Of a stretch of 64,000 bases of DNA, positions 1 through 64,000 are shown one piece after another (within the stretch, counting starts at the first letter, position 1; each line of letters begins with the position of its first letter). The position numbers and the translations under genes are program-made. This DNA is from Gemmiger formicilis (lineage in GTDB: Bacteria > Bacillota_I > Bacilli_A > RFN20 > CAG-826): assembly GCA_963626345.1 (NCBI GenBank), contig CAVFXI010000017.1, positions 14,149 through 78,148 of the forward strand, read 5' to 3'. The notes beneath the pieces were generated by a model. It worked only from the letters and a program-made list of their open reading frames with translations, was not told the origin of the DNA and did not search any database.

Positions 1-1
1 T

Positions 2-64
2 AAAGCATTAGCTGAAGCTTTAAAGAAAATCGAAGATAAAAAACCTGATGATTTTGATTGGTAG
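2..64 (+). CDS. 3' end of an unidentified ORF running in from upstream of the window (partial)
   Basis: The frame is open from the window edge (..KALAEALKKIEDKKPDDFDW) and ends at TAG 62-64. It is too short to assign a function. Confidence 0.2.
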   Translation, partial: KALAEALKKIEDKKPDDFDW

Positions 65-328
65 AGATATATAAAAAGTAAGGCTGTTAGAATTTAGTAT
101 AAATTTATTTGGTCAATTTTCAGAGCTAATGCAATAGAACTCTTAAACACAGTTTTCTTTGATGCTAGCACAATAAAGTCATTTGTGAAATTAGAAACTA
201 GTAAAGTTTTAGTTGTTTTTTGCTTATGAAAGCATACTAAAAAGAGAAAACTGTTTGTCAATTTATTTATCCAAAAATTAACCTAAATGGTTTACTATAA
301 TATTATGAATTTTTAAGGGGGCATTATT

Positions 329-2188
329 ATGGCTGATAGATATACGAAAAAATTTGAAAAGAAAGGATATTATCTTTCTAGTTTTTATTCTGATAGCGAT
401 TTTGAAAAATGCGATGAATTTGAGTTTGTTGATGTTGATGAAGATTTATTAAAAAGCATTATTCGAGGCGAAACTACTTTAGAAGATAAATTTAAATCTA
501 AATATGCCAATGTGGCAATATTCTTAAAATTAAAAAATACATATCATTTTAAATTAAGGGATTTAGTAGCATTTTTAGAAAAAGAAAAATTTAAAAATGA
601 AGAAATAACGATGGCTAATTTAGAGGACAATCTTTATTATGTTTTAAATTTTAAAATTAATGATAAATATGTTTTTGATAGGTATTTCTTAGATGATTTA
701 AATATTAATGATGACCCATTTTTAGAAAATGAAGATAACATTGTTAAAATATTTTTTAAATATTTAGAAAAAGATTATACAGATGGTTTATTTTCAAGTG
801 TTTATGAATCAATTGTTATATTAAACGATTTAATTAGGCAAAATGAATTACCTAGAAAAGAAAGAAAATATAACGATAATTCCTTATCTTTAGTTTTAAT
901 TTTTATGCGTGAATCAATGGAACTTACCAGAAATATAATGGATAGAAAAGAGGCGAGAAAATTTTATTTCGATAATCTTCAAATACTTTCTAATAAAGAA
1001 AATTTTTATGGGATGAAGGAACTAGGATTTTATTATTATTGTGGTGATGATGGCAAAAATGTCGATTATAAAAAGGCGGAAAAATTATTTTTAAAAGCTA
1101 TAAAACTTAAACCCGATCCATATTTAGCAAATGTTCTTGGTTACATTTATTATTATGGAAAAGGTAATAATGGCATTCCAGACTATGATAAAGCTTTTAA
1201 ATATTTTTCTGTTGCATATTTAAGTGGTGGTTTATTTGAAGCCGCATATAAATTATCTGATTGTTTTAAACATGGATATGGCACTACAAAAGATGAAAAA
1301 ACTGCTTTTAGATTGATTTCACAAATCTACGAACAAAATCTATACTATTATTTTGAAACAGATGATTCTAAATATGCAGATGTTGCGTTAAGAGTTGGAT
1401 CGTTTTTTAAAGATGGAATCGGAACTGATAAAGATCTTAAAACTGCTTATATATATTTTTTAAGAGCAAGAACTGCAATTAAAAGTAGAATAAATTGTAT
1501 TTATTATGTTGGTGATATTGGTTTAGCAAATTCAATAAATAAATCGATATTTTCAATTAAAAACGAACTTAAATATGGCGATAGAATAATTAATGAAAAA
1601 TATCATGGTTATATTTTGAAAAATTATGAAAATGATCTTGGAGAAAATAGTGTATTTGAAACAGATGTTAAAATAATTGATGAGAAATGTTTTAAGTTAT
1701 TTATTAAACCTAAGGAAGATATTGATAAAATAAAATATATCGATATTTTGGTTGATGATTATTCTTTCAACGAAAGAGTTAAGGAACTTGAATTTGTTAT
1801 TGAAACTAAAGATGCAATCATTGAAAAAGATATTAAAGCTTTAGAAAATAACAAAATTTTAAAAATGCAAGTTAATAGCGATACAATTATTTTCACAATT
1901 GAATATGGTAAAAAAGAAAAAATTATTGGTTTCAATGTTAATGAAATAGTTTATATTCCAAAATCAATGAAGGATATTCATAAAACTTACCATGTTGTAT
2001 CAGTTGTATTTAATGATGGTGGCAAACTTTATGATTATATTGATCCTAAAAAGTCGGCTTCAGTAGGTGATATAGTCATTGTTGGTACTTATGATGGAAG
2101 CAGTAAAGAAGTTAAAGTCATGGAAGTGAAAGATGTCTATGAAGACGAACTTTCACTTCCATTAAATAAGATGTCTTCAATTAAATAG
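329..2188 (+). CDS. Sel1-like (TPR-type) repeat protein with uncharacterised N- and C-terminal domains
   Basis: 619-aa ORF with GGGGG RBS-like sequence upstream. About four Sel1-type repeats lie centrally (GFYYYCGDDGKNVDYKKAEKLFLKA, GYIYYYGKGNNGIPDYDKAFKYFSVA, CFKHGYGTTKDEKTAFRL, FFKDGIGTDKDLKTAYIYFLRA). The flanking domains have no motif I recognise. Confidence 0.6.
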   Translation: MADRYTKKFEKKGYYLSSFYSDSDFEKCDEFEFVDVDEDLLKSIIRGETTLEDKFKSKYANVAIFLKLKNTYHFKLRDLVAFLEKEKFKNEEITMANLEDNLYYVLNFKINDKYVFDRYFLDDLNINDDPFLENEDNIVKIFFKYLEKDYTDGLFSSVYESIVILNDLIRQNELPRKERKYNDNSLSLVLIFMRESMELTRNIMDRKEARKFYFDNLQILSNKENFYGMKELGFYYYCGDDGKNVDYKKAEKLFLKAIKLKPDPYLANVLGYIYYYGKGNNGIPDYDKAFKYFSVAYLSGGLFEAAYKLSDCFKHGYGTTKDEKTAFRLISQIYEQNLYYYFETDDSKYADVALRVGSFFKDGIGTDKDLKTAYIYFLRARTAIKSRINCIYYVGDIGLANSINKSIFSIKNELKYGDRIINEKYHGYILKNYENDLGENSVFETDVKIIDEKCFKLFIKPKEDIDKIKYIDILVDDYSFNERVKELEFVIETKDAIIEKDIKALENNKILKMQVNSDTIIFTIEYGKKEKIIGFNVNEIVYIPKSMKDIHKTYHVVSVVFNDGGKLYDYIDPKKSASVGDIVIVGTYDGSSKEVKVMEVKDVYEDELSLPLNKMSSIK

Positions 2189-2193
2189 ATTTC

Positions 2194-3540
2194 TTATAAA
2201 GTTTTAAAAAAAATAAATAAAGAAACAATGGCTGTTAAAAATTCACCAATTGGAAATGACCACCAAATATTTTGTGTTGGATTGTTTGAATATATAAAAA
2301 TAAAAGCAAAAGGAACAACAAATATAATTAGTCTAAGAAGGGCAGTAATAAGTGGAGTTATTGCTTTTTGATTTGCTTGAAGTTCACCTTGAATTCCAAT
2401 AGAAAAGCCCATAAAAATATAGCTAATAGAAGCAATTTGAATGCTAGTTTTACATAATTCAATGATTTCATTATTGTTTGTGCCACTTGCTAAGCCAAAT
2501 AATGTAGCAATTTGTTTTGCAAAGACCTCAAAAATTATAGTGAAAATTAAACCTAAAGCCGCTGTGTCGATTACACCATTAATTAAAATTGATTTTACTC
2601 GATCTTTGTTATTCATTCCTAAATTAAAAGATAATAATGTTATTAATGCATTACTTAAACCAAAACAAGCCATTAATGGAATTTGATATATTTTATAGTA
2701 AATGCCATATGTTCCTTGAATAAGTGCGGCATGTTCTATATTTAATCCCATAATTGCTGTTAATACAAACATGCTAATTGCAAGTAAAGCTTGCATAAGC
2801 ATTGCGGACCATCCAACTTTATATATTGCTTTAATGATTTTAGAATCTGGTTTTAATCCTTCAAATGAATTTTTAACTTCTTTATTAATTGTGTAGTGAA
2901 GAATTATGCAAATAATTAAGGAGGCGATTTGACCAATAACAGTAGCATAAGCTGCTCCTGCAATCCCCATATTTAAAGGATAAATAAAGACATAATCTAA
3001 AACAATATTAATTACTGCTCCAGAAATTTGAGCAATCATTGAAAGAGAAGTTTTACCACTTGCTTGTAAAAATCTTTCATAAATTGCAAAACCAATACAA
3101 CCAAAACACAAGCAACAACATATTTTTAAATAAGTCGATCCAAGCGAAATAACTTCTATATCACTTGATAAAATTTTAATAAATTTATCACTAAAAAATA
3201 ACCCAAAAATTAAGAATATTATTGAAATAATTACGCCAAGAAATATCGCGTTTCCGACGATCTTTTTAGTTTTTTCTTCATCTTTTTCGCCTAAAGATTT
3301 GGAAAGTAAAGCATTAACGCCAATTCCTGTTCCAACGCTTACTGCAATCATTAATATTTGAATCGGGAATGCATATGTTAAAGCTAAATTTGCTTTAATT
3401 CCTTGCTCGCCCATATTTATAACAAAAATAGTGTCTATTACGTTATAAAGTGATTGTAAAATCATTGATAAAACCATTGGAATTCCAAGTTTCCAAATGG
3501 TAGACCTAACTGGCTTATATGCCATTATGTTTTCGTTCAT
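2194..3540 (-). CDS. MATE family efflux transporter
   Basis: Polytopic membrane ORF with a typical MATE N-terminus (..PVRSTIWKLGIPMVLSMILQSLYNVIDTIFV). I moved the start to ATG 3540 (MNENIM..), which has AAGAGG about 8 nt upstream. The track's longer N-terminus looks like read-through. Confidence 0.85.
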   Translation of the reverse strand: MNENIMAYKPVRSTIWKLGIPMVLSMILQSLYNVIDTIFVINMGEQGIKANLALTYAFPIQILMIAVSVGTGIGVNALLSKSLGEKDEEKTKKIVGNAIFLGVIISIIFLIFGLFFSDKFIKILSSDIEVISLGSTYLKICCCLCFGCIGFAIYERFLQASGKTSLSMIAQISGAVINIVLDYVFIYPLNMGIAGAAYATVIGQIASLIICIILHYTINKEVKNSFEGLKPDSKIIKAIYKVGWSAMLMQALLAISMFVLTAIMGLNIEHAALIQGTYGIYYKIYQIPLMACFGLSNALITLLSFNLGMNNKDRVKSILINGVIDTAALGLIFTIIFEVFAKQIATLFGLASGTNNNEIIELCKTSIQIASISYIFMGFSIGIQGELQANQKAITPLITALLRLIIFVVPFAFIFIYSNNPTQNIWWSFPIGEFLTAIVSLFIFFKTL

Positions 3541-3763
3541 ATTTTTACCTCTTTTTCTGCTAATCGGACTTACAATATCAAAAGATAAAAACACATTAAC
3601 GGCAATGATTTTAATCAATTTTAATTAAAAGTTCAAACGTTTTTACGTTAGAAATTAGAGAAAATTTATGCTAAAATATAATAGATATCGATATTTTTAC
3701 ACAAAATCATCGTAGGATCTTGAAAAAGGGCAAGATTGCATCTTTTATTTTAGGAGGTTAAAA

Positions 3764-4255
3764 ATGTTTGAAGTAAACGAATATGTTTTACACAATTTAT
3801 ATGGTGTCTTGCAAATTATAGATTTTGAAGAAATTGAGTTTAATGGTGCAAAGCAAAAATATTATGTTTTACAATCGCCTTTTAGAACAAATTTAACTGC
3901 AAAAATTAAAATCCCTGTTAGCAAAAGCGAATTATTACATGAACTTCCAAAGAAGGAAAAAATTAACGATTTGATTAAAGAATTAAATGAAGTAAAGCCT
4001 ATTTGGATATCCGAATCTAAAAACAGAATAAAAATTTATGAGACAATATTTTTAGATAGTAATATTGTTGAATTATGTGCTTATTTAAAGGCCCTTAAAA
4101 AGCATAAAGATGAAATTAAATTAACAATTAAAGATCGCGATTTTATGAAAAGAGCCGAACAGATTATTTATAGTATTTTTTCAATAGGATTAGGGATAGA
4201 TTATGCTGATGTTCCTAAATATATTGAAAGTGGGTGTGCAAATCCTAATGTCTAA
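3764..4255 (+). CDS. CarD/CdnL-family transcription factor-like protein
   Basis: 163 aa. The N-terminal MFEVNEYVLHNLYGVLQIIDFEEIEFNGAKQKYYVLQ matches the CarD_CdnL_TRCF RNAP-interaction domain pattern. AGGAGG RBS upstream. Confidence 0.75.
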   Translation: MFEVNEYVLHNLYGVLQIIDFEEIEFNGAKQKYYVLQSPFRTNLTAKIKIPVSKSELLHELPKKEKINDLIKELNEVKPIWISESKNRIKIYETIFLDSNIVELCAYLKALKKHKDEIKLTIKDRDFMKRAEQIIYSIFSIGLGIDYADVPKYIESGCANPNV

Positions 4256-5210
4256 TTTACAAATTATATTTTTAGTTTTTGGAATAGTGCTATTAAGTTT
4301 AATAGTGCTTTTTCTTGTATTGTTTTTTGCTGTTGGCATTTTCTTTTACAATACTTCTTTAAAGAGAAAAGATTTAACTGAATATTATGCAAATAATGGT
4401 AAAGGAATGGATGAAACTGTTTGCTTAAAAAATGATAAAGAGTTCATCTCAACTCATAAATTTGATGAAGTTTTTATAGAAGCAAAAGATGGAATTAAAT
4501 TAGCGGCTAATGTTTTGAAGGCAAAAAATATGTCACATAAATACGTTATATTTTTTCACGGTTATAGAGGAACAGTTTTATCTGAATGGTCTAGTTTAAT
4601 TCATTTATTTTATGACTATGGATACAACATTTATGTTGTTCATGAAAGAGGCAATTGGGATAGTGGTGGTAAATATTTTACAATGGGGCCAAAAGAAAAA
4701 GACGACCTTGTTTCATGGGTGAATTATGTTGCGTCTATTGATGAAAAATCAGAAATTTGTTTGTTTGGACATTCTATGGGTGCTCATATTGTTCTCTTGG
4801 GGCTTGGTGAAGATTTAAAATCAAATGTCAAATGTGCAATTGCTGATTGTGGTTATAGCGATTTAGACGCTCAATTTTTACACACATCAAAAAATATGAT
4901 GCATTTAAAATGTTCGAGATTGCTTGTATCTATTGGTGAGCTTTATTGTAAAGTTTTTTATAAAATGCATTTTAATGAAACAACATCAAAAGCTCTTCCA
5001 AGATGTAAAACTCCAGTTTGTTTAATTCATGGAACCGCAGATAAATTTGTTCCATACAGCAATTTAAAAATAAACTATGATGCAATACCTAAAGATATTT
5101 ATAAAGAACAACACACTTTCGAGGGAGCAGCACATTGCTCAAGTGAAACAAAAGACCCCGAAAGATTTTATAAAATTGTAAATAATTTTGTTTCGACTTT
5201 TATTAGATAA
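4248..5210 (+). CDS. membrane-anchored alpha/beta hydrolase
   Basis: N-terminal TM helix, nucleophile elbow GHSMGA, and late D and H residues (HGTADKFV, GAAHC). The start is taken at ATG 4248 (MSNLQII..), overlapping the CarD-like stop by 8 nt, rather than at 4203. Confidence 0.75.
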   Translation: MSNLQIIFLVFGIVLLSLIVLFLVLFFAVGIFFYNTSLKRKDLTEYYANNGKGMDETVCLKNDKEFISTHKFDEVFIEAKDGIKLAANVLKAKNMSHKYVIFFHGYRGTVLSEWSSLIHLFYDYGYNIYVVHERGNWDSGGKYFTMGPKEKDDLVSWVNYVASIDEKSEICLFGHSMGAHIVLLGLGEDLKSNVKCAIADCGYSDLDAQFLHTSKNMMHLKCSRLLVSIGELYCKVFYKMHFNETTSKALPRCKTPVCLIHGTADKFVPYSNLKINYDAIPKDIYKEQHTFEGAAHCSSETKDPERFYKIVNNFVSTFIR

Positions 5211-5273
5211 AAAATTATTATATTTATTATTAAATAAGGTATAGAATTTGTATTGTAACGAGAGGTATTTAAA

Positions 5274-5639
5274 ATGAAATATTGTATACATTGTGGAAAA
5301 GAATTGAATGATGATGCTGTTTATTGTACAAGTTGTGGCAAAAAACAAGAAAAACCAAAACAAGAGGTTGTTGAACAAAAAAGCGATGATGGATTAGGTT
5401 TTGGTATCGCTTCAATTTGTGTTTTTTGGTTCCCTATTTTATCAATTGTTTTTGGAGTTATCGCTTTAGTTAAAGGTACAAAAACAAATAGAATTGCAAC
5501 AATTGTTTGTGCTTCTATTGGTTTATTTTTGTCTGTTGTCGCGTTGGTGCTTGAGATAATTGGTTTAGTAGCATCCGTTTCAGCAAATGGTTCTCAAAAT
5601 TGTTATGCAAATCCAGCTGGTGGATGGGTTTGTTATTAA
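5274..5639 (+). CDS. zinc-ribbon domain membrane protein
   Basis: N-terminal CxxC..CxxC (CIHCGKELNDDAVYCTSCG) followed by two hydrophobic helices. GAGAGG RBS-like sequence upstream. Confidence 0.6.
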   Translation: MKYCIHCGKELNDDAVYCTSCGKKQEKPKQEVVEQKSDDGLGFGIASICVFWFPILSIVFGVIALVKGTKTNRIATIVCASIGLFLSVVALVLEIIGLVASVSANGSQNCYANPAGGWVCY

Positions 5640-5644
5640 AAAAA

Positions 5645-5675
5645 TAAAAGCGCATAAATCATGCGCTTTTATTTT
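5645..5675. terminator. bidirectional intrinsic terminator between the zinc-ribbon gene and ybaK
   Basis: The hairpin AAGCGCAT-AAATC-ATGCGCTT is flanked by an A-run on one side and a T-run on the other. Confidence 0.6.
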
Positions 5676-6139
5676 GTAATATCCTCAAAAGTACATGGTA
5701 TAACTTTTGAGATATCTTCAACATTAATTTCGATTACTTCATTTACTTTTCCAGCACTGAAATAGATCGACTCATAATTTTTAGCAGAAATATCAAAAAC
5801 AGTTTTAAATTGCTTTTTCATTCCAATTGGGGAACAGCCTCCATGTATATAACCGGTTGTTTTTAATAAATCCTTTAATGGAAGCATCTCAATATTTTTC
5901 TCATTAACAACTTTAGCAGCTTTTTTAAGGTCCAAAGTTTTAGGTGCAGGAATGCAAAAAACATAATTCATATGTGATTTTCCAACGGTAACAAGTGTCT
6001 TAAAATCTTTTTCAGGATCTAAATTTAGATTTTTACAAATTACTTCTGCAGATACAAAAGGCTCACTTGTACATTCCAAGAAATTGTATTTTATTTTTGC
6101 TTTATCTAAAATTCTCATTACATTTGTTTTGTTTTCCAT
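5669..6139 (-). CDS. ybaK: Cys-tRNA(Pro)/Cys-tRNA(Cys) deacylase YbaK
   Basis: 156 aa with a typical YbaK/EbsC N-terminus (KTNVMRILDKAKIKY) and a GGCSPIG motif. Confidence 0.8.
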   Translation of the reverse strand: MENKTNVMRILDKAKIKYNFLECTSEPFVSAEVICKNLNLDPEKDFKTLVTVGKSHMNYVFCIPAPKTLDLKKAAKVVNEKNIEMLPLKDLLKTTGYIHGGCSPIGMKKQFKTVFDISAKNYESIYFSAGKVNEVIEINVEDISKVIPCTFEDITK

Positions 6140-6263
6140 AAAATATAGCCTCCAATCATTATAAGTTCATTTATGAGTTTTTTAAAAATTACATATCTTC
6201 GAAAAACCATAAATGATTTTTTCTCGAACTATTCATACTTTTTTGTTTTATCTTAGGTACTAA

Positions 6264-6290
6264 AAAAGCCTTCACGAAGAAGGCCTTTAA
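6264..6290 (-). terminator. intrinsic terminator of rpmB
   Basis: The GC-rich hairpin GCCTTC-ACGAA-GAAGGC lies immediately after the rpmB stop. The plus-strand A-run becomes a T-run on the minus strand. Confidence 0.55.
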
Positions 6291-6485
6291 TTAGTTCTCT
6301 TTAGTTGATTTATTGAGGGTTCGATATGCTCTAGCGCTCATTCTAACCTTATAAGGTTTTCCATCAATAAGTATTTGATATGTATGTAAATTAACATTCC
6401 ATCTTCTACGTGATGTTCTTAAACTGTGTGATCTTGTATTTCCAGATAATGGACCTTTACCTGTAATAGGACATACTCTTGACAT
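6291..6485 (-). CDS. rpmB: 50S ribosomal protein L28
   Basis: 64 aa. MSRVCPITGKGPLSGNTRSHSLRTSRRRWNVNL is the canonical L28 sequence. AGGAGG RBS. Confidence 0.95.
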   Translation of the reverse strand: MSRVCPITGKGPLSGNTRSHSLRTSRRRWNVNLHTYQILIDGKPYKVRMSARAYRTLNKSTKEN

Positions 6486-6669
6486 TTCGTTTTTCCTCCT
6501 TTAAATCAGCGTGATTAATAATAGCACTATAGACAAGTTATTTCAAGAGTTAAATAAATATTTAAAACAAGAAAGAATTACTTTGAAAAATAGTTAAAAA
6601 ATAGTAATTTTTTTAGTAAAAAAGTGTCAAAAAAATGCGACATTTTTTCTTTTTATACCTAGCATTTTA

Positions 6670-6678
6670 TGATATAAT
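6670..6678 (+). promoter_or_regulatory. candidate extended -10 promoter element (TGATATAAT) upstream of the jetA-like gene
   Basis: TGnTATAAT lies 30 nt upstream of ATG 6708. Only a weak -35 (TTTTTA) is seen. This is a sequence-only call. Confidence 0.3.
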
Positions 6679-6707
6679 TTTTATGTTATTTTAGGGATAG
6701 AAATTAA

Positions 6708-8141
6708 ATGGATTTATTTGATATATTGCCTTCGAATTATTTCTCGATTTTTGCCGGAAAAAATCGAGCTATATACGCAGAAAGTCTTGTTGTACTTTTT
6801 GAGCTTTTACAAAACGATGAAGCTTTGATTAATAAACAAGATTATTTAAAAGCCTTAAAAGATAAGAATGCCTCTGTTGTAGAAAAATTTGATTATACTG
6901 AAGAAGAAATTGATGATTTAGATGATAGTGACGAGGCTTTGGTTGGGTCATCAGTTAGCAATAAAGCCGCTTTTATTATTAGAAGACTTGAAGAAACTGG
7001 TTGGATTAATGTCGCAATTGATCCAGAAAGTTTTGAAGAGACAATTGTTTTGCCACAATATTCGATCGCTTTATTGAAATCATTTAATGAAATTATTACA
7101 GATGAAACTGCACCTTATCTTTCTTTGGTTCATTCAACTTATAGTGAACTTAAAGTAGAAGACGAAGAGCCAGATGAATTAATGTATGCTACTTTAGTAA
7201 GATGTTACCAAAATACAAAGAAACTCAAAGTTGAGTTAATTACTTTAATTCATTCTATTCGTATTTTCCAAACTAGACTTGGTAAAACATTTGATACAAA
7301 TACAGTTTTACATTCTTATTTTGATGTTTATAAAACTAAAATTAGTGATAGATATTATCACCCATTAAAAACTTTTGATAGTGTTGCCAAATTTAAAAGA
7401 CCAATTATTAAAATTTTAGAAAAATGGATTTCAAATAAAGAATTGAGAGAAAAACTTGTTTCGCAGGCTGCTTTAAGCGCTTCAAATAATAACAAAAAAG
7501 AAATTGAAAGAGATGTTATTGAAAGAATTAATTATATTACTGATACTTATGAAACAATTAATGAATTAATTTCGTCAATTGATAAAGAGAATAGTGCTTA
7601 TACAAAGAGTAGTGCTAGTAAGATTCTTTACCTCAATAATACTGATAGAACAATCAAAGGTCATCTTGAAAATATATTTAAATCTTACGCAAAGAACACC
7701 TCAAATGGTCGTGAATTAGCAAAGATTTTATCTATGATGCAAGATTGTTCAGGTTTTTCAGAACAAGGATATATTGATAGTGAATCGGTTTCATTACCAC
7801 TTTTAAGAAAGTTTAAATTTGATGGAACTCCTCTTGAAATTGTTAATTTTGACGATGCTAGCCAATTTATCATGGACAATTTCTTAGAAGAAACCAAAAA
7901 CATTTATACTGATGAAAGAATTTATGAGTTTATGGAAAAAGCTTTTGGAAGCGATAAAGATTTGAAAACAAAAGATATTTTGCTTCCAAATTTTGATGCG
8001 TTTATTTGTTTAATTTTAGCAACAATCAAGAAAGATGATGAAAGTTGTTTCTATACTGTCGAAATTGTTGATGATGGAAAGATTAAAAATGGAGATTATA
8101 TTATTCCAAACTTGATTTTCCATAGAAAGGAAGCTAACTAA
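6708..8141 (+). CDS. jetA: JetA/MksF-like (kleisin-like) subunit of an SMC-family complex; assigned by size, order and coupling rather than by motif
   Basis: 477 aa and first in a tightly coupled trio. It has an acidic linker (EEEIDDLDDSDE) after an N-terminal helical domain. Size and position equal those of JetA/MksF. I can recognise no catalytic motif. Confidence 0.5.
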   Translation: MDLFDILPSNYFSIFAGKNRAIYAESLVVLFELLQNDEALINKQDYLKALKDKNASVVEKFDYTEEEIDDLDDSDEALVGSSVSNKAAFIIRRLEETGWINVAIDPESFEETIVLPQYSIALLKSFNEIITDETAPYLSLVHSTYSELKVEDEEPDELMYATLVRCYQNTKKLKVELITLIHSIRIFQTRLGKTFDTNTVLHSYFDVYKTKISDRYYHPLKTFDSVAKFKRPIIKILEKWISNKELREKLVSQAALSASNNNKKEIERDVIERINYITDTYETINELISSIDKENSAYTKSSASKILYLNNTDRTIKGHLENIFKSYAKNTSNGRELAKILSMMQDCSGFSEQGYIDSESVSLPLLRKFKFDGTPLEIVNFDDASQFIMDNFLEETKNIYTDERIYEFMEKAFGSDKDLKTKDILLPNFDAFICLILATIKKDDESCFYTVEIVDDGKIKNGDYIIPNLIFHRKEAN

Positions 8142-8142
8142 T

Positions 8143-8832
8143 ATGTTTGAAGAAGAATTTATTAAAATACCTGTAGCTGATCAACGTGAATTTTCACATG
8201 TTGTGAATGTATTGCTTTTAAAAGGTTTTGTGGTTAGAGATATGTTTGATGCTCGTGAGAAAATGATGAGAACCAATCCTAACTACCGTTTTATTGAACG
8301 TTATTTTAACCTTATTGAAGATTATCTTAAATATAGTGGTTGGCACATTGAAAAAGATGTTGTTAGTGGTGTAATTTGTTTATCTAACGATTATGAAGAA
8401 AATAGATTGAGACTCGATAGAGAAACGAGTTTGCTTTTATTCACGCTTCGTTTAATTTTTGAAGATGAGAAAAAAGAAGGTTCTCAAACTAATGATGCAA
8501 TCTATATCACAACACCTGGTCTTATAAAAACCATGTTTGAACATGGAATTACCATGCCTGGAAAGAAGTTAAGTGGAAGACAAATTTCTAAGTCTTTAAG
8601 ATTTTTAGCAAATCACAATATTATTTCAAAAGTTAGTGGAAGTTATGATGAAGGAAACGTTAGTTTCTATATTCTTCCATCAATTGTTTATGCTCTTGAT
8701 AACAATAAGATTGTTGCTATGAGCGAAGCGTTAGACAAAATTAATAATCAAGGACTTGAAAATACTGCTTTAGGCAGAGAAGAAAACAAGGAGGATAGTT
8801 ATGAAGACTATAACCAAAATAAGAATAATTAA
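8143..8832 (+). CDS. jetB: JetB/MksE-like (KITE, DUF4194-like) subunit
   Basis: 229 aa, starting 1 nt after the jetA-like stop. The size and helix-rich tandem winged-helix-like pattern (..VVNVLLLKGFVVRD.., ..SLRFLANHNIISKV..) fit MksE/JetB. The C-terminal tail is acidic. Confidence 0.5.
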   Translation: MFEEEFIKIPVADQREFSHVVNVLLLKGFVVRDMFDAREKMMRTNPNYRFIERYFNLIEDYLKYSGWHIEKDVVSGVICLSNDYEENRLRLDRETSLLLFTLRLIFEDEKKEGSQTNDAIYITTPGLIKTMFEHGITMPGKKLSGRQISKSLRFLANHNIISKVSGSYDEGNVSFYILPSIVYALDNNKIVAMSEALDKINNQGLENTALGREENKEDSYEDYNQNKNN

Positions 8833-11800
8833 TTGGCATTATTTTTGGAATGAAACTATTGATGTTAAACCAATTGTTTTCTTAACCGGTGTTAATGGTA
8901 GCGGTAAATCAACATTAATTGATGCTATTGAAGTTGTTTTACTTGGCGATACAAGTGGTAGAAGTTTTAATAAAGCTGCTATGGAAAAATCAAGCCGTAC
9001 TTTAAGGGGATATTTAAGAGGAGAAATTGGCGACGATGTTGATAATAACGGATTTAAATATCTTCGTAACGGAAGATTTACTTCTTATATAGTTTTAGAA
9101 ATTTATGATGATGTGAACAAAGAATATTCACTTATGGGTATTGTTTTTGATTCGTTTGAAGATGGTAGTGAAGAACATCATTTCTTCTCTGTTGATGATA
9201 AGATGCCAGAGAATGGATTCGTTGAAAATAAATTACCTTTAGACTATAAACGTTTAAATCAATTCTTAAGCGAAAACTATTCTGGAAAATACCAATTCTT
9301 TGATAGCAATAGACAATATCAAGATTTCTTAAAACGTAAATTTGGCGGATTAAAAGATAAATATTTCAGTCTTTTAAAGAAATCAACATCATTTACCCCA
9401 ATTACAGATATCACGTCATTTATTACACAATATGTTTGTGATCCTCAACAAAATATTGAATTGGGTCATCTTCAAAGCAACATTTTGAATTATAAGAGAC
9501 TTGAAAATGAAGCTGAAAATATTAAAAAACGTGTTGATAGATTAACAGAAATTAAAAATTTATACGATTTATATAAAGCTCATCAAGATAATTTCCAAAT
9601 TTCAAAATATATTATTGAAAAATGTGAACTTGAATCTAGTAAACAAAAGCTTGGTGCGTATAAAGATGAAGTTTTAAAATGCTCTCAAAGAATTCGTGAA
9701 ATTGAATTAGGAATTGCTGAATTTAATGGAAATTTAGCTGAACTTGAAAAACGTAGATTAAGAATTATCCAAGATAAAGCTGATAATGATACAATCCGTT
9801 TAACAGATGAACTTTTGAGCGAAAAGAAAGATGCTGAAGAAAAGATTAAATCAATTCAAAGAGATCAAGATATTGTTACACAAAATCTTACAAAATATTG
9901 TGATGAATATTTGGTTGCTACAACTAATCTCACAAATGAATTAAGTGCGATAAATAAGGATATTTTGGATGAAGATCGTGTTAGAGAACTAATTGATCTT
10001 GAACACGAGGCAATTAAAGTTAAAGATCTTTGCGAAAGCTTCAAAAAAGAAGAACTTAAAAATGTTGCGAATTTAACTAAAGAAAAACTTGAAAACTTTA
10101 GAGTTGTTTTAACATCTTTCAAAAATAAAGTTTCTTCATTATCTGTTTCATTAAGTCGTTCTGTTTTCAATATTGAAAAGAAAATTGCAACTTTAAGAGA
10201 TGATGAGGTCAATATTAAAAAGGGAAGTAAATCTTACGATCAAAGACTTGTTAAAATCAAACATCGTTTAGAAGATGAATTATATGATAAGTATCATAAG
10301 CATATTGATGTTGATATTTTTGCAGATTTGATTGATATAAAAGATTTAAGTTGGAGTAACGCAATTGAAGGTTTCCTTTATGGACAAAAATTCAATTTAT
10401 TTGTTGAACCAAAATATTTCTTGGATGCATATAAAATCTTAAGAAATTTATTACTTGAATATAGATATTATGGAACAAGTTTAGTTGATCAAGAGAGAAT
10501 AATTGAAAAGAATTATGTTGCTCAAAATGGTAGTTTAGCAGATGAAATTATTACCGATCATGAAGGTGCTAGAGCTTATACAAATTATTTAATTGGTCGA
10601 TTATATAAAGCAAACTCCATTGAAGAAGCAAGAAATACCATGAATGGTATTACTAAAAATTGTGATTTATATCGTAATTTTGCTCTTCAACAAATTAATC
10701 CAAAACTTTATCAAGAATCATTCATTGGTCGTACATTAGATCAACGTTTCTTAGAAGAAAAAGGGAAAGAATTAGCTGCTAATATCAAAAACTTAGAAGT
10801 TTATAAAAAGATTAGCGTTTTAATTAATAAAGCTAATGAACTTGAAGTTATTAATACAAACGAAATTGCAAATAACTTCGTTTTAATTGAACGTTCTACA
10901 CAAATTAAAGGTTTAGAAAACACAATTAAATATGTTGAGGACCAACTTAAAGAACACGACACAACTTTAATTGAATCACTTGATAAACGTTTAAAGGATG
11001 TCGAACAAGATATTAAAGATTTGAATGAAAATAAAGAACAATCCTTAATTGAAAAGGGTAATCTTGAAAAAGAAATCGAAAACTTAAAGAAAGAAAAGAT
11101 TGTTCAAGAAGAAAATTCAATTAAAGTAAAAGAAGATAATTTAAAGAATAACTACGATCCATTCATGGTTGATGAAAAAGCTCTTCCTATTTTTAATGAA
11201 GAACTTGAAAAAGGAAAGACTGTTCTTCAAATTTATCAAGAAAACAATGTTAACCTTTCTCGTTTACAATACCTTGTAAATAATATTTTTGGTCAAGTTA
11301 GGGTTTTAAGAAGAGATTATGTTAATGACTACCATCTTTCTTATGATCCTGCTGATGAAAATAATGATAAATATGAAGCTGAACTCGTTGAATTTAGAGA
11401 TGTTGAACTTCCTCAATATCAAGAAAAAATCAATGATAGTTATAATAAAGCAATTCAACAATTTAAGGATGACTTTATCTTTAAATTAAGAAGTGCAATT
11501 GAAGATGTTGAAGATCAAATTGAAAACTTAAATACAGCTTTAGCTCAATCTCAATTTGGTAAAGATTCTTATAGATTCACTGTTAAACCAAGTCAAGTTT
11601 ATCGTAGATATTATGATATGCTTAAAGATGATTTAATTTTGGAAAGTGGCGAAGATGAAACTGAGTTTATCAATAAATATAAAGATGTCATGGAAGATTT
11701 GTTTAAGCAAATCGTCGATATTAATGATAAGGGCGATAAAACAAGCGAATTAATGTCCAACATTGAAAAGTTCACTGATTATCGAAGTTATCTCGACTTT

Positions 11801-12178
11801 GACTTGATTGTTACCAACATTGACACAAAAGATGAGCAAAGACTTTCAAAGATGTTAAAGAAGAAATCTGGTGGTGAAACTCAAACCCCATTCTACATTA
11901 GTGTTCTTTCTTCTTTTGCTCAACTTTATCATGTTCACGAAGAAGGTGAGCTTGCAAATACAATTCGTATTATAATATTTGATGAAGCATTCTCTAAAAT
12001 GGATAGAAATAGAATTAAAGAAGCTGTCCGTTTATTAAGAAAATTCAATTTACAGGTCATTTTAAGTGCTCCAAGCGACAAGGTTGCTGATATTAGCGAA
12101 CTTGTTGATGAAACACTTGTAACTTTACACGACAAAAACAGCAGTTGCGTAAGGCTATATGAAAAAAGGCAAAAATAG
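8801..12178 (+). CDS. jetC: JetC/MksB-like SMC-family ATPase
   Basis: 1125 aa.
- Walker A is G30-T38 (GVNGSGKST).
- Long charged coiled-coil arms.
- Central hinge-like segment with W518-x-x-A-I-E-G-F-L.
- Signature S1023-GGE.
- Walker B is IRIIIFD1061-E1062-AFSKMD.
- The ATG overlaps the jetB-like gene by 32 nt and has AAGGAGGA 8 nt upstream. Confidence 0.8.
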   Translation: MKTITKIRIINWHYFWNETIDVKPIVFLTGVNGSGKSTLIDAIEVVLLGDTSGRSFNKAAMEKSSRTLRGYLRGEIGDDVDNNGFKYLRNGRFTSYIVLEIYDDVNKEYSLMGIVFDSFEDGSEEHHFFSVDDKMPENGFVENKLPLDYKRLNQFLSENYSGKYQFFDSNRQYQDFLKRKFGGLKDKYFSLLKKSTSFTPITDITSFITQYVCDPQQNIELGHLQSNILNYKRLENEAENIKKRVDRLTEIKNLYDLYKAHQDNFQISKYIIEKCELESSKQKLGAYKDEVLKCSQRIREIELGIAEFNGNLAELEKRRLRIIQDKADNDTIRLTDELLSEKKDAEEKIKSIQRDQDIVTQNLTKYCDEYLVATTNLTNELSAINKDILDEDRVRELIDLEHEAIKVKDLCESFKKEELKNVANLTKEKLENFRVVLTSFKNKVSSLSVSLSRSVFNIEKKIATLRDDEVNIKKGSKSYDQRLVKIKHRLEDELYDKYHKHIDVDIFADLIDIKDLSWSNAIEGFLYGQKFNLFVEPKYFLDAYKILRNLLLEYRYYGTSLVDQERIIEKNYVAQNGSLADEIITDHEGARAYTNYLIGRLYKANSIEEARNTMNGITKNCDLYRNFALQQINPKLYQESFIGRTLDQRFLEEKGKELAANIKNLEVYKKISVLINKANELEVINTNEIANNFVLIERSTQIKGLENTIKYVEDQLKEHDTTLIESLDKRLKDVEQDIKDLNENKEQSLIEKGNLEKEIENLKKEKIVQEENSIKVKEDNLKNNYDPFMVDEKALPIFNEELEKGKTVLQIYQENNVNLSRLQYLVNNIFGQVRVLRRDYVNDYHLSYDPADENNDKYEAELVEFRDVELPQYQEKINDSYNKAIQQFKDDFIFKLRSAIEDVEDQIENLNTALAQSQFGKDSYRFTVKPSQVYRRYYDMLKDDLILESGEDETEFINKYKDVMEDLFKQIVDINDKGDKTSELMSNIEKFTDYRSYLDFDLIVTNIDTKDEQRLSKMLKKKSGGETQTPFYISVLSSFAQLYHVHEEGELANTIRIIIFDEAFSKMDRNRIKEAVRLLRKFNLQVILSAPSDKVADISELVDETLVTLHDKNSSCVRLYEKRQK

Positions 12179-12209
12179 TTAATAATATTTCTAAGGAAGG
12201 AGAAATTAT

Positions 12210-13343
12210 ATGGCTAAAAAAGTTGTTGCGATGATTCTTGCTGGTGGAAAGGGTACGCGTCTTCAAGCATTGACAAAGAAGATTGCTAAACCTGCGGTTT
12301 ATTTTGGAGGGAAATATCGTATTATCGATTTTAGTCTTTCCAATGTTGCCAACACTGGTATCTCCCTTTGTGGAGTTTTAACTCAATATGAGTCTGTTGC
12401 TTTAAACAATTATATTGGGGATGGGGAAAAATGGGGCTTTAACGGAGTCCAATCTCTTTGTGTTGCTCTTCCTCCACGTCAAACTGAAGAAGGTTTGAAC
12501 TGGTATGAAGGAACTGCCGATGCAATCTATCAAAATCTTGATTTCTTAGATGGTCAAGATCCAGATTATGTATTAATTTTGTCAGGAGATCATATCTATA
12601 AAACTACTTATAATGAAATGATTGAACTCCATGAGAAAAATAATGCAGCTTGTACAATTAGCGTTATTGAAGTTGATTGGAAAGAGGCTTCAAGATTTGG
12701 TATTTTGGAAGTTGGAGACAATGATAAAATTACAAAATTCGTTGAAAAACCAAAAGAACCAAAATCAAATTTAGCTTCTATGGGTGTCTACATTTTCAAT
12801 TATAAAGAACTTAGAAAAGCTCTTGTTGAAGATCATAAGGATCCAAAGAGTGAACACGATTTTGGAAAGAACATTATTCCAAGTTTCTTAGCTCAAGATA
12901 AGCCAATCTATGCATATAGATTTAAAGGATATTGGAGAGACGTTGGAACTTTACAAAGTTTACATTTAGCAAATATGGAACTTTTACCATCAAAGAGAAA
13001 TAGCGATACTATTGATTTTGATGAATTCCCAACAATTTATTCTGAAGATACTCACTCACAACCACAATTTATTGCAAGTGATGGTGTAGTTAAAGATTGT
13101 TTAGTTAACCAAGGCGCTGTAATTCATGGCGATGTTTACCAATGTGTTATTTCTAATGAAGTAATTGTTGAAAAAGGTGCTATTGTTAAAAATAGTGTTT
13201 TGATGCCAGGTGTTACAATTAGCAAAGATGCCTATGTAAATAATGCAATTATTTCTCCAGGAACTACTATTAAAGAAAAAGAAGTTATAAATAAAGATAG
13301 CAATGATGTTGTATTAATCGACTACGAAAGGAGTTTACAATAA
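12210..13343 (+). CDS. glgC: glucose-1-phosphate adenylyltransferase
   Basis: N-terminal LAGGKGTRL, plus PAVYFGGKYRIIDF and a left-handed beta-helix C-terminus. RBS is AAGGAAGGAG. Confidence 0.95.
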   Translation: MAKKVVAMILAGGKGTRLQALTKKIAKPAVYFGGKYRIIDFSLSNVANTGISLCGVLTQYESVALNNYIGDGEKWGFNGVQSLCVALPPRQTEEGLNWYEGTADAIYQNLDFLDGQDPDYVLILSGDHIYKTTYNEMIELHEKNNAACTISVIEVDWKEASRFGILEVGDNDKITKFVEKPKEPKSNLASMGVYIFNYKELRKALVEDHKDPKSEHDFGKNIIPSFLAQDKPIYAYRFKGYWRDVGTLQSLHLANMELLPSKRNSDTIDFDEFPTIYSEDTHSQPQFIASDGVVKDCLVNQGAVIHGDVYQCVISNEVIVEKGAIVKNSVLMPGVTISKDAYVNNAIISPGTTIKEKEVINKDSNDVVLIDYERSLQ

Positions 13344-13344
13344 T

Positions 13345-14469
13345 ATGAATAATGTAATTGCTCTTATTGATTTACATAATCAATCAAATTTAGGTTTATT
13401 AACAAAAAATCGTCCAATTGCTTCAACTACTTATCTTGGTCGTTATGCATTTATTGATTTTACTTTATCAAATTTAACCAATAGTGGTGTTGATGAAATT
13501 GGTATCTTAGTTAGAGATCATAGTCGTTCGATCATTAAACATCTTGGTGGTAAAAATACTTACTTAAGAAATCCAAAAACTGGATTCCAAAATATTTTCC
13601 TTAATGAAAAAGGGTTATTAAATCCTCAATTAAATACAGATATTCATAATATTATCGAAAATGATTGGTTCTTGTATGATTCCAATGTTAAATATGTCGT
13701 AATTTGCCCAGTTAATTTTATTGGTCATGTCGACTATAACAAAGTTATTGAAGAACATATTAAAGCAAATCGTCAAATGAGTTGCTTAGTTGCAAATGTT
13801 GAAAATGCTGATGATCCATCTTTATATCGTGCAATGCGTTGTGTTGTTGATCCAATAGGTGATGTTCAAAAATTCGAAACAAACGATTGCAGAACTAAAA
13901 AAGCAACAATTTGTCTTGAAGTTTATGTTTTTAATGTTGATTACTTAAAAGAAATTTTAAAGAAAGCTGATGATATTTCGCAAATGTTTACCATCAATGA
14001 TTTAGTTAAGTATTTATCAACATATATTGAAAAAGTTAATGCAATTGAACATAAAGGTGAATTTAGAAGAATTGCAAGTTTAAGTGACTATTTCAATGTT
14101 TCTATGGAAAGTATCGATAATCATAAACTTATGACTGAAACTTTATTCCCAGAAGATTGGCCAATCTATACATTAACTCATGATACACGTCCAGTTTTAT
14201 ATGGTGAAAAATGTAAAGTTAGCAATTCTTTAATTGCTAATGGTTGTACAATCAATGGAACTGTTAAGCATTCGGTTTTATCACGTGATGTTATTGTTGA
14301 AGAAGGCGCAACTGTTGAAAATTGCGTTGTATTTACCAACACTGTTGTTAAAAAAGGTGTTCACCTTAAAAATTGTGTTGTTGATAAACATTGTGTTTTC
14401 GAAACTAAGAAAGATGTTGAAGGAACAAAAGAAGAACCATTATATATCCCACAAGGAGCTCATATTTAG
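13345..14469 (+). CDS. glgD: glucose-1-phosphate adenylyltransferase regulatory subunit GlgD
   Basis: A GlgC paralogue lacking the GGxGxRL loop and positioned between glgC and glgA, as in Bacillota. Confidence 0.85.
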   Translation: MNNVIALIDLHNQSNLGLLTKNRPIASTTYLGRYAFIDFTLSNLTNSGVDEIGILVRDHSRSIIKHLGGKNTYLRNPKTGFQNIFLNEKGLLNPQLNTDIHNIIENDWFLYDSNVKYVVICPVNFIGHVDYNKVIEEHIKANRQMSCLVANVENADDPSLYRAMRCVVDPIGDVQKFETNDCRTKKATICLEVYVFNVDYLKEILKKADDISQMFTINDLVKYLSTYIEKVNAIEHKGEFRRIASLSDYFNVSMESIDNHKLMTETLFPEDWPIYTLTHDTRPVLYGEKCKVSNSLIANGCTINGTVKHSVLSRDVIVEEGATVENCVVFTNTVVKKGVHLKNCVVDKHCVFETKKDVEGTKEEPLYIPQGAHI

Positions 14470-14472
14470 ATT

Positions 14473-15912
14473 ATGAATATTGTAATGGTAGCAAGCGAAG
14501 CTAATCCGATATACAAGACTGGTGGTTTAGCAGACGTAATTTATGCTCTTAGCAAACAATTTGCTAAGATGAATCATAATGTTTCAATTATTGTTCCTTA
14601 TTATACGAAATGTGGTAAATATCAAAAACTTAAAGTAAAACCTGTTTTTAAATTAACTACGTCAATGAATTGGCGTAAGTTTGAATTTGAAGTCTTTAAC
14701 GAAGAGATTGATGGAATCGAATATTTCTTCATTAAAAATGATCAATATTTTGATCGACCAAATTATTATGGTTATTATGATGATGGCGAAAGATTTGCAT
14801 TTTTTGCAAATGCTGCAATTGAAGTTTTGAAGGCTTTGCCTTTCAAAGCGGATATTGTTCATGTTCATGATTGGCAACCTGGTATGATTCCATGTTTGCT
14901 TAAAGAAAAATATAAAGACGAAGAATCATTAAAAGGAATAAAAACTGTTTTAACAATTCATAATCCTTTATTTAAAGGATATATAGGAAGTGGTTCTTTA
15001 TGGGATTTATATGGATTACCATTTAATTTATATGAGAATGGTAATGTTCAGTTTGAAAATCAAGTCTCTACTTTAAAAGCTGCAATTCATTATGCTGATA
15101 AGATTTCTACTGTTTCACCAACTCATGCTTATGAACTTACAACTCCAGAAGGAAGTAAAGGTTTATGGTATGAAATGGTTTTAAGAAAATATGATTTTGA
15201 AGGTATCTTAAACGGCATGGATTATGGAGAATTCAATCCAGCAAAAGATAAATCGATTTATAAAGAATATTCGGTAGATAACGCTCTTGAAGGCAAAAAA
15301 GCTAATAAAGTAGCATTTTGTAAAGAGCATGGGTTAGATCCAAAACTTCCAATGTTTGCTGTAGTTTCAAGATTGACAAATCAAAAAGGTTTGGATTTGA
15401 TGTTCTCCATGGCTGATTTTGTTACGAATAATGGCGGTATTTTTGCTGTTTTAGGTAGTGGCGAAAAATATGCTGAAGATTTCTTTGATAACTTGATTAG
15501 AAGAAACCCAAAACATACTTATGTATATATTGGATATAATGATGATATTGCTCATAAACTTTATGCGGCTAGCGATTTCTTCATCATGCCAAGTGCTTTT
15601 GAACCATGCGGGTTAGGCCAAATGATTGCTCAAAGATATGGAAGTCTTCCAATTGTTAGAAGAACAGGTGGTCTTAAAGACAGTGTCGCGCCATACAATA
15701 TTGAGCTTCATAACGAAAAAACTGCTGATGGATTTGGCTTTGAAAATTATAATGTTATTGATGCAATTGGTTGTTGTTCAAGTGCAATGATTGTTTATAA
15801 CGAAAAGAAAATTCTTAAGTCAATGGTCACTAATGCTATGAAGAGAGATAATACATGGGCTAAGAGCGCTGAAAAATATATCGAACTTTATGAAGGCGCT
15901 TTAAAAAAGTAA
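14473..15912 (+). CDS. glgA: glycogen synthase (ADP-glucose type)
   Basis: N-terminal MVASEANPIYKTGGLADV (KTGGL motif). GT5 C-terminal EPCGLGQM. Confidence 0.95.
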   Translation: MNIVMVASEANPIYKTGGLADVIYALSKQFAKMNHNVSIIVPYYTKCGKYQKLKVKPVFKLTTSMNWRKFEFEVFNEEIDGIEYFFIKNDQYFDRPNYYGYYDDGERFAFFANAAIEVLKALPFKADIVHVHDWQPGMIPCLLKEKYKDEESLKGIKTVLTIHNPLFKGYIGSGSLWDLYGLPFNLYENGNVQFENQVSTLKAAIHYADKISTVSPTHAYELTTPEGSKGLWYEMVLRKYDFEGILNGMDYGEFNPAKDKSIYKEYSVDNALEGKKANKVAFCKEHGLDPKLPMFAVVSRLTNQKGLDLMFSMADFVTNNGGIFAVLGSGEKYAEDFFDNLIRRNPKHTYVYIGYNDDIAHKLYAASDFFIMPSAFEPCGLGQMIAQRYGSLPIVRRTGGLKDSVAPYNIELHNEKTADGFGFENYNVIDAIGCCSSAMIVYNEKKILKSMVTNAMKRDNTWAKSAEKYIELYEGALKK

Positions 15913-15940
15913 AATTTTAAAACTTTAGACTATATCAATA

Positions 15941-15973
15941 AAAGGTCATTTATGAATTTAAATGGCCTTTTTA
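15941..15973 (+). terminator. intrinsic terminator after glgA
   Basis: AAGGTCATTTA-loop-TAAATGGCCTT followed by TTTTT. Confidence 0.55.
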
Positions 15974-16065
15974 AAACCATAAATGACACCTTAAAAGTCA
16001 ACTATGATTGTGGTTATTTATTTGAATTTGTGGTAATATAATTTGGCTAACGTGAACTAATTTAT

Positions 16066-16227
16066 TAAGCGATTTATAGAGAGTTAATGGTTGGTGAAAA
16101 TTAACAATTGCGAAATAAAATCTCATCACAAAAAAGTTAGAAAAAAGAGTGCATTTATTGTTTAATAAATGAATTAAGGTGGTACCGCGTAATTAAACGT
16201 CCTTAAATTGGACGTTTTTGTGTTTTT
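16066..16227 (+). promoter_or_regulatory. T-box leader (Leu specifier) controlling leuS
   Basis: - AGAGA box at 16078-16082.
- Candidate specifier CTC followed by A at 16122-16125.
- T-box core AATTAAGGTGGTACCGCG at 16172-16189. Its UGGU bulge fits a tRNA with an A73 discriminator.
- Terminator AAACGTCC-TTAAATT-GGACGTTT followed by a T-run, 16195-16227. Confidence 0.85.
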
Positions 16228-16241
16228 AAAGGAGAAATGCT

Positions 16242-18644
16242 ATGAGTTACGATTTTATTGCAGTTGAGAAAAAATGGAAAAAGTATTGGATTGACCATAA
16301 GAGTTTCGCTTGTGATACTTATGATTTTAGCAAACCTAAATACTATGTTTTGGATATGTTTCCATATCCATCAGGTGAAGGTTTACATGTTGGTCATCCT
16401 GAAGGTTATACCGCAACTGATGTTGTTGCGCGTATGAAAAGAATGCAAGGATTCAATGTTTTACATCCAATTGGTTGGGATGCTTTTGGTCTTCCTGCAG
16501 AACAATATGCAATGAAGATGAATGAACATCCATGGGGTTTCACTGAGAAAAACATCAACCATTTTAGAGAGCAAATTCAATCATTAGGTTTTTCATATGA
16601 TTATGATAGAGAAGTTACAACTTGCGACCCAACCTACTATAAATGGACTCAATGGATTTTTCTTAAAATGTATGACAAGGGTTTAGCTTATATTGCAAAT
16701 AAACCTGTTAATTTTTGTCCTGCTTTAGGGACTGTTTTGGCTAATGAAGAAGTCATTGATGGTAAATCAGAAAGAGGCGGATTCCCAGTTATTAGAAAGC
16801 CAATGAAACAATGGGTTTTGAAAATTACTGCTTATGCAGATAGACTTGCTAGCGATTTAGAAGATCTTGATTGGCCAAAATCTACTATTGAACTTCAAAG
16901 AAACTGGATTGGGAAATCTAAAGGTACAGTCATTACTTTTAATGTTAAAGGAACTGACAAAACGTTTGAAGTTTTTACAACTAGAGCTGATACTTTATTT
17001 GGTTGTTCATATTGTTGTTTAGCTCCTGAACATCCACTTGTTAAAGAAATTACAACTAAAGAACAAGAAAAAGAAATAAATGAATATATAGAAAAAGCAA
17101 GTTCAAAGAGTGACCTTGATAGAACTGAATTAAATAAAGATAAAACTGGCGTTTTTACTGGAAGTTATGCAATTAATCCAATTAATAATGAAGAAGTTCC
17201 TATTTATATTGCAGATTATGTTTTAGCAAGCTATGGAAGTGGTGCAGTTATGGCCGTTCCAGCTCACGATGAAAGAGATTATGCTTTTGCCAAAAAATAT
17301 AATTTACCAATTAAAAAGGTTATTGAAAGCGATGTTAGCGAAGCTGCTTTTACGGAAGATGGAGTTCATATTAATAGCGATTTCATCAATGGTTTAAATA
17401 TTGCAGATGCTAAAGAAGAAGTTACTTATAAATTAATTGAACTTGGTAAAGGTGATTTTAAAGTTAATTACAAACTTAGAGATTGGTTATTCTCAAGACA
17501 AAGATATTGGGGAGAACCAATTCCAATTTATCATTTTGATGATGGAAGTTTAGGAAGGGTAAAAGATGATGATTTACCACTTGTTTTACCAGAAATGGAT
17601 AAATATGAACCATCTGGAAATGGGGAGTCTCCACTTTCTAGACTTACTGACTGGTTAAATGTTACAGTTGATGGCAAACATGCTTTAAGAGAAACAAATA
17701 CTATGCCTCAATGGGCTGGAAGTTGCTGGTATTTCTTAAGATATATCGATCCACACAATGAAAATGCAATCGCGGATAAAAAACTGTTAGATCATTGGTT
17801 GCCAGTTGATCTTTATGTAGGCGGTCAAGAACACGCTACATTGCATTTACTTTATGCAAGATTTTGGCATAAATTCCTTTATGATGAAGGCGTTGTTAGC
17901 GTTAAAGAACCATTCAAAAAATTATTCCATCAAGGAATGATTTTAGGTGCTAATGGTGAAAAGATGTCTAAATCTAGGGGTAATGTTATTAATCCTGATG
18001 TAGTCGTTAATAAATATGGCGCAGATTCGCTTAGACTTTATGAAATGTTTATGGGACCACTTGAAGCTTCATTACCATGGAGTGATGGTGGACTTGAGGG
18101 TGCAAAGAGATTTATTGATCGTGTTTATAGAATTATTGACACTCCAGAAATGTTTAATAAATTTAAAGACACTAATAGTGGAGAATTAGATTATATTTTC
18201 AATTTTACAGTTAAGAAAGTTACTGAAGATTATGAAAATTTGCAATTTAATACTGCGATTTCACAAATGATGGTTTTTGTAAATGAACTTTATAAAGCAA
18301 AAGAAATTTATAGACCATACTTTGAAGATTTTGTAAAAATGTTTGATTGTGTTTGTCCATTTATGGGTGAAGAAATTTGGAATAAGTTAGGGCATAAAGA
18401 TTTAATTACTTATGAAAAATGGCCAACTTATGATGAAAGCAAACTTGTTTTAAATAAAATTAAGATTGCTGTTCAAGTTAATGGAAAATTAAGAGACACA
18501 ATCGAAATTGAAAAAGATGCGGAAAATAATATTGTTGAAGAAGCTGCATTAAATAGTGAAAACGTTAAGAAAAACATTGATGGTAAGACAATTGTTAAAG
18601 TTATTGTTGTTAAAAATAGAATTGTTAATATAGTGGTGAAATAA
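16242..18644 (+). CDS. leuS: leucine--tRNA ligase
   Basis: 800 aa with HIGH-type [15 protein letters not shown], and a CP1 editing domain. Confidence 0.97.
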
Positions 18645-20783
18645 ATGGAAATTAGTAAGAGAATTAGTGAAGAATTAAATTTAAAGTTAACTAGTGTTGA
18701 ATCTGCTATAAAACTTTTAGATGAAGGAAATACTGTTCCTTTCATTGCTCGTTATAGAAAAGAGGCAACTGGTAATTTAACTGATGTTGACTTAAGAAAT
18801 CTTGAAGAAAGACTCATTTATCTAAGAAATCTTGAAGCAAGAATTGAAACAGTTTTAAAGTCAATTGAAGAACAAGGAAAATTAACTGATGAACTTAAAG
18901 AAAAGATTTTAAATGCAAAAACCTTATCTGAAGTCGAAGATCTTTATAGACCTTATAAACCAAAAAAGAAAACAAGAGGTTCGATTGCTCGAGAAAAAGG
19001 CCTTGCTCCTCTTGCAAAAACCATATATGAGCAACAAAAAGTTGATGATTTTGATGCATATGTTTCATCTTTTATAAATGAAGAAAAGAAAGTTTCAACA
19101 AAAGAAGAAGCTTTACAAGGTGCTTTAGATATTATTAGTGAAGACATTAGCGATGTTGCTGAATATAGACAATATATCAAACTTTTTATCTTTAATAATG
19201 GATTAATTGTTACTAAAGAAGCTCAAAAAGATGAAAAAGATACTTATGCAATGTATGCAGATTATAAAGAGGCAATCAAGACAATTCCTGCCCATAGAAT
19301 TTTAGCAATTAATCGTGGCGAAAAAGAAAAATGTTTGAAGGTTAAACTTGATTATCATGAAAATGTAATTAACGATTACATTGCAAAAGATGTTATTAAA
19401 AAGAATTTATATTTAGATTTATTACATAATGCTATTGATGATAGTTTAAAAAGACTTATATTCCCAAGCGTTGAAAATGAAATTAGGAGCGATTTATTTT
19501 CAAAAGCCGAAGACAAATCAATTGCTGTTTTTAAGAAAAACTTATATCAATTATTAATGTATCCACCAGTTAAAAACAAAACTATTTTGGGCTTTGATCC
19601 TGGTTTTAGAACAGGATGTAAATATGCTTTAGTTGATGGAAATGGTGTTCCTAGTTTGATTGGTCATAGTTACATTACTGCAAATTCTAGTGCCCAAGTA
19701 GAACGTTCAATATCTGAATTAACTTCAATTTTAAAAAAATACAAAATTGATTATATTGCTTTAGGAAATGGTACCGCTTCAAGAGAATCAGAAGTTGTCT
19801 TGAACAAAATTTTAAAAGACAATAACATCAATTCTAAGATATTTATTGTTAATGAAAGTGGAGCTTCTGTTTATAGTGCGAGTAAACTTGGCGAACAAGA
19901 ATTTCCAAAGCTTGCTGTAGAAGAAAGAAGTGCTATTTCGCTTGCTCGTAGAGTACAAGATCCATTAGCTGAACTTGTTAAAATAGACCCAAAGGCAATT
20001 GGTGTTGGTCAATATCAACACGATATGGACGAGAAAAAACTTGATTTCAGCCTAACAAATGTCGTTGAAGATGCTGTTAATAATGTTGGAATAAATGTTA
20101 ATACAGCTTCAATTAGTTTATTGAATTATGTTTCTGGTATTTCAAAAGCATTGGCTAAAAATATTTTTGAATATCGTAGTAAAAATGTATTTAAAAATAG
20201 AGAAGATCTTAAAAATGTTAAAGGCATGGGTGAAAAAGCATTCGAACAATGCGCTGGTTTTTTAAGAATTATCGATGGAAATAATCCACTTGATAATACA
20301 AGTGTTCACCCAGAAACCTATAATGTTGCAAATAAGATTTTAAAGTCTTGCAATATTGACTTAGAAAATGATTCTGATGAAGAAAGAAATTTTAAACTAG
20401 ATAAGGTTAATAAAAATGACATTATTAAAGAAACTGGTATTGGCTTAGAAACTTTAGAAGATATTATTTCAGAACTTAGAAAACCAGGAAGAGATATAAG
20501 AGACGATGTTAAAATTGTTGAACTTAATAATGATGTTAAAGACATTAAAGATTTAAAACCAGGGATGATTTTAAATGGAACTGTTCGTAACATTATGGAT
20601 TTTGGTATATTTGTTGATATCAATGTTCACCAAGATGGTTTGGTTCATATTAGCGAACTCGCAAATAAATATGTTAAAGATCCTGCCGATTTATTTAATG
20701 TTAACGACATTGTTAAAGTTAAAGTTATTGGCGTTGATGTTGCTAAAAAAAGAATTAGTTTATCTATTAAACAAGTTGAATAG
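18645..20783 (+). CDS. tex: Tex-like transcription accessory protein (S1 RNA-binding domain)
   Basis: 712 aa with a Tex N-terminus (..TVPFIARYRKEATG..), a YqgF-like middle, HhH repeats, and a C-terminal S1 domain (GTVRNIMDFGIFVDI..GLVHISEL). Confidence 0.9.
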   Translation: MEISKRISEELNLKLTSVESAIKLLDEGNTVPFIARYRKEATGNLTDVDLRNLEERLIYLRNLEARIETVLKSIEEQGKLTDELKEKILNAKTLSEVEDLYRPYKPKKKTRGSIAREKGLAPLAKTIYEQQKVDDFDAYVSSFINEEKKVSTKEEALQGALDIISEDISDVAEYRQYIKLFIFNNGLIVTKEAQKDEKDTYAMYADYKEAIKTIPAHRILAINRGEKEKCLKVKLDYHENVINDYIAKDVIKKNLYLDLLHNAIDDSLKRLIFPSVENEIRSDLFSKAEDKSIAVFKKNLYQLLMYPPVKNKTILGFDPGFRTGCKYALVDGNGVPSLIGHSYITANSSAQVERSISELTSILKKYKIDYIALGNGTASRESEVVLNKILKDNNINSKIFIVNESGASVYSASKLGEQEFPKLAVEERSAISLARRVQDPLAELVKIDPKAIGVGQYQHDMDEKKLDFSLTNVVEDAVNNVGINVNTASISLLNYVSGISKALAKNIFEYRSKNVFKNREDLKNVKGMGEKAFEQCAGFLRIIDGNNPLDNTSVHPETYNVANKILKSCNIDLENDSDEERNFKLDKVNKNDIIKETGIGLETLEDIISELRKPGRDIRDDVKIVELNNDVKDIKDLKPGMILNGTVRNIMDFGIFVDINVHQDGLVHISELANKYVKDPADLFNVNDIVKVKVIGVDVAKKRISLSIKQVE

Positions 20784-20848
20784 TAAATTAAAGATTTTAT
20801 AATAATCATTGTTCACGACACCTTTTAAGGGTTGTAGAAAGGAAAATT

Positions 20849-21595
20849 ATGGTATTAACTGTAGATATTGGCAATACTTTAATTAAATTAGGACTTTTTG
20901 ATGGGGATTCATTAAAGAACGTCTTCAAAATTAATGCTAATCGAAATTTAAGTAGTGATGAGTATGCCAAAGAAATTTATGAACTCATCAAAGTAGAGAA
21001 ACTAGAAGGGGCTATCATTTCAAGTGTTGTTCCTTTATTAACTCATGTTTTAGTTTATGCGATTAAAAGAGCTTATAAAATCGAGCCTTTAGTTGTTAAT
21101 AAAAATTTAAAAACAAAATTACCTATTAAAATTGATAATCCTAGTGAATTAGGAAGCGATCTTTTATGTGGAGCGATTGGCGCTTTAAAAAAATATAAAG
21201 CCCCTTTAGTAGTTGCTGATTTAGGCACTGCCACTAAGATGTTTGTTGTTGATAAAAGCGGAAATTTAATCGGCGGAATGATTACTTGTGGCATGAAAAT
21301 TAGTTTACAAAGTCTTGTAACTAATACTTCACAATTAATTGAAACTCCTCTTGAAAAACCAAAACATATTATTTCAAAAAATACAAAAGAGTGTATCCAA
21401 TCAGGTATTGTTTATGGTCAAGCTTTCATGGTTAGCGAATTTGCTAGACGTATGGAAAAAGAACTTGGATATGAACTAAATAGAGTTTTAACTGGTGGTT
21501 CTAGCTTTGTTATAAAAGATCAAATTGTTTGTTTTGAGTATGAACCAAATTTAACTTTAGATGGTTTATATGAAATTTATAAATTAAATAAATAG
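20849..21595 (+). CDS. coaX: type III pantothenate kinase
   Basis: 248 aa with LTVDIGNT at the N-terminus and an ADLGTA motif. Confidence 0.9.
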   Translation: MVLTVDIGNTLIKLGLFDGDSLKNVFKINANRNLSSDEYAKEIYELIKVEKLEGAIISSVVPLLTHVLVYAIKRAYKIEPLVVNKNLKTKLPIKIDNPSELGSDLLCGAIGALKKYKAPLVVADLGTATKMFVVDKSGNLIGGMITCGMKISLQSLVTNTSQLIETPLEKPKHIISKNTKECIQSGIVYGQAFMVSEFARRMEKELGYELNRVLTGGSSFVIKDQIVCFEYEPNLTLDGLYEIYKLNK

Positions 21596-21603
21596 GTGAG
21601 TTT

Positions 21604-22266
21604 ATGCAAAATAGAATTTTATTAAAGCAAATAGCAATAGATGCTTTATTTATCGCTTTGCTCGCAATTTTTTCATTTGTGCCATATATTGGATTTATCC
21701 AAGTTGGACCTATTTCATTTACGACAATTCATGTAATTGTTTTAGTTGGAGCAGCTTTCTTTGGTTGGAAACGTGGATTATTATATGGATTCTTTTTTGG
21801 GATTTTTAGTCTATTTAAAGCAATACAATTTCCAAATACAGTTGATTATTTTTTCTTAAATCCATTCATTTCAGTGTTACCAAGAATGTTATTTGGACTT
21901 ATATCTGGCTTAGTTTTTGATTTAATTAAAAAGAAACATTCATTTAAATTATTTGTTGGATTATTATTTCCAATTTCGGCAGTTTTAACATTTTTACATA
22001 CTTTTTTAACACTTAGTTGTTTCTATGTTTTTGGGGTTTTAGATATTTTTAAGATTACAGCCATACTTGGTTTAAAAGAACTCATGGATGGATTTTTAAA
22101 CACCTATCCTTCTTTTTGGGCGTTCATAATTGCAATGGTTACATTTGGTGCGGTTTGTGAAATGATTGTTGCAACAATAATTGTTCCTTCTATTTACTTA
22201 ATGATAAATAAAATTTATCATATTAATAGTTTTGAAAATAACCTAGAAAATAAGAAGAAGGAGTAG
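21604..22266 (+). CDS. ECF transporter S (substrate-capture) component, substrate unassigned
   Basis: 220 aa and roughly six TM helices. The N-terminal pattern (IAIDALFIALLAIFSFVPYIGFI..ISFTTIHVIVLVGA) is typical of ECF-S proteins. It lies 8 nt after coaX. Confidence 0.6.
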   Translation: MQNRILLKQIAIDALFIALLAIFSFVPYIGFIQVGPISFTTIHVIVLVGAAFFGWKRGLLYGFFFGIFSLFKAIQFPNTVDYFFLNPFISVLPRMLFGLISGLVFDLIKKKHSFKLFVGLLFPISAVLTFLHTFLTLSCFYVFGVLDIFKITAILGLKELMDGFLNTYPSFWAFIIAMVTFGAVCEMIVATIIVPSIYLMINKIYHINSFENNLENKKKE

Positions 22267-22269
22267 ACT

Positions 22270-23631
22270 ATGGATTATAAAAAACTCTGCAAAAATTACG
22301 AAGAAGAAGCAATAAAAACATTGCAAGGTGCGATACAAATTAACAGTGTTTATGATGAAAAAACAGTGAGTAAAGAAATGCCTTATGGTAAGGGCGTTCA
22401 TGATGTAATGGAATATATGAAGGGTGTCGCTTTAAAGGATGGATTTAGTGTTGATACTTGCGACGGAAGATGCCTTGAAATATCTTGTGGCGAAGGTGAA
22501 CACGTTGTTGGTATATTTGCCCATTTAGATGTTGTACCTGTTAGTGGAAAATGGACATATCCTGCTTTTGGCGCTGAAATTCATGATGAGGTCATGTATG
22601 GCAGAGGGACTAGCGATGATAAAGGACCTGGGATTGCTGCTTATTATGCTTTAAAAGCCTTAAAAAATGCTGGTTTAGTTAAAGGTTTCAAAGTAAAACT
22701 TGTTTTTGGCGGAGATGAGGAAAGAGGATCATCGTGCTTAGATTATTATTTCCATACTTTAAAGAAGCCAGATGTTACTTATGGATTTACTCCAGATGGA
22801 GATTTTCCATTAATTTATGGTGAAAAGGGTATTAGAGATTATAAATATGAAGGTAAAGTTGATTTAGGTCCAGTCCAATATATAAAGGCTGGTGTCGTTT
22901 CAAATGCAGTAATTGATAGTGCAATCGTTACAACATTAGAAGGCAAAAAGTTTAAAGACTATTTAGAAAATCATAAGGATTTTAAATATAAAATTGTTAG
23001 TGATGAAGGAGATAAAATCACAGTTGAATTTATCGGACTTTCAGCTCATGGCTCAACTCCTGAACTTGGAATTAATTCTGGCTTAATCATGCTTAAAGCA
23101 TTAGGAGAATGCTATGGATTGTCATTTTTAAATAAATTATATGATTTATATCAAGATCCAAATGGCAAAAGAATGAATGAATTTTATGAAACACAATTTC
23201 TTGGAGTTACAACTTATAATGTTGGCATGATTAACTATGAAAATGGGAATTTTGAATTAGTTGTTAATTTTAGATATCCAGAAAATGTTGATAGTGAAAA
23301 GGTCATTAATGAAATTGAAAAGATGACAGATCTTAAAATTATTAAAAAGAACCCACAACCAGTTGTTTATTTCAATCCTGAAACAACACCATTCATTCTT
23401 GCGCTTGCAAAAGTATATGTTGATGAAACTGGCGATACAATTAATAAGCCAATGGCAATTGGCGGTGGAACATATGCTAAAGAAGCAAAAAATATTGTTG
23501 CTTTTGGAAGCCATTTCCCAGGGAAAGAAGATAGAATTCATGGTGCTGATGAAAAGATAGATTTAGAAGATTTCTACTTAAGTATGCCACTTTATGCACA
23601 TGCAATAGTTGAATTAGGTAAATTGAAATAA
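22270..23631 (+). CDS. pepV: M20-family dipeptidase (PepV/Sapep-like)
   Basis: HLDVVP, GRGTSDDKGP and GGDEERGS metal-binding motifs. 453 aa. Confidence 0.85.
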   Translation: MDYKKLCKNYEEEAIKTLQGAIQINSVYDEKTVSKEMPYGKGVHDVMEYMKGVALKDGFSVDTCDGRCLEISCGEGEHVVGIFAHLDVVPVSGKWTYPAFGAEIHDEVMYGRGTSDDKGPGIAAYYALKALKNAGLVKGFKVKLVFGGDEERGSSCLDYYFHTLKKPDVTYGFTPDGDFPLIYGEKGIRDYKYEGKVDLGPVQYIKAGVVSNAVIDSAIVTTLEGKKFKDYLENHKDFKYKIVSDEGDKITVEFIGLSAHGSTPELGINSGLIMLKALGECYGLSFLNKLYDLYQDPNGKRMNEFYETQFLGVTTYNVGMINYENGNFELVVNFRYPENVDSEKVINEIEKMTDLKIIKKNPQPVVYFNPETTPFILALAKVYVDETGDTINKPMAIGGGTYAKEAKNIVAFGSHFPGKEDRIHGADEKIDLEDFYLSMPLYAHAIVELGKLK

Positions 23632-24311
23632 TGAGAGTTAAATTTAAGAGATGGGCTGTTGATTATTTAGAGGAATCTAAAGAAAATCAATTCAATCTAT
23701 TAGATGAGGATAAAAATAAGTTATCCTCATTTATTAATGAAAAAAAGACTTATATTGAAATTGGGCCAGGTAAAGGTGAATTTATTCTTTCGCTTGCATC
23801 TAAATTTCCTGAATATAATTTTATTGTTATTGAATTAAATAAAACTATTTCTGGAATATGTCTTAAAAAAATAGATGAATCAAAATTAACTAATGTTAAG
23901 TTGGTTGCTGGAGACTTTTATTTATTTGCTAATCAAATTGATAAAAATTCTATTGAAGGAGTCTTCTTAAATTTTAGTGATCCATGGCCAAAAAGAAAAC
24001 ATGCAAATAGAAGATTAACCAGCGATAGATTCTTATTAAATTATGCTTATATTCTTAAGATTGGCGGCAAAATTATTCAAAAAACTGACAACATAGATTT
24101 ATTTAATTATTCTTTAGAACAATATAAAGCAAATAATTGGCAAATAAATGATGTAAATTTAGAGTATAATATCTTAGATAATTTTGATGCCGAAACTGAA
24201 TATGAACATAAATTCAAATCTAAAGGAAACAAAATATATCGAGTAATCGCTGAGAACACTAAAGAAACAAAAGTAAGGGAAAAAGAAAATGAAATACGCA
24301 ATTTATTATAA
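23631..24311 (+). CDS. trmB: tRNA (guanine46-N7)-methyltransferase
   Basis: IEIGPGKGEF SAM motif and FSDPWPKRKH motif. Confidence 0.9.
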   Translation: MRVKFKRWAVDYLEESKENQFNLLDEDKNKLSSFINEKKTYIEIGPGKGEFILSLASKFPEYNFIVIELNKTISGICLKKIDESKLTNVKLVAGDFYLFANQIDKNSIEGVFLNFSDPWPKRKHANRRLTSDRFLLNYAYILKIGGKIIQKTDNIDLFNYSLEQYKANNWQINDVNLEYNILDNFDAETEYEHKFKSKGNKIYRVIAENTKETKVREKENEIRNLL

Positions 24312-24906
24312 CTACAAAACAATTGGTGATGTGCTAGTTATTATTTTTGATAGCAATGCGCATCCAGATAAAGTTAAAAAAAGTAATGATGTTGTAGGAT
24401 TATATAAAGATGACATATTAGTTGGTATTAATATTTTGAATTTTAGCGAAATTATGAAACTCAAAGTTGACGGATTCATTCCTGTCATTAATAAAAAAAT
24501 GTTAGAAATAATTAATGATACTTTAGCAAATGCAGGTTTTGAACCTTTAGAAGAACAAAAAGAATCAGGTTTTAGAGTGGCTGAAATTATTGAATGCGAA
24601 GAACATCCAGATTCAGAACACCTCCATATTTTAAAAGTAAATGTTGGCAACAATGAGATTTTAGATATTGTATGTGGCGCTTTTAATGCACGTGTTGGAT
24701 TAAAGTGCGTTTGTGCGCTACCTTATACATTTATGCCAAATGGTCAACAAATCATTCCTTCTAAGTTGCTTGGAATTCAATCGAATGGAATGCTTTGTAG
24801 CGGTAGAGAACTTGCTCTCCCAGGTTATGAAGGGAAACATGGTTTACTCGAACTTGATGAAAATTCAGTGGTTGGATCTGATTTTTTCAAGGAAGTTGTT
24901 GAATAA
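24289..24906 (+). CDS. ytpR: YtpR-like tRNA-binding domain protein
   Basis: 205 aa. The C-terminal OB-type tRNA-binding domain reads AEIIECEEHPDSEHLHILKVNVG..GIQSNGMLCS. Confidence 0.75.
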   Translation: MKYAIYYNYKTIGDVLVIIFDSNAHPDKVKKSNDVVGLYKDDILVGINILNFSEIMKLKVDGFIPVINKKMLEIINDTLANAGFEPLEEQKESGFRVAEIIECEEHPDSEHLHILKVNVGNNEILDIVCGAFNARVGLKCVCALPYTFMPNGQQIIPSKLLGIQSNGMLCSGRELALPGYEGKHGLLELDENSVVGSDFFKEVVE

Positions 24907-24929
24907 TTTTAAACATCTAATTATTTCTT

Positions 24930-24966
24930 AAGTGGTTTTCTTTTGATGGAAAGCCACTTTTTTAAT
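24930..24966 (+). terminator. intrinsic terminator after ytpR
   Basis: AAGTGGTTTTC-loop-GAAAGCCACTT followed by TTTTTT. Confidence 0.6.
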
Positions 24967-25084
24967 GTTTGGATTATAAAATATGTGCTATGAAAATAAA
25001 TTTAAAAACAAATGAAAAATTTTCACAATTTTTTACATTTTGTAATTATAATGCTATAATAAAAATGCTTTTGGAGGTGAATTT

Positions 25085-26083
25085 ATGGATAACCTTAAAG
25101 AAAGAGTAACGATTTATGAAGTAGCGAAAGCAAGTGGGGTTTCTTTAGCTACTGTTTCAAGAGTCATTAACAATAGTGACTCAGTTAAAGAAGATACAAA
25201 AAAGAAAGTTTTAGGAGTAATAAAAAGACTTGGCTATAAACCTAGTGGTTTGGCTCAAGCTTTAGCGACTAATAAAACTACAAATATTGGTGTTATTATT
25301 CCTAGTGCAAATTATGTTTATATTTCAAACCTTTTAAATGGTGTTTGTGAAGTTTGTAGAGATAAAGGATTTAGTGTTTCTCTTTATACAACTTCTCATT
25401 CAAGAGAAGATGCTTTATCTTGTCTAGAAAAAGTTATTAAATCACATGTTGATGGTGTTATTGTTTTTGATGATGAACTTGGGCCTGATGATTTAGTTAT
25501 TTTTAATTCATATTCTGTGCCAGTTATCGCAATTAATAATAACTTTACAGCAAGCAAAATTGGATCAATTAGTTTCGGCTATGAACATTTAATTAAATCT
25601 ATTATTCAAGATTATTTCAATAGAGGCGATAAGAAGATGACTTTCTTACATGTTCATAATGCAGGAAGATTACTTGCTCGTGTTGAAAATGCTTTTATTA
25701 AAACTCACGTTGAAGCGGATAGAGAATACGACATTATGAATTGCGATGATAGTTATACAAGAACATATCGTGATTTTATGGAAAGATTTAAAACAAGCCA
25801 TAAAGAATATGTTATTGCTTACAGAGATTCTATCGCTGCAGCCGTACTTAATGCAGCTACGGATAGTGGTTTAAGAGTTCCAGAAGATGTTGAAGTTCTT
25901 TCGATTATTGGAACTAAATATAGTAATATTTTCCGTCCACAAATTAGTAATATGTACATTGATAACCAGGAAGTAGGGCGAAGAGCAATGTATATGTTAA
26001 TAGATTTGATTAATGATAATTTAGTTGAGAAACAATATAAATTTGAATCTGTTTATATTAAGAAAGATTCTACTCGTTTTTAA
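25085..26083 (+). CDS. LacI/CcpA-family transcriptional regulator
   Basis: N-terminal HTH (VTIYEVAKASGVSLATVSRVINN) followed by a periplasmic-binding-protein-like sugar-binding fold. Confidence 0.85.
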   Translation: MDNLKERVTIYEVAKASGVSLATVSRVINNSDSVKEDTKKKVLGVIKRLGYKPSGLAQALATNKTTNIGVIIPSANYVYISNLLNGVCEVCRDKGFSVSLYTTSHSREDALSCLEKVIKSHVDGVIVFDDELGPDDLVIFNSYSVPVIAINNNFTASKIGSISFGYEHLIKSIIQDYFNRGDKKMTFLHVHNAGRLLARVENAFIKTHVEADREYDIMNCDDSYTRTYRDFMERFKTSHKEYVIAYRDSIAAAVLNAATDSGLRVPEDVEVLSIIGTKYSNIFRPQISNMYIDNQEVGRRAMYMLIDLINDNLVEKQYKFESVYIKKDSTRF

Positions 26084-26141
26084 TTGTTAGTTTATTTAAA
26101 ATTTGTATAATAAATAAGGTATTTGTTAGGAGAAATAATTT

Positions 26142-26852
26142 ATGGATATTTACGATACTTTTATACGTTCAATTTATGACTTTCCAATTAAAGGAATTAA
26201 CTTTAGAGATATCACTCCACTTTGTGCGGATGGAGATGCTTTCCATCAAGTTATTATGGATATGAATAAGGAATTACCATCGTATGATAAATATGACAAA
26301 ATAATTTGCGCTGAAAGTAGAGGATTTATTTTTGGAGCACCTCTTGCTGCTCAAAATAACAAAGGCTTAGTTTTAGCAAGAAAACCAGGAAAACTTCCTC
26401 TTGTTGGTTATAAAGTCACTTATAAACTTGAATATGGAGAAGCAAGTATTGAAATTCCAAAAGGAGCTATCAATCCTGGAGATCGTGTCATTATTCTTGA
26501 CGACTTAATTGCTACTGGTGGTAGTGCAAAAGCTATGGTTGATCTTGTTAAAGAGTCTGGTGGTATTCCAATTATGGCTTTATTCTTGATTGAATTACGT
26601 AGTTTACAAGGATATAAAAATTTAGGAATTCCTACTAAAGCAATTGTAAGTTATGGATTGCATACTGGGGATTTATTACAAATTGATAAGAATCATGAAA
26701 ACTTAGTTACATTTGTTGATAAAGCAAGTGATGATGAGTTAAATTGCAAAGATAAAAATGGTAAAGACATTACGGTTAACAAAAAAGATATTATTTCAAT
26801 TGTTCAAAAAGATTCTGATGGTCGTTTATCTTACATCAGATATAGAGATTAG
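26142..26852 (+). CDS. apt: adenine phosphoribosyltransferase with a ~60-aa C-terminal extension
   Basis: FRDITPL motif and PRPP loop VIILDDLIATGGSA. The Apt core ends near residue 172, but the ORF runs to 236 aa. Confidence 0.85.
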   Translation: MDIYDTFIRSIYDFPIKGINFRDITPLCADGDAFHQVIMDMNKELPSYDKYDKIICAESRGFIFGAPLAAQNNKGLVLARKPGKLPLVGYKVTYKLEYGEASIEIPKGAINPGDRVIILDDLIATGGSAKAMVDLVKESGGIPIMALFLIELRSLQGYKNLGIPTKAIVSYGLHTGDLLQIDKNHENLVTFVDKASDDELNCKDKNGKDITVNKKDIISIVQKDSDGRLSYIRYRD

Positions 26853-26883
26853 TTAAAACTTTGTTTATTATTTGGAGAAGATT

Positions 26884-28134
26884 ATGGCAAATATTATTGA
26901 TGATTTAAATTGGCGTGGTCTTATTAAGGATTATAGCGACCAAGAAAAAATGAGAAAGTTACTTGAAACTCCTCAAACTATTTATTGTGGTTTTGATCCA
27001 AGTGCATCAAGTTTACACCTTGGTAATTTTGTTATGATTTCAATCTTAATGAGATTGCAACAAGCTGGTCATAGAATTATTGCTCTTGTTGGTGGTGGAA
27101 CTGGTATGATTGGCGATCCAAGTGGCAAGAGCAAAGAAAGAAATTTACTTGATAAAAACGCTACTAAAGCCAATGCTGACGCAATCTATAATCAACTTAC
27201 AAAATTCTTACATTTTGATGATCCATCAAAAGGAAAAATGGTTAACAATTACGATTGGCTCTCGCAAATTTCACTCTTGGATTATCTTAGAGATTATGCA
27301 AAATACTTTAATGTTTCGTATATGATTAATAAGGATATCGTTAAGAGTAGACTTGAAGCTGGTATTAGTTTAGCTGAATTTTCATATATGACTCTTCAAT
27401 CAATTGATTTCTTAAAGTTACATGAAATTGAAGGTGCAAACATTCAAATTGGTGGAAGCGATCAATGGGGTAACTTGACTGCTGGTCTTGAATTGATTAG
27501 AAAAGTACAACCAGATGCCGAATGCGAAGTCATGACTGCAAATTTGATCACTAGAAGCGATGGAAAGAAGTTTGGAAAATCTGAAGATGGCGCATTATTT
27601 TTAGATCCAAAACTTACTTCACCATATAAAATGTATCAATTCTTTATTAACCAAAGTGATGAAGATAGTGTTAAGTATATTAAAATTTTCACTTTCTTAA
27701 GCAAAGAAGAAATTACCGAAATCGAAAAAGAACATTTAGCAAACTTAGGGCAAAGAATTGCTCAAAAACGTTTAGCTTATGAAGTTGTTAAAATTATTCA
27801 TGGTGAAGATGCTGCTAATGAAGCAATTAAAATGAGTGAATGCTTATTTAAAAATGATTTTAAAGATTTAAAAGAAGAACAAATTGAAGAATTGTTCCCA
27901 AAGAATATGATTCATGAAGTTAGTGGTGAATTTTCATTAGTTGATTTAGTCATTGAAGCAGGTGCTGCTTCATCAAAAAGAGAGGCTCGTGAATTTATTA
28001 AAAACGGAGCAATCTTAATTAATGGCGAACAAGAAAAAGATGAAAATAAAGTTCTTGGCGCTAAAGATGGTCTCTTTAATAAATATATTATTTTAAGAAG
28101 AGGCAAGAAAAACTATTATTTATTGAAATTTTAA
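26884..28134 (+). CDS. tyrS: tyrosine--tRNA ligase
   Basis: HIGH-type SLHLGN, KMSKS-type KFGKS, and a C-terminal S4-like domain. The start is taken at ATG 26884 (GGAG 7 nt upstream) instead of TTG 26872. Confidence 0.95.
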   Translation: MANIIDDLNWRGLIKDYSDQEKMRKLLETPQTIYCGFDPSASSLHLGNFVMISILMRLQQAGHRIIALVGGGTGMIGDPSGKSKERNLLDKNATKANADAIYNQLTKFLHFDDPSKGKMVNNYDWLSQISLLDYLRDYAKYFNVSYMINKDIVKSRLEAGISLAEFSYMTLQSIDFLKLHEIEGANIQIGGSDQWGNLTAGLELIRKVQPDAECEVMTANLITRSDGKKFGKSEDGALFLDPKLTSPYKMYQFFINQSDEDSVKYIKIFTFLSKEEITEIEKEHLANLGQRIAQKRLAYEVVKIIHGEDAANEAIKMSECLFKNDFKDLKEEQIEELFPKNMIHEVSGEFSLVDLVIEAGAASSKREAREFIKNGAILINGEQEKDENKVLGAKDGLFNKYIILRRGKKNYYLLKF

Positions 28135-28136
28135 AA

Positions 28137-28162
28137 AAATCGGGATTTCCCGATTTTTTTAT
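28137..28162 (+). terminator. intrinsic terminator after tyrS
   Basis: AAATCGGGA-TTT-CCCGATTT followed by TTTTT. Confidence 0.7.
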
Positions 28163-28200
28163 GCAAATTTCATATACGTTTCGCGCTCTTTTATGGAATT

Positions 28201-28240
28201 GTCATACTTGAAACTAGAAATTTCAAGTATGACTTTTTTT
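28201..28240 (+). terminator. second strong terminator-like hairpin downstream of tyrS
   Basis: Perfect 13-bp stem GTCATACTTGAAA / TTTCAAGTATGAC followed by TTTTTTT. Confidence 0.6.
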
Positions 28241-28271
28241 AAATCCGATTGTTAAATGATATAGTTTTTGC

Positions 28272-28299
28272 ATTAAAAAAGAGAACCTCTCGGTTCTCT
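28272..28299 (-). terminator. intrinsic terminator of rpsD
   Basis: GAGAACC-TCTC-GGTTCTC with a plus-strand A-run, which is a T-run on the minus strand, just after the rpsD stop. Confidence 0.6.
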
Positions 28300-28311
28300 A
28301 AATTGCTTAAA

Positions 28312-28914
28312 CTATAATAATCTGTTGTAGTATTCAACGATTTGAGATTCTTGAATTTCTGGAGTTAATTCATTTCTCTCTGGTAATCTAACAAATTTGC
28401 AAGTTTTCTTTTCAGCATCTAATTCAACGTATTTAACAGTTGCTTCATTTTTAGCAAGTGAATCTTTAATAACTTTTAAATCTTGACTGCTTTCTTTAAT
28501 ACTGATAACATCACCAACTTTACAAATAACGCTTGGAATATCAACTTTTTTACCATTAACACAAATGTGTCCGTGATTAACAAGTTGTCTTGCAGCTTTT
28601 CTAGTTGGAGCGAAGTTAGCTCTGAAAACTAAATTATCTAATCTTGATTCAAGAATTCTCATGAATGCAAGACCAGTAATTTCTCCTGACTTACTAGCAA
28701 TAATGAATAATCTACGGAATTGTCTTTCGTTAACTCCATACATATTTCTTAATTTTTGCTTTTCAGCTAATTGTTTTCCATATTCTGAAAGTTTTTTCTT
28801 GTCAGCGCCATGTTGACCAGGAGCAGTTTGTCTCTTTCTGAGTTCTTCTCCAGTTCCAAGAATTGAAAAACCTAATCTTCTAGATTGTTTCCAAACAGGT
28901 TTAGTATTTCTCAT
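28312..28914 (-). CDS. rpsD: 30S ribosomal protein S4
   Basis: 200 aa. Has a KQSRRLG-type N-terminus and an S4 RNA-binding domain (RLDNLVFRANFAPTRKAARQLVNHGHI). Confidence 0.97.
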   Translation of the reverse strand: MRNTKPVWKQSRRLGFSILGTGEELRKRQTAPGQHGADKKKLSEYGKQLAEKQKLRNMYGVNERQFRRLFIIASKSGEITGLAFMRILESRLDNLVFRANFAPTRKAARQLVNHGHICVNGKKVDIPSVICKVGDVISIKESSQDLKVIKDSLAKNEATVKYVELDAEKKTCKFVRLPERNELTPEIQESQIVEYYNRLL

Positions 28915-29082
28915 ATGTTTGATTTCTCCTTTCTTTATATTTGCACATAAAGATCGGTTTAAATTCCATTCTTCGACTGAAGTAATTAGAGATTTCGCCT
29001 TTTAAGCATAGGTTACTTTACTTCCTTTTTGGTCACTTCATCAGACAAGAAGTATTTAAATGCTTCATTTATATGCCCATAA

Positions 29083-29111
29083 AATATACATAATTTTGAA
29101 AATATTTTCAA
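29083..29111 (-). promoter_or_regulatory. candidate sigma-A promoter of rpsD (-35 TTGAAA, 17-nt spacer, -10 TATATT)
   Basis: Read on the minus strand, TTGAAA is at 29111-29106 and TATATT at 29088-29083. This implies a 5' leader of about 160 nt. Confidence 0.45.
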
Positions 29112-29222
29112 TAGTTTTATGGATGGCGAAAAAATTATCAAGCAATATCTTTTTTAAACAATAGTAAATAATGCCTTTTTAGTATAAAATACTAAATGTA
29201 TAAAAAAAGAAGGTAATTTGTT

Positions 29223-30983
29223 ATGAATATTTTTAATTGGAAACCATTTGTTTTAGCAGACGAAACTAACACTGGATTAGTTATTTTGATTGTTGTTCTT
29301 TCAATAGTTGGAGTTATCTTATTAATCACAGGCTATTTATTACTTGATAAATATTTTTTCAGTAAGAAAAGAGAAAAATCTCAACTTAAAGCTTTAGAAA
29401 GAAAATATGAATATTTACATTCATTATTAACTGGTCAAGATTTCCAATATGTTCAAAGAATTGAAATTATTTCTAGAACAAATTTACTTTATTGCGATAT
29501 CTACTCGGTTTATTTAAAACGCTATAACGATATTAGAGATAACCAAGAAAGCAAAGTTACTGAGATTTTGAATGAATTAGCCCATTTATTAGATAAAGCT
29601 AATAATAAAGAATTTAAAAAAGTTTATAAAAAAGCTCAAGCAGTTCTTTCTGCTTTTGAAGAATCAGTTAATTCATTTAATAATGATTTACTTGGTGTTA
29701 TTAAACCAGAAGAAGATGCTAGACAAAATAGTCTTGGATTGAAGGATACTTTTAGAGATGTTAAGTCGAAATATAACCTTCACGAAGAAGAACTTGGTTT
29801 TGTTAATGATACATTCAATAAAGTTTTTACAACAATTGATGAAAGATTTACAAAATTTGAAGCTTTAATTGAAACTGCTGATTATGAAGAAGCTAATAAC
29901 TTACTTCCAGAAATCAGTGATGTTTTAAAAGTTTGCGATAAATTAATTGATTCAGTACCTCCATTAATTAAAAGAGTTAATGAAATCATTCCTGATGAAT
30001 TGAACACAATCACTGAACACTATAACAAATTAATTGGTGAATCATATCCATTAAAACATGTTGGTTTTGAAACCATGAAAAATGATGTTGAACTTGGTCT
30101 TGAAGAAGTTAGAAATGCTCTTGTTGAACTTAAAATCACGAATCTTGATGCAAAACTTAATAATCTTGATGATGAAATTAGACATGTAGAAGAGATGCTT
30201 GTTAAAGAAGAAGATGCAGCTAATGAATTTAATGGAAACGTTGAAAGAGTTTACAATTCATTTAATGACCTTGAAAAAGAATTTATTAAAGTTAGAAACA
30301 ATATGGCTAAATATTCAAAGTACTATATTGTTGATGATGTCCATCAAGCTGAATTAAAAGATATTCAAAAGAATTTGGATGATGTTGCAAAAGACAAGAG
30401 AAGACTTGATATGTATGTTCACTCTCTTGAAAAAACTCCATATACAATTTTAATTGTTAAAATGAGGGATCTTGATAATGGTACAACTGACTTATTTGAT
30501 AGATTTAATAGATTTAAAGAATACTTAAATTCTTTAAAGACCGATACAGAAGATGCGTTCTCAACTATTAATTTACTTTATTTCAAACTTAAAGAATGTG
30601 AGCAAACTTTAAGAGGTTTTAATAATGAAGAATTTAGCGATAAATTTAATGATGATATTGATAAATCATATAAGATTATTGATGATGTCATTATTTTACT
30701 TAAATCTGTTCCAATCAATGTAAATTTAGTTAACTCAAATATGCAAGATTTAACCGACAAAACTAATATTATTTTTGGTAGAGTTAGTGATGCAAAAAAA
30801 TATTACGATTTATCAAAAGATGAAATTATGTATTTAAATCGTGAAAGAGTTAAATTTAGCGATATTAATATTCAACTTACTCAAGCCGAAAGTTTATTCT
30901 TAAATGGTGATTATTCTCAATGCTATTTAATGGTTGAAGATGTTAAAAAGAAAATCGAAGCAAAAGACAATTTAACTGATTAA
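29223..30983 (+). CDS. ezrA: septation ring formation regulator EzrA
   Basis: 586 aa with a single N-terminal TM helix followed by long coiled-coil repeats. The size and architecture are typical of EzrA. Confidence 0.85.
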   Translation: MNIFNWKPFVLADETNTGLVILIVVLSIVGVILLITGYLLLDKYFFSKKREKSQLKALERKYEYLHSLLTGQDFQYVQRIEIISRTNLLYCDIYSVYLKRYNDIRDNQESKVTEILNELAHLLDKANNKEFKKVYKKAQAVLSAFEESVNSFNNDLLGVIKPEEDARQNSLGLKDTFRDVKSKYNLHEEELGFVNDTFNKVFTTIDERFTKFEALIETADYEEANNLLPEISDVLKVCDKLIDSVPPLIKRVNEIIPDELNTITEHYNKLIGESYPLKHVGFETMKNDVELGLEEVRNALVELKITNLDAKLNNLDDEIRHVEEMLVKEEDAANEFNGNVERVYNSFNDLEKEFIKVRNNMAKYSKYYIVDDVHQAELKDIQKNLDDVAKDKRRLDMYVHSLEKTPYTILIVKMRDLDNGTTDLFDRFNRFKEYLNSLKTDTEDAFSTINLLYFKLKECEQTLRGFNNEEFSDKFNDDIDKSYKIIDDVIILLKSVPINVNLVNSNMQDLTDKTNIIFGRVSDAKKYYDLSKDEIMYLNRERVKFSDINIQLTQAESLFLNGDYSQCYLMVEDVKKKIEAKDNLTD

Positions 30984-30986
30984 TTT

Positions 30987-32111
30987 ATGATTTATTTTGA
31001 TAATGCTTCTACAACAAAACCTCGAGAGGAAGTTTTAAAAGAGTTTGAAAGAGCTTCGAGGGAAAATTTTGCAAACCCTAATTCTATTCATAAATTAGCA
31101 ATGGAAAATGCTGCAAATATTGAAAGAATTAAAAATAATATTTTAAAAAACCTTAAACTTGATAATAAAAAATATGATGTAGTTTTTACAAGTGGTGCTA
31201 CTGAATCAAATAATTTAGCGATTTATGGTTTTTGTATACGAAACAAGAAAAGATTTAATCACATTTTGACTTCAAATTATGAGCACGCAAGTGTTTTAAA
31301 TGTTTTTAAAGAATTAGAAGCATTAGGATTTAAAGTTGATTATATTAAAGTTAATAATGAAGGCGTTATAGATTTAGAAGATTTAAAAGCTCATCTTGAT
31401 GGAAAACCAGTTTTTGTATCTTTTATGGGTGTGAATAACGAAATTGGAACAGTAAATGATTTAAAAACTATTCGAAATATAATTGGTCAAGATAGTGTTT
31501 TTCATAGTGATTTAGTTCAAGGAATTGGCAAAGCAAAACTTGATCTAAATTCTTTAGATATGTTTACTTTTACTGGGCATAAAATATATGGATTAAAAGG
31601 TTGTGGTGCATTAGTGAAAAAGAAGACCATCAATCTTGAAAAAATCATATATGGTGGTGGTCAACAACATGATTTAAGAAGTGGAACTTTAGACTATCCA
31701 TCAATTTGCGCTCTTAATGTTGCTCTTGAATTATTAATGAAAGAAGAAAACGAAGAGTACAAAAAAATAAAAGAAATACACGATTATTTAGTTGATGAAT
31801 TAAAGAATATTGATGGAGTTAGAGTCCATGATTTTAAAACTTCAACTCCTTATATTGTAAGTCTTAGTTTAACAAAGAAAAAAGCTTCTGTAGTTGTTGA
31901 AGGTTTATCAAATAAAGATATTTTTGTTAATAGTGAATCAGCATGTTATTCAAAAAGCGATGAAAAAAGTTATGTTTTAATTAGTATTGGTTGTAACGAG
32001 ATTGAAGCAAGTAATCCAATTCGTATTTCGTTAGGGATGTACAATACATTAGATGAAGCAAAAATATTCATAAAAGAATTTAAAGAAATATTAGAATCCA
32101 TAAGGAGTTAG
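30987..32111 (+). CDS. class V aminotransferase / cysteine desulfurase (NifS/IscS-like)
   Basis: Candidate PLP-lysine motif TGHKIYGLKG. The gene is coupled to thiI, the usual sulfur-donor arrangement in Bacillota. Confidence 0.85.
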   Translation: MIYFDNASTTKPREEVLKEFERASRENFANPNSIHKLAMENAANIERIKNNILKNLKLDNKKYDVVFTSGATESNNLAIYGFCIRNKKRFNHILTSNYEHASVLNVFKELEALGFKVDYIKVNNEGVIDLEDLKAHLDGKPVFVSFMGVNNEIGTVNDLKTIRNIIGQDSVFHSDLVQGIGKAKLDLNSLDMFTFTGHKIYGLKGCGALVKKKTINLEKIIYGGGQQHDLRSGTLDYPSICALNVALELLMKEENEEYKKIKEIHDYLVDELKNIDGVRVHDFKTSTPYIVSLSLTKKKASVVVEGLSNKDIFVNSESACYSKSDEKSYVLISIGCNEIEASNPIRISLGMYNTLDEAKIFIKEFKEILESIRS

Positions 32112-32116
32112 TTTGT

Positions 32117-33289
32117 ATGAATTACAATTCAATTATTATTAGATTTGGTGAAATGTCCACTAAAGGAAAAAACAAAAAAGATTTTATTTTTTCGTTAGCA
32201 AGATCAATAAAGCAAAATTTAAAACCATATGAAGATAAATATAATATGATTGTTCGTCATGATCATATTTATATTGATCTAAAAGAAGAAAATTTAGACA
32301 TTATCAAAGAATTAAAAGAAATACCTGGCATGTATAGTTTTTCTTTGTGCTTGAAAGTTGTTGATGATGTTGAACTTGAAAATATTGAAAAGATTGTTTT
32401 AAAAGAAATTTTAACTGAAGATGGCAAAACTTTTAAAATGAGGACAAAGAGAATTGATAAATCATATCCTTATACAAGTGATGATATAAATAGAGAAATT
32501 GCCGGATACATCTTAAGAAATTCAGACTTGAAAGTTGATGTTCATAATCCTGATATTTTATTTAGTATTGAAGTCCATTCAGAAGGTTTTTATTTATTTA
32601 CGCAAACAATTAAAGGGATGGGCGGGTATCCAAAAGGATCAATTGGTAGAGGTCTTATGATGCTTAGTGGTGGAATTGATTCGCCAGTTGCTTCTTATTT
32701 ATTACTTAAAAGAGGTGTTGAATTATCATTTATACACTTTGCTGCACCTCCATACACAAATAGTGGTGTAATTCAAAAATTGGAAGATTTATTAACTGTT
32801 TTAAGTGAATATCAAACTAAAATTAAACTTTATATTATTCCATTTACAAAATTACAAGAAGAAATATATAAATATAGTGATGTCGGTTACCCAATTACTA
32901 TCATGAGAAGAATGATGTATAGAATAGCCGCAAAACTTGCTAAAGAAAAACACATTCCAGTAATTTGCAGTGGTGAATCGATTGGACAAGTTGCAAGTCA
33001 AACTTTAGAAAGCATGAATGTCATTAATGAAGTTACAAATATGCCAGTTATTAGACCTCTTGCAACTACTGATAAAGTCGATATTATTCAAATATCTAAA
33101 GATATTGGAACATATGATATTTCAATTAGACCTTATGAAGATTGCTGTACAATTTTTGCACCTGTAAAGCCAAAAACTGCACCACATCTTGATGATTGTT
33201 TGGAAATTGAAAAGAAATTTGATTATGAAACGCTTGTAAATGAGTGTGTTGCCAATGCTGAACTAAAAGTTATCAAACGTGAATTTTAA
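32117..33289 (+). CDS. thiI: tRNA 4-thiouridine(8) synthase ThiI
   Basis: THUMP N-terminal part and PP-loop LSGGIDSPVA. No rhodanese domain, as is typical of Bacillota. Confidence 0.92.
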   Translation: MNYNSIIIRFGEMSTKGKNKKDFIFSLARSIKQNLKPYEDKYNMIVRHDHIYIDLKEENLDIIKELKEIPGMYSFSLCLKVVDDVELENIEKIVLKEILTEDGKTFKMRTKRIDKSYPYTSDDINREIAGYILRNSDLKVDVHNPDILFSIEVHSEGFYLFTQTIKGMGGYPKGSIGRGLMMLSGGIDSPVASYLLLKRGVELSFIHFAAPPYTNSGVIQKLEDLLTVLSEYQTKIKLYIIPFTKLQEEIYKYSDVGYPITIMRRMMYRIAAKLAKEKHIPVICSGESIGQVASQTLESMNVINEVTNMPVIRPLATTDKVDIIQISKDIGTYDISIRPYEDCCTIFAPVKPKTAPHLDDCLEIEKKFDYETLVNECVANAELKVIKREF

Positions 33290-33442
33290 TTGATTCAATC
33301 TTATAATTTAAAAAACAAATAAGATTTAAAATTAATTTTTTATTACATTTTATAAAAAACTATAAATTATTTTCTTTTGTTATGAGAGAATAAATTCCCA
33401 TAGGATGTTAATTTCATCCAATTAGTAAAGGATAAAACAACT

Positions 33443-35554
33443 ATGGCAACAAAAAAGATTGAAAATTCAAAAAGAGAAGATGTTATCGATTTATTTGGCT
33501 CAAATTCATTTAATGAAAAAGCTAGAAAAGAATATCTATCTGAAGACGCTTATAAGGCCTTAGATGAGGCTATATACACACATAAAGAATTGCCTAAAGA
33601 ATATGCTGATGATGTGGCTGATGGTATGTTAAAATGGGCTCTTTCTAAAGGAGCAACTCATTTTACTCATTGGTTCCAACCATTAAATGGTCTATCGGCT
33701 GAAAAACACGATGCATTCATTGGAAAACCAGACAAGGATGGCAATATTCATTATGATTTTAAGGGAAACGAATTAATAAAAGGTGAACCTGATGCTTCTT
33801 CTTTTCCTTCTGGAGGACTTCGTGCCACTTTTGAAGCAAGAGGTTATACTGTTTGGGATGCTTCCTCTCCAGCTTTCGTTTTGGATGATGACGATGATGG
33901 TGCGGTTTTATATATTCCAACAGCTTTTTGTTCATATAATGGTGAAGCGCTCGATGGAAAAACTCCACTTTTGCGTTCTGAAGAAGCTTTATCTGAAGCA
34001 GCAATTCGTGTTCTTCGTTTACTAGGCGATAATGAAAGCAAACGTGTATTTTCATATGCTGGAGCAGAGCAAGAATATTTTTTAATTGATAAAGAAGAAT
34101 ACCTTAAAAGAAAAGATATCGTATACACAGGACGTACACTTTTTGGCGCAAGCGCTCCAAAAGGGCAAGAATTAGATGACCATTATTTTGGTCCGATAAG
34201 AGAAAAAATTTCCTCATACATGAAAGAAGTAAATGAAATTTTATGGAAATTAGGAATTCCTGCTAAAACTGAACATAATGAGGTTGCTCAATCTCAACAT
34301 GAATTAGCTTGCATATACGAAACTGCTTCTCTTGCTTCTGATCAAAATCAATTAGTAATGAGAATTTTAAAAAGAGTAGCAAAACGCCATGGAATGGTTT
34401 GTCTTTTATCTGAAAAACCATTTGAAGGAATTAATGGTTCTGGTAAACATAATAACTGGTCACTTGGTACTGATACTGGAATAAATCTTTTTAAGCCTGG
34501 AAAAGATCCAAAAAATAATGTTAGATTTATGGTCTTTTTGGCTGTTGTTATTAGAGGAGTTGATTTATATGCTGATTTACTTAGAGAATCAGTTGCATCT
34601 TATGGAAATGATTTCCGTTTAGGTGCAAATGAAGCGCCACCAGCTATTATTTCTATTTATCTTGGAGACCACTTAACTAAATTAGTAACTGGTGAAGAAG
34701 ATATTGAACAAACATTCAAAACTATTAATGGTAGCAAATCTCTTCCAACACTTTTTAAAGATGATGCTGATAGAAATAGAACATCACCATTTGCTTTCAC
34801 AGGCAATCGTTTTGAATTCCGTATGGTTGGTTCAGAACAAAATATTGCCGAACCAAATACTTATATAAATGCAATTGTCACTGATGGTTTAAATGAGATT
34901 GCATCGATACTTGATCATTCATCTTCAAAAGAAAAGGATGCTCTTGCTTGGGCAAAAGAAACAATCAAGAAACATCAACGCATTATTTTTAATGGCAATG
35001 GTTATTCTAAAGAATGGGAAAAAGAAGCGCTTAGTCGTGGGCTTCCTAATTTAAAAACAACACCTGAAGCTATTTCGGCTTTTACCAGAAAAGAAAATAG
35101 AGAACTTTTAACAAAAAATAATATATTAAGTGAAACAGAAATTGATTCTCGTGAAGCAATTAAATATCAAGATTATCATTCAAAAGCTGTTATAGAAGCA
35201 AAAACAATGTCACGTATGGTTCATAAATTATATTTGCCAGCAATAAATAAAGCTCTTGAAAAAGTTGCTAAACTAAATTCTTATTACAAAACGAATATAG
35301 CTGAAGTTGATGAAGAACAACACAATTTAGAAGCTGTCCTTAGTAAATCTTACACATCTCTTAAAAGACTTGATGCATTGATTAAAGAAGATAACGATAT
35401 GATAACTAGCGAAAAAGAACATGCAATATTTGTGTCTAAAAAACTTAAAGATGAAATGTTTAATCTTCGTAAAGCTATTGATGAAGCTGAATTATTAGTT
35501 GCAAAAGAAGATTGGCCTGTACCAACCTATGGTGATCTCTTGTTCCATTGTTAA
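33443..35554 (+). CDS. glnN: glutamine synthetase, type III
   Basis: 703 aa, the size of type III GS. The central catalytic region includes NGSGKHNNWS and an NRTSPFAFTGNRFEFR motif. Confidence 0.85.
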   Translation: MATKKIENSKREDVIDLFGSNSFNEKARKEYLSEDAYKALDEAIYTHKELPKEYADDVADGMLKWALSKGATHFTHWFQPLNGLSAEKHDAFIGKPDKDGNIHYDFKGNELIKGEPDASSFPSGGLRATFEARGYTVWDASSPAFVLDDDDDGAVLYIPTAFCSYNGEALDGKTPLLRSEEALSEAAIRVLRLLGDNESKRVFSYAGAEQEYFLIDKEEYLKRKDIVYTGRTLFGASAPKGQELDDHYFGPIREKISSYMKEVNEILWKLGIPAKTEHNEVAQSQHELACIYETASLASDQNQLVMRILKRVAKRHGMVCLLSEKPFEGINGSGKHNNWSLGTDTGINLFKPGKDPKNNVRFMVFLAVVIRGVDLYADLLRESVASYGNDFRLGANEAPPAIISIYLGDHLTKLVTGEEDIEQTFKTINGSKSLPTLFKDDADRNRTSPFAFTGNRFEFRMVGSEQNIAEPNTYINAIVTDGLNEIASILDHSSSKEKDALAWAKETIKKHQRIIFNGNGYSKEWEKEALSRGLPNLKTTPEAISAFTRKENRELLTKNNILSETEIDSREAIKYQDYHSKAVIEAKTMSRMVHKLYLPAINKALEKVAKLNSYYKTNIAEVDEEQHNLEAVLSKSYTSLKRLDALIKEDNDMITSEKEHAIFVSKKLKDEMFNLRKAIDEAELLVAKEDWPVPTYGDLLFHC

Positions 35555-35576
35555 TTATCAAATTAAAACAAAAATA

Positions 35577-35609
35577 AAAAGAAAAGGCGTTTGATACGCC
35601 TTTTCTTTT
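35577..35609. terminator. bidirectional terminator between glnN and the ABC permease gene
   Basis: AAAAGAAAAGGCGT-TTGAT-ACGCCTTTTCTTTT. Confidence 0.7.
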
Positions 35610-35633
35610 ATGAAAAATTCAAAAATTATAAAT

Positions 35634-36608
35634 TTATCTATCTTCTCTAAAATATGGAAGACCAAGTGCTTCTGGAGGCTGCACACCTTTTTTGCCAACG
35701 ATACTAGTAACAATAAGAACAATTACTGTAACAATATAAGGAATCATTTTGAAAGCTTGCATACTTGTAAAATCAATTCCTGATATTTTGTTTGGAAGAA
35801 TAAATAAAATACCAAATAAAATTGACCCAAATATTGCTAATGATGGTTTCCAAATTGTGAAGATTACAAGAGCAATTGATAACCAACCAAATGCTTGAAT
35901 CGTGGATGAATTTTCCCAGGATCCACCGACATAATCCATAACATAGAATAGGCCGCCAAAACCAGCAATTATTGATCCTGAAAGAATCGCTCCATATTTA
36001 TAAGCATTAACGTTAATTCCAGCTGCATCAGCTGCACCTGGATTTTCTCCAATAGAACGAAGGTTTAAACCAACGCGTGTTTTCTTTAAAAATATTGCAA
36101 CAATAATAGCAAGAATAATCGCAAAATATACTAGAAAACCATGCGCAAAGAAGATTTTCCCAAAAGTTCCTAAATTATTGGCCCATGATGGATATGAAGA
36201 AATAATTTTGCTGGCTTGCGAGAAGTAAGTTGAATCAACACTTGACATGAAATAATCAGCAACGCCTCCACCAAAAATTGTTAAAACTAATCCAGTAACA
36301 TTTTGATTGCAACGGAATGAAACAGTTAAAATTCCATATATAAAGCCTGCAATAGCTGAAAATAATGCGCTAAAAATTATTGGAATAAGTATTAATAAAA
36401 AATATGATGCGTTTTCAGGTGAAGAAGAATATCCGCTCATAACTAGAGAAACCCCGACACATCCACCTAAAGTTCCAAAACACATTACTCCTGGTATGCC
36501 TAAATTTAAGTGACCAGATTTTTCCATTATAATTTCGCCAACACAGCCAAATAAGAAGACTGTTGCAATAGAAATTGCTGAAGGCAATAAAGAATCAAAA
36601 AACATCAT
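35634..36608 (-). CDS. nucleoside/sugar-type ABC transporter permease (YufQ/NupQ-like)
   Basis: 324-aa polytopic membrane protein, last gene of the BMP-ABC operon. Confidence 0.85.
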   Translation of the reverse strand: MMFFDSLLPSAISIATVFLFGCVGEIIMEKSGHLNLGIPGVMCFGTLGGCVGVSLVMSGYSSSPENASYFLLILIPIIFSALFSAIAGFIYGILTVSFRCNQNVTGLVLTIFGGGVADYFMSSVDSTYFSQASKIISSYPSWANNLGTFGKIFFAHGFLVYFAIILAIIVAIFLKKTRVGLNLRSIGENPGAADAAGINVNAYKYGAILSGSIIAGFGGLFYVMDYVGGSWENSSTIQAFGWLSIALVIFTIWKPSLAIFGSILFGILFILPNKISGIDFTSMQAFKMIPYIVTVIVLIVTSIVGKKGVQPPEALGLPYFREDR

Positions 36609-37756
36609 TATTTTTCTCCTCCTTCATTAGTAGTAGCAGTAATTGTTTTACTTGCTTCTAGTGTATTTGTATTTATTGGTTTTCTTACAATTTTATAAGA
36701 AATAAAGAAATCGATAGCAATAATTGAAAAATAAACTAAACCAATAGCAATATCGCCGATTGAATCATTAGTGATTGAAAAAGCTGTTTGAATGGCAGAC
36801 ATACCATTGCTTAAAAACGCAACCAAGAATGAAGTACCAATCATCAACAAAGGATTAAATTTAGCAAGCCATGTGACCATAATAGCAGTAAATCCTAAAT
36901 TTCTTGCTGAATCAGCATTAATTGTATGATCGATTGAACCAGCGAGTAAAAAACCAACCAATCCACATAAAGCGCCAGAAATTGCTAATGTTCTAATTGT
37001 TACTAATTTAACGTTAATTCCAACATATTTTGCAGTTTTTCGTGATTCTCCAACAACTTCAAGTTCATATCCTGCTTTTCTAAATCTTAAATAAATTGTG
37101 ATGATAATCAAGATAGCAATAGCGAAAAGTATCGTTAATAAAGAATCATTTCCTGCTAAAGAAGGAAGATTTCCAGCTGTTTGCAAAGAAAGTGTTCCTG
37201 AACCTGAAGTAACAGCCACAGAAAGAAATACAGAAACTAAACCAGCTGCAATATAGTTCATCATTAATGTAAATAATGATTCATTTGTATTAAAGAATGA
37301 TTTAAAGATAGCAGGAATAATTGCCCATATTGCACCGGCAATAGTGGAAGAGAAAAACATTGCAATAATTATTATCCAATCAGGAATATTTTTACTTCCC
37401 ATATAAAACATGCACATAATCGCTGCTAAATCACCTATGAGTATTTGACCATTACCGCCTAAATTCCAAAATTTCATTTTAAAAGTAGGAACAAGCGCTA
37501 AGGCAACAATTAATACTAAAGCTAAGTCTCTAAAGGTTCTCCAAATTCTTCTTGGCGAAGAAAAACAACCAGCAAATAGATTAGAGATAACATCAATTGG
37601 GTTTGCTTTAGCAAATATTAAAAGTAGAATACAAAGAAGAACGAAGCCAAATAAAACTGCACCTGCTCTATAAAGTATTTTTTGCCAGAGGGGCATATCA
37701 TTTCTACGAATAATATGAAAAGGAATTTCTTTTAATTTTGTAGATAATTTATTCAT
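36608..37756 (-). CDS. ABC transporter permease (YufP/NupP-like)
   Basis: 382-aa polytopic membrane protein. Its stop overlaps the start of the next permease gene. Confidence 0.85.
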   Translation of the reverse strand: MNKLSTKLKEIPFHIIRRNDMPLWQKILYRAGAVLFGFVLLCILLLIFAKANPIDVISNLFAGCFSSPRRIWRTFRDLALVLIVALALVPTFKMKFWNLGGNGQILIGDLAAIMCMFYMGSKNIPDWIIIIAMFFSSTIAGAIWAIIPAIFKSFFNTNESLFTLMMNYIAAGLVSVFLSVAVTSGSGTLSLQTAGNLPSLAGNDSLLTILFAIAILIIITIYLRFRKAGYELEVVGESRKTAKYVGINVKLVTIRTLAISGALCGLVGFLLAGSIDHTINADSARNLGFTAIMVTWLAKFNPLLMIGTSFLVAFLSNGMSAIQTAFSITNDSIGDIAIGLVYFSIIAIDFFISYKIVRKPINTNTLEASKTITATTNEGGEK

Positions 37757-39368
37757 GATTTCCTTCCTCCGTTTTTTTCGTCATCAATAACCCAATTTCG
37801 GATTTACTAGCTTTTTTGCCATCTAAAATTCCTCTTACTTCGCCATCGCCTAAAACTAAAATACGATCTGACAAGGCTAAGAGTACATCAAGATCTTCGC
37901 CTACATAAATAATTGCTGTACCGCTTTCTTTTTGCTCATTTAAGAGATTATAAATCATATATGAAGAATTGATATCTAGACCACGAGTTGGATAAGCTAC
38001 CATTAAAACTTTTGGTTTTGAGGAAATTTCTCTTCCTACTAAAACCTTTTGAATATTTCCTCCAGATAATTTTCTAACTGATGTGTGGATTGATGGAGTA
38101 TTTACTTCTAAATCATTTACGACTTTATCTGCAAGGTGAGCAGGTTCTTTTCTATCTAGATAAGGATTTTTAGAATTTTTTGAATAAGAACGCAACATCA
38201 TATTATCAATCAAATCCATATTTGCAACTAATCCCATTCCAAGACGATCTTCTGGAACAAAGGCTAAACGAACACCCATTGCTCTAATTTGTCTTGCGGA
38301 TTTATCTTTTAAATTGATATATTTTCCTTCAGGATCGATATAAGTTATTTCTCCTGATTCTTCTTTTGCTAGACCTGCAATTGCTTCTAATAGTTCTTTT
38401 TGCCCTGAACCAGAAATACCAGCAATTCCAAGAATTTCGCCGCTTCTAGCTATGAATGAAACATTCTTTAAAGTAAGGATGCCTTCTTCGTTTTTGCATG
38501 TAAGATTTTTAACAATAATTCTATCTTTTGGATCTTTTGGATCATTTCGTTTAATTTGAAGTTTAACTTTTTCTCCAACCATCATTTCTGTAAGTTGAGA
38601 TTCATTTGCGTCTTTAGTCATTATCGAGCCAATGCATTCGCCTTTTCTTAAGACAGCGACTCGATCTGAAACTGATAATACTTCTTGTAATTTATGGGTA
38701 ATAATAATTATAGATTTTCCATCATCCCTCATGTTTTTGATGACAGAGAAAAGATGTTCTGCCTCGATTGGAGTTAGAACAGCAGTTGGTTCATCAAGGA
38801 TTAGAATATTTGCTCCTCGGTAAAGAGTTTTAACAATTTCTAAAGTTTGTTTTTCAGAAACGGACATGTCATAGACTTTTTTATTAAAGTCAATCACAAA
38901 TCCGTACTTATCACAGATTTCTTGAATCCTTCTTTTTGCGTCTTTCTTTGATGCTTGATCAAATTCTTTTTGCTCTCTATTTTCTTTCTTTTTGTAAAAA
39001 TTTTTGAAGAAATATTTTACTTTCTTGCCAAAAGAAATAGAAGGCTTGATACCAAGAAGGATATTTTCAAGAGAAGTAAATGCTTCGATAAGTTTAAAAT
39101 GTTGATGAATCATTCCAATTTTATAATTAAAAGCATCTCTAGGAGAAGATATCTTAACTTTTTCTCCATCAACAAAAATATCACCTTCATCAGGATAATA
39201 AATACCCGAAAGCATATTCATTAAAGTTGTTTTACCTGATCCATTTTCACCTAAAAGAGATAGGATTTCGCCATGATAAATTTTTAAATTAACTTTATAA
39301 TTTGCTTTAACTTTTCCAAAAGATTTAGAAATATTTTTTAATTCTACGCAGATTTTTTTGTCTTCCAT
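37749..39368 (-). CDS. ABC transporter ATP-binding protein, duplicated ATPase (YufO/NupO-like)
   Basis: 539 aa. First ATPase unit: Walker A GENGSGKTT and Walker B ILILDEPT. Second unit: Walker A-like GISGSGQKE and signature LSGGNIQK. Confidence 0.9.
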   Translation of the reverse strand: MEDKKICVELKNISKSFGKVKANYKVNLKIYHGEILSLLGENGSGKTTLMNMLSGIYYPDEGDIFVDGEKVKISSPRDAFNYKIGMIHQHFKLIEAFTSLENILLGIKPSISFGKKVKYFFKNFYKKKENREQKEFDQASKKDAKRRIQEICDKYGFVIDFNKKVYDMSVSEKQTLEIVKTLYRGANILILDEPTAVLTPIEAEHLFSVIKNMRDDGKSIIIITHKLQEVLSVSDRVAVLRKGECIGSIMTKDANESQLTEMMVGEKVKLQIKRNDPKDPKDRIIVKNLTCKNEEGILTLKNVSFIARSGEILGIAGISGSGQKELLEAIAGLAKEESGEITYIDPEGKYINLKDKSARQIRAMGVRLAFVPEDRLGMGLVANMDLIDNMMLRSYSKNSKNPYLDRKEPAHLADKVVNDLEVNTPSIHTSVRKLSGGNIQKVLVGREISSKPKVLMVAYPTRGLDINSSYMIYNLLNEQKESGTAIIYVGEDLDVLLALSDRILVLGDGEVRGILDGKKASKSEIGLLMTKKTEEGNHE

Positions 39369-39423
39369 AATTTCACCAAAATAAGAAAGTCCAAGAGAAA
39401 AACTCTTGGACTTATGTAAAAAA

Positions 39424-40668
39424 TTAGAATTTATTATTTAAAAGATTGATACCATCAATGGTAATATCGAAATAAGGCGCAGAACGCTTTGAACTTTCAG
39501 CAAAATAAGTAATGCCATTTTTTGTTTCAATGGCTTCTGTATCACCTGTATAATTTGCATCTGTATCAACATCAGCAAGATAAGAAGTAATGTGTCCATT
39601 TGCATCAACTTTCATAGTTGATTTAACATTGCTTCCAGATACTGTAAAAGTAGAAGTATCAAAGACTTGAAGAGTGCCATTTCTTAATTTATCAGCTACT
39701 TCTTTAACTTTATCTTCGGTTCCAGCAACAGTTGCTTTTTTACCAAATTCAGTTAAAGTTACCGATCCATCTGTTAAAGTTGAACCTAATTTACCAGTCC
39801 AGTCAGTGTCGATAGTTTCGCCTTTCTTAATTTGTTGTAAGCAATATTTGAAATATGGTACCCAATCAATTTTAGAAGAAACAATGAATGTTTCTGGGCA
39901 ACGTGATTCGGTAGAACCATTATAGGAAACATTAGGAATTTTAGCGGATTCACATGCAGATGGTGCACCCCAAGAATCAGCGTGTTGAGAAATTAATGCG
40001 CAACCTTTAGAAATTAAAGTTTCAGCAGCAGTTTTTTCAGCTGTTTCATCATACCAAGAACCAGTGAATTGAACATCCATTGTCACATCAGAAACTACGG
40101 ATTTAGCACCAAGATAGAAAGAAGTGTATCCAGAGATAACTTCAGCATATGTATAAGCACCGACATAACCTATTTTTTTAGAAGTAGTCGTGCCTTTTTC
40201 AAGCATGTCTTGTAATTTTAATCCAGCAGCAACACCAGCTAGATATCTACCTTCATATATTGAAGCAAAAGCATTATGGAAATTTGAAACGTTTTCAGTG
40301 TGAGCTTTTGTTCCAGTAGCATGTGCAAATTGAACATCTTTTTCTTCTTTTGCTGCTTTAAGAATATAATCTTCATGACCAAATGAGTCAGCAAAAATGA
40401 ATTTACATCCAGATTCAACTAAATCGATAGCTTTTTCATAAGCATCATTACCTTCAGGAACTCCAGTTATGAACAATGCTTTTACATTTTCTTCATTACA
40501 AGCTTGTTCAAAAGCATTAATGAAGTTTTCATCATAAGTGGAATTTGCATCGTGTAAAGCGATAAGACCAGCTGTAAAAGTAGTGGAATCATTATTGTTG
40601 CCACCGCAACTTGCAAGAGCGCAAACACTAAGGAATGCTAAGACAGATAATTTAATACACTTTTTCAT
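39424..40668 (-). CDS. BMP-family (PnrA/TmpC/Med-like) substrate-binding lipoprotein
   Basis: The signal peptide carries the lipobox LASC (..SVCALASCGGNN). It is the first gene of the ABC operon. Confidence 0.85.
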   Translation of the reverse strand: MKKCIKLSVLAFLSVCALASCGGNNNDSTTFTAGLIALHDANSTYDENFINAFEQACNEENVKALFITGVPEGNDAYEKAIDLVESGCKFIFADSFGHEDYILKAAKEEKDVQFAHATGTKAHTENVSNFHNAFASIYEGRYLAGVAAGLKLQDMLEKGTTTSKKIGYVGAYTYAEVISGYTSFYLGAKSVVSDVTMDVQFTGSWYDETAEKTAAETLISKGCALISQHADSWGAPSACESAKIPNVSYNGSTESRCPETFIVSSKIDWVPYFKYCLQQIKKGETIDTDWTGKLGSTLTDGSVTLTEFGKKATVAGTEDKVKEVADKLRNGTLQVFDTSTFTVSGSNVKSTMKVDANGHITSYLADVDTDANYTGDTEAIETKNGITYFAESSKRSAPYFDITIDGINLLNNKF

Positions 40669-40760
40669 GTGTTCTCCTTTTATGCCCGTAATCCTTGTTT
40701 GAGAATTGAAAAGAAAGTTGAATTAACAAATGAAAAAAGATAAAAATTATTATTTTTTCT

Positions 40761-40825
40761 TGTTCATAGTGTTGGATTAAGGTCCAACGTAGAAACTTTC
40801 CGCCAATCCGGCAATTATACGAACA
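40761..40825 (-). promoter_or_regulatory. purine riboswitch aptamer (guanine-type, C at the specificity position)
   Basis: The minus strand reads UGUUCGUA-UAAU-UGCCGGAUUGGCGG-AAAGUUUCUAC-GUUGGACCUUAAUCCAAC-AC-UAUGAACA.
- P1 is 8 bp.
- J1/2 is UAAU.
- J2/3 is AGUUUCUAC.
- P3 is GUUGGA/UCCAAC.
- ACUAUG carries C at the position equivalent to C74 of the xpt guanine riboswitch.
- The aptamer lies about 90 nt upstream of the BMP lipoprotein ATG. Confidence 0.8.
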
Positions 40826-41003
40826 ATGTCTTTCGACGTTTTATTTTGAACTATTTTGATTTGAATTTAAAGATAAATATAGCGTGAAAACGTTTTCAAT
40901 TGAATTTTTAATCTTTTTTTAATATTCTTCTAGTCAAATCACTGCAATTGTTATAACCTAATACATTGTAAGTGGTGTTTTAAAATTAATTAGGAGAACA
41001 TTA

Positions 41004-41576
41004 ATGCGTAAAATACTTATGAATCAGGCTGAAATTGAAGCTTGTTATAAAAAAGTTGGTGAAGAAATTTCTACTTCATTAAAAAACGAAGAAAAAAGAC
41101 CTATATTGCTTTGTGTTATGAAAGGAGCTATGACCTTTCTTATTGGGATAATGAAATATATTGATATCCCAGTTATTGTTGATTATATCCATATTTCTTC
41201 ATATGATGGTACTTCAACAACTGGAAAGGTAAATCTACTTAAGGATATGACATTTAATCCTGAAGGAAGAACAATTGTTATCGTTGAAGATGTTGTCGAT
41301 AGTGGAGTTGCAATAAATTATCTAACTAAATATTTAAAAACTAAAAATCCAAAAGATATCAAAGTTGCAGCATTCTTTAATAAAACAGCAAGACGTGAAG
41401 TTGAAGTTAAAATAGATTACATTGGAGAAACATTTACTGAAAATGAATTTCTTCTAGGAAATGGTTTTGACTATAATGAAATTGGTCGAAACATTCCTTA
41501 TGTTTTCATTCCTGATGAAGAAGACTTTAAAAAATGGGATGAAATTTCTAAGAAAGATCCTATTAAAAAATTATAA
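41004..41576 (+). CDS. hpt: hypoxanthine(-guanine) phosphoribosyltransferase
   Basis: 190 aa with PRPP motif IVIVEDVVDSG. AGGAGA RBS. Confidence 0.9.
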   Translation: MRKILMNQAEIEACYKKVGEEISTSLKNEEKRPILLCVMKGAMTFLIGIMKYIDIPVIVDYIHISSYDGTSTTGKVNLLKDMTFNPEGRTIVIVEDVVDSGVAINYLTKYLKTKNPKDIKVAAFFNKTARREVEVKIDYIGETFTENEFLLGNGFDYNEIGRNIPYVFIPDEEDFKKWDEISKKDPIKKL

Positions 41577-41587
41577 ATATTTTAAAA

Positions 41588-41636
41588 AAAGGAGTTGTTG
41601 GAAAACCTAATAAGTTCTCCAACAACTCCTATTTTA
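41588..41636. terminator. bidirectional terminator between hpt and copA
   Basis: 12-bp stem GGAGTTGTTGGA / TCCAACAACTCC flanked by A- and T-runs. Confidence 0.65.
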
Positions 41637-44169
41637 CTTTATAACCTTCTTCTTCAATTGAAGCTTTTATCTTTTCTAATTTATCTTCGGTTGTTATAAA
41701 TGTTGCTGTTTTATTGTTTAAATCAACAATTACATTTTCAACGCCTTCGATCTTACTAATTGCATCAAAGACATGTTTTTTACAATGCTCGCACATCATT
41801 CCTTCAACATTTAAAGTATATTCTTTCTTTTCCATAGATTTTTTATTTCCTCCTTTTTCTATAGATTTTATTTTACTACTCTTTTTGATTTTTCTTGCTT
41901 TATTTAAATCATATAGATTAATTCTTAAAGCATTTAAAACAACTGTAATTGATGATAAAGACATTGCAAGTGATCCATACCATGGTTTCAAATTATTGAT
42001 TCCAATAAAAGACAAGGCACCTGCTGCAATAGGAATCATTATCGAATTATAGAAGAAAGCCCAAAATAAATTTTCTTTAATGATTCTTAATGTTATTTTT
42101 GATAAATTAATGGCTTTATAAGCTTCGTTCAATGATGAATTCATTAATACAACATCAGCTGAATCGATGGCGATATCACTTCCCGCACCAATTGCCATAC
42201 CTATATCTGCTTGAGTCAAACTTGGTGCATCATTAATTCCGTCACCAATCATTATGACTTTATATTTCTTTTGCAATTCTTTTATGGCATTAATTTTACC
42301 AATTGGATTAACTTCATAAATTACATCTTTAATATTAACTTCATCAGCAATGCTTTGAGCAACATATTTATTGTCGCCCGTTAATAAGACTGTCTTTATA
42401 CCTAGATTTTGAATCTTATTAATTGCTTCTTTTGAGTCTTCTTTAATTGAATCTGAAATTGCAATAATTCCAATTATTTTAGAATCATAAACAAAATAAA
42501 TTGCTGTTTTCCCTTTTTTTGAAAGTTCAGATGCTGTCGCATTAATTTCATTTGTGATAGTAGTGTAGTCTTTTATGAAATTATAGTTTCCAGAAATTAT
42601 TTCTTTGCCATTGATAAGTCCTTTAATACCACTTCCTGAAATATTTTGAAAGTTACTTACTTCTAGTAATTCAATATTTTTTTGTTTTGCTTTTTTAGTT
42701 ATAGCTTTAGCAAGTGGGTGATCAGATTTTATTTCTAAACTTGCAGCATATTGAAGCAAATTCAATTTTGTATATGAAATGATTTCATTTACTTCCATAT
42801 TTCCGCTTGTAATTGTTCCAGTTTTATCAAAGACAACGCAATTGGCTTTGCTAGTTTCTTCAAGAGCACTTGATGTCTTAAATAAGATTCCATTTGTTGC
42901 TCCTTTTCCGTTTCCAACCACAATAGCGACTGGAGTAGCAAGTCCTAACGCACATGGGCAAGCAATGACTAATACGGAAATTGCTCTTTCAAATGAATAA
43001 CTTAATAAATTAATATTTGGATCATTTAAGTTATTAATAAAATTTTGACCAAAAATAAGCCAACATAAGAAAACCACGATTGAAATTCCTATGATTGTAG
43101 GAACAAAAATGCCTGATATTTTATCAGCTAAAACTGTTACTTTTGTTTTTCCTAAACTTGCTTCTTCTGTTGTTTTTATGATTTGTTTTAAGAACATATC
43201 GTTTCCGGTTTTTGTTACTTTGACTATAACATTTCCATTTTGATTGATAGTTCCACAGAATACATTATCATTTTCTTTCTTTTCAACTGGTACAGATTCC
43301 CCGGTTAAACTTGATTCATTAATACATGTAAATCCTTTAAAAATTATTCCATCAGCTGGAAAAGATTCGCCAGGTTTAACACTTATTAAATCATTTACTT
43401 GCAAATCTTCGGCTTTAATATCGAATTCCTTGTTATCTTTAAATAAGTGAGCAGTGGAAGGAACAAGATTTAACATCTTTTTAATTGCTGAAGTTGTTTT
43501 TCCTTTAGAAACTTCTTCTAAAGTTTTTCCAACAGTAATTAAACAAGGAACCATACCAGCCGTCTCAAATGACAATGACATGGTGAGCATTTTTGCATGA
43601 TCGATATTTCCATTTATGGTTGCATTAAACATTGTAAACATAATAAAAGTTGAATATATAAATGCAATTGAAGAGCCAAGAGCAACCAATGTATTCATGT
43701 TGCTTGAGCCATGAATTAATGCTTTAAATCCTGAAGTGAAGTAATGATAGTTGATTATCATAATTGTTAATGATAAAAGCATTATAGTTAATGAAAATGA
43801 AAGATAATCTTCATGAAGATATCCAATAGGCCATCCCATCATATGTCCCATCGAAATGTAAAATAATGGTATTAAAACAATAATTGAAGAAATAAGTCTA
43901 ATTATTGATTTTTTTGCTGAATTATCTTTTGATTCTTTTAAATCATTTTTTTGATTCTCATTTAAAGACTTTGCGCCATAACCTGCAGAAACAACAGAAG
44001 AAATAATTGAATCAGTTGTTGCTGGCGAATCATATTCAACAACCATTTCATTTTTCAATAAATTTACAGAGCAACTTTTAACTCCTTCAACTTTTTCAAC
44101 AGCTTTTTGCACGTGAGCAGAACAAGCAGCACAACTCATTCCTGTAACACTATAATATTCTTTTTTCAT
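41629..44169 (-). CDS. copA: copper-translocating P1B-type ATPase with N- and C-terminal HMA domains
   Basis: N-terminal GMSCAACSAH, TM CPC (ACPCALGLATP), FDKTGTIT, GDGINDAP, plus a C-terminal HMA domain (EGMMCEHCKKHV). Confidence 0.95.
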   Translation of the reverse strand: MKKEYYSVTGMSCAACSAHVQKAVEKVEGVKSCSVNLLKNEMVVEYDSPATTDSIISSVVSAGYGAKSLNENQKNDLKESKDNSAKKSIIRLISSIIVLIPLFYISMGHMMGWPIGYLHEDYLSFSLTIMLLSLTIMIINYHYFTSGFKALIHGSSNMNTLVALGSSIAFIYSTFIMFTMFNATINGNIDHAKMLTMSLSFETAGMVPCLITVGKTLEEVSKGKTTSAIKKMLNLVPSTAHLFKDNKEFDIKAEDLQVNDLISVKPGESFPADGIIFKGFTCINESSLTGESVPVEKKENDNVFCGTINQNGNVIVKVTKTGNDMFLKQIIKTTEEASLGKTKVTVLADKISGIFVPTIIGISIVVFLCWLIFGQNFINNLNDPNINLLSYSFERAISVLVIACPCALGLATPVAIVVGNGKGATNGILFKTSSALEETSKANCVVFDKTGTITSGNMEVNEIISYTKLNLLQYAASLEIKSDHPLAKAITKKAKQKNIELLEVSNFQNISGSGIKGLINGKEIISGNYNFIKDYTTITNEINATASELSKKGKTAIYFVYDSKIIGIIAISDSIKEDSKEAINKIQNLGIKTVLLTGDNKYVAQSIADEVNIKDVIYEVNPIGKINAIKELQKKYKVIMIGDGINDAPSLTQADIGMAIGAGSDIAIDSADVVLMNSSLNEAYKAINLSKITLRIIKENLFWAFFYNSIMIPIAAGALSFIGINNLKPWYGSLAMSLSSITVVLNALRINLYDLNKARKIKKSSKIKSIEKGGNKKSMEKKEYTLNVEGMMCEHCKKHVFDAISKIEGVENVIVDLNNKTATFITTEDKLEKIKASIEEEGYKVK

Positions 44170-44172
44170 AAA

Positions 44173-44463
44173 TTATCTTAAATGTTTGATAAAGTTGAAT
44201 GTTTCATCAATTACTTTATCATTACCTTTCATAATTTCATCTTTTACGCATGTATTCATATGTGTTTTTAAAACTTCATATTGAACTTGACGAAGTGCTG
44301 ATTTTGCAGCTTCTAGTTGATCCAATATATCTTGGCAATAACGGTTATCTTCGATCATCTTAGATATGCCAATTATTTGTCCTGAAATTCTATTCAATCT
44401 TTTTTCTAAATCTTTTTTATAACAATCACAATTTGGATGTTCTTTTAACCTTTTTGCTTTCAT
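44173..44463 (-). CDS. csoR: CsoR-family copper-sensing repressor
   Basis: CsoR pattern RLNRISGQIIGISKMIEDNRYCQDILDQL..HMNTC. The start is moved to ATG 44463, which has AGGAGG 7 nt upstream. The longer ORF in the track covers the promoter/operator. Confidence 0.85.
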   Translation of the reverse strand: MKAKRLKEHPNCDCYKKDLEKRLNRISGQIIGISKMIEDNRYCQDILDQLEAAKSALRQVQYEVLKTHMNTCVKDEIMKGNDKVIDETFNFIKHLR

Positions 44464-44487
44464 AAATCTCCTCCTTGAAACATTCAT

Positions 44488-44516
44488 ATAATATACCCCC
44501 CTAGGGTATAGTGCAA
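44488..44516 (-). promoter_or_regulatory. csoR-copA promoter with an embedded CsoR-type operator
   Basis: The minus strand reads TTGCAC-(17 nt)-TATTAT. The spacer and the first bases of the -10 are occupied by the G/C-tract inverted repeat TATACCC-TAGGG-GGGTATA (44492-44510), which resembles known CsoR boxes. Confidence 0.6.
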
Positions 44517-44583
44517 GTATGATGCTCATATAATTTTTAATGTTCATTTATGAAAGCAGTTGAGAATATATATGTTTTTTCGA

Positions 44584-44611
44584 TAAAAAAAGGATTTGAT
44601 TGAACAAATCC
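44584..44611 (-). terminator. intrinsic terminator of the copZ-like gene
   Basis: GGATTTG-loop-CAAATCC with a plus-strand A-run (a T-run on the minus strand), directly after the stop at 44614. Confidence 0.5.
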
Positions 44612-44613
44612 AA

Positions 44614-44862
44614 TTAAATCCCGAATAATTTCTTTTTAGCATTTTTTTCTACGTTTACTGATAAGACTTTATATCCAGTAGGTTGAAATACTTTCTTAAT
44701 TTCATCAGTTGATAACTCATCATCAGATGTAAATATAACTTCGTTTTTAGAATGACTTGATTTAACCTTATAAATATTAAACCCTTTTCTAACAATTTCA
44801 TTAACGTGAGTTTCACACATAGAACACATCATGCCATCTATTTTTAATGTATATTTATTCAT
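44614..44862 (-). CDS. heavy-metal-associated (HMA) domain protein, CopZ-like
   Basis: 82 aa with GMMCSMCETHV, a ferredoxin-like HMA fold pattern. Confidence 0.75.
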   Translation of the reverse strand: MNKYTLKIDGMMCSMCETHVNEIVRKGFNIYKVKSSHSKNEVIFTSDDELSTDEIKKVFQPTGYKVLSVNVEKNAKKKLFGI

Positions 44863-45038
44863 AAATAGTTATTAATCCTTTCGTGAAAATTTTCTATCAG
44901 GATTGCATTAATTACGATGCAATCCTGATTAGCTTCTAAGTCTTTATGATAGAAAGGAGAACCATAAAGTTTTATATAAAAGGGGACCTTAAGGATTTTT
45001 TATAGTGTGTGAATTTTTGATCCCCTTTTATTAGTAAT

Positions 45039-45254
45039 TTATATAGAAGAACTACTTTTTGTTTGTTTAGTTTTAAGTTTTTCTTCTTTCTTGCGTTGCT
45101 TTCGCATTTGCTTAACCATTCTTTTCATATTGGCCTGGCAATCAGCGCATTCGTCAACAGGCATATGATGAATCTTTTTATATATTCTTACTCCGAATAC
45201 TGATACAACAATTGCTACGCAAGCAACGATAACGATGATTTCAATAGGTCCCAT
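45039..45254 (-). CDS. small FeoB-associated Cys-rich membrane protein (tentative)
   Basis: 71 aa with one N-terminal TM helix, then a C-x-D-C motif and a basic tail. It starts 10 nt after the feoB stop. Confidence 0.45.
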   Translation of the reverse strand: MGPIEIIVIVACVAIVVSVFGVRIYKKIHHMPVDECADCQANMKRMVKQMRKQRKKEEKLKTKQTKSSSSI

Positions 45255-45264
45255 AATATTTTAA

Positions 45265-47553
45265 TTAAGCTTCAACTTTTTTATTGTCTCTGTTTTTATT
45301 AAAGAAGTGGATTCCAAATCCTAATAAAATGAATGCTGCAACAAAGATAAATACTGTCCACCACCAGGTAAATACAAGATATACCATGCAAGCAGCAACA
45401 TAAGATGTTACAAGCCAGAAAGCAATTGTAGATCCAAATTTACCTTTTGGTAATTCAGCTTTTGCAGTAGCGACTGCAGCAAAGCAAGGAATAGTAGTCA
45501 TATTGAATACAATGAATGAAAGTAAGACCGCAGGAGTTGCACCAGTTGCAGTTATCATAGCTTCAACAGCGTTTAAACCTTCGATTGATTCGCCTTCTGA
45601 AGAAAAACCAGCAACAATGCAAGCTGCTAAGACACTAAATGTGCTAATAACTTGTTCTTTTGCAAGTAAACCAGTAATAGCAGCGACAGCAAATACCCAA
45701 CCAAAGTTCTTAAGTTGAACACCAAATCCAAGTGGAGTGAAGAGTGGTTGAATGAACATACCAAGATTTGCAAGAATAGATTGATTAATTTGAGCATCTT
45801 CTAAGAATTGCCAATTCCATGAGAAGTGAGTTGTGAACCAAATGAGAATTGTAGCAGCAAAGATAATTGTGAATGCTTTTTTAACGAAGTGTTTTGCTTT
45901 ATCCCATAAGTGGATCATTAATGATTTGAATTGTGGTAAGTGATATGCAGGAAGTTCCATAATAAATGGTGGAATATCCCCTCTCATTGTTGTATGTCTC
46001 ATAATTAAGACTGTAACAATAGCGGTAGCCATACCAAATACATACATTAAGAAAGTAATTAAATCGACATTTCCAATACCAAATTTTGCAACAAGTCCGC
46101 CAGCAATAGCAGTTAAAATTGGAAGTTTAGCGCCACATGAGAAGAAAGGAATAACTCTAATTGTAGCTGTTCTTTCGTTATCATCGGCTAAAGTTCTTGT
46201 ATTAATCATAGCAGGAACAGAGCAACCAAATCCCATAATCATAGGAATGAATGATCTTCCTGATAAACCAAATCTTCTGAAAATTCTATCTAAAATAAAT
46301 GCAACACGAGCCATATATCCTGAATCTTCTAAGATTGAGAAGAAGAGGAATAAGAATAAGATTTGAGGTAAGAAACCTAAAACTGCAAATAAACCAGCAA
46401 GGATACCATCGCAAATTAAGCCACTAACCCATGCTTCAGCTTTAGCTGCTTCTAACCAACCACCAACAACGCCAGTAAACCAATCGGTAATATTTGTGAA
46501 GAAGTTTGCTAAGATTACGCCAGGCGAATTGATACCGCCATTTGCAAATAATCCTTCAAACATTGTTCCGCTAAACGTAACAATTCCATCTTCTCCAAAG
46601 CAACCCATTGCCTTTAAATAGAATAAATCTTCTGAGAATGTTAAGTGGAAAATTAAGAATAAGATTACAAGGAAAATTGGAATACCCCAAATTCTACTTG
46701 TAAGGACTTTATCAACCTTATCGCTTTTTGACATCTTATTAAGGTTGTCTTTTGCTTGCCCACTATCTTTTTTAGTAACAACTTTTCCAAAATATTTTGA
46801 AATGAATTTATAACGTGAATCTGCAACAATAGCTTCAAAATCGCCGCCAAATGTTTCATCTTTGAAAGTCTTTTTATATTCTTCAACCATTGGAACGACA
46901 TCTTTATGCATTTCAACTTCAATTGAATCAAGTTCAACAAGTTTAACAGCATGGAAGAGTGGATTTTCAACTTCTTTACTTTCAAGAGCAATCTTAACGT
47001 TATGAATTAAATCTTTAAGTTTGCTTTCTTCCAAAACAGTTGTGCCAACTCTCTTTTTATTGCTTTCGTTATAAGCAATATCCATTAAAGTTTCGATGTT
47101 GTCTTCCTTTAAAGCGCTAATTTCAACGACTGGAACACCAAGTCTTCTTTCGAGTTCTGTATGATCGATTTTATCACCACTTTTTTCGACCATATCCATC
47201 ATATTTAAGGCAACAACAACTGGAACATCAATTTCAAGAAGTTGTGTAGTTAAATATAAGTTTCTTTCAAGGTTAGTAGCATCAATGATGTTAATAACAC
47301 AATCTGGTTTTTCATCGAGAATGTAATTTCTTGAAATAACTTCTTCTGGAGTATATGGTGATAAGGAATAAATTCCAGGTAAATCAACAATATCTACAGA
47401 TTCTTTCTTTTCTTTAAATTTATATTTACCATCTCTTTTATCAACTGTAACACCTGGCCAGTTACCAACGTGTGCTGTGCTACCAGTTAAGTTATTAAAG
47501 AGAGTAGTTTTACCGCAGTTAGGATTACCTGCTAAAGCAAATCTTTTAATCAT
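45265..47553 (-). CDS. feoB: ferrous iron transporter FeoB
   Basis: 762 aa. N-terminal G domain (GNPNCGKTTLFN, DLPG, NMMD) followed by a polytopic membrane domain. Confidence 0.95.
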   Translation of the reverse strand: MIKRFALAGNPNCGKTTLFNNLTGSTAHVGNWPGVTVDKRDGKYKFKEKKESVDIVDLPGIYSLSPYTPEEVISRNYILDEKPDCVINIIDATNLERNLYLTTQLLEIDVPVVVALNMMDMVEKSGDKIDHTELERRLGVPVVEISALKEDNIETLMDIAYNESNKKRVGTTVLEESKLKDLIHNVKIALESKEVENPLFHAVKLVELDSIEVEMHKDVVPMVEEYKKTFKDETFGGDFEAIVADSRYKFISKYFGKVVTKKDSGQAKDNLNKMSKSDKVDKVLTSRIWGIPIFLVILFLIFHLTFSEDLFYLKAMGCFGEDGIVTFSGTMFEGLFANGGINSPGVILANFFTNITDWFTGVVGGWLEAAKAEAWVSGLICDGILAGLFAVLGFLPQILFLFLFFSILEDSGYMARVAFILDRIFRRFGLSGRSFIPMIMGFGCSVPAMINTRTLADDNERTATIRVIPFFSCGAKLPILTAIAGGLVAKFGIGNVDLITFLMYVFGMATAIVTVLIMRHTTMRGDIPPFIMELPAYHLPQFKSLMIHLWDKAKHFVKKAFTIIFAATILIWFTTHFSWNWQFLEDAQINQSILANLGMFIQPLFTPLGFGVQLKNFGWVFAVAAITGLLAKEQVISTFSVLAACIVAGFSSEGESIEGLNAVEAMITATGATPAVLLSFIVFNMTTIPCFAAVATAKAELPKGKFGSTIAFWLVTSYVAACMVYLVFTWWWTVFIFVAAFILLGFGIHFFNKNRDNKKVEA

Positions 47554-47792
47554 TATTTACCCTCCTTAACTTCTAAAGTAACGAGTTCGGCTTCAGTTTT
47601 ACGTAAAGTTAATTCATAACCTCTTAACGTTACTTCAAGAGGATCACCAAGAGGAGCTTTTTTTCTTAATAAGATTTCTGCACCTGGAGTGATACCCATA
47701 TCTAATAATCTTTTTCTAATTTTTCCTTCGCCTTCGATCTTTTTAACAACGCCAGATTCGCCGACTTGGAATACATTGAGTTTCTTTTCCAT
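47553..47792 (-). CDS. feoA: FeoA family protein
   Basis: 79 aa with an SH3-like FeoA pattern (..RLLDMGITPGAEI..). Its stop overlaps the feoB start. Confidence 0.85.
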   Translation of the reverse strand: MEKKLNVFQVGESGVVKKIEGEGKIRKRLLDMGITPGAEILLRKKAPLGDPLEVTLRGYELTLRKTEAELVTLEVKEGK

Positions 47793-47810
47793 AAATTTCC
47801 CTTTCTTTAA

Positions 47811-48023
47811 TTAAGCAACTAAGATTTTGGTTGACATATTTGAGTCAAGAGCCAAACGGCCTTCTTTTACTAAAACAATAGTTGATGCACCTGAATGAGA
47901 TAGGATTGTGATGACTGAATCAATTGTAATACCCAAACTTTCGAGGTGTTTTTTTGTTTTTTCATCCGCTAAAATTTTGACAACTCTTAATGGTTGATTG
48001 AGCGGAGCTAATGCAATTGGCAT
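47811..48023 (-). CDS. FeoA family protein (second copy)
   Basis: 70 aa with (..HLESLGITIDSVITIL..). AGGAGG RBS. Confidence 0.75.
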   Translation of the reverse strand: MPIALAPLNQPLRVVKILADEKTKKHLESLGITIDSVITILSHSGASTIVLVKEGRLALDSNMSTKILVA

Positions 48024-48034
48024 AATTCCTCCTT

Positions 48035-48162
48035 TTAGTTAACCATAACTAACTCATACTTTAAAATTAAAAGGCTTTCGCCATAAAAGTTAGTTATTTC
48101 TAACTCACGTTAATAATATATATAGTCAAGTTATTTATGTCAAGTAAGTTTTAACTAACTCA
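48035..48162. promoter_or_regulatory. three copies of a TTAGTTA/TAACTAA-CTCA operator-like motif in the feoA / dtxR-like divergent intergenic region
   Basis: - Copy 1: TTAGTTA-ACCA-TAACTAA-CTCA at 48035-48056.
- Copy 2: AGTTAGTTATTTCTAACTCA at 48088-48107.
- Copy 3: AGTTTTAACTAACTCA at 48147-48162.
- The 8-mer CTAACTCA occurs three times.
- The first site is a near-palindrome resembling the DtxR/IdeR iron box TTAGGTTAGCCTAACCTAA. Confidence 0.45.
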
Positions 48163-48229
48163 AAATAAAAATCACTTGAAATTATTTCATGTAAGCCTAA
48201 AAATAATTATATAAGAAGCGAGGGCTATT

Positions 48230-49276
48230 ATGGAGATACATAAATCAGCTGAAGATTATTTAGAGAAAATATTAATGATTCAAAGGAAAAATGGGATCGT
48301 TAAATCTATTGATATTGCTAAAGGTCTAGAATTTTCCAAGGCTAGTGTTAGTGTTGCAATGAAAAAACTTAAAGAAAGCAATTATATTGTTATAGATAAA
48401 AATGGTGATATTAAGTTAACTAATAAAGGTTTAGAAGTTGCAACTAAAATTTATGAACGACACGAAGTTTTAGCATCAGTTTTTATGAAACTTGGAGTTG
48501 ATGAAAAAACAGCTTATGAAGATGCTTGTAAAGTAGAACATGATTTAAGTGACGAAACTTTCGAAGCACTTAAAAAATATATTAAAGATCAAAAGGAGAA
48601 AAATGGCATGGACTTAAAAGAATTATCTTTAAAAAGACATAGCATTAGACATTATAAGGATGAAAAAATTCCAGAAGAATTAGTTAAAAAAATCGAAGAA
48701 AAAGTTAAAGAAGTGAATGCTAAGAGCAATCTTGACATTCAAGTAGTCTTGAATGAAAAAGAAGCGATGGCTGGCTTTGAACCAAGACTTACTGGAGCTG
48801 TAAATTATTTGTCGTTTGTGGGCAAAAAAGATGATTTAAAACTTGAAGAAAAAGTTGGATATTATGGCGAGGAATTAGTTTTGTTTTTAACAGGGTTAGG
48901 TTTAGGTACTCTTTGGGTTGCTGGATCTTTACATGCTGATAAAGTTGTTTATAAAGCAAATGATGATGAAACTTTAGTTTTAATTGTAGCTTTTGGTTTT
49001 GCTAGTGATAATGGAAATCCTCACGAAACAAAACCTTTGAATGAGTTATCCAATATAAAAGATAATAGTCCAAAATGGTTTTTAGAAGGAATGGAAGAAG
49101 TAAGTTTGGCTCCAAGTGCAATGCATAGACAAAATTTCTACTTCACATATGTTGATGAAAATAGAGTTGAAGTAAATGCAATTCCAAGTAATCCTCCAAG
49201 ATGGGCAAAAGTTGATAGAGGCATTGCTATTTATCATTTCGAAATTGGAAGCGGTAAAAAAGTTATTGAACTTTAA
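48230..49276 (+). CDS. MntR/DtxR-family metalloregulator fused in frame to a nitroreductase-like domain
   Basis: Residues 1 to about 122 form the HTH plus dimerisation/metal-site helix (..YERHEVLASVFMKLGVDEKTAYEDACKVEHDLSDETFEAL..). From M127 the sequence is nitroreductase-family-like (LSLKRHSIRHYKDEKIP..). An internal AAGGAG (48593-48598) lies 9 nt before the in-frame ATG 48608. Confidence 0.75.
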   Translation: MEIHKSAEDYLEKILMIQRKNGIVKSIDIAKGLEFSKASVSVAMKKLKESNYIVIDKNGDIKLTNKGLEVATKIYERHEVLASVFMKLGVDEKTAYEDACKVEHDLSDETFEALKKYIKDQKEKNGMDLKELSLKRHSIRHYKDEKIPEELVKKIEEKVKEVNAKSNLDIQVVLNEKEAMAGFEPRLTGAVNYLSFVGKKDDLKLEEKVGYYGEELVLFLTGLGLGTLWVAGSLHADKVVYKANDDETLVLIVAFGFASDNGNPHETKPLNELSNIKDNSPKWFLEGMEEVSLAPSAMHRQNFYFTYVDENRVEVNAIPSNPPRWAKVDRGIAIYHFEIGSGKKVIEL

Positions 49277-49401
49277 TTGGCTATTTAATAAATCTACTAA
49301 ATTTAGAAGGATAAAAAAGATTAGGTTCTATCGATATAAATCAAAAAATACTGATTTGAATTATATTGTAGAGAACTTAATTTTTTAATAAAATTAAATA
49401 T

Positions 49402-50232
49402 ATGAATTCGTTAGAAGTTATTTTATGGATATTATCATTATTTTTAGGAGCATTAACTGGACATTTTTTATATGTTAGTAGTGGTTTTAAATTGCTTTGG
49501 ATAGCAATTATCATAATTCCAATTATTTTTATATTGCTTTATGGTTTATGGTTAGTATTCCTTTTTGTTTGGGGCAAATTTTTTAATATGAAAAAGCCTA
49601 TAACAAAATTTTCAAAATTTTATTACCACATTGTTTATGTAACTGATGCAACATTTATGAGAATAATTAATGTGGGTGTAAAACTAAAAAATTACGATAA
49701 AATGCCTGAAAATCATGATTATGTATTGGTTTGTAATCATATTTCAAATTTTGATCAAATGGTTTTAATTTCATGTTTAAAAAAGAAACATCAACCAATG
49801 GCTTGGATTACTAAGCCTGAAAATATGAAATTCCCAATTGCTGGGCCATTTATTCATCATTGTGGTTTTATTCCAATTGATAGGAATAATCCAATTGAAG
49901 GAATGAAATCAATTAAAAAAGGTGTTGAATATTTAAATACGCATCAATGTTCGATGGGAATTTGCCCAGAAGGAACTAGAAATAAAACTGAAAAACCACT
50001 TTTAGAATTTCATCCTGGTTCATTTAAACTTGCGATGTGGGCAAAAGTTCCAATTGTTGTTGTGACTTTAAAAAATACAAAAAGCATTAAGAAAAGGGCT
50101 CCTTTTAAACATACAACTGTTGAAGTAAATGTTGTTGATGTTATTAATCCTAAAGATTATGAAGGAAAAAGCACAACTGAAGTTTCTTTAAGAGTTAGGG
50201 AAGCAATTCTTAATGAATTAGAAAGGAAATAA
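49402..50232 (+). CDS. plsC: 1-acyl-sn-glycerol-3-phosphate acyltransferase
   Basis: N-terminal TM helices, H(X4)D motif CNHISNFD, and a PEGTR motif. Confidence 0.85.
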   Translation: MNSLEVILWILSLFLGALTGHFLYVSSGFKLLWIAIIIIPIIFILLYGLWLVFLFVWGKFFNMKKPITKFSKFYYHIVYVTDATFMRIINVGVKLKNYDKMPENHDYVLVCNHISNFDQMVLISCLKKKHQPMAWITKPENMKFPIAGPFIHHCGFIPIDRNNPIEGMKSIKKGVEYLNTHQCSMGICPEGTRNKTEKPLLEFHPGSFKLAMWAKVPIVVVTLKNTKSIKKRAPFKHTTVEVNVVDVINPKDYEGKSTTEVSLRVREAILNELERK

Positions 50233-50238
50233 GATTAT

Positions 50239-51102
50239 ATGAATTATTTATTTTATAATGAATTAGCCGATAGTGGGAAAAACAAGGATGTAGTCGATAA
50301 GATTCAAGAAGAATTAAAAACCAGTTTAAATGGTGAAGTCGAATCGAAATCCGTAATTAATCTTGATGTTGATAAAGTAATTAAAGGTTTAAAGAAAAAT
50401 GATAAAGTTGTTTTACTTGGTGGAGATGGAACTTTAAATCATTTTGTTAATAGTATTGATTTAGATAAGAAATTACCTTGTAAGTTTTATTTATATCCTT
50501 ATGGAACAGGTAATGATTTTTTAAATGATGTTAAAGAAAAACAAGATTCAGCCACACATCTTGTTGAATTGAATGAATATATTCAAGATCTTCCTGTTAT
50601 TGAAGTTAAAGGTAAAACCTATAGATTCATTAATGGCATTGGTTATGGAGTTGATGGAGAATGCTGCAAAAAAGCTGATGAACTTAAAGCTCAAGGTAAA
50701 ACTGATATTAATTATGGAAAAATTACAGTCGGATTAATTTTTAAGGGATATGTGGCGCCTAATGCTGTTGTTAAAGTTGACGGAAAAGAAGTTGGAAAGT
50801 TTAAAAAAGTTTATATTTCTGCTGCTATGAATGGTAAGTATTATGGTGGTGGAATGAAGGTTGCACCAGACCAAGTTAGAGGTTCTAAACTTATAACTTC
50901 GGTAGTTATTTATGGAACTGGAAAGATTGGTGTTGTAACTATATTCCCAAATTTATTTAAGGGAACCCATGTTAAAGACAAGAAACATTGCTTTGTTGCT
51001 CAAGGAAAAGAAATTGAAGTTTCATTTGATAGACCAACGGCTTTGCAAATTGATGGCGAAGTAGTAAGTGATGTTACAAGTTATAAAGCTTATATTAAAT
51101 AA
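50239..51102 (+). CDS. diacylglycerol/lipid kinase family protein (YegS/BmrU-like)
   Basis: LLGGDGTLNHFVN nucleotide-binding motif. 287 aa. Confidence 0.8.
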   Translation: MNYLFYNELADSGKNKDVVDKIQEELKTSLNGEVESKSVINLDVDKVIKGLKKNDKVVLLGGDGTLNHFVNSIDLDKKLPCKFYLYPYGTGNDFLNDVKEKQDSATHLVELNEYIQDLPVIEVKGKTYRFINGIGYGVDGECCKKADELKAQGKTDINYGKITVGLIFKGYVAPNAVVKVDGKEVGKFKKVYISAAMNGKYYGGGMKVAPDQVRGSKLITSVVIYGTGKIGVVTIFPNLFKGTHVKDKKHCFVAQGKEIEVSFDRPTALQIDGEVVSDVTSYKAYIK

Positions 51103-51106
51103 ATGT

Positions 51107-51139
51107 AAAATCGGTTTAGGTGATTTCTAAACCGATTTT
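51107..51139. terminator. bidirectional terminator between the lipid kinase gene and the DeoR regulator gene
   Basis: AAAATCGGTTTAG-loop-CTAAACCGATTTT. Confidence 0.65.
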
Positions 51140-51900
51140 TAATAGATAATTTTAATATTATTGTCTTTGAAATATTTGATAAATTCATTGTTAGGTTTTT
51201 TATTGGTAATTACTATGTCGATATCTTTTAAAGACGAAGTTTTATTGATTCCTTTTTTATTGAATTTAGAATCATCAACCAGATAAATACACATATCAGA
51301 GTTTTTATTCATTATTTTTTTAGCTTCCGATTGATCAAGGGTTGATTCACTTACGCCAAAATCAATATCTATCCCTGTAGAACTCAATATTGAAAGATCT
51401 GCGTGTAAATTATTCAAGACTGAATTTGTTATGGTTCCTAGCATACTATTTGAATTTGTTTGGATTATTCCACCAGTTAAAATGACTTGATGTTTTGTAT
51501 TGTTTAATATTTCGTTTGCAATTTCAAATCCATTAGTAATAATTGTTAAATTTTTAAAATTATTTAGATAATTAACTATTTGTAAGATTGTTGTAGAACT
51601 ATCTAAAAATAATGACATATTGTCTTTTATAAAAGGTAATGCTTTTTGGCACAAGTTTCTTTTTTCAATGATATTTGTTTCTTCTCTATATTTAAATGGA
51701 GTTTCTTTATTAAAAGTATTCTTTGAAAGATAAACTCCACCAAAAGTTCTAACGACTAAACCCTTATTTTCTAAATTTGTTAAGTCTCTTCTAATGGTTG
51801 ATGTTGAAGCAAATAAAATTTCAGATAATTCATTTACAGAAATACTATTTTGCTTTTTTAAAATTTTAATGATTTGGTCTTCTCTTTCGATGTTATACAT
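51139..51900 (-). CDS. DeoR/GlpR-family transcriptional regulator
   Basis: N-terminal HTH (ISVNELSEILFASTSTIRRDLTNLENKGLVVRTFGG) followed by a DeoR C-terminal sugar-phosphate sensor domain. It is divergent from rhaB. Confidence 0.85.
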   Translation of the reverse strand: MYNIEREDQIIKILKKQNSISVNELSEILFASTSTIRRDLTNLENKGLVVRTFGGVYLSKNTFNKETPFKYREETNIIEKRNLCQKALPFIKDNMSLFLDSSTTILQIVNYLNNFKNLTIITNGFEIANEILNNTKHQVILTGGIIQTNSNSMLGTITNSVLNNLHADLSILSSTGIDIDFGVSESTLDQSEAKKIMNKNSDMCIYLVDDSKFNKKGINKTSSLKDIDIVITNKKPNNEFIKYFKDNNIKIIY

Positions 51901-52006
51901 AATTCTCCTTTGCTCATTTATGCTTAATTGAAGTATAAAATATGCTCATTTATCAATATTCACTCAAATTCTAGCATAATTAAAAATATATTTATATAAT
52001 TTGAAC

Positions 52007-53470
52007 ATGAAAGTTCTTTGTTTAGATATAGGCGCTAGTAGTGGAAGATTTATCGTTGTTGATTATGATAAACATCATTTTTTAACAGATGAAACCTATC
52101 GTTTTTATAATGGCATGGAAAAAGGTGCTAATAATCATTTAATTTGGAATTTTCCAAAACTATTTGACGAGATTAAAAAGGGTTTAAAAATTTCTTTAAC
52201 AAAATATAAAGATATTGCTTCTTTAGGAATTGACACATGGGGAGTTGATTACGGCATTTTAAATAAGGAAGGAAAACTAATTGGTAATCCATATGCTTAT
52301 AGAGATTTTAGATGTGAAAAAGCAATGAGTTCCTTATTAAATCGAGTTGAATACCAAGATATTTATTTAAAGAGTGGCATTCAAAAGTTATCTTTTAATA
52401 CTGTATTTCAATTGCATGATGATAAATTAAATTATAGAGAAATAGATAAAATATTATTAATTCCTGATTTAATCGCTTATTTTTTGACAGGAATCAAATA
52501 TATTGAGTTAACGAATCTATCAACCACATCATTATATAATCCAGTTAAAAAAGAAATTGATGATGAAATTTTAAGTTATATAAATGTTGATAAAAGTATT
52601 TTTCCAAAACTTATCGTTCCAGGCGAAGAAATTGGTTATATAAAAGATGAAATAATAAAAGAATTAGGAGTTTATAAAATTAAGGTTATTGCAACAGCAA
52701 GTCATGATTCTGCAAGTGCAATTGCATCAATTCCATTAAATAGAAAGACTTGTTATATAAGTAGTGGTACTTGGAGTTTATTAGGCGTTGAACTTAACAA
52801 ACCAATAATTAATGAATTAAGTTATAAAAATAATTTCACAAATGAAATAGGGTACAACCATTCGATTAGATTTTTAAAAAACATTATGGGTTTATTCATT
52901 ATTCAAGAATATAGAAAATCTTTAATTGATAGAGGAATCAATATTAGTTTTAAAGAAATGGTTGAACAAGCAAAAGATGTTAAAAATAATGATGTATTCA
53001 TTGATATAAATGATCAAATGTTTAATGAACCATTTGATATGGAAAATAAGTTAAAAAAATATCTCCAATTAACAAAACAAAAAGATAGTCTGAGTATTGG
53101 TGAGATGTGTTTAGCAATTTATGAATCAATGGCTTTTAAATATTTGGAAGAATTTAAAAAGCTTGTAGATATAACAAAGATAAATTATCAAGAAATGTAT
53201 ATTGTTGGGGGTGGCTCGAATGTAGGCTTACTTAATCAACTTACAAGTAATGTTCTAAATATCAATGTTATTGAAGGAGAAAAAGAAGCAACAGTATATG
53301 GAAATGCTTTAATTCAATTTATCTCTTTAAATCAATTTAATGATTTAAATGAGGCAAGATCAATATTGAAAAATGACCATTCATATATGGTATATAAACC
53401 ACAGAATCACGACTATTACATTAAAAAATATCTTAGATACAAGGAAATTGTAGGGAGGAAACAGAAATGA
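52007..53470 (+). CDS. rhaB: rhamnulokinase (FGGY family)
   Basis: N-terminal [11 protein letters not shown] and C-terminal VGGGS motif. Its position is directly upstream of rhaA and rhaD. The start is taken at ATG 52007 rather than TTG 52001. Confidence 0.85.
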
Positions 53471-54720
53471 GAGATTTAAGAAAAGAATATGAATTAGCCA
53501 AGAAAGAGTATTCTAAAATTGGAGTTGATACTGATAAAGCTCTTGAAGAATTATCAAAAATTAGAATTTCAATGCATTGCTGGCAGGGTGATGATGTTAG
53601 AGGATTTTTATTTAATGAAGAATTAAGTGGTGGTATTCAAGCAACTGGAAATTATCCTGGAAGAGCCAGAAGTGTTGATGAATTAAAGCAAGATATAGAG
53701 GAAGTTTTAAAACTTGTTCCTGGGAAATTCAAATTGAATTTGCATGCAATTTATGCAGATACAAAAGAAAAAATTGATTTGGATCAAATTGAACCTAAAC
53801 ATTTTGAGAGTTGGGTTGAATTTGCAAAGAAAAATGATTTGGGATTAGACTTTAATCCAACGTGTTTTTCTCATCCAAAAGCCGGAAGCGGATTTACATT
53901 GTCAAGTAATGATGATGAAATTAGAAACTTTTGGATTGAACATTGCAAGAGAAGTAGAAAAATTGGCGAATATTTCGGCAAAGAATTAGGCATTCCTTGC
54001 GTTACAAATATATGGATTCCTGATGGTATGAAAGATACACCATATGATAGACTTTCTCCAAGAGTTAGACTTGAAAACAGCTTGGATGAAATTTTTAAAG
54101 AAAAAATTGATCCAAAATACAATATTGATTCGGTTGAATCGAAGTTATTTGGAATTGGTGTTGAATCGTATACAGTAGGAAGTAATGAATTTTATTTAGG
54201 TTATGCTGTTAAAAATCAAACTTCTTTAACTTTGGATTCTGGCCATTTTCATCCAACTGAGGTTATAAGTGATAAAGTTAGTAGCGTTTTGCTATATGTT
54301 CCTCATTTATTGCTACATGTATCTCGTCCAGTTAGATGGGATAGCGATCATGTTGTACTTTTTGATGATGAATTAAATGAAATTGCAAGAAGTTTAGTTA
54401 GAAGTGGATTAATTGAAAAGACATCAATTGGTCTTGATTATTTTGATGCATCAATCAATAGAATTGCAGCTTGGGTTGTAGGAATTAGGTCGACTCAAAA
54501 AGCGTTATTAAGAGCTTTGCTTGAGCCAACAGCAAAGTTAAATCAAATTGAAAACAACAAGAATTATACTGAAAGAATGGTTTTAACCGAGGAAATGAAA
54601 ACTATGAATTTCGGTGCGGTATATGACTATTATTGTTTCATAAATAATATTCCAGTCGGTTTAGAATACTTGGATGAAATTAACGAATATGAGAAGAATG
54701 TTCTTTCGAAAAGAGGTTAG
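53467..54720 (+). CDS. rhaA: L-rhamnose isomerase
   Basis: 417 aa with N-terminal (..[13 protein letters not shown]). ATGA overlap with the rhaB stop. Confidence 0.9.
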
Positions 54721-54726
54721 AATAAT

Positions 54727-55557
54727 ATGAAAGTATTAGAAGCAGAATTTGTTAAAGAATTTATTAAACTTTGTGATAATGGCTATAAAAAAGGATGGCA
54801 TGAAAGAAATGGTGGGAACCTTTCTTATAGAATTAAAGATAATGAAGTTGAATTAATTAAAGAAGATCTAATCGATACAAATTCATACATGGATATCGGG
54901 ACTACTGTTAGCGATTTGAAAAATGAATATTTTTTAGTTACTGGTAGTGGTCGTTACATGATGAATGTAAAGGAAGATCCAGAAAACAATATTTGCATCA
55001 TTAAATTAGATGAGACTGGATCTAAGTTTAAGATTGTTTGGGGTTTGAAAAAGGGTGGAAGACCAACAAGTGAACTCCCTTCACATTTGATGAATTTGGA
55101 AGTAGTAAAAAGAAGAACGAATGGAAATTTTAGAATCGTTTATCATTGTCATGCAACTAACGTTATAGCTTTGACTTTTGTTTTGCCTTTAGAAGACAAA
55201 ATATTTACTAGAGAATTATGGGAAATGGCAACCGAATGTCCAGTTGTTTTTCCTGAAGGTGTTGGCGTAGTTAAATGGATGGTTCCAGGTGGTAAAGATA
55301 TTGCAATTGAAACTTCAAAATTGATGGAAAAATACAACGTTGCAATTTGGGCTCATCATGGAATTTTCGTTACTGGTCCTGATTTTGATACAACTTTTGG
55401 ATTGGCTGATACTGTTGAAAAGAGTGCTGAAATTTTAGTTAAAGTTATTTCAATGAATGGTGGAGTTAAAAAAAGACAAACAATTACAACCCAAAATTTT
55501 GTTGATTTAGCTAAAGACTTTCACGTTACTTTAAATAAAGACGCATTAGATATTTAG
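54727..55557 (+). CDS. rhaD: rhamnulose-1-phosphate aldolase (class II aldolase family)
   Basis: 276 aa with GWHERNGGNLS and the Zn-His pattern (HCHATN.., AHHG). Confidence 0.85.
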   Translation: MKVLEAEFVKEFIKLCDNGYKKGWHERNGGNLSYRIKDNEVELIKEDLIDTNSYMDIGTTVSDLKNEYFLVTGSGRYMMNVKEDPENNICIIKLDETGSKFKIVWGLKKGGRPTSELPSHLMNLEVVKRRTNGNFRIVYHCHATNVIALTFVLPLEDKIFTRELWEMATECPVVFPEGVGVVKWMVPGGKDIAIETSKLMEKYNVAIWAHHGIFVTGPDFDTTFGLADTVEKSAEILVKVISMNGGVKKRQTITTQNFVDLAKDFHVTLNKDALDI

Positions 55558-55665
55558 TGCGATTATTTCATTATTATTAACTTTTTGGTGCTTTTATTGA
55601 TATAATTATAAAAATAAAACTATGTTTTATTTTGTTTTATTGATGAAATTTTATAGGAGTAGGTA

Positions 55666-58263
55666 ATGAAAGCAATCAACTTAAAGTGTTTAGGTTTAAT
55701 AAATCCTTTAGGAATTGACGAAAAACACCCAAGAATTACATGGAACATTGATTCTGGGCAACGTCAAATTGCTTTTGAAATTATTTACTCAATTAATGAC
55801 GGGATTAAAAGAACAAGCGGGAAAAAGATTTCTTCATCAATGTTTTATGTTTTTGAAGATAATTTTAATAGCAGAGATAGAGTTACTTATTCTATAAAAG
55901 TTTTTGATAGCAATAATTCAAGTGGAACTGAAAGTGAAAAAGCTTCTTTTGAGTTTGGCTTACTTCATAAAGAAGATTTTTTAGGGAAGTTTGTTTCTGG
56001 CGACTATAAAGTTAATAAAAAATATCGCTATCCTGTTAGCTGCTTTAGAAAGAAATTTCTTTTAAATACTTTCAAAAAAGCTCGATTATATATAACAAGT
56101 TTAGGAAATTATGATGTTACGATTAATAAAAGAAAAGTTACTGGTGAAGTTTTAACTCCTGGATATACAGACTATAAAAAAAGAGTTCAATATCAAACTT
56201 ATGATGTAACAGAATACGTAAAAATTGGCAATAATGAAATTGAAATTGAAGTTGCAGATGGTTATTTTAGAGGATCTGTTGGCGATATTGGAAAAGCTTA
56301 TGTTTATGGAAATGAAACTGCTATTTTCTTCCAATTAGAAGTTTTTGATGGTGAAAAAAGGGAAGTCATTGTTTCTGATGAAACTTTAGAGTTTTCTGAT
56401 GATGGTGAATATTTATTTGCAGATATTAAAGATGGGGAAATTATCGACGCAAGTCAAGAACCAAGTTATGGTGGGAAAGTAAAGGTTGTATCATATAAAA
56501 ACCATGTATGCTCATCAAATGGTGTATCAGTTATTAGACATGAGTCTTATATTCCTAAAATTTATAAAGTTGGTGAAAATCTTTATATGCTTGATTTTTC
56601 AAAGATTATAACTGGTTTTTTAAGTTTTAGATTTAATGGAATTGATGGCGATAATTTATTAATTAAATTAGGCATTTCATTGAATGAAAGAGGACAACTT
56701 GTTCAAAATGGGATTCAAAAAGTAAATTCAAAAAAATATAAACAAAATGATTTTATTTTTAAAGAAGGTTACGTTTTAAATTTAAAAGAAAATGATCTAA
56801 AGAAGACATCTCCTTTACAAATTATTAAATATAGAGCTAAAAATGGTGAGAATGTTTATGAAACTAAATTTTCTATATTTAGTTTCAGGTATGCACTTGT
56901 CGAAACTAAACTTGATATTTCTAAAATTGAGTTTTGTGGGATAGCTGTTTATAGCAATTTTAAAACAGTTGGAAGTTTCTCGTGCAACAACAAATTAATC
57001 AATAAATTTGTTGAAAATTCTTTGTCAACTATTAAGAATTTATCGCTTAGTATCCCAACTTTTTCTCCATTTTATGATAGAAGCGGAAATTTAGCGGAAA
57101 ATTTAATTTTATTTAATTCAGCAAGTTATTTAGTTGATTATTATCCTTTAAGCAAAAAGTATATTAGAGATATTTTTGACGCACAAAATAAATCGGGAGA
57201 TTTTGAAATTAAAGCACCAAAAGGTGATGTTTCAAAGAAAGAAAGAAAATTTAAGACATCATATGCATATAATGATGCTGGTATTTTATTGCCATATTAT
57301 TTTTATAAAAAATATGGAGATGAATCTTTGATTAGAGAATATTACGATAATATGGTTATTTTTGGTAATAATCTCATTAAAAAATGTAGTTTCCCAGCAA
57401 TATTACATAAAAATGCAAATATAAGTCCTTCAAATAGTAAGTATTTATTAAATAAAGGAATATCCATTGGTGATTTTGGAGAAACAAAGGATGCATATAA
57501 TCCTAAAAAGTTTGATTGGATTTTCCCAAAAGTTTATGAAAATACTTTATATGCGCATCTAGATTTTAAGGCTTTATCATTATTTTCTAGCTTATTAAGC
57601 AGACCTGAAGAAGCTAAATTTAATGAATATGAAAACGGAACATTAAAAGCATTTAATGAATTATTAGTTAAAAAAGAATATACGCTAGATACAAATAGGC
57701 AATCTAGATTAGTTGTTCCTTTAACTTTTAATTTGCTAAGTGAACAATATGATATGTTTGCAAAAGAAAAACTTGTAAAAATATATGAAGAAAATGGTCA
57801 TAAACTTAATACAGGGAATTTAAGTGCTCCATATTTTATATTTGCGTTATTTAAAGCTGACAAAGAATTAGCTTTTAGTGCTATTGAAAGTGAAAGAGCT
57901 GATAAATGGCTTTATTTATGTAAAGATAATTCAACTACTTTATTTGAAAATTCTTACAATGATGACATAAATTATATTTCAAAAATTACATTAGTTGATT
58001 TCTTATTTTCTAAAGTTGCAGGAATCAATATTAGTAAGGAAAATTGTTTTGAAATTAAGCCTAATTTTGGCGGAGGAATTATGTCAGTAAATTGCGAATA
58101 TAATTCTATTTATGGTCTGGTAAAAGTTAATTATAAAAGAGATGATAAAACATTTAATTTAAAAGTTGTAATTCCAGGCAATTGCGATGCAGTCGTAACT
58201 TTGCCAAGCGGGAAAGAAGTATTTTTGCATTCTGGAATTTATAACTTTAACGAATATTTATAA
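55666..58263 (+). CDS. alpha-L-rhamnosidase family (GH78-like) protein, no signal peptide
   Basis: 865 aa. The N-terminal LINPLGIDEKHPRITW matches the bacterial rhamnosidase N-domain pattern. Located in the rhamnose cluster. Confidence 0.8.
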   Translation: MKAINLKCLGLINPLGIDEKHPRITWNIDSGQRQIAFEIIYSINDGIKRTSGKKISSSMFYVFEDNFNSRDRVTYSIKVFDSNNSSGTESEKASFEFGLLHKEDFLGKFVSGDYKVNKKYRYPVSCFRKKFLLNTFKKARLYITSLGNYDVTINKRKVTGEVLTPGYTDYKKRVQYQTYDVTEYVKIGNNEIEIEVADGYFRGSVGDIGKAYVYGNETAIFFQLEVFDGEKREVIVSDETLEFSDDGEYLFADIKDGEIIDASQEPSYGGKVKVVSYKNHVCSSNGVSVIRHESYIPKIYKVGENLYMLDFSKIITGFLSFRFNGIDGDNLLIKLGISLNERGQLVQNGIQKVNSKKYKQNDFIFKEGYVLNLKENDLKKTSPLQIIKYRAKNGENVYETKFSIFSFRYALVETKLDISKIEFCGIAVYSNFKTVGSFSCNNKLINKFVENSLSTIKNLSLSIPTFSPFYDRSGNLAENLILFNSASYLVDYYPLSKKYIRDIFDAQNKSGDFEIKAPKGDVSKKERKFKTSYAYNDAGILLPYYFYKKYGDESLIREYYDNMVIFGNNLIKKCSFPAILHKNANISPSNSKYLLNKGISIGDFGETKDAYNPKKFDWIFPKVYENTLYAHLDFKALSLFSSLLSRPEEAKFNEYENGTLKAFNELLVKKEYTLDTNRQSRLVVPLTFNLLSEQYDMFAKEKLVKIYEENGHKLNTGNLSAPYFIFALFKADKELAFSAIESERADKWLYLCKDNSTTLFENSYNDDINYISKITLVDFLFSKVAGINISKENCFEIKPNFGGGIMSVNCEYNSIYGLVKVNYKRDDKTFNLKVVIPGNCDAVVTLPSGKEVFLHSGIYNFNEYL

Positions 58264-58277
58264 ATGGAGGTATCGTT

Positions 58278-59153
58278 ATGAAATCAAAAGTTTATTTTAC
58301 TAAAGAAATTACACCTGAATCATTAGTTAAACTCTATGAAATTTTAGGTGTTAAGTTAGAGGGAAAGGTTTGTGTTAAAGTCCATAGTGGCGAACCAGGG
58401 AATCAAAATTTTTTGCATCCTGAATTTTTTAAACCAATTGTTGATTTAGTCGATGGGACAATTTGCGAATGTAATACTGCTTATGATGGTGGGAGAAACA
58501 CTTCAGAAAAGCACATTGAGACGTTAAAAAATCATGGATGGAGCAAATATTTCAAGGTTGATCTTTTAGACAAAGAGGGACCAGATTATTGTTTTGATAT
58601 TGATGATGGAATTGTTATAAAAAAGAATTACGTTGGTAAAGATTTATTAAATTATGATTCTTTACTTGTATTAAGCCATTTTAAAGGTCATCCAATGGGT
58701 GGTTTTGGTGGAGCATTAAAACAACTTTCAATTGGTTGTGCTTCAAGTTATGGTAAAAAATATATTCATGGCGCAGGGAACACTGAAGGTAATTTTTGGG
58801 GAACAGAACAAGATAAATTCATTGAAGCTATGGCTGATGCTGCTAGTGTCGTTGCTAAACATTTTGCAAATAAAGCTGTTTATATCAATATTATGAAAAA
58901 TATGTCAGTAGATTGCGATTGTTGTGCTGTTGCGGAAGACCCATGTATGAAAGATATTGGAATTTTAATTTCGAATGATCCAATTGCAATTGATAAAGCT
59001 TGTGTCGATTTAGTTTATGCATCAAAAGATCCAGGAAGAGACCATCTTATTGAAAGAATTAAATCTAGACATGGTGAACATATTTTAGAAACTGCTGTAA
59101 AACATAATTTTGGTTCGTTAGATTATGAACTAATTAATGTTGATAACTTATAA
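58278..59153 (+). CDS. DUF362 domain-containing protein
   Basis: MKSKVYFT.., KVHSGEPGNQNFLHPEF and LSHFKGHPMGGFGGALKQLSIGC match the conserved DUF362 pattern as I remember it. Confidence 0.7.
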   Translation: MKSKVYFTKEITPESLVKLYEILGVKLEGKVCVKVHSGEPGNQNFLHPEFFKPIVDLVDGTICECNTAYDGGRNTSEKHIETLKNHGWSKYFKVDLLDKEGPDYCFDIDDGIVIKKNYVGKDLLNYDSLLVLSHFKGHPMGGFGGALKQLSIGCASSYGKKYIHGAGNTEGNFWGTEQDKFIEAMADAASVVAKHFANKAVYINIMKNMSVDCDCCAVAEDPCMKDIGILISNDPIAIDKACVDLVYASKDPGRDHLIERIKSRHGEHILETAVKHNFGSLDYELINVDNL

Positions 59154-59585
59154 ATTTTTCTTTAAATGGATATGTGGGTAATTTTCATCCAAAAATAATG
59201 GTTGATTTAAACTCATATATCCATTTTTAAAATAGAAACCTCTTTTATCGAATTGGGCATCTAAATATATTGTAGTGTAACCATTATTTTTGGCATATTT
59301 TTCTGCTTCATTTAATAATGCTGTTCCTAAATGCATTCCTCGATACTCTTTTAATATTGCAAACCTTCCAAGTTTTAATGAGTGTTCATCTTTTTTGATT
59401 AATCTTAATGTACCAATTGGTACATTATTTAAAAACATTAAGATATGAGTACAACTATTATCTAAATCATCAATGTCTACTATGTAGCATTGTTCTTTAA
59501 TGAATACAACTTCTCTAATTTTTTTGATTGATTCATTAATTTTATTAAAAAATTCAAATCTAATATTGTTTTCGTTCATATTCAT
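59148..59585 (-). CDS. GNAT-family N-acetyltransferase
   Basis: 145 aa with acetyl-CoA motif A-like (RFAILKEYRGMHLGTALL). It converges on the DUF362 gene with a 6-nt overlap. Confidence 0.8.
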   Translation of the reverse strand: MNMNENNIRFEFFNKINESIKKIREVVFIKEQCYIVDIDDLDNSCTHILMFLNNVPIGTLRLIKKDEHSLKLGRFAILKEYRGMHLGTALLNEAEKYAKNNGYTTIYLDAQFDKRGFYFKNGYMSLNQPLFLDENYPHIHLKKNL

Positions 59586-59714
59586 AAATATATGATATTT
59601 ATTTAACTATGTAAATTAAAAAGATTTGATTTAATCGGATTGATCTTATATATATGATATTAAAAAATACATGTTGATTTTTATTGAGTTTTTATATATC
59701 ATAATAAAGCGCGT

Positions 59715-59790
59715 GGATCATTGGTGTAGCGGTTAACATGTCACACTGTCACTGTGAAGATCACGGGTTCGATTCCCGTATGATCCGCCA
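59715..59790 (+). tRNA. tRNA-Asp (GTC)
   Basis: Folded by hand.
- Acceptor GGATCAT/ATGATCC.
- D stem GTGT/ACAT.
- Anticodon stem TCACA/TGTGA with loop CTGTCAC.
- T arm ACGGG-TTCGATT-CCCGT.
- G73 discriminator and encoded CCA. Confidence 0.9.
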
Positions 59791-59809
59791 TTTTTTTAAA
59801 AATTAGGCT

Positions 59810-59885
59810 GGCCCGGTAGCTCATCTGGTAGAGCAAAGGACTGAAAATCCTTGTGTAGCGGGTTCGACCCCCGCCTGGGCCACCA
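59810..59885 (+). tRNA. tRNA-Phe (GAA)
   Basis: - Acceptor GGCCCGG/CTGGGCC.
- Anticodon stem AAGGA/TCCTT with loop CTGAAAA.
- T arm GCGGG-TTCGACC-CCCGC.
- A73 discriminator and encoded CCA. Confidence 0.92.
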
Positions 59886-59895
59886 TAGAAAACTT

Positions 59896-59919
59896 CATCG
59901 ACGTTGTCGATGTTTTTTT
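59896..59919 (+). terminator. intrinsic terminator after the tRNA pair
   Basis: CATCGAC-GTT-GTCGATG followed by TTTTTTT. Confidence 0.7.
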
Positions 59920-59924
59920 ATACA

Positions 59925-59966
59925 AATAAAAGCGCCACTCAGTAAGGAATAAAAGGAGTGGCGCCC
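59925..59966 (-). terminator. intrinsic terminator of the EF-G-like gene
   Basis: GCGCCACTC-loop-GAGTGGCGC with a plus-strand A-run (a T-run on the minus strand), about 20 nt after the stop. Confidence 0.6.
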
Positions 59967-59985
59967 AAACATAATGTGAAAGGAA

Positions 59986-62046
59986 TTATTTCTTAAGTAA
60001 TGTATTTTCTTGAATTACCTTAGCAACCATGTGTTGAGGTACTTCTTGATATGAATCGAATTCACGGTTATAGAAGCCGGAACCTTTTGTTAAAACTCTT
60101 AATTTTGAAACATAATCTTGAATTTCTGCTTCAGGTACAAGAGCGGTAATTTCTTGAATACTTTCTGGTTTTTCATCAATCGAGAGAATTCTTGCTCTAC
60201 GTTGATTTAGATCATTTAAGATATTTCCGGTATATTCATTATTTACTTGAATATAAACTTTCATGATTGGTTCAAGAATAGTTGGATTACATTTTGCATA
60301 AGCTTCTTTAAATGAAATTTGAGCAGCCATCTTGAATGAAAGATCGTTACTATCGACGCTATGATATTTTCCATCAAGGAGGATACCTTTAACACCTAAA
60401 ACTGGGAATCCAGCAAGTTGTCCTGATTGTAGGCCTTCAAAGAAACCTTTTTCAACTGCAGGAATATAGTTCTTTGGAACTGATCCACCAAAAATTCTTT
60501 CTTCGAAACAATTTTCTTCAGTTGGTTCAAATCTCATAACAACAATGCCATAGAAACCTGATCCACCAGATTGTTTAACATATCTTCCTTCAGCTTCAGC
60601 GCTTCCTCTAATTGTTTCACGATAAACAATTTTTGGAGTAGACATTGTTAAATTAACTTTAAATAAATTTGAAATTCTTTCTTTAATGAAATTTAAGTAT
60701 GATTCACTTAAACCACCAATTAAAAGTTGTTTTGTTTCATTGTTACGTTTAACTTCTAAACATGGATTTTCAATTTGAAGTTTAGCAATGGCTTGCATTG
60801 TTTTATCTTCTTCTTTTGAATCAGCAAAAGTTAAAGCTCTAAAATAAACAGCGGTTGGGAATTTTGTAGGTTCCATAATAAATACATTTGCTTTATCACA
60901 AATTGTATCGGTTGTTTCGAGCTCTTCTAATTTTTGAATACCAGCAATATCGCCAGCTAAAACTTTATCAACAGGAGTGAAGTTGCCACCTTTAATAGAA
61001 ACTAAGTTATTAACTTTTACGGTTTCATTTAATCTTGGAATATAAACTTCATCACCCGAATGTAATTCGCCACTTAAAACTTTAATGACATTAACAACGC
61101 CTTTGAATGGATCAAAGTAAGTCTTAAAGACATAAGCGCTGAATGGTTCAGTAGTGGAAGTTGTTCTTTGAACTTCTTCGCCTTTTTCGTTTTTACCAAC
61201 ATATGGTTTTAAGTCGCAACTTGATGGTAAATAATCAACTAACATTTGTAACATTGTGTGTAAACCAATGCATTTAGTTGTGCAACCACAAAGAATTGGA
61301 GTTAATTGACCACTTAAAACACCTGAATGTAATCCTTTATGAATTTCATCCATTGTTAAAGTTTCGCCACCAAAGTATTTATCTAAATATTTATCATCGG
61401 TCAAAGCTACTTGTTCTTCAATTTTTGTATGAAGTTCAATAACTTTTGCTTTCTTATCTGGGTAGATTTCTTCATCAACACATTCTGTACCATTATATTT
61501 TCTTGCTTTCATTGTAATAACGTTGACGAATCCATCAAATTGATCTTGGTGACCCATTGGATAAACAAATGAAATTGGGCCATTTTTATCAAGCTTTTGA
61601 GAAATGTCTTCTAAGATTTCTTCGTAAACAATGTTTTCTTTATCCATTTTATTAACATAAATAATGGTTGGAATACCATGTTTTCTTAAAAGACGATAAT
61701 GTTTAACTGTTTCAACTTCTACTTTTTTACTTGCATCGATGCAAAGAATTGCACCTTTAGCGATATCCATGACACCTAATGCTTCATAAATGAAGTCGTC
61801 ATTTCCTGGGATATCAATTAAATTAAGTTTGTAATCTTTGTAATAAATTGGAACGATAGAAAGTTGACAAGAACTAAGTCTATTTTGTTCCTCTTTTGTG
61901 AAATCGCTGATTGTATCTTTATTTTCAACGGTTCCCTTCTTTAAGTTGGCGGTAATACTATGTAGTGTTTCGACTAACGTAGTCTTACCAGTACCCTGGT
62001 GTCCCAAAACGAGTATGTTTCGGATGTTCTCTGCAGAATATTCCAT
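59986..62046 (-). CDS. EF-G-family translational GTPase paralogue with a degenerate G domain
   Basis: 686 aa with a five-domain EF-G layout. G1 is GHQGTGKT, G3 is DIPGNDDF, G4 is NKMD. The domain IV tip YHSVDSNDLSFKMAAQISFKEA closely resembles EF-G. GGAGG RBS. Confidence 0.8.
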   Translation of the reverse strand: MEYSAENIRNILVLGHQGTGKTTLVETLHSITANLKKGTVENKDTISDFTKEEQNRLSSCQLSIVPIYYKDYKLNLIDIPGNDDFIYEALGVMDIAKGAILCIDASKKVEVETVKHYRLLRKHGIPTIIYVNKMDKENIVYEEILEDISQKLDKNGPISFVYPMGHQDQFDGFVNVITMKARKYNGTECVDEEIYPDKKAKVIELHTKIEEQVALTDDKYLDKYFGGETLTMDEIHKGLHSGVLSGQLTPILCGCTTKCIGLHTMLQMLVDYLPSSCDLKPYVGKNEKGEEVQRTTSTTEPFSAYVFKTYFDPFKGVVNVIKVLSGELHSGDEVYIPRLNETVKVNNLVSIKGGNFTPVDKVLAGDIAGIQKLEELETTDTICDKANVFIMEPTKFPTAVYFRALTFADSKEEDKTMQAIAKLQIENPCLEVKRNNETKQLLIGGLSESYLNFIKERISNLFKVNLTMSTPKIVYRETIRGSAEAEGRYVKQSGGSGFYGIVVMRFEPTEENCFEERIFGGSVPKNYIPAVEKGFFEGLQSGQLAGFPVLGVKGILLDGKYHSVDSNDLSFKMAAQISFKEAYAKCNPTILEPIMKVYIQVNNEYTGNILNDLNQRRARILSIDEKPESIQEITALVPEAEIQDYVSKLRVLTKGSGFYNREFDSYQEVPQHMVAKVIQENTLLKK

Positions 62047-62285
62047 ATTATCCTCCTTTATTATTCTTTCGAAATAATTATGTATTTCTTCTACGACACG
62101 ACTTATGTATATATTTTACAATAGAGATTTAAAAATAAAAATATAAATTTAAGAAATATTCGATTTAATGCAAGTTTTTAGTTTTGTGACATAAAAATCT
62201 ATTTTTAGTAGACAAAATAAAACTAGTTGATTCTTGTAAGCAATTTTCAAAATATTTAAAATATTTTTTAGGAGGTTTTTCTTGT

Positions 62286-62840
62286 ATGGCAAAAAAGAAA
62301 AATAAATTTAGTTTAGGCTTTATTGTTGCTTGCGTTGCTTGTTTATTAGCAATTGTTGGATTCTGTATGGTTTTCACCCAAGGATTTATCTATGCCGAGA
62401 ATGGTGGAAGCATGCTTGGAATTTCCGTATCTGGCAAGGTAAGTTATCCAGGATTAGGTGTAGTTTTTGGTGGCACTCATAATGTCAGTGTTACTGCATC
62501 ATCAAGCATTACTGGAAGTTCAACAACATCATCATCTGTAGATTTTGCTTTCAACTTTGTTGGATGTTTTGCATTTGTTTTAGCATTACTTGGTGGCGTT
62601 GCTGGTCTTTTTGGACCAAAAAACAAATATGTTGCATTATGTGCTGTTGTTCTTGCTTTAGTTGGAACTGTTATGGTTTTCTTTACTGTTAGTGGTTATG
62701 CTGCTGCAAATTCAACTGATAATATTAAACTTGATCCAAATAGTTATAAATGGGGAGCAGGTTTAATTATTGCTATTATTTGTTTCTGTGTTGAGACTTT
62801 AGGTCTTTGCTACAACGCATTTAAAGCTTTAAAGAAATAA
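62286..62840 (+). CDS. hypothetical integral membrane protein
   Basis: 184 aa with AGGAGG RBS. Four predicted TM helices and a Ser/Thr-rich loop (VTASSSITGSSTTSSS). No recognisable family. Confidence 0.5.
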   Translation: MAKKKNKFSLGFIVACVACLLAIVGFCMVFTQGFIYAENGGSMLGISVSGKVSYPGLGVVFGGTHNVSVTASSSITGSSTTSSSVDFAFNFVGCFAFVLALLGGVAGLFGPKNKYVALCAVVLALVGTVMVFFTVSGYAAANSTDNIKLDPNSYKWGAGLIIAIICFCVETLGLCYNAFKALKK

Positions 62841-62923
62841 GATTATATCGAATAAAAATCATACACGACTATAAAATAGTCATATTTGAAATATTGTAAA
62901 ATAAAAGCAATTAGGTACTAAAC

Positions 62924-64000
62924 TTAATTGCTTTTTTCTTTCTTGGATTTTATTTTATATAGCAAATTAAGAGATATAGTTTTTGTATCGCTTGCTATTT
63001 TCTTTCCTGCATAGATAAATGTGAATATTTCAAGTCTACCAATAAACATAGCAATAGTTATTAATATAACCAAGAAATTGTTATCCATATATTCTATTCC
63101 TGAACTAATTCCTGCATTACTTAAAGCAGTTGAAGTTTCAAACATAACATACATAAAGTTATATTGACCATTTGTTACCATCGCAAAAATTATTGAAAGT
63201 AAAAAGAACAATAACATATATAAAATGCCATATGTGCATGAGTCGGTAATCTCTTTTTGTGAAATTGCACGGTCTTGCCCATATTTATAAATGTAGTGAG
63301 GATAAATAATATTTTGTGCAGAATATTTTTCTTTTAACGACCAGTGAATTGATTTTGCGATGACGCCAATACGGTACATTTTGATGCCACCGGCTGTAGA
63401 TCCTTGTTGACCGCCAAAGCACATAACTAATGTAAGTAAGAAAATTGCTGGAGCACTAAAAGTATCATTTAATGATGGTGCATTGCTGAAACCTGTTGTT
63501 GTCACAGATGAAATATAGAAGAACACATCATATCTTAAACTTTCCACGAATGACAATTTGTTATTTGTAATACTTGGAACAATACTTGTAATAATTATTA
63601 ATAATGGAATAAAAACTAAGGCAGTGTAGATGGTGGTTGTCATGTCCAAATCTTTGAATGCTTTCTTGAATTTGAAAGTAAATAGCAAGAACATAACAAA
63701 GAAATTTGTCGCACTTAAAACCATTAAAACTTCAACAACAATTTCGATTGCTAAATTATTATAAGCATAAATACTCATATCTCTTGTTGAAAATCCGGCA
63801 CTTGAAACACTAGACATAGTAGTGCAAAGAGCTTCAAAGTATGAAGCATATTCTGGATCATTTTCACAACCTTGAGGACGATCAATTTTTGTCCATTCAT
63901 TCATGCCACTAAGCCAAAGAACAATGCTTCCTACAATAGTTAGAGCAATATAAATTCCAAAAATTAATTTAGCAGATTTATATAAATTTGGTAAAAGTCT
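62924..64000 (-). CDS. TrkH/KtrB-family potassium transporter subunit (5' part lies beyond the window end)
   Basis: Polytopic protein with a selectivity-filter-like GGQQGSTAGGIKMYR. I checked that the frame stays open from 63904 to position 64000 (..LTIVGSIVLWLSGMNEW..), so the true start is outside the window. Confidence 0.75.
   Translation of the reverse strand, partial: RLLPNLYKSAKLIFGIYIALTIVGSIVLWLSGMNEWTKIDRPQGCENDPEYASYFEALCTTMSSVSSAGFSTRDMSIYAYNNLAIEIVVEVLMVLSATNFFVMFLLFTFKFKKAFKDLDMTTTIYTALVFIPLLIIITSIVPSITNNKLSFVESLRYDVFFYISSVTTTGFSNAPSLNDTFSAPAIFLLTLVMCFGGQQGSTAGGIKMYRIGVIAKSIHWSLKEKYSAQNIIYPHYIYKYGQDRAISQKEITDSCTYGILYMLLFFLLSIIFAMVTNGQYNFMYVMFETSTALSNAGISSGIEYMDNNFLVILITIAMFIGRLEIFTFIYAGKKIASDTKTISLNLLYKIKSKKEKSN

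Follow-up and report, generated by a model that had tools for sequence, protein, structure and literature searches.

We report here that an operon of three translationally coupled genes in the window, i.e., the whole 64-kb stretch of DNA that was analyzed, encodes the JetA, JetB and JetC proteins of a type I Wadjet system, all on the forward strand (Table 1), while an operon-encoded JetD nuclease is absent. This composition, an F-E-B operon without MksG/JetD, is that of a nuclease-free condensin. With no cutting subunit at the locus and with inheritance as a fixed part of the core genome, the operon most likely serves to fold the chromosome and not in defense. More specifically, jetABC probably encodes a nuclease-free loop extruder that has been domesticated and of which MksBEF and MukBEF are analogues.

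A trio resembling JetABC or MksFEB without the JetD/MksG nuclease had been predicted from the sequence, and this was borne out by the JetA, JetB and JetC profiles and by the negative search with the JetD HMM. Re-reading of the ORFs returned the same lengths and coordinates as the original prediction, and the coupling that it had described was found again: jetA and jetB are separated by 1 nt and jetB overlaps jetC by 32 nt, with AAGGAGGA sitting 5 nt upstream of the jetC ATG. With the PADLOC profiles the three ORFs scored 5.3e-121 (JetA1), 4.7e-67 (JetB1) and E = 0 (JetC1; 1093 bits over the full length). The accompanying statement that the A and B subunits could be placed by architecture only was wrong, as in addition to these PADLOC matches JetA matches Pfam PF18982 (1.3e-92, model positions 2-434 of 434) and JetB matches DUF4194 (PF13835, 5.4e-17). 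In the same profile-HMM comparison, which had been proposed together with the prediction, JetC matched AAA_29 and SbcC_Walker_B.

Table 1. Features of the jetABC locus, in window coordinates.
Feature	Position	Strand	Description
YbaK/tRNA_edit gene	5669-6139	-	upstream; named from Pfam labels of syntenic genes
rpmB	6291..6485	-	ribosomal protein L28; divergent upstream neighbor anchoring the locus; PF00830 on the syntenic gene
candidate jetA promoter	6670..6678	+	extended -10 element TGATATAAT, 30 nt 5' of the ATG; read from sequence
jetA	6708..8141	+	477 aa, kleisin subunit (MksF/MukF analogue); PF18982 and PADLOC JetA1
jetB	8143..8832	+	229 aa, KITE subunit (MksE/MukE analogue); DUF4194 and PADLOC JetB1
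jetC	8801..12178	+	1125 aa, SMC ATPase (MksB/MukB analogue); PADLOC JetC1, Pfam AAA_29 and SbcC_Walker_B
jetC-glgC spacer	12179..12209	+	31 nt; carries the glgC ribosome-binding site
glgC, glgD, glgA	12210..15912	+	glycogen synthesis; ORFs and Pfam labels of syntenic genes
terminator-like hairpin	15940..15971	+	3' of glgA; stem of 13 bp with a T-run after it

JetC is composed of an N-terminal head half, an antiparallel coiled-coil arm, a hinge at residues ~500-645 and a C-terminal head half; a zinc hook is not present. All of the motifs that had been read from the sequence are there (Walker A G30-T38, W518-SNAIEG, S1023-GGE and D1061-E1062), and all are invariant in an alignment of 12 sequences (60-99% identity). 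Across 75 genomes conservation reaches at least 97% at 250 of the 1125 positions and is highest in the heads and the hinge. The exact JetC sequence of the window was not on record in our look-up, and P0001 (99% identical) and others stood in for it. An AlphaFold2 model of JetC built from the 12-sequence alignment had moderate confidence (pLDDT 65.5, pTM 0.33) and was used solely for architecture and for family-level Foldseek matches, the top ones being Wadjet-II JetC and MukB (E 1e-17 to 1e-18). Sequence searches of the PDB with JetA, JetB, JetC and the JetC profile gave marginal matches only, and the solved JET proteins are hardly recognizable by sequence, 8dk1_C (5.8e-6) being the sole match.

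The neighbors named in the original prediction were confirmed, with rpmB and ybaK upstream and glgC starting 31 nt past the jetC stop. In most loci of the related genomes rpmB adjoins jetA, and of 76 related sequences 65 have a jetC-glgC gap of 10-143 nt. The clade also keeps the order of glgCDA, neighbors of jetABC that form no part of the complex. No terminator was found in the jetC-glgC spacer, which has no significant RNA structure (z = -1.2), and because of the spacing and the missing terminator jetABC is probably co-transcribed with the co-oriented glgCDA genes. The hairpin downstream of glgA (RNA fold -14.2 kcal/mol, z = -4.6, with 0 of 200 shuffles equally stable) is the probable 3' end of the jetABC-glgCDA unit. 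leuS, which comes next, is preceded by a T-box leader of its own (16038-16207); a hairpin at 16195-16217 was rejected as operon terminator, being the terminator of this leader. At the other end of the unit, the candidate jetA promoter falls within the 222-nt divergent rpmB/jetA intergenic region. Phylogenetic footprinting was used here in place of a consensus scan, in which the AT-rich DNA gave fewer matches than its shuffles and which was uninformative; the candidate was absent from the scan list because its -35 is weak. The footprint, made up of TATG[A/G]TATAAT with a TTTTTTCTTTTT tract upstream of it, is kept in seven relatives with JetC identities as low as 70%, whereas the flanking intergenic DNA diverges (an eighth relative, L010, has Ns over the element), and suggests that the element functions as a promoter. 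The locus had also been predicted to lack the hallmarks of an island, and this held: the only tRNAs of the window are at 59.7-59.9 kb, and the composition is native. The GC content of jetABC is 0.28-0.30 against 0.298±0.027 for the remaining 41 genes of the window; likewise, GC3 is 0.17-0.20 against 0.172±0.025, and the codon-usage distance is 0.15-0.20 against 0.177±0.039.

Pfam scans and the JetD HMM were both negative for JetD in the window, as predicted. Neither PF09983 nor PF11795 nor PF09664 was found by Pfam on the three jet ORFs and on 30 other ORFs of at least 120 aa, the latter matching only housekeeping or metabolic families; most of the remaining window ORFs, including the syntenic neighbors, were judged by precomputed Pfam labels on related contigs. 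The JetD HMM returned nothing below E = 5 from the six-frame translation of the window, and no JetD within 8-10 kb of jetABC (less at contig ends) in 76 genomes of the clade, amounting to 1.54 Mb in six frames. A profile search of the protein database returned no clade JetD among the best 120 matches, of which the named ones look clostridial; this is a weak negative, in that a clade JetD at ~35% identity might rank below the best 120. In three of the four nearest outgroups (38-39% JetC identity) JetD (PF09983, 1e-24 to 1e-28) directly follows jetC, and the contig of the fourth stops before the JetD position. Deeper-branching members of the clade have an uncharacterized membrane protein of 282-316 aa between jetC and glgC, which was rejected as a cryptic JetD since it is a two-TM membrane protein without the JetD_C domain; it forms three sequence groups, with DUF3137 in one of them. 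The JetB tail also differs: an [IV]IRG[DE] motif is present in the C-terminal tail of all four outgroup JetBs (JetD being verified in three of these outgroups) and missing from the JetBs of the clade, and the conservation profile shows residues 201-229, i.e., the tail, to be unconserved. Loss of this motif would represent at least one sequence change correlated with the loss of JetD.

Conservation of rpmB-ABC-glgC synteny, proposed in the original prediction as a point to check in relatives, was found in 76 species-representative genomes, in which the arrangement rpmB(-)/jetABC/glgCDA recurs without JetD at JetC identities of 49-99%; these genomes were retrieved by JetC itself, and operon-less genomes would not be returned. 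The hosts are uncultured Bacilli of the "Ca. Onthovivens"/CAG-826 type, with labels that include CAG:826 and "Mollicutes," and some of the loci lie on contigs of 1.07-1.48 Mb which indicate tiny genomes. The jetABC ORFs are intact in the 76 genomes, and a neighbor-joining tree without support values places the clade as monophyletic, at the end of a long stem. JetC distances track those of LeuS (r = 0.84), GlgC (0.80) and GlgA (0.86; Mantel p = 0.001 each). The dN/dS of jetA, jetB and jetC is 0.02-0.05 at a dS of 0.5-0.9, equal to that of leuS and glgC (jetA, 0.03-0.04 against close relatives). No close plasmid-borne relatives were found, the best plasmid match being 28-32% identical. The clade operon is vertically inherited under purifying selection, in the way of MksBEF and MukBEF, and does not show the patchy distribution, variable context and frequent transfer of defense genes. 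Synteny over 76 genomes, leuS-like dN/dS, native composition and the JetD of the nearest outgroups together fit best with two of the proposals made originally, a nuclease-free MksBEF-type condensin and, in part, a decayed defense system domesticated into a housekeeping operon; the domestication stands, and "decayed" is not supported, as none of the three genes is disrupted and purifying selection on them is strong. The remaining proposal, an unlinked or unknown effector, is weakened by scans which covered the window and the clade flanks.

The most parsimonious history is that JetD would have been lost in the ancestor of this clade of uncultured small-genome gut Bacilli, presumably from the genome as a whole, and that the operon was then passed on vertically at a fixed site between rpmB and glgCDA. 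Judging from its sequence, the locus would encode a complete and active type I Wadjet motor. Going by its homology to JET and MukBEF, the complex may load onto DNA as a dimer of JetC2-JetA-JetB2 motors bridged by JetA and, once loaded, would extrude loops via ATP hydrolysis. Such a motor would be unable to cleave DNA without the nuclease, and it is for this reason that the host chromosome appears to be its most likely target, with a role as condensin-like organizer or segregation factor comparable to that of P. aeruginosa MksBEF and E. coli MukBEF. It counts against this explanation that the tight linkage to glycogen genes is not known to bear on chromosome biology, that chromosomal loop extrusion by a JetABC-type complex is undocumented even for nuclease-bearing systems, and that certain defense systems are core genes in particular lineages.

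Should the operon still confer immunity, which we regard as possible but rather doubtful, JetABC would sense small circular DNA by total extrusion and then rely on an unlinked effector or on non-cutting restriction; variants included under the same estimate are a recruited nuclease or effector encoded elsewhere, and the holding, compacting or silencing of plasmids in the manner of Smc5/6. Every profile types the proteins as type I Wadjet, the sequence inspected comprises 64 kb of the window genome and up to ~20 kb per relative, and in the deeper-branching members the membrane protein lies exactly at the JetD position, all of which speak for immunity. However, in 76 genomes neither the locus nor its surroundings yielded a JetD, and the named JetDs among the best 120 never come from such organisms whereas the clade fills the best 120 of JetC at 60% identity or more. 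The fixed site, vertical descent and housekeeping-level constraint are atypical of defense genes, the tail motif of the four outgroup JetBs is lost, and a split Wadjet is not described in the literature searched. The absence of the nuclease could also point to a decaying, functionless remnant, as incomplete defense operons are frequently relics, but this is highly improbable and in effect refuted by the evidence of selection: all 76 species genomes have intact ORFs, dN/dS is as low as given above, and neither the invariant ATPase motifs nor the 250 conserved positions of JetC fit a relic. Still more remote is the assignment of the third ORF to RecN, SbcC/Rad50 or Lamassu LmuB with the first two ORFs unrelated. 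Weak secondary matches to LmuB (3.3e-12) and to the RecF N-terminus (9e-7), together with Rad50 structures at Foldseek rank 22, are outweighed by the full-length JetC1 match at E = 0, full-length profile matches of the JetA and JetB partners, a hinge instead of a zinc hook, and top structural matches to JetC and MukB, so that this assignment is refuted.

A stronger version of the explanation that we prefer is that JetABC is the sole SMC condensin of the lineage, so that in these cell-wall-less gut Bacilli of ~1.1-1.5 Mb it would have replaced Smc-ScpAB as MukBEF did in the gamma-proteobacteria; we consider this unlikely. The operon is present in every clade genome retrieved (by JetC itself), and the 1.07-1.48 Mb contigs point to tiny genomes. 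In the clade jetABC follows a prkC-rpe-thiN-rpmB(-) array known also from the B. subtilis map, on which rnc-smc-ftsY come ~12 kb later. No Smc, ScpA, ScpB, rnc or ftsY was found by Pfam on the window ORFs, by motif regexes or among the flank ORFs (the Pfam check of the latter taking in five of 11 unexplained ORFs of at least 600 aa from the flanks of 87 loci), but the sequence covered is ~5% of any genome. Furthermore, a complex of the MksBEF type is as a rule found together with Smc or MukBEF, as that of P. aeruginosa is with Smc-ScpAB, and other reduced Mollicutes retain Smc-ScpAB. Nothing on the Smc or condensin content of RFN20/Onthovivens genomes was found in the literature and supplements searched.

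How an anti-plasmid SMC nuclease becomes a chromosome organizer, which is how MukBEF and MksBEF are proposed to have arisen, is still an open question of both evolution and mechanism. The clade provides a clean natural comparison for it, being a deep and species-rich lineage in which a nuclease-free JetABC behaves as a core gene, to be set beside sister systems that keep JetD and the correlated loss of the JetB tail motif. When defense systems are annotated in these abundant gut bacteria, operons of this kind should be scored neither as immunity nor as relics of an "incomplete Wadjet." Two things limit the value of the finding, namely the earlier documentation of nuclease loss in the Wadjet group and the uncultured state of the organisms; this value would be sharply higher if Smc-ScpAB were absent. 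A JetABC acting as the only condensin would be an independent and more recent replay of the event from which MukBEF arose, in proteins that still score as type I Wadjet and with JetD-bearing relatives at 38-39% identity to allow direct comparison.

Among known systems, type I Wadjet JetABCD (E. coli GF4-3 JET and P. aeruginosa PA14; also named MksBEFG or EptABCD) shares the three families and the coupled jetA-jetB-jetC order with our operon, whose SMC fold is closest to JetC and MukB; relative to the solved JET proteins, the JetA family here is PF18982. Type I Wadjet has the JetD Toprim nuclease, which in E. coli JET forms an interface with JetC at F919, and a variable or island context, whereas here JetD is found neither at the locus nor in the window nor in 76 related loci, and the position in the core genome is fixed. 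Nuclease-free operons of the Wadjet group are of a kind already documented in other bacteria, and the original remark that this arrangement is not well described was overstated. Losses of MksG/JetD have been mapped across the group (Bürmann et al., Cell 2025, Fig. S1A) and 94 of 869 operon clusters are nuclease-less (93 FEB and one BEF; Data S1). Among the FEB entries are Anaeroplasma bactoclasticum and Erysipelotrichales bacterium JAFLUZ010000005.1 (20292-25754), the latter being locus L045 of this same clade. Like ours, these operons have the F-E-B order without G. Data S1 is limited to the structure of the operons, and the text searched says nothing of synteny across the clade, of vertical descent, of selection or of the link to glgCDA; the genome of the window was not found in Data S1 as searched. 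[quoted passage not shown] Smc-ScpAB, the canonical condensin of the Bacillota, has the SMC/kleisin/KITE architecture and presumed loop extrusion in common with JetABC but belongs to different families, as SMC_N on JetC reaches 25.4 bits (cut-off 40), ScpA and ScpB are not matched, and the Walker A motif reads GVNGSGKST in JetC versus GPNGSGKSN in Smc. MukBEF of E. coli and its relatives differs in that the JetA and JetB of the clade match JetA and DUF4194 and no MukF or MukE family at E≤1, with the MukB N-terminal Pfam on JetC marginal (23.2 bits, cut-off 23). MukBEF is nevertheless also a nuclease-free member of the Wadjet/Mks group, one that became a housekeeping condensin, and MukB is among the top structural matches of the modeled JetC.

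The operon of three coupled ORFs is real and had been read rightly in the original prediction, whose ORF positions and JetC motifs were confirmed from the sequence. One base separates jetA from jetB, jetC shares its first 32 nt with jetB and has AAGGAGGA 5 nt ahead of its ATG, and 31 nt lie between the jetC stop and glgC, which leaves no space for a JetD remnant. The JetC motifs (Walker A G30-T38, W518-SNAIEG, S1023-GGE and D1061-E1062) are unchanged across 12 aligned homologues of 60-99% identity. The profile-HMM search that had been proposed matched all three proteins: ORF1 is Pfam JetA (PF18982; 1.3e-92, entire model covered), ORF2 matches DUF4194 (5e-17) and ORF3 AAA_29 plus SbcC_Walker_B. 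With the PADLOC calls (JetA1 5e-121, JetB1 5e-67, JetC1 E=0 with 1093 bits over the full length) this places the A and B subunits, which had been thought assignable by architecture only. LmuB was rejected for ORF3, PADLOC giving just 3e-12 against E=0 for JetC1. No specific NCBIfam model was found for the three proteins, and solved JET and MukBEF chains show marginal sequence similarity to them. The AlphaFold2 model of JetC, of moderate confidence (pLDDT 65.5), runs from a head half through ~270 helical residues, an α/β hinge (~505-645) and another ~270 helical residues to the second head half. In Foldseek the model matched Wadjet-II JetC and MukB best (E 1e-17 to 1e-18) and also JetC of E. 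coli and of P. aeruginosa, with Rad50 far down the ranking.

Features of the jetABC-glgCDA region, in window coordinates
Feature	Position	Strand	Remarks
Extended -10 element TGATATAAT	6670-6678		Within the rpmB/jetA intergenic region
jetA	6708-8141	+	477 aa ORF
jetB	8143-8832	+	229 aa ORF
jetC	8801-12178	+	1125 aa ORF
13-bp hairpin and T-run	15940-15971		3' of glgA; -14.2 kcal/mol, z=-4.6
leuS T-box leader (RF00230)	16038-16207	+	76.7 bits, below the Rfam gathering score of 93; E=5.5e-17
Terminator hairpin of leuS T-box	16195-16217
leuS	16242-18644

The exact JetC of the window has no record in the protein database, where JetC clusters of at least 60% identity number well over 120; the few named ones are "Candidatus Onthovivens" and Acholeplasmataceae, Bacilli or Bacillales MAGs. 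Contigs with homologues at 99%, 75% and 60% identity, two of them 1.07-1.08 Mb long, all read jetA-jetB-jetC-glgC-glgD-glgA and then leuS, tex or coaX, mostly with rpmB(-) just upstream, and none carries JetD. Scanning a single genome for each GTDB species gave 80 loci, 76 of which (JetC identity 49-99%) form a clade of uncultured Bacilli. Where contigs are long enough, this gene order is kept in the clade, barring four loci in which glgC is not adjacent (L046, L047, L051, L058); of 76 sequences carrying both jetC and glgC, 65 have them 10-143 nt apart. Over 75 clade genomes, the heads and hinge are the best conserved parts of JetC and the arms the least conserved. The other four loci, at 38-39% identity, come from Caldicoprobacter oshimai, two Clostridia MAGs and one Bacillota MAG; in three of these outgroups a 414-427 aa gene with a JetD_C match (1e-24 to 1e-28) lies directly 3' of jetC, and the fourth contig stops short of that position. 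A neighbour-joining JetC tree (no support values) shows the nuclease-less clade as monophyletic on a long stem, with the window in the crown. From the labels "Coprobacillus sp. CAG:826" and Ca. Onthovivens we infer that the clade is GTDB order RFN20, family CAG-826 or near; this family is predicted to lack peptidoglycan, and NCBI lists Onthovivens as Bacilli incertae sedis. Record labels are inconsistent and several bin names clearly wrong: seven contigs 60-99% identical to the window locus (L008-L010, L030, L036, L038, L078) belong to "cleanbin" assemblies with names including Slackia isoflavoniconvertens, Parabacteroides goldsteinii, Phocaeicola dorei, Bacteroidaceae and Lachnospiraceae, which are almost certainly wrong for such low-GC Bacilli contigs.

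The predicted lack of JetD next to jetC holds at the locus, in the window and in the clade loci. Pfam found no JetD among the three jet ORFs and 30 more from the window (each 120 aa or longer), the latter matching only families of housekeeping or metabolism (tRNA synthetases, EzrA, IscS/ThiI, transporters, a rhamnose cluster), and genes adjoining the operon are Pfam-labelled on related contigs. An HMM trained on the three outgroup JetDs, run against the window and the 87 loci fetched (1.54 Mb, translated in six frames), matched nothing beyond its training sequences. The JetBs of all four outgroups (L083-L086; JetD adjoining jetC confirmed in three) have an acidic C-terminal tail in which a motif, [IV]IRG[DE], is conserved; this motif is missing from the variable clade tail (conservation 0.17 over residues 201-229, window 8743-8829). 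In E. coli JET the "larynx" of JetC (F919) is where the aCAP domain of JetD docks, and contact between JetD and a short helix of JetB has been proposed; one may speculate that the clostridial motif is a JetD contact peptide, gone in the clade. Clade members that branch deeper, with JetC at 49-57% identity to the window, encode a 282-316 aa protein between jetC and glgC, the slot of JetD in the outgroups (L045:11421-12335, L046-L048, L062:11430-12347, L067:11441-12307, L072:11397-12254, L073-L077). This protein, basic at its N-terminus and with two TM helices, falls into three groups of marginal mutual similarity (hhalign probability 8-51%), one matching DUF3137 (2e-8); a membrane protein with no JetD_C domain, it is not JetD.

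jetABC behaves as a vertically inherited core gene, unlike either a mobile defence cassette or a relic undergoing decay. As predicted, there is no compositional break and no adjacent tRNA: GC is flat through the locus, the window's tRNAs all lie ~47 kb away, and jetABC (GC 0.28-0.30, GC3 0.17-0.20, codon-usage distance 0.15-0.20) matches the other 41 genes (0.298±0.027, 0.172±0.025 and 0.177±0.039). Within the clade, pairwise JetC distances are correlated with LeuS (r=0.84, n=40), GlgC (r=0.80, n=69) and GlgA distances (r=0.86, n=62; Mantel p=0.001 each), JetC evolving at ~1.5 times the rate of LeuS and about that of GlgA. Against relatives at dS 0.5-0.9, dN/dS is 0.03-0.04 for jetA, 0.02-0.07 for jetB and 0.03-0.05 for jetC (leuS and glgC, 0.04-0.06 each), purifying values which argue against the "decayed" defence system once proposed. 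Among 72,556 plasmids there is no close relative, the best match being 28-32% identical.

The 222-nt rpmB/jetA intergenic region holds an extended -10 element which, with an upstream T-rich tract, is kept, amid diverging DNA on its flanks, by relatives whose JetC identity is as low as 70%. This element, a jetC-glgC spacer with no significant structure, the hairpin after glgA and the separate leuS leader make it likely that jetABC-glgCDA is one transcript of ~9.3 kb. Two strains 99% identical at jetC carry a ~2.3 kb insertion between a zinc-ribbon gene and ybaK (L004:4608-6830, L005:70-2292), missing from the window (5640-5668) and encoding a 104-aa ORF, PBECR1 (weak), DUF4417 and an HTH_3 protein; their ybaK is only 91% identical, against 99-100% for the genes beside it, a pattern suggestive of local recombination or of a small cassette, mobile or defensive. 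On the 1.08 Mb contig L001 (50-1922), a Methylase_S/phage-integrase/Methylase_S arrangement ~6 kb upstream of jetA, with no window counterpart, resembles a shufflon of type I R-M specificity subunits.

The best supported reading, which we regard as probable, is that of a domesticated, nuclease-free JetABC loop extruder: lacking the nuclease, the complex would extrude loops on the host chromosome. Its main rival, that immunity is kept, with either an unlinked effector or a mechanism that is not nucleolytic, appears rather unlikely; an unlinked JetD is weakly argued against by a protein-database profile search in which the best 120 JetD matches listed (at least 39% identity) include none from the clade, very abundant as it is, and are from Clostridia and allies wherever named. 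That JetABC is the only condensin of the clade is more doubtful still. By comparison with the B. subtilis map, jetABC sits at the junction of two conserved arrays (window 5669-33289, L007:1-7692), priA...rlmN-prpC-prkC-rpe-thiN-rpmB(-) upstream and glgCDA, leuS, ytpR-like, tyrS, rpsD, ezrA, iscS and thiI downstream. In B. subtilis the prkC-rpe-thiN-rpmB(-) array runs on to rnc-smc-ftsY ~12 kb further; the clade keeps it upstream, with the break falling precisely at jetABC. Neither smc nor scpA or scpB was found in the window or any flank, which cover ~5% of any genome. Should Smc-ScpAB be absent from the clade, the interest of the locus would rise from moderate to high.

The arrangement is better described than had been supposed. 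Nuclease losses over the Wadjet group have been mapped by Bürmann et al., in whose Data S1 the operon clusters comprise 93 FEB and 1 BEF, against 609 FEBG, 155 GFEB and 11 BEFG, so that ~11% are nuclease-less, and the FEB entries include Anaeroplasma bactoclasticum and JAFLUZ010000005.1 (20292-25754), which is clade locus L045. Systems of this kind are thus known, and the clade is catalogued there, though not discussed in the text searched; our literature search found no paper tying MksB or Wadjet to Mollicutes-like Bacilli. The jetABC of the window is a well-behaved case of the nuclease-free Wadjet-group SMC complexes, among which MukBEF has been proposed possibly to share with nuclease-free MksBEF an origin by JetD loss (PMC10586767).
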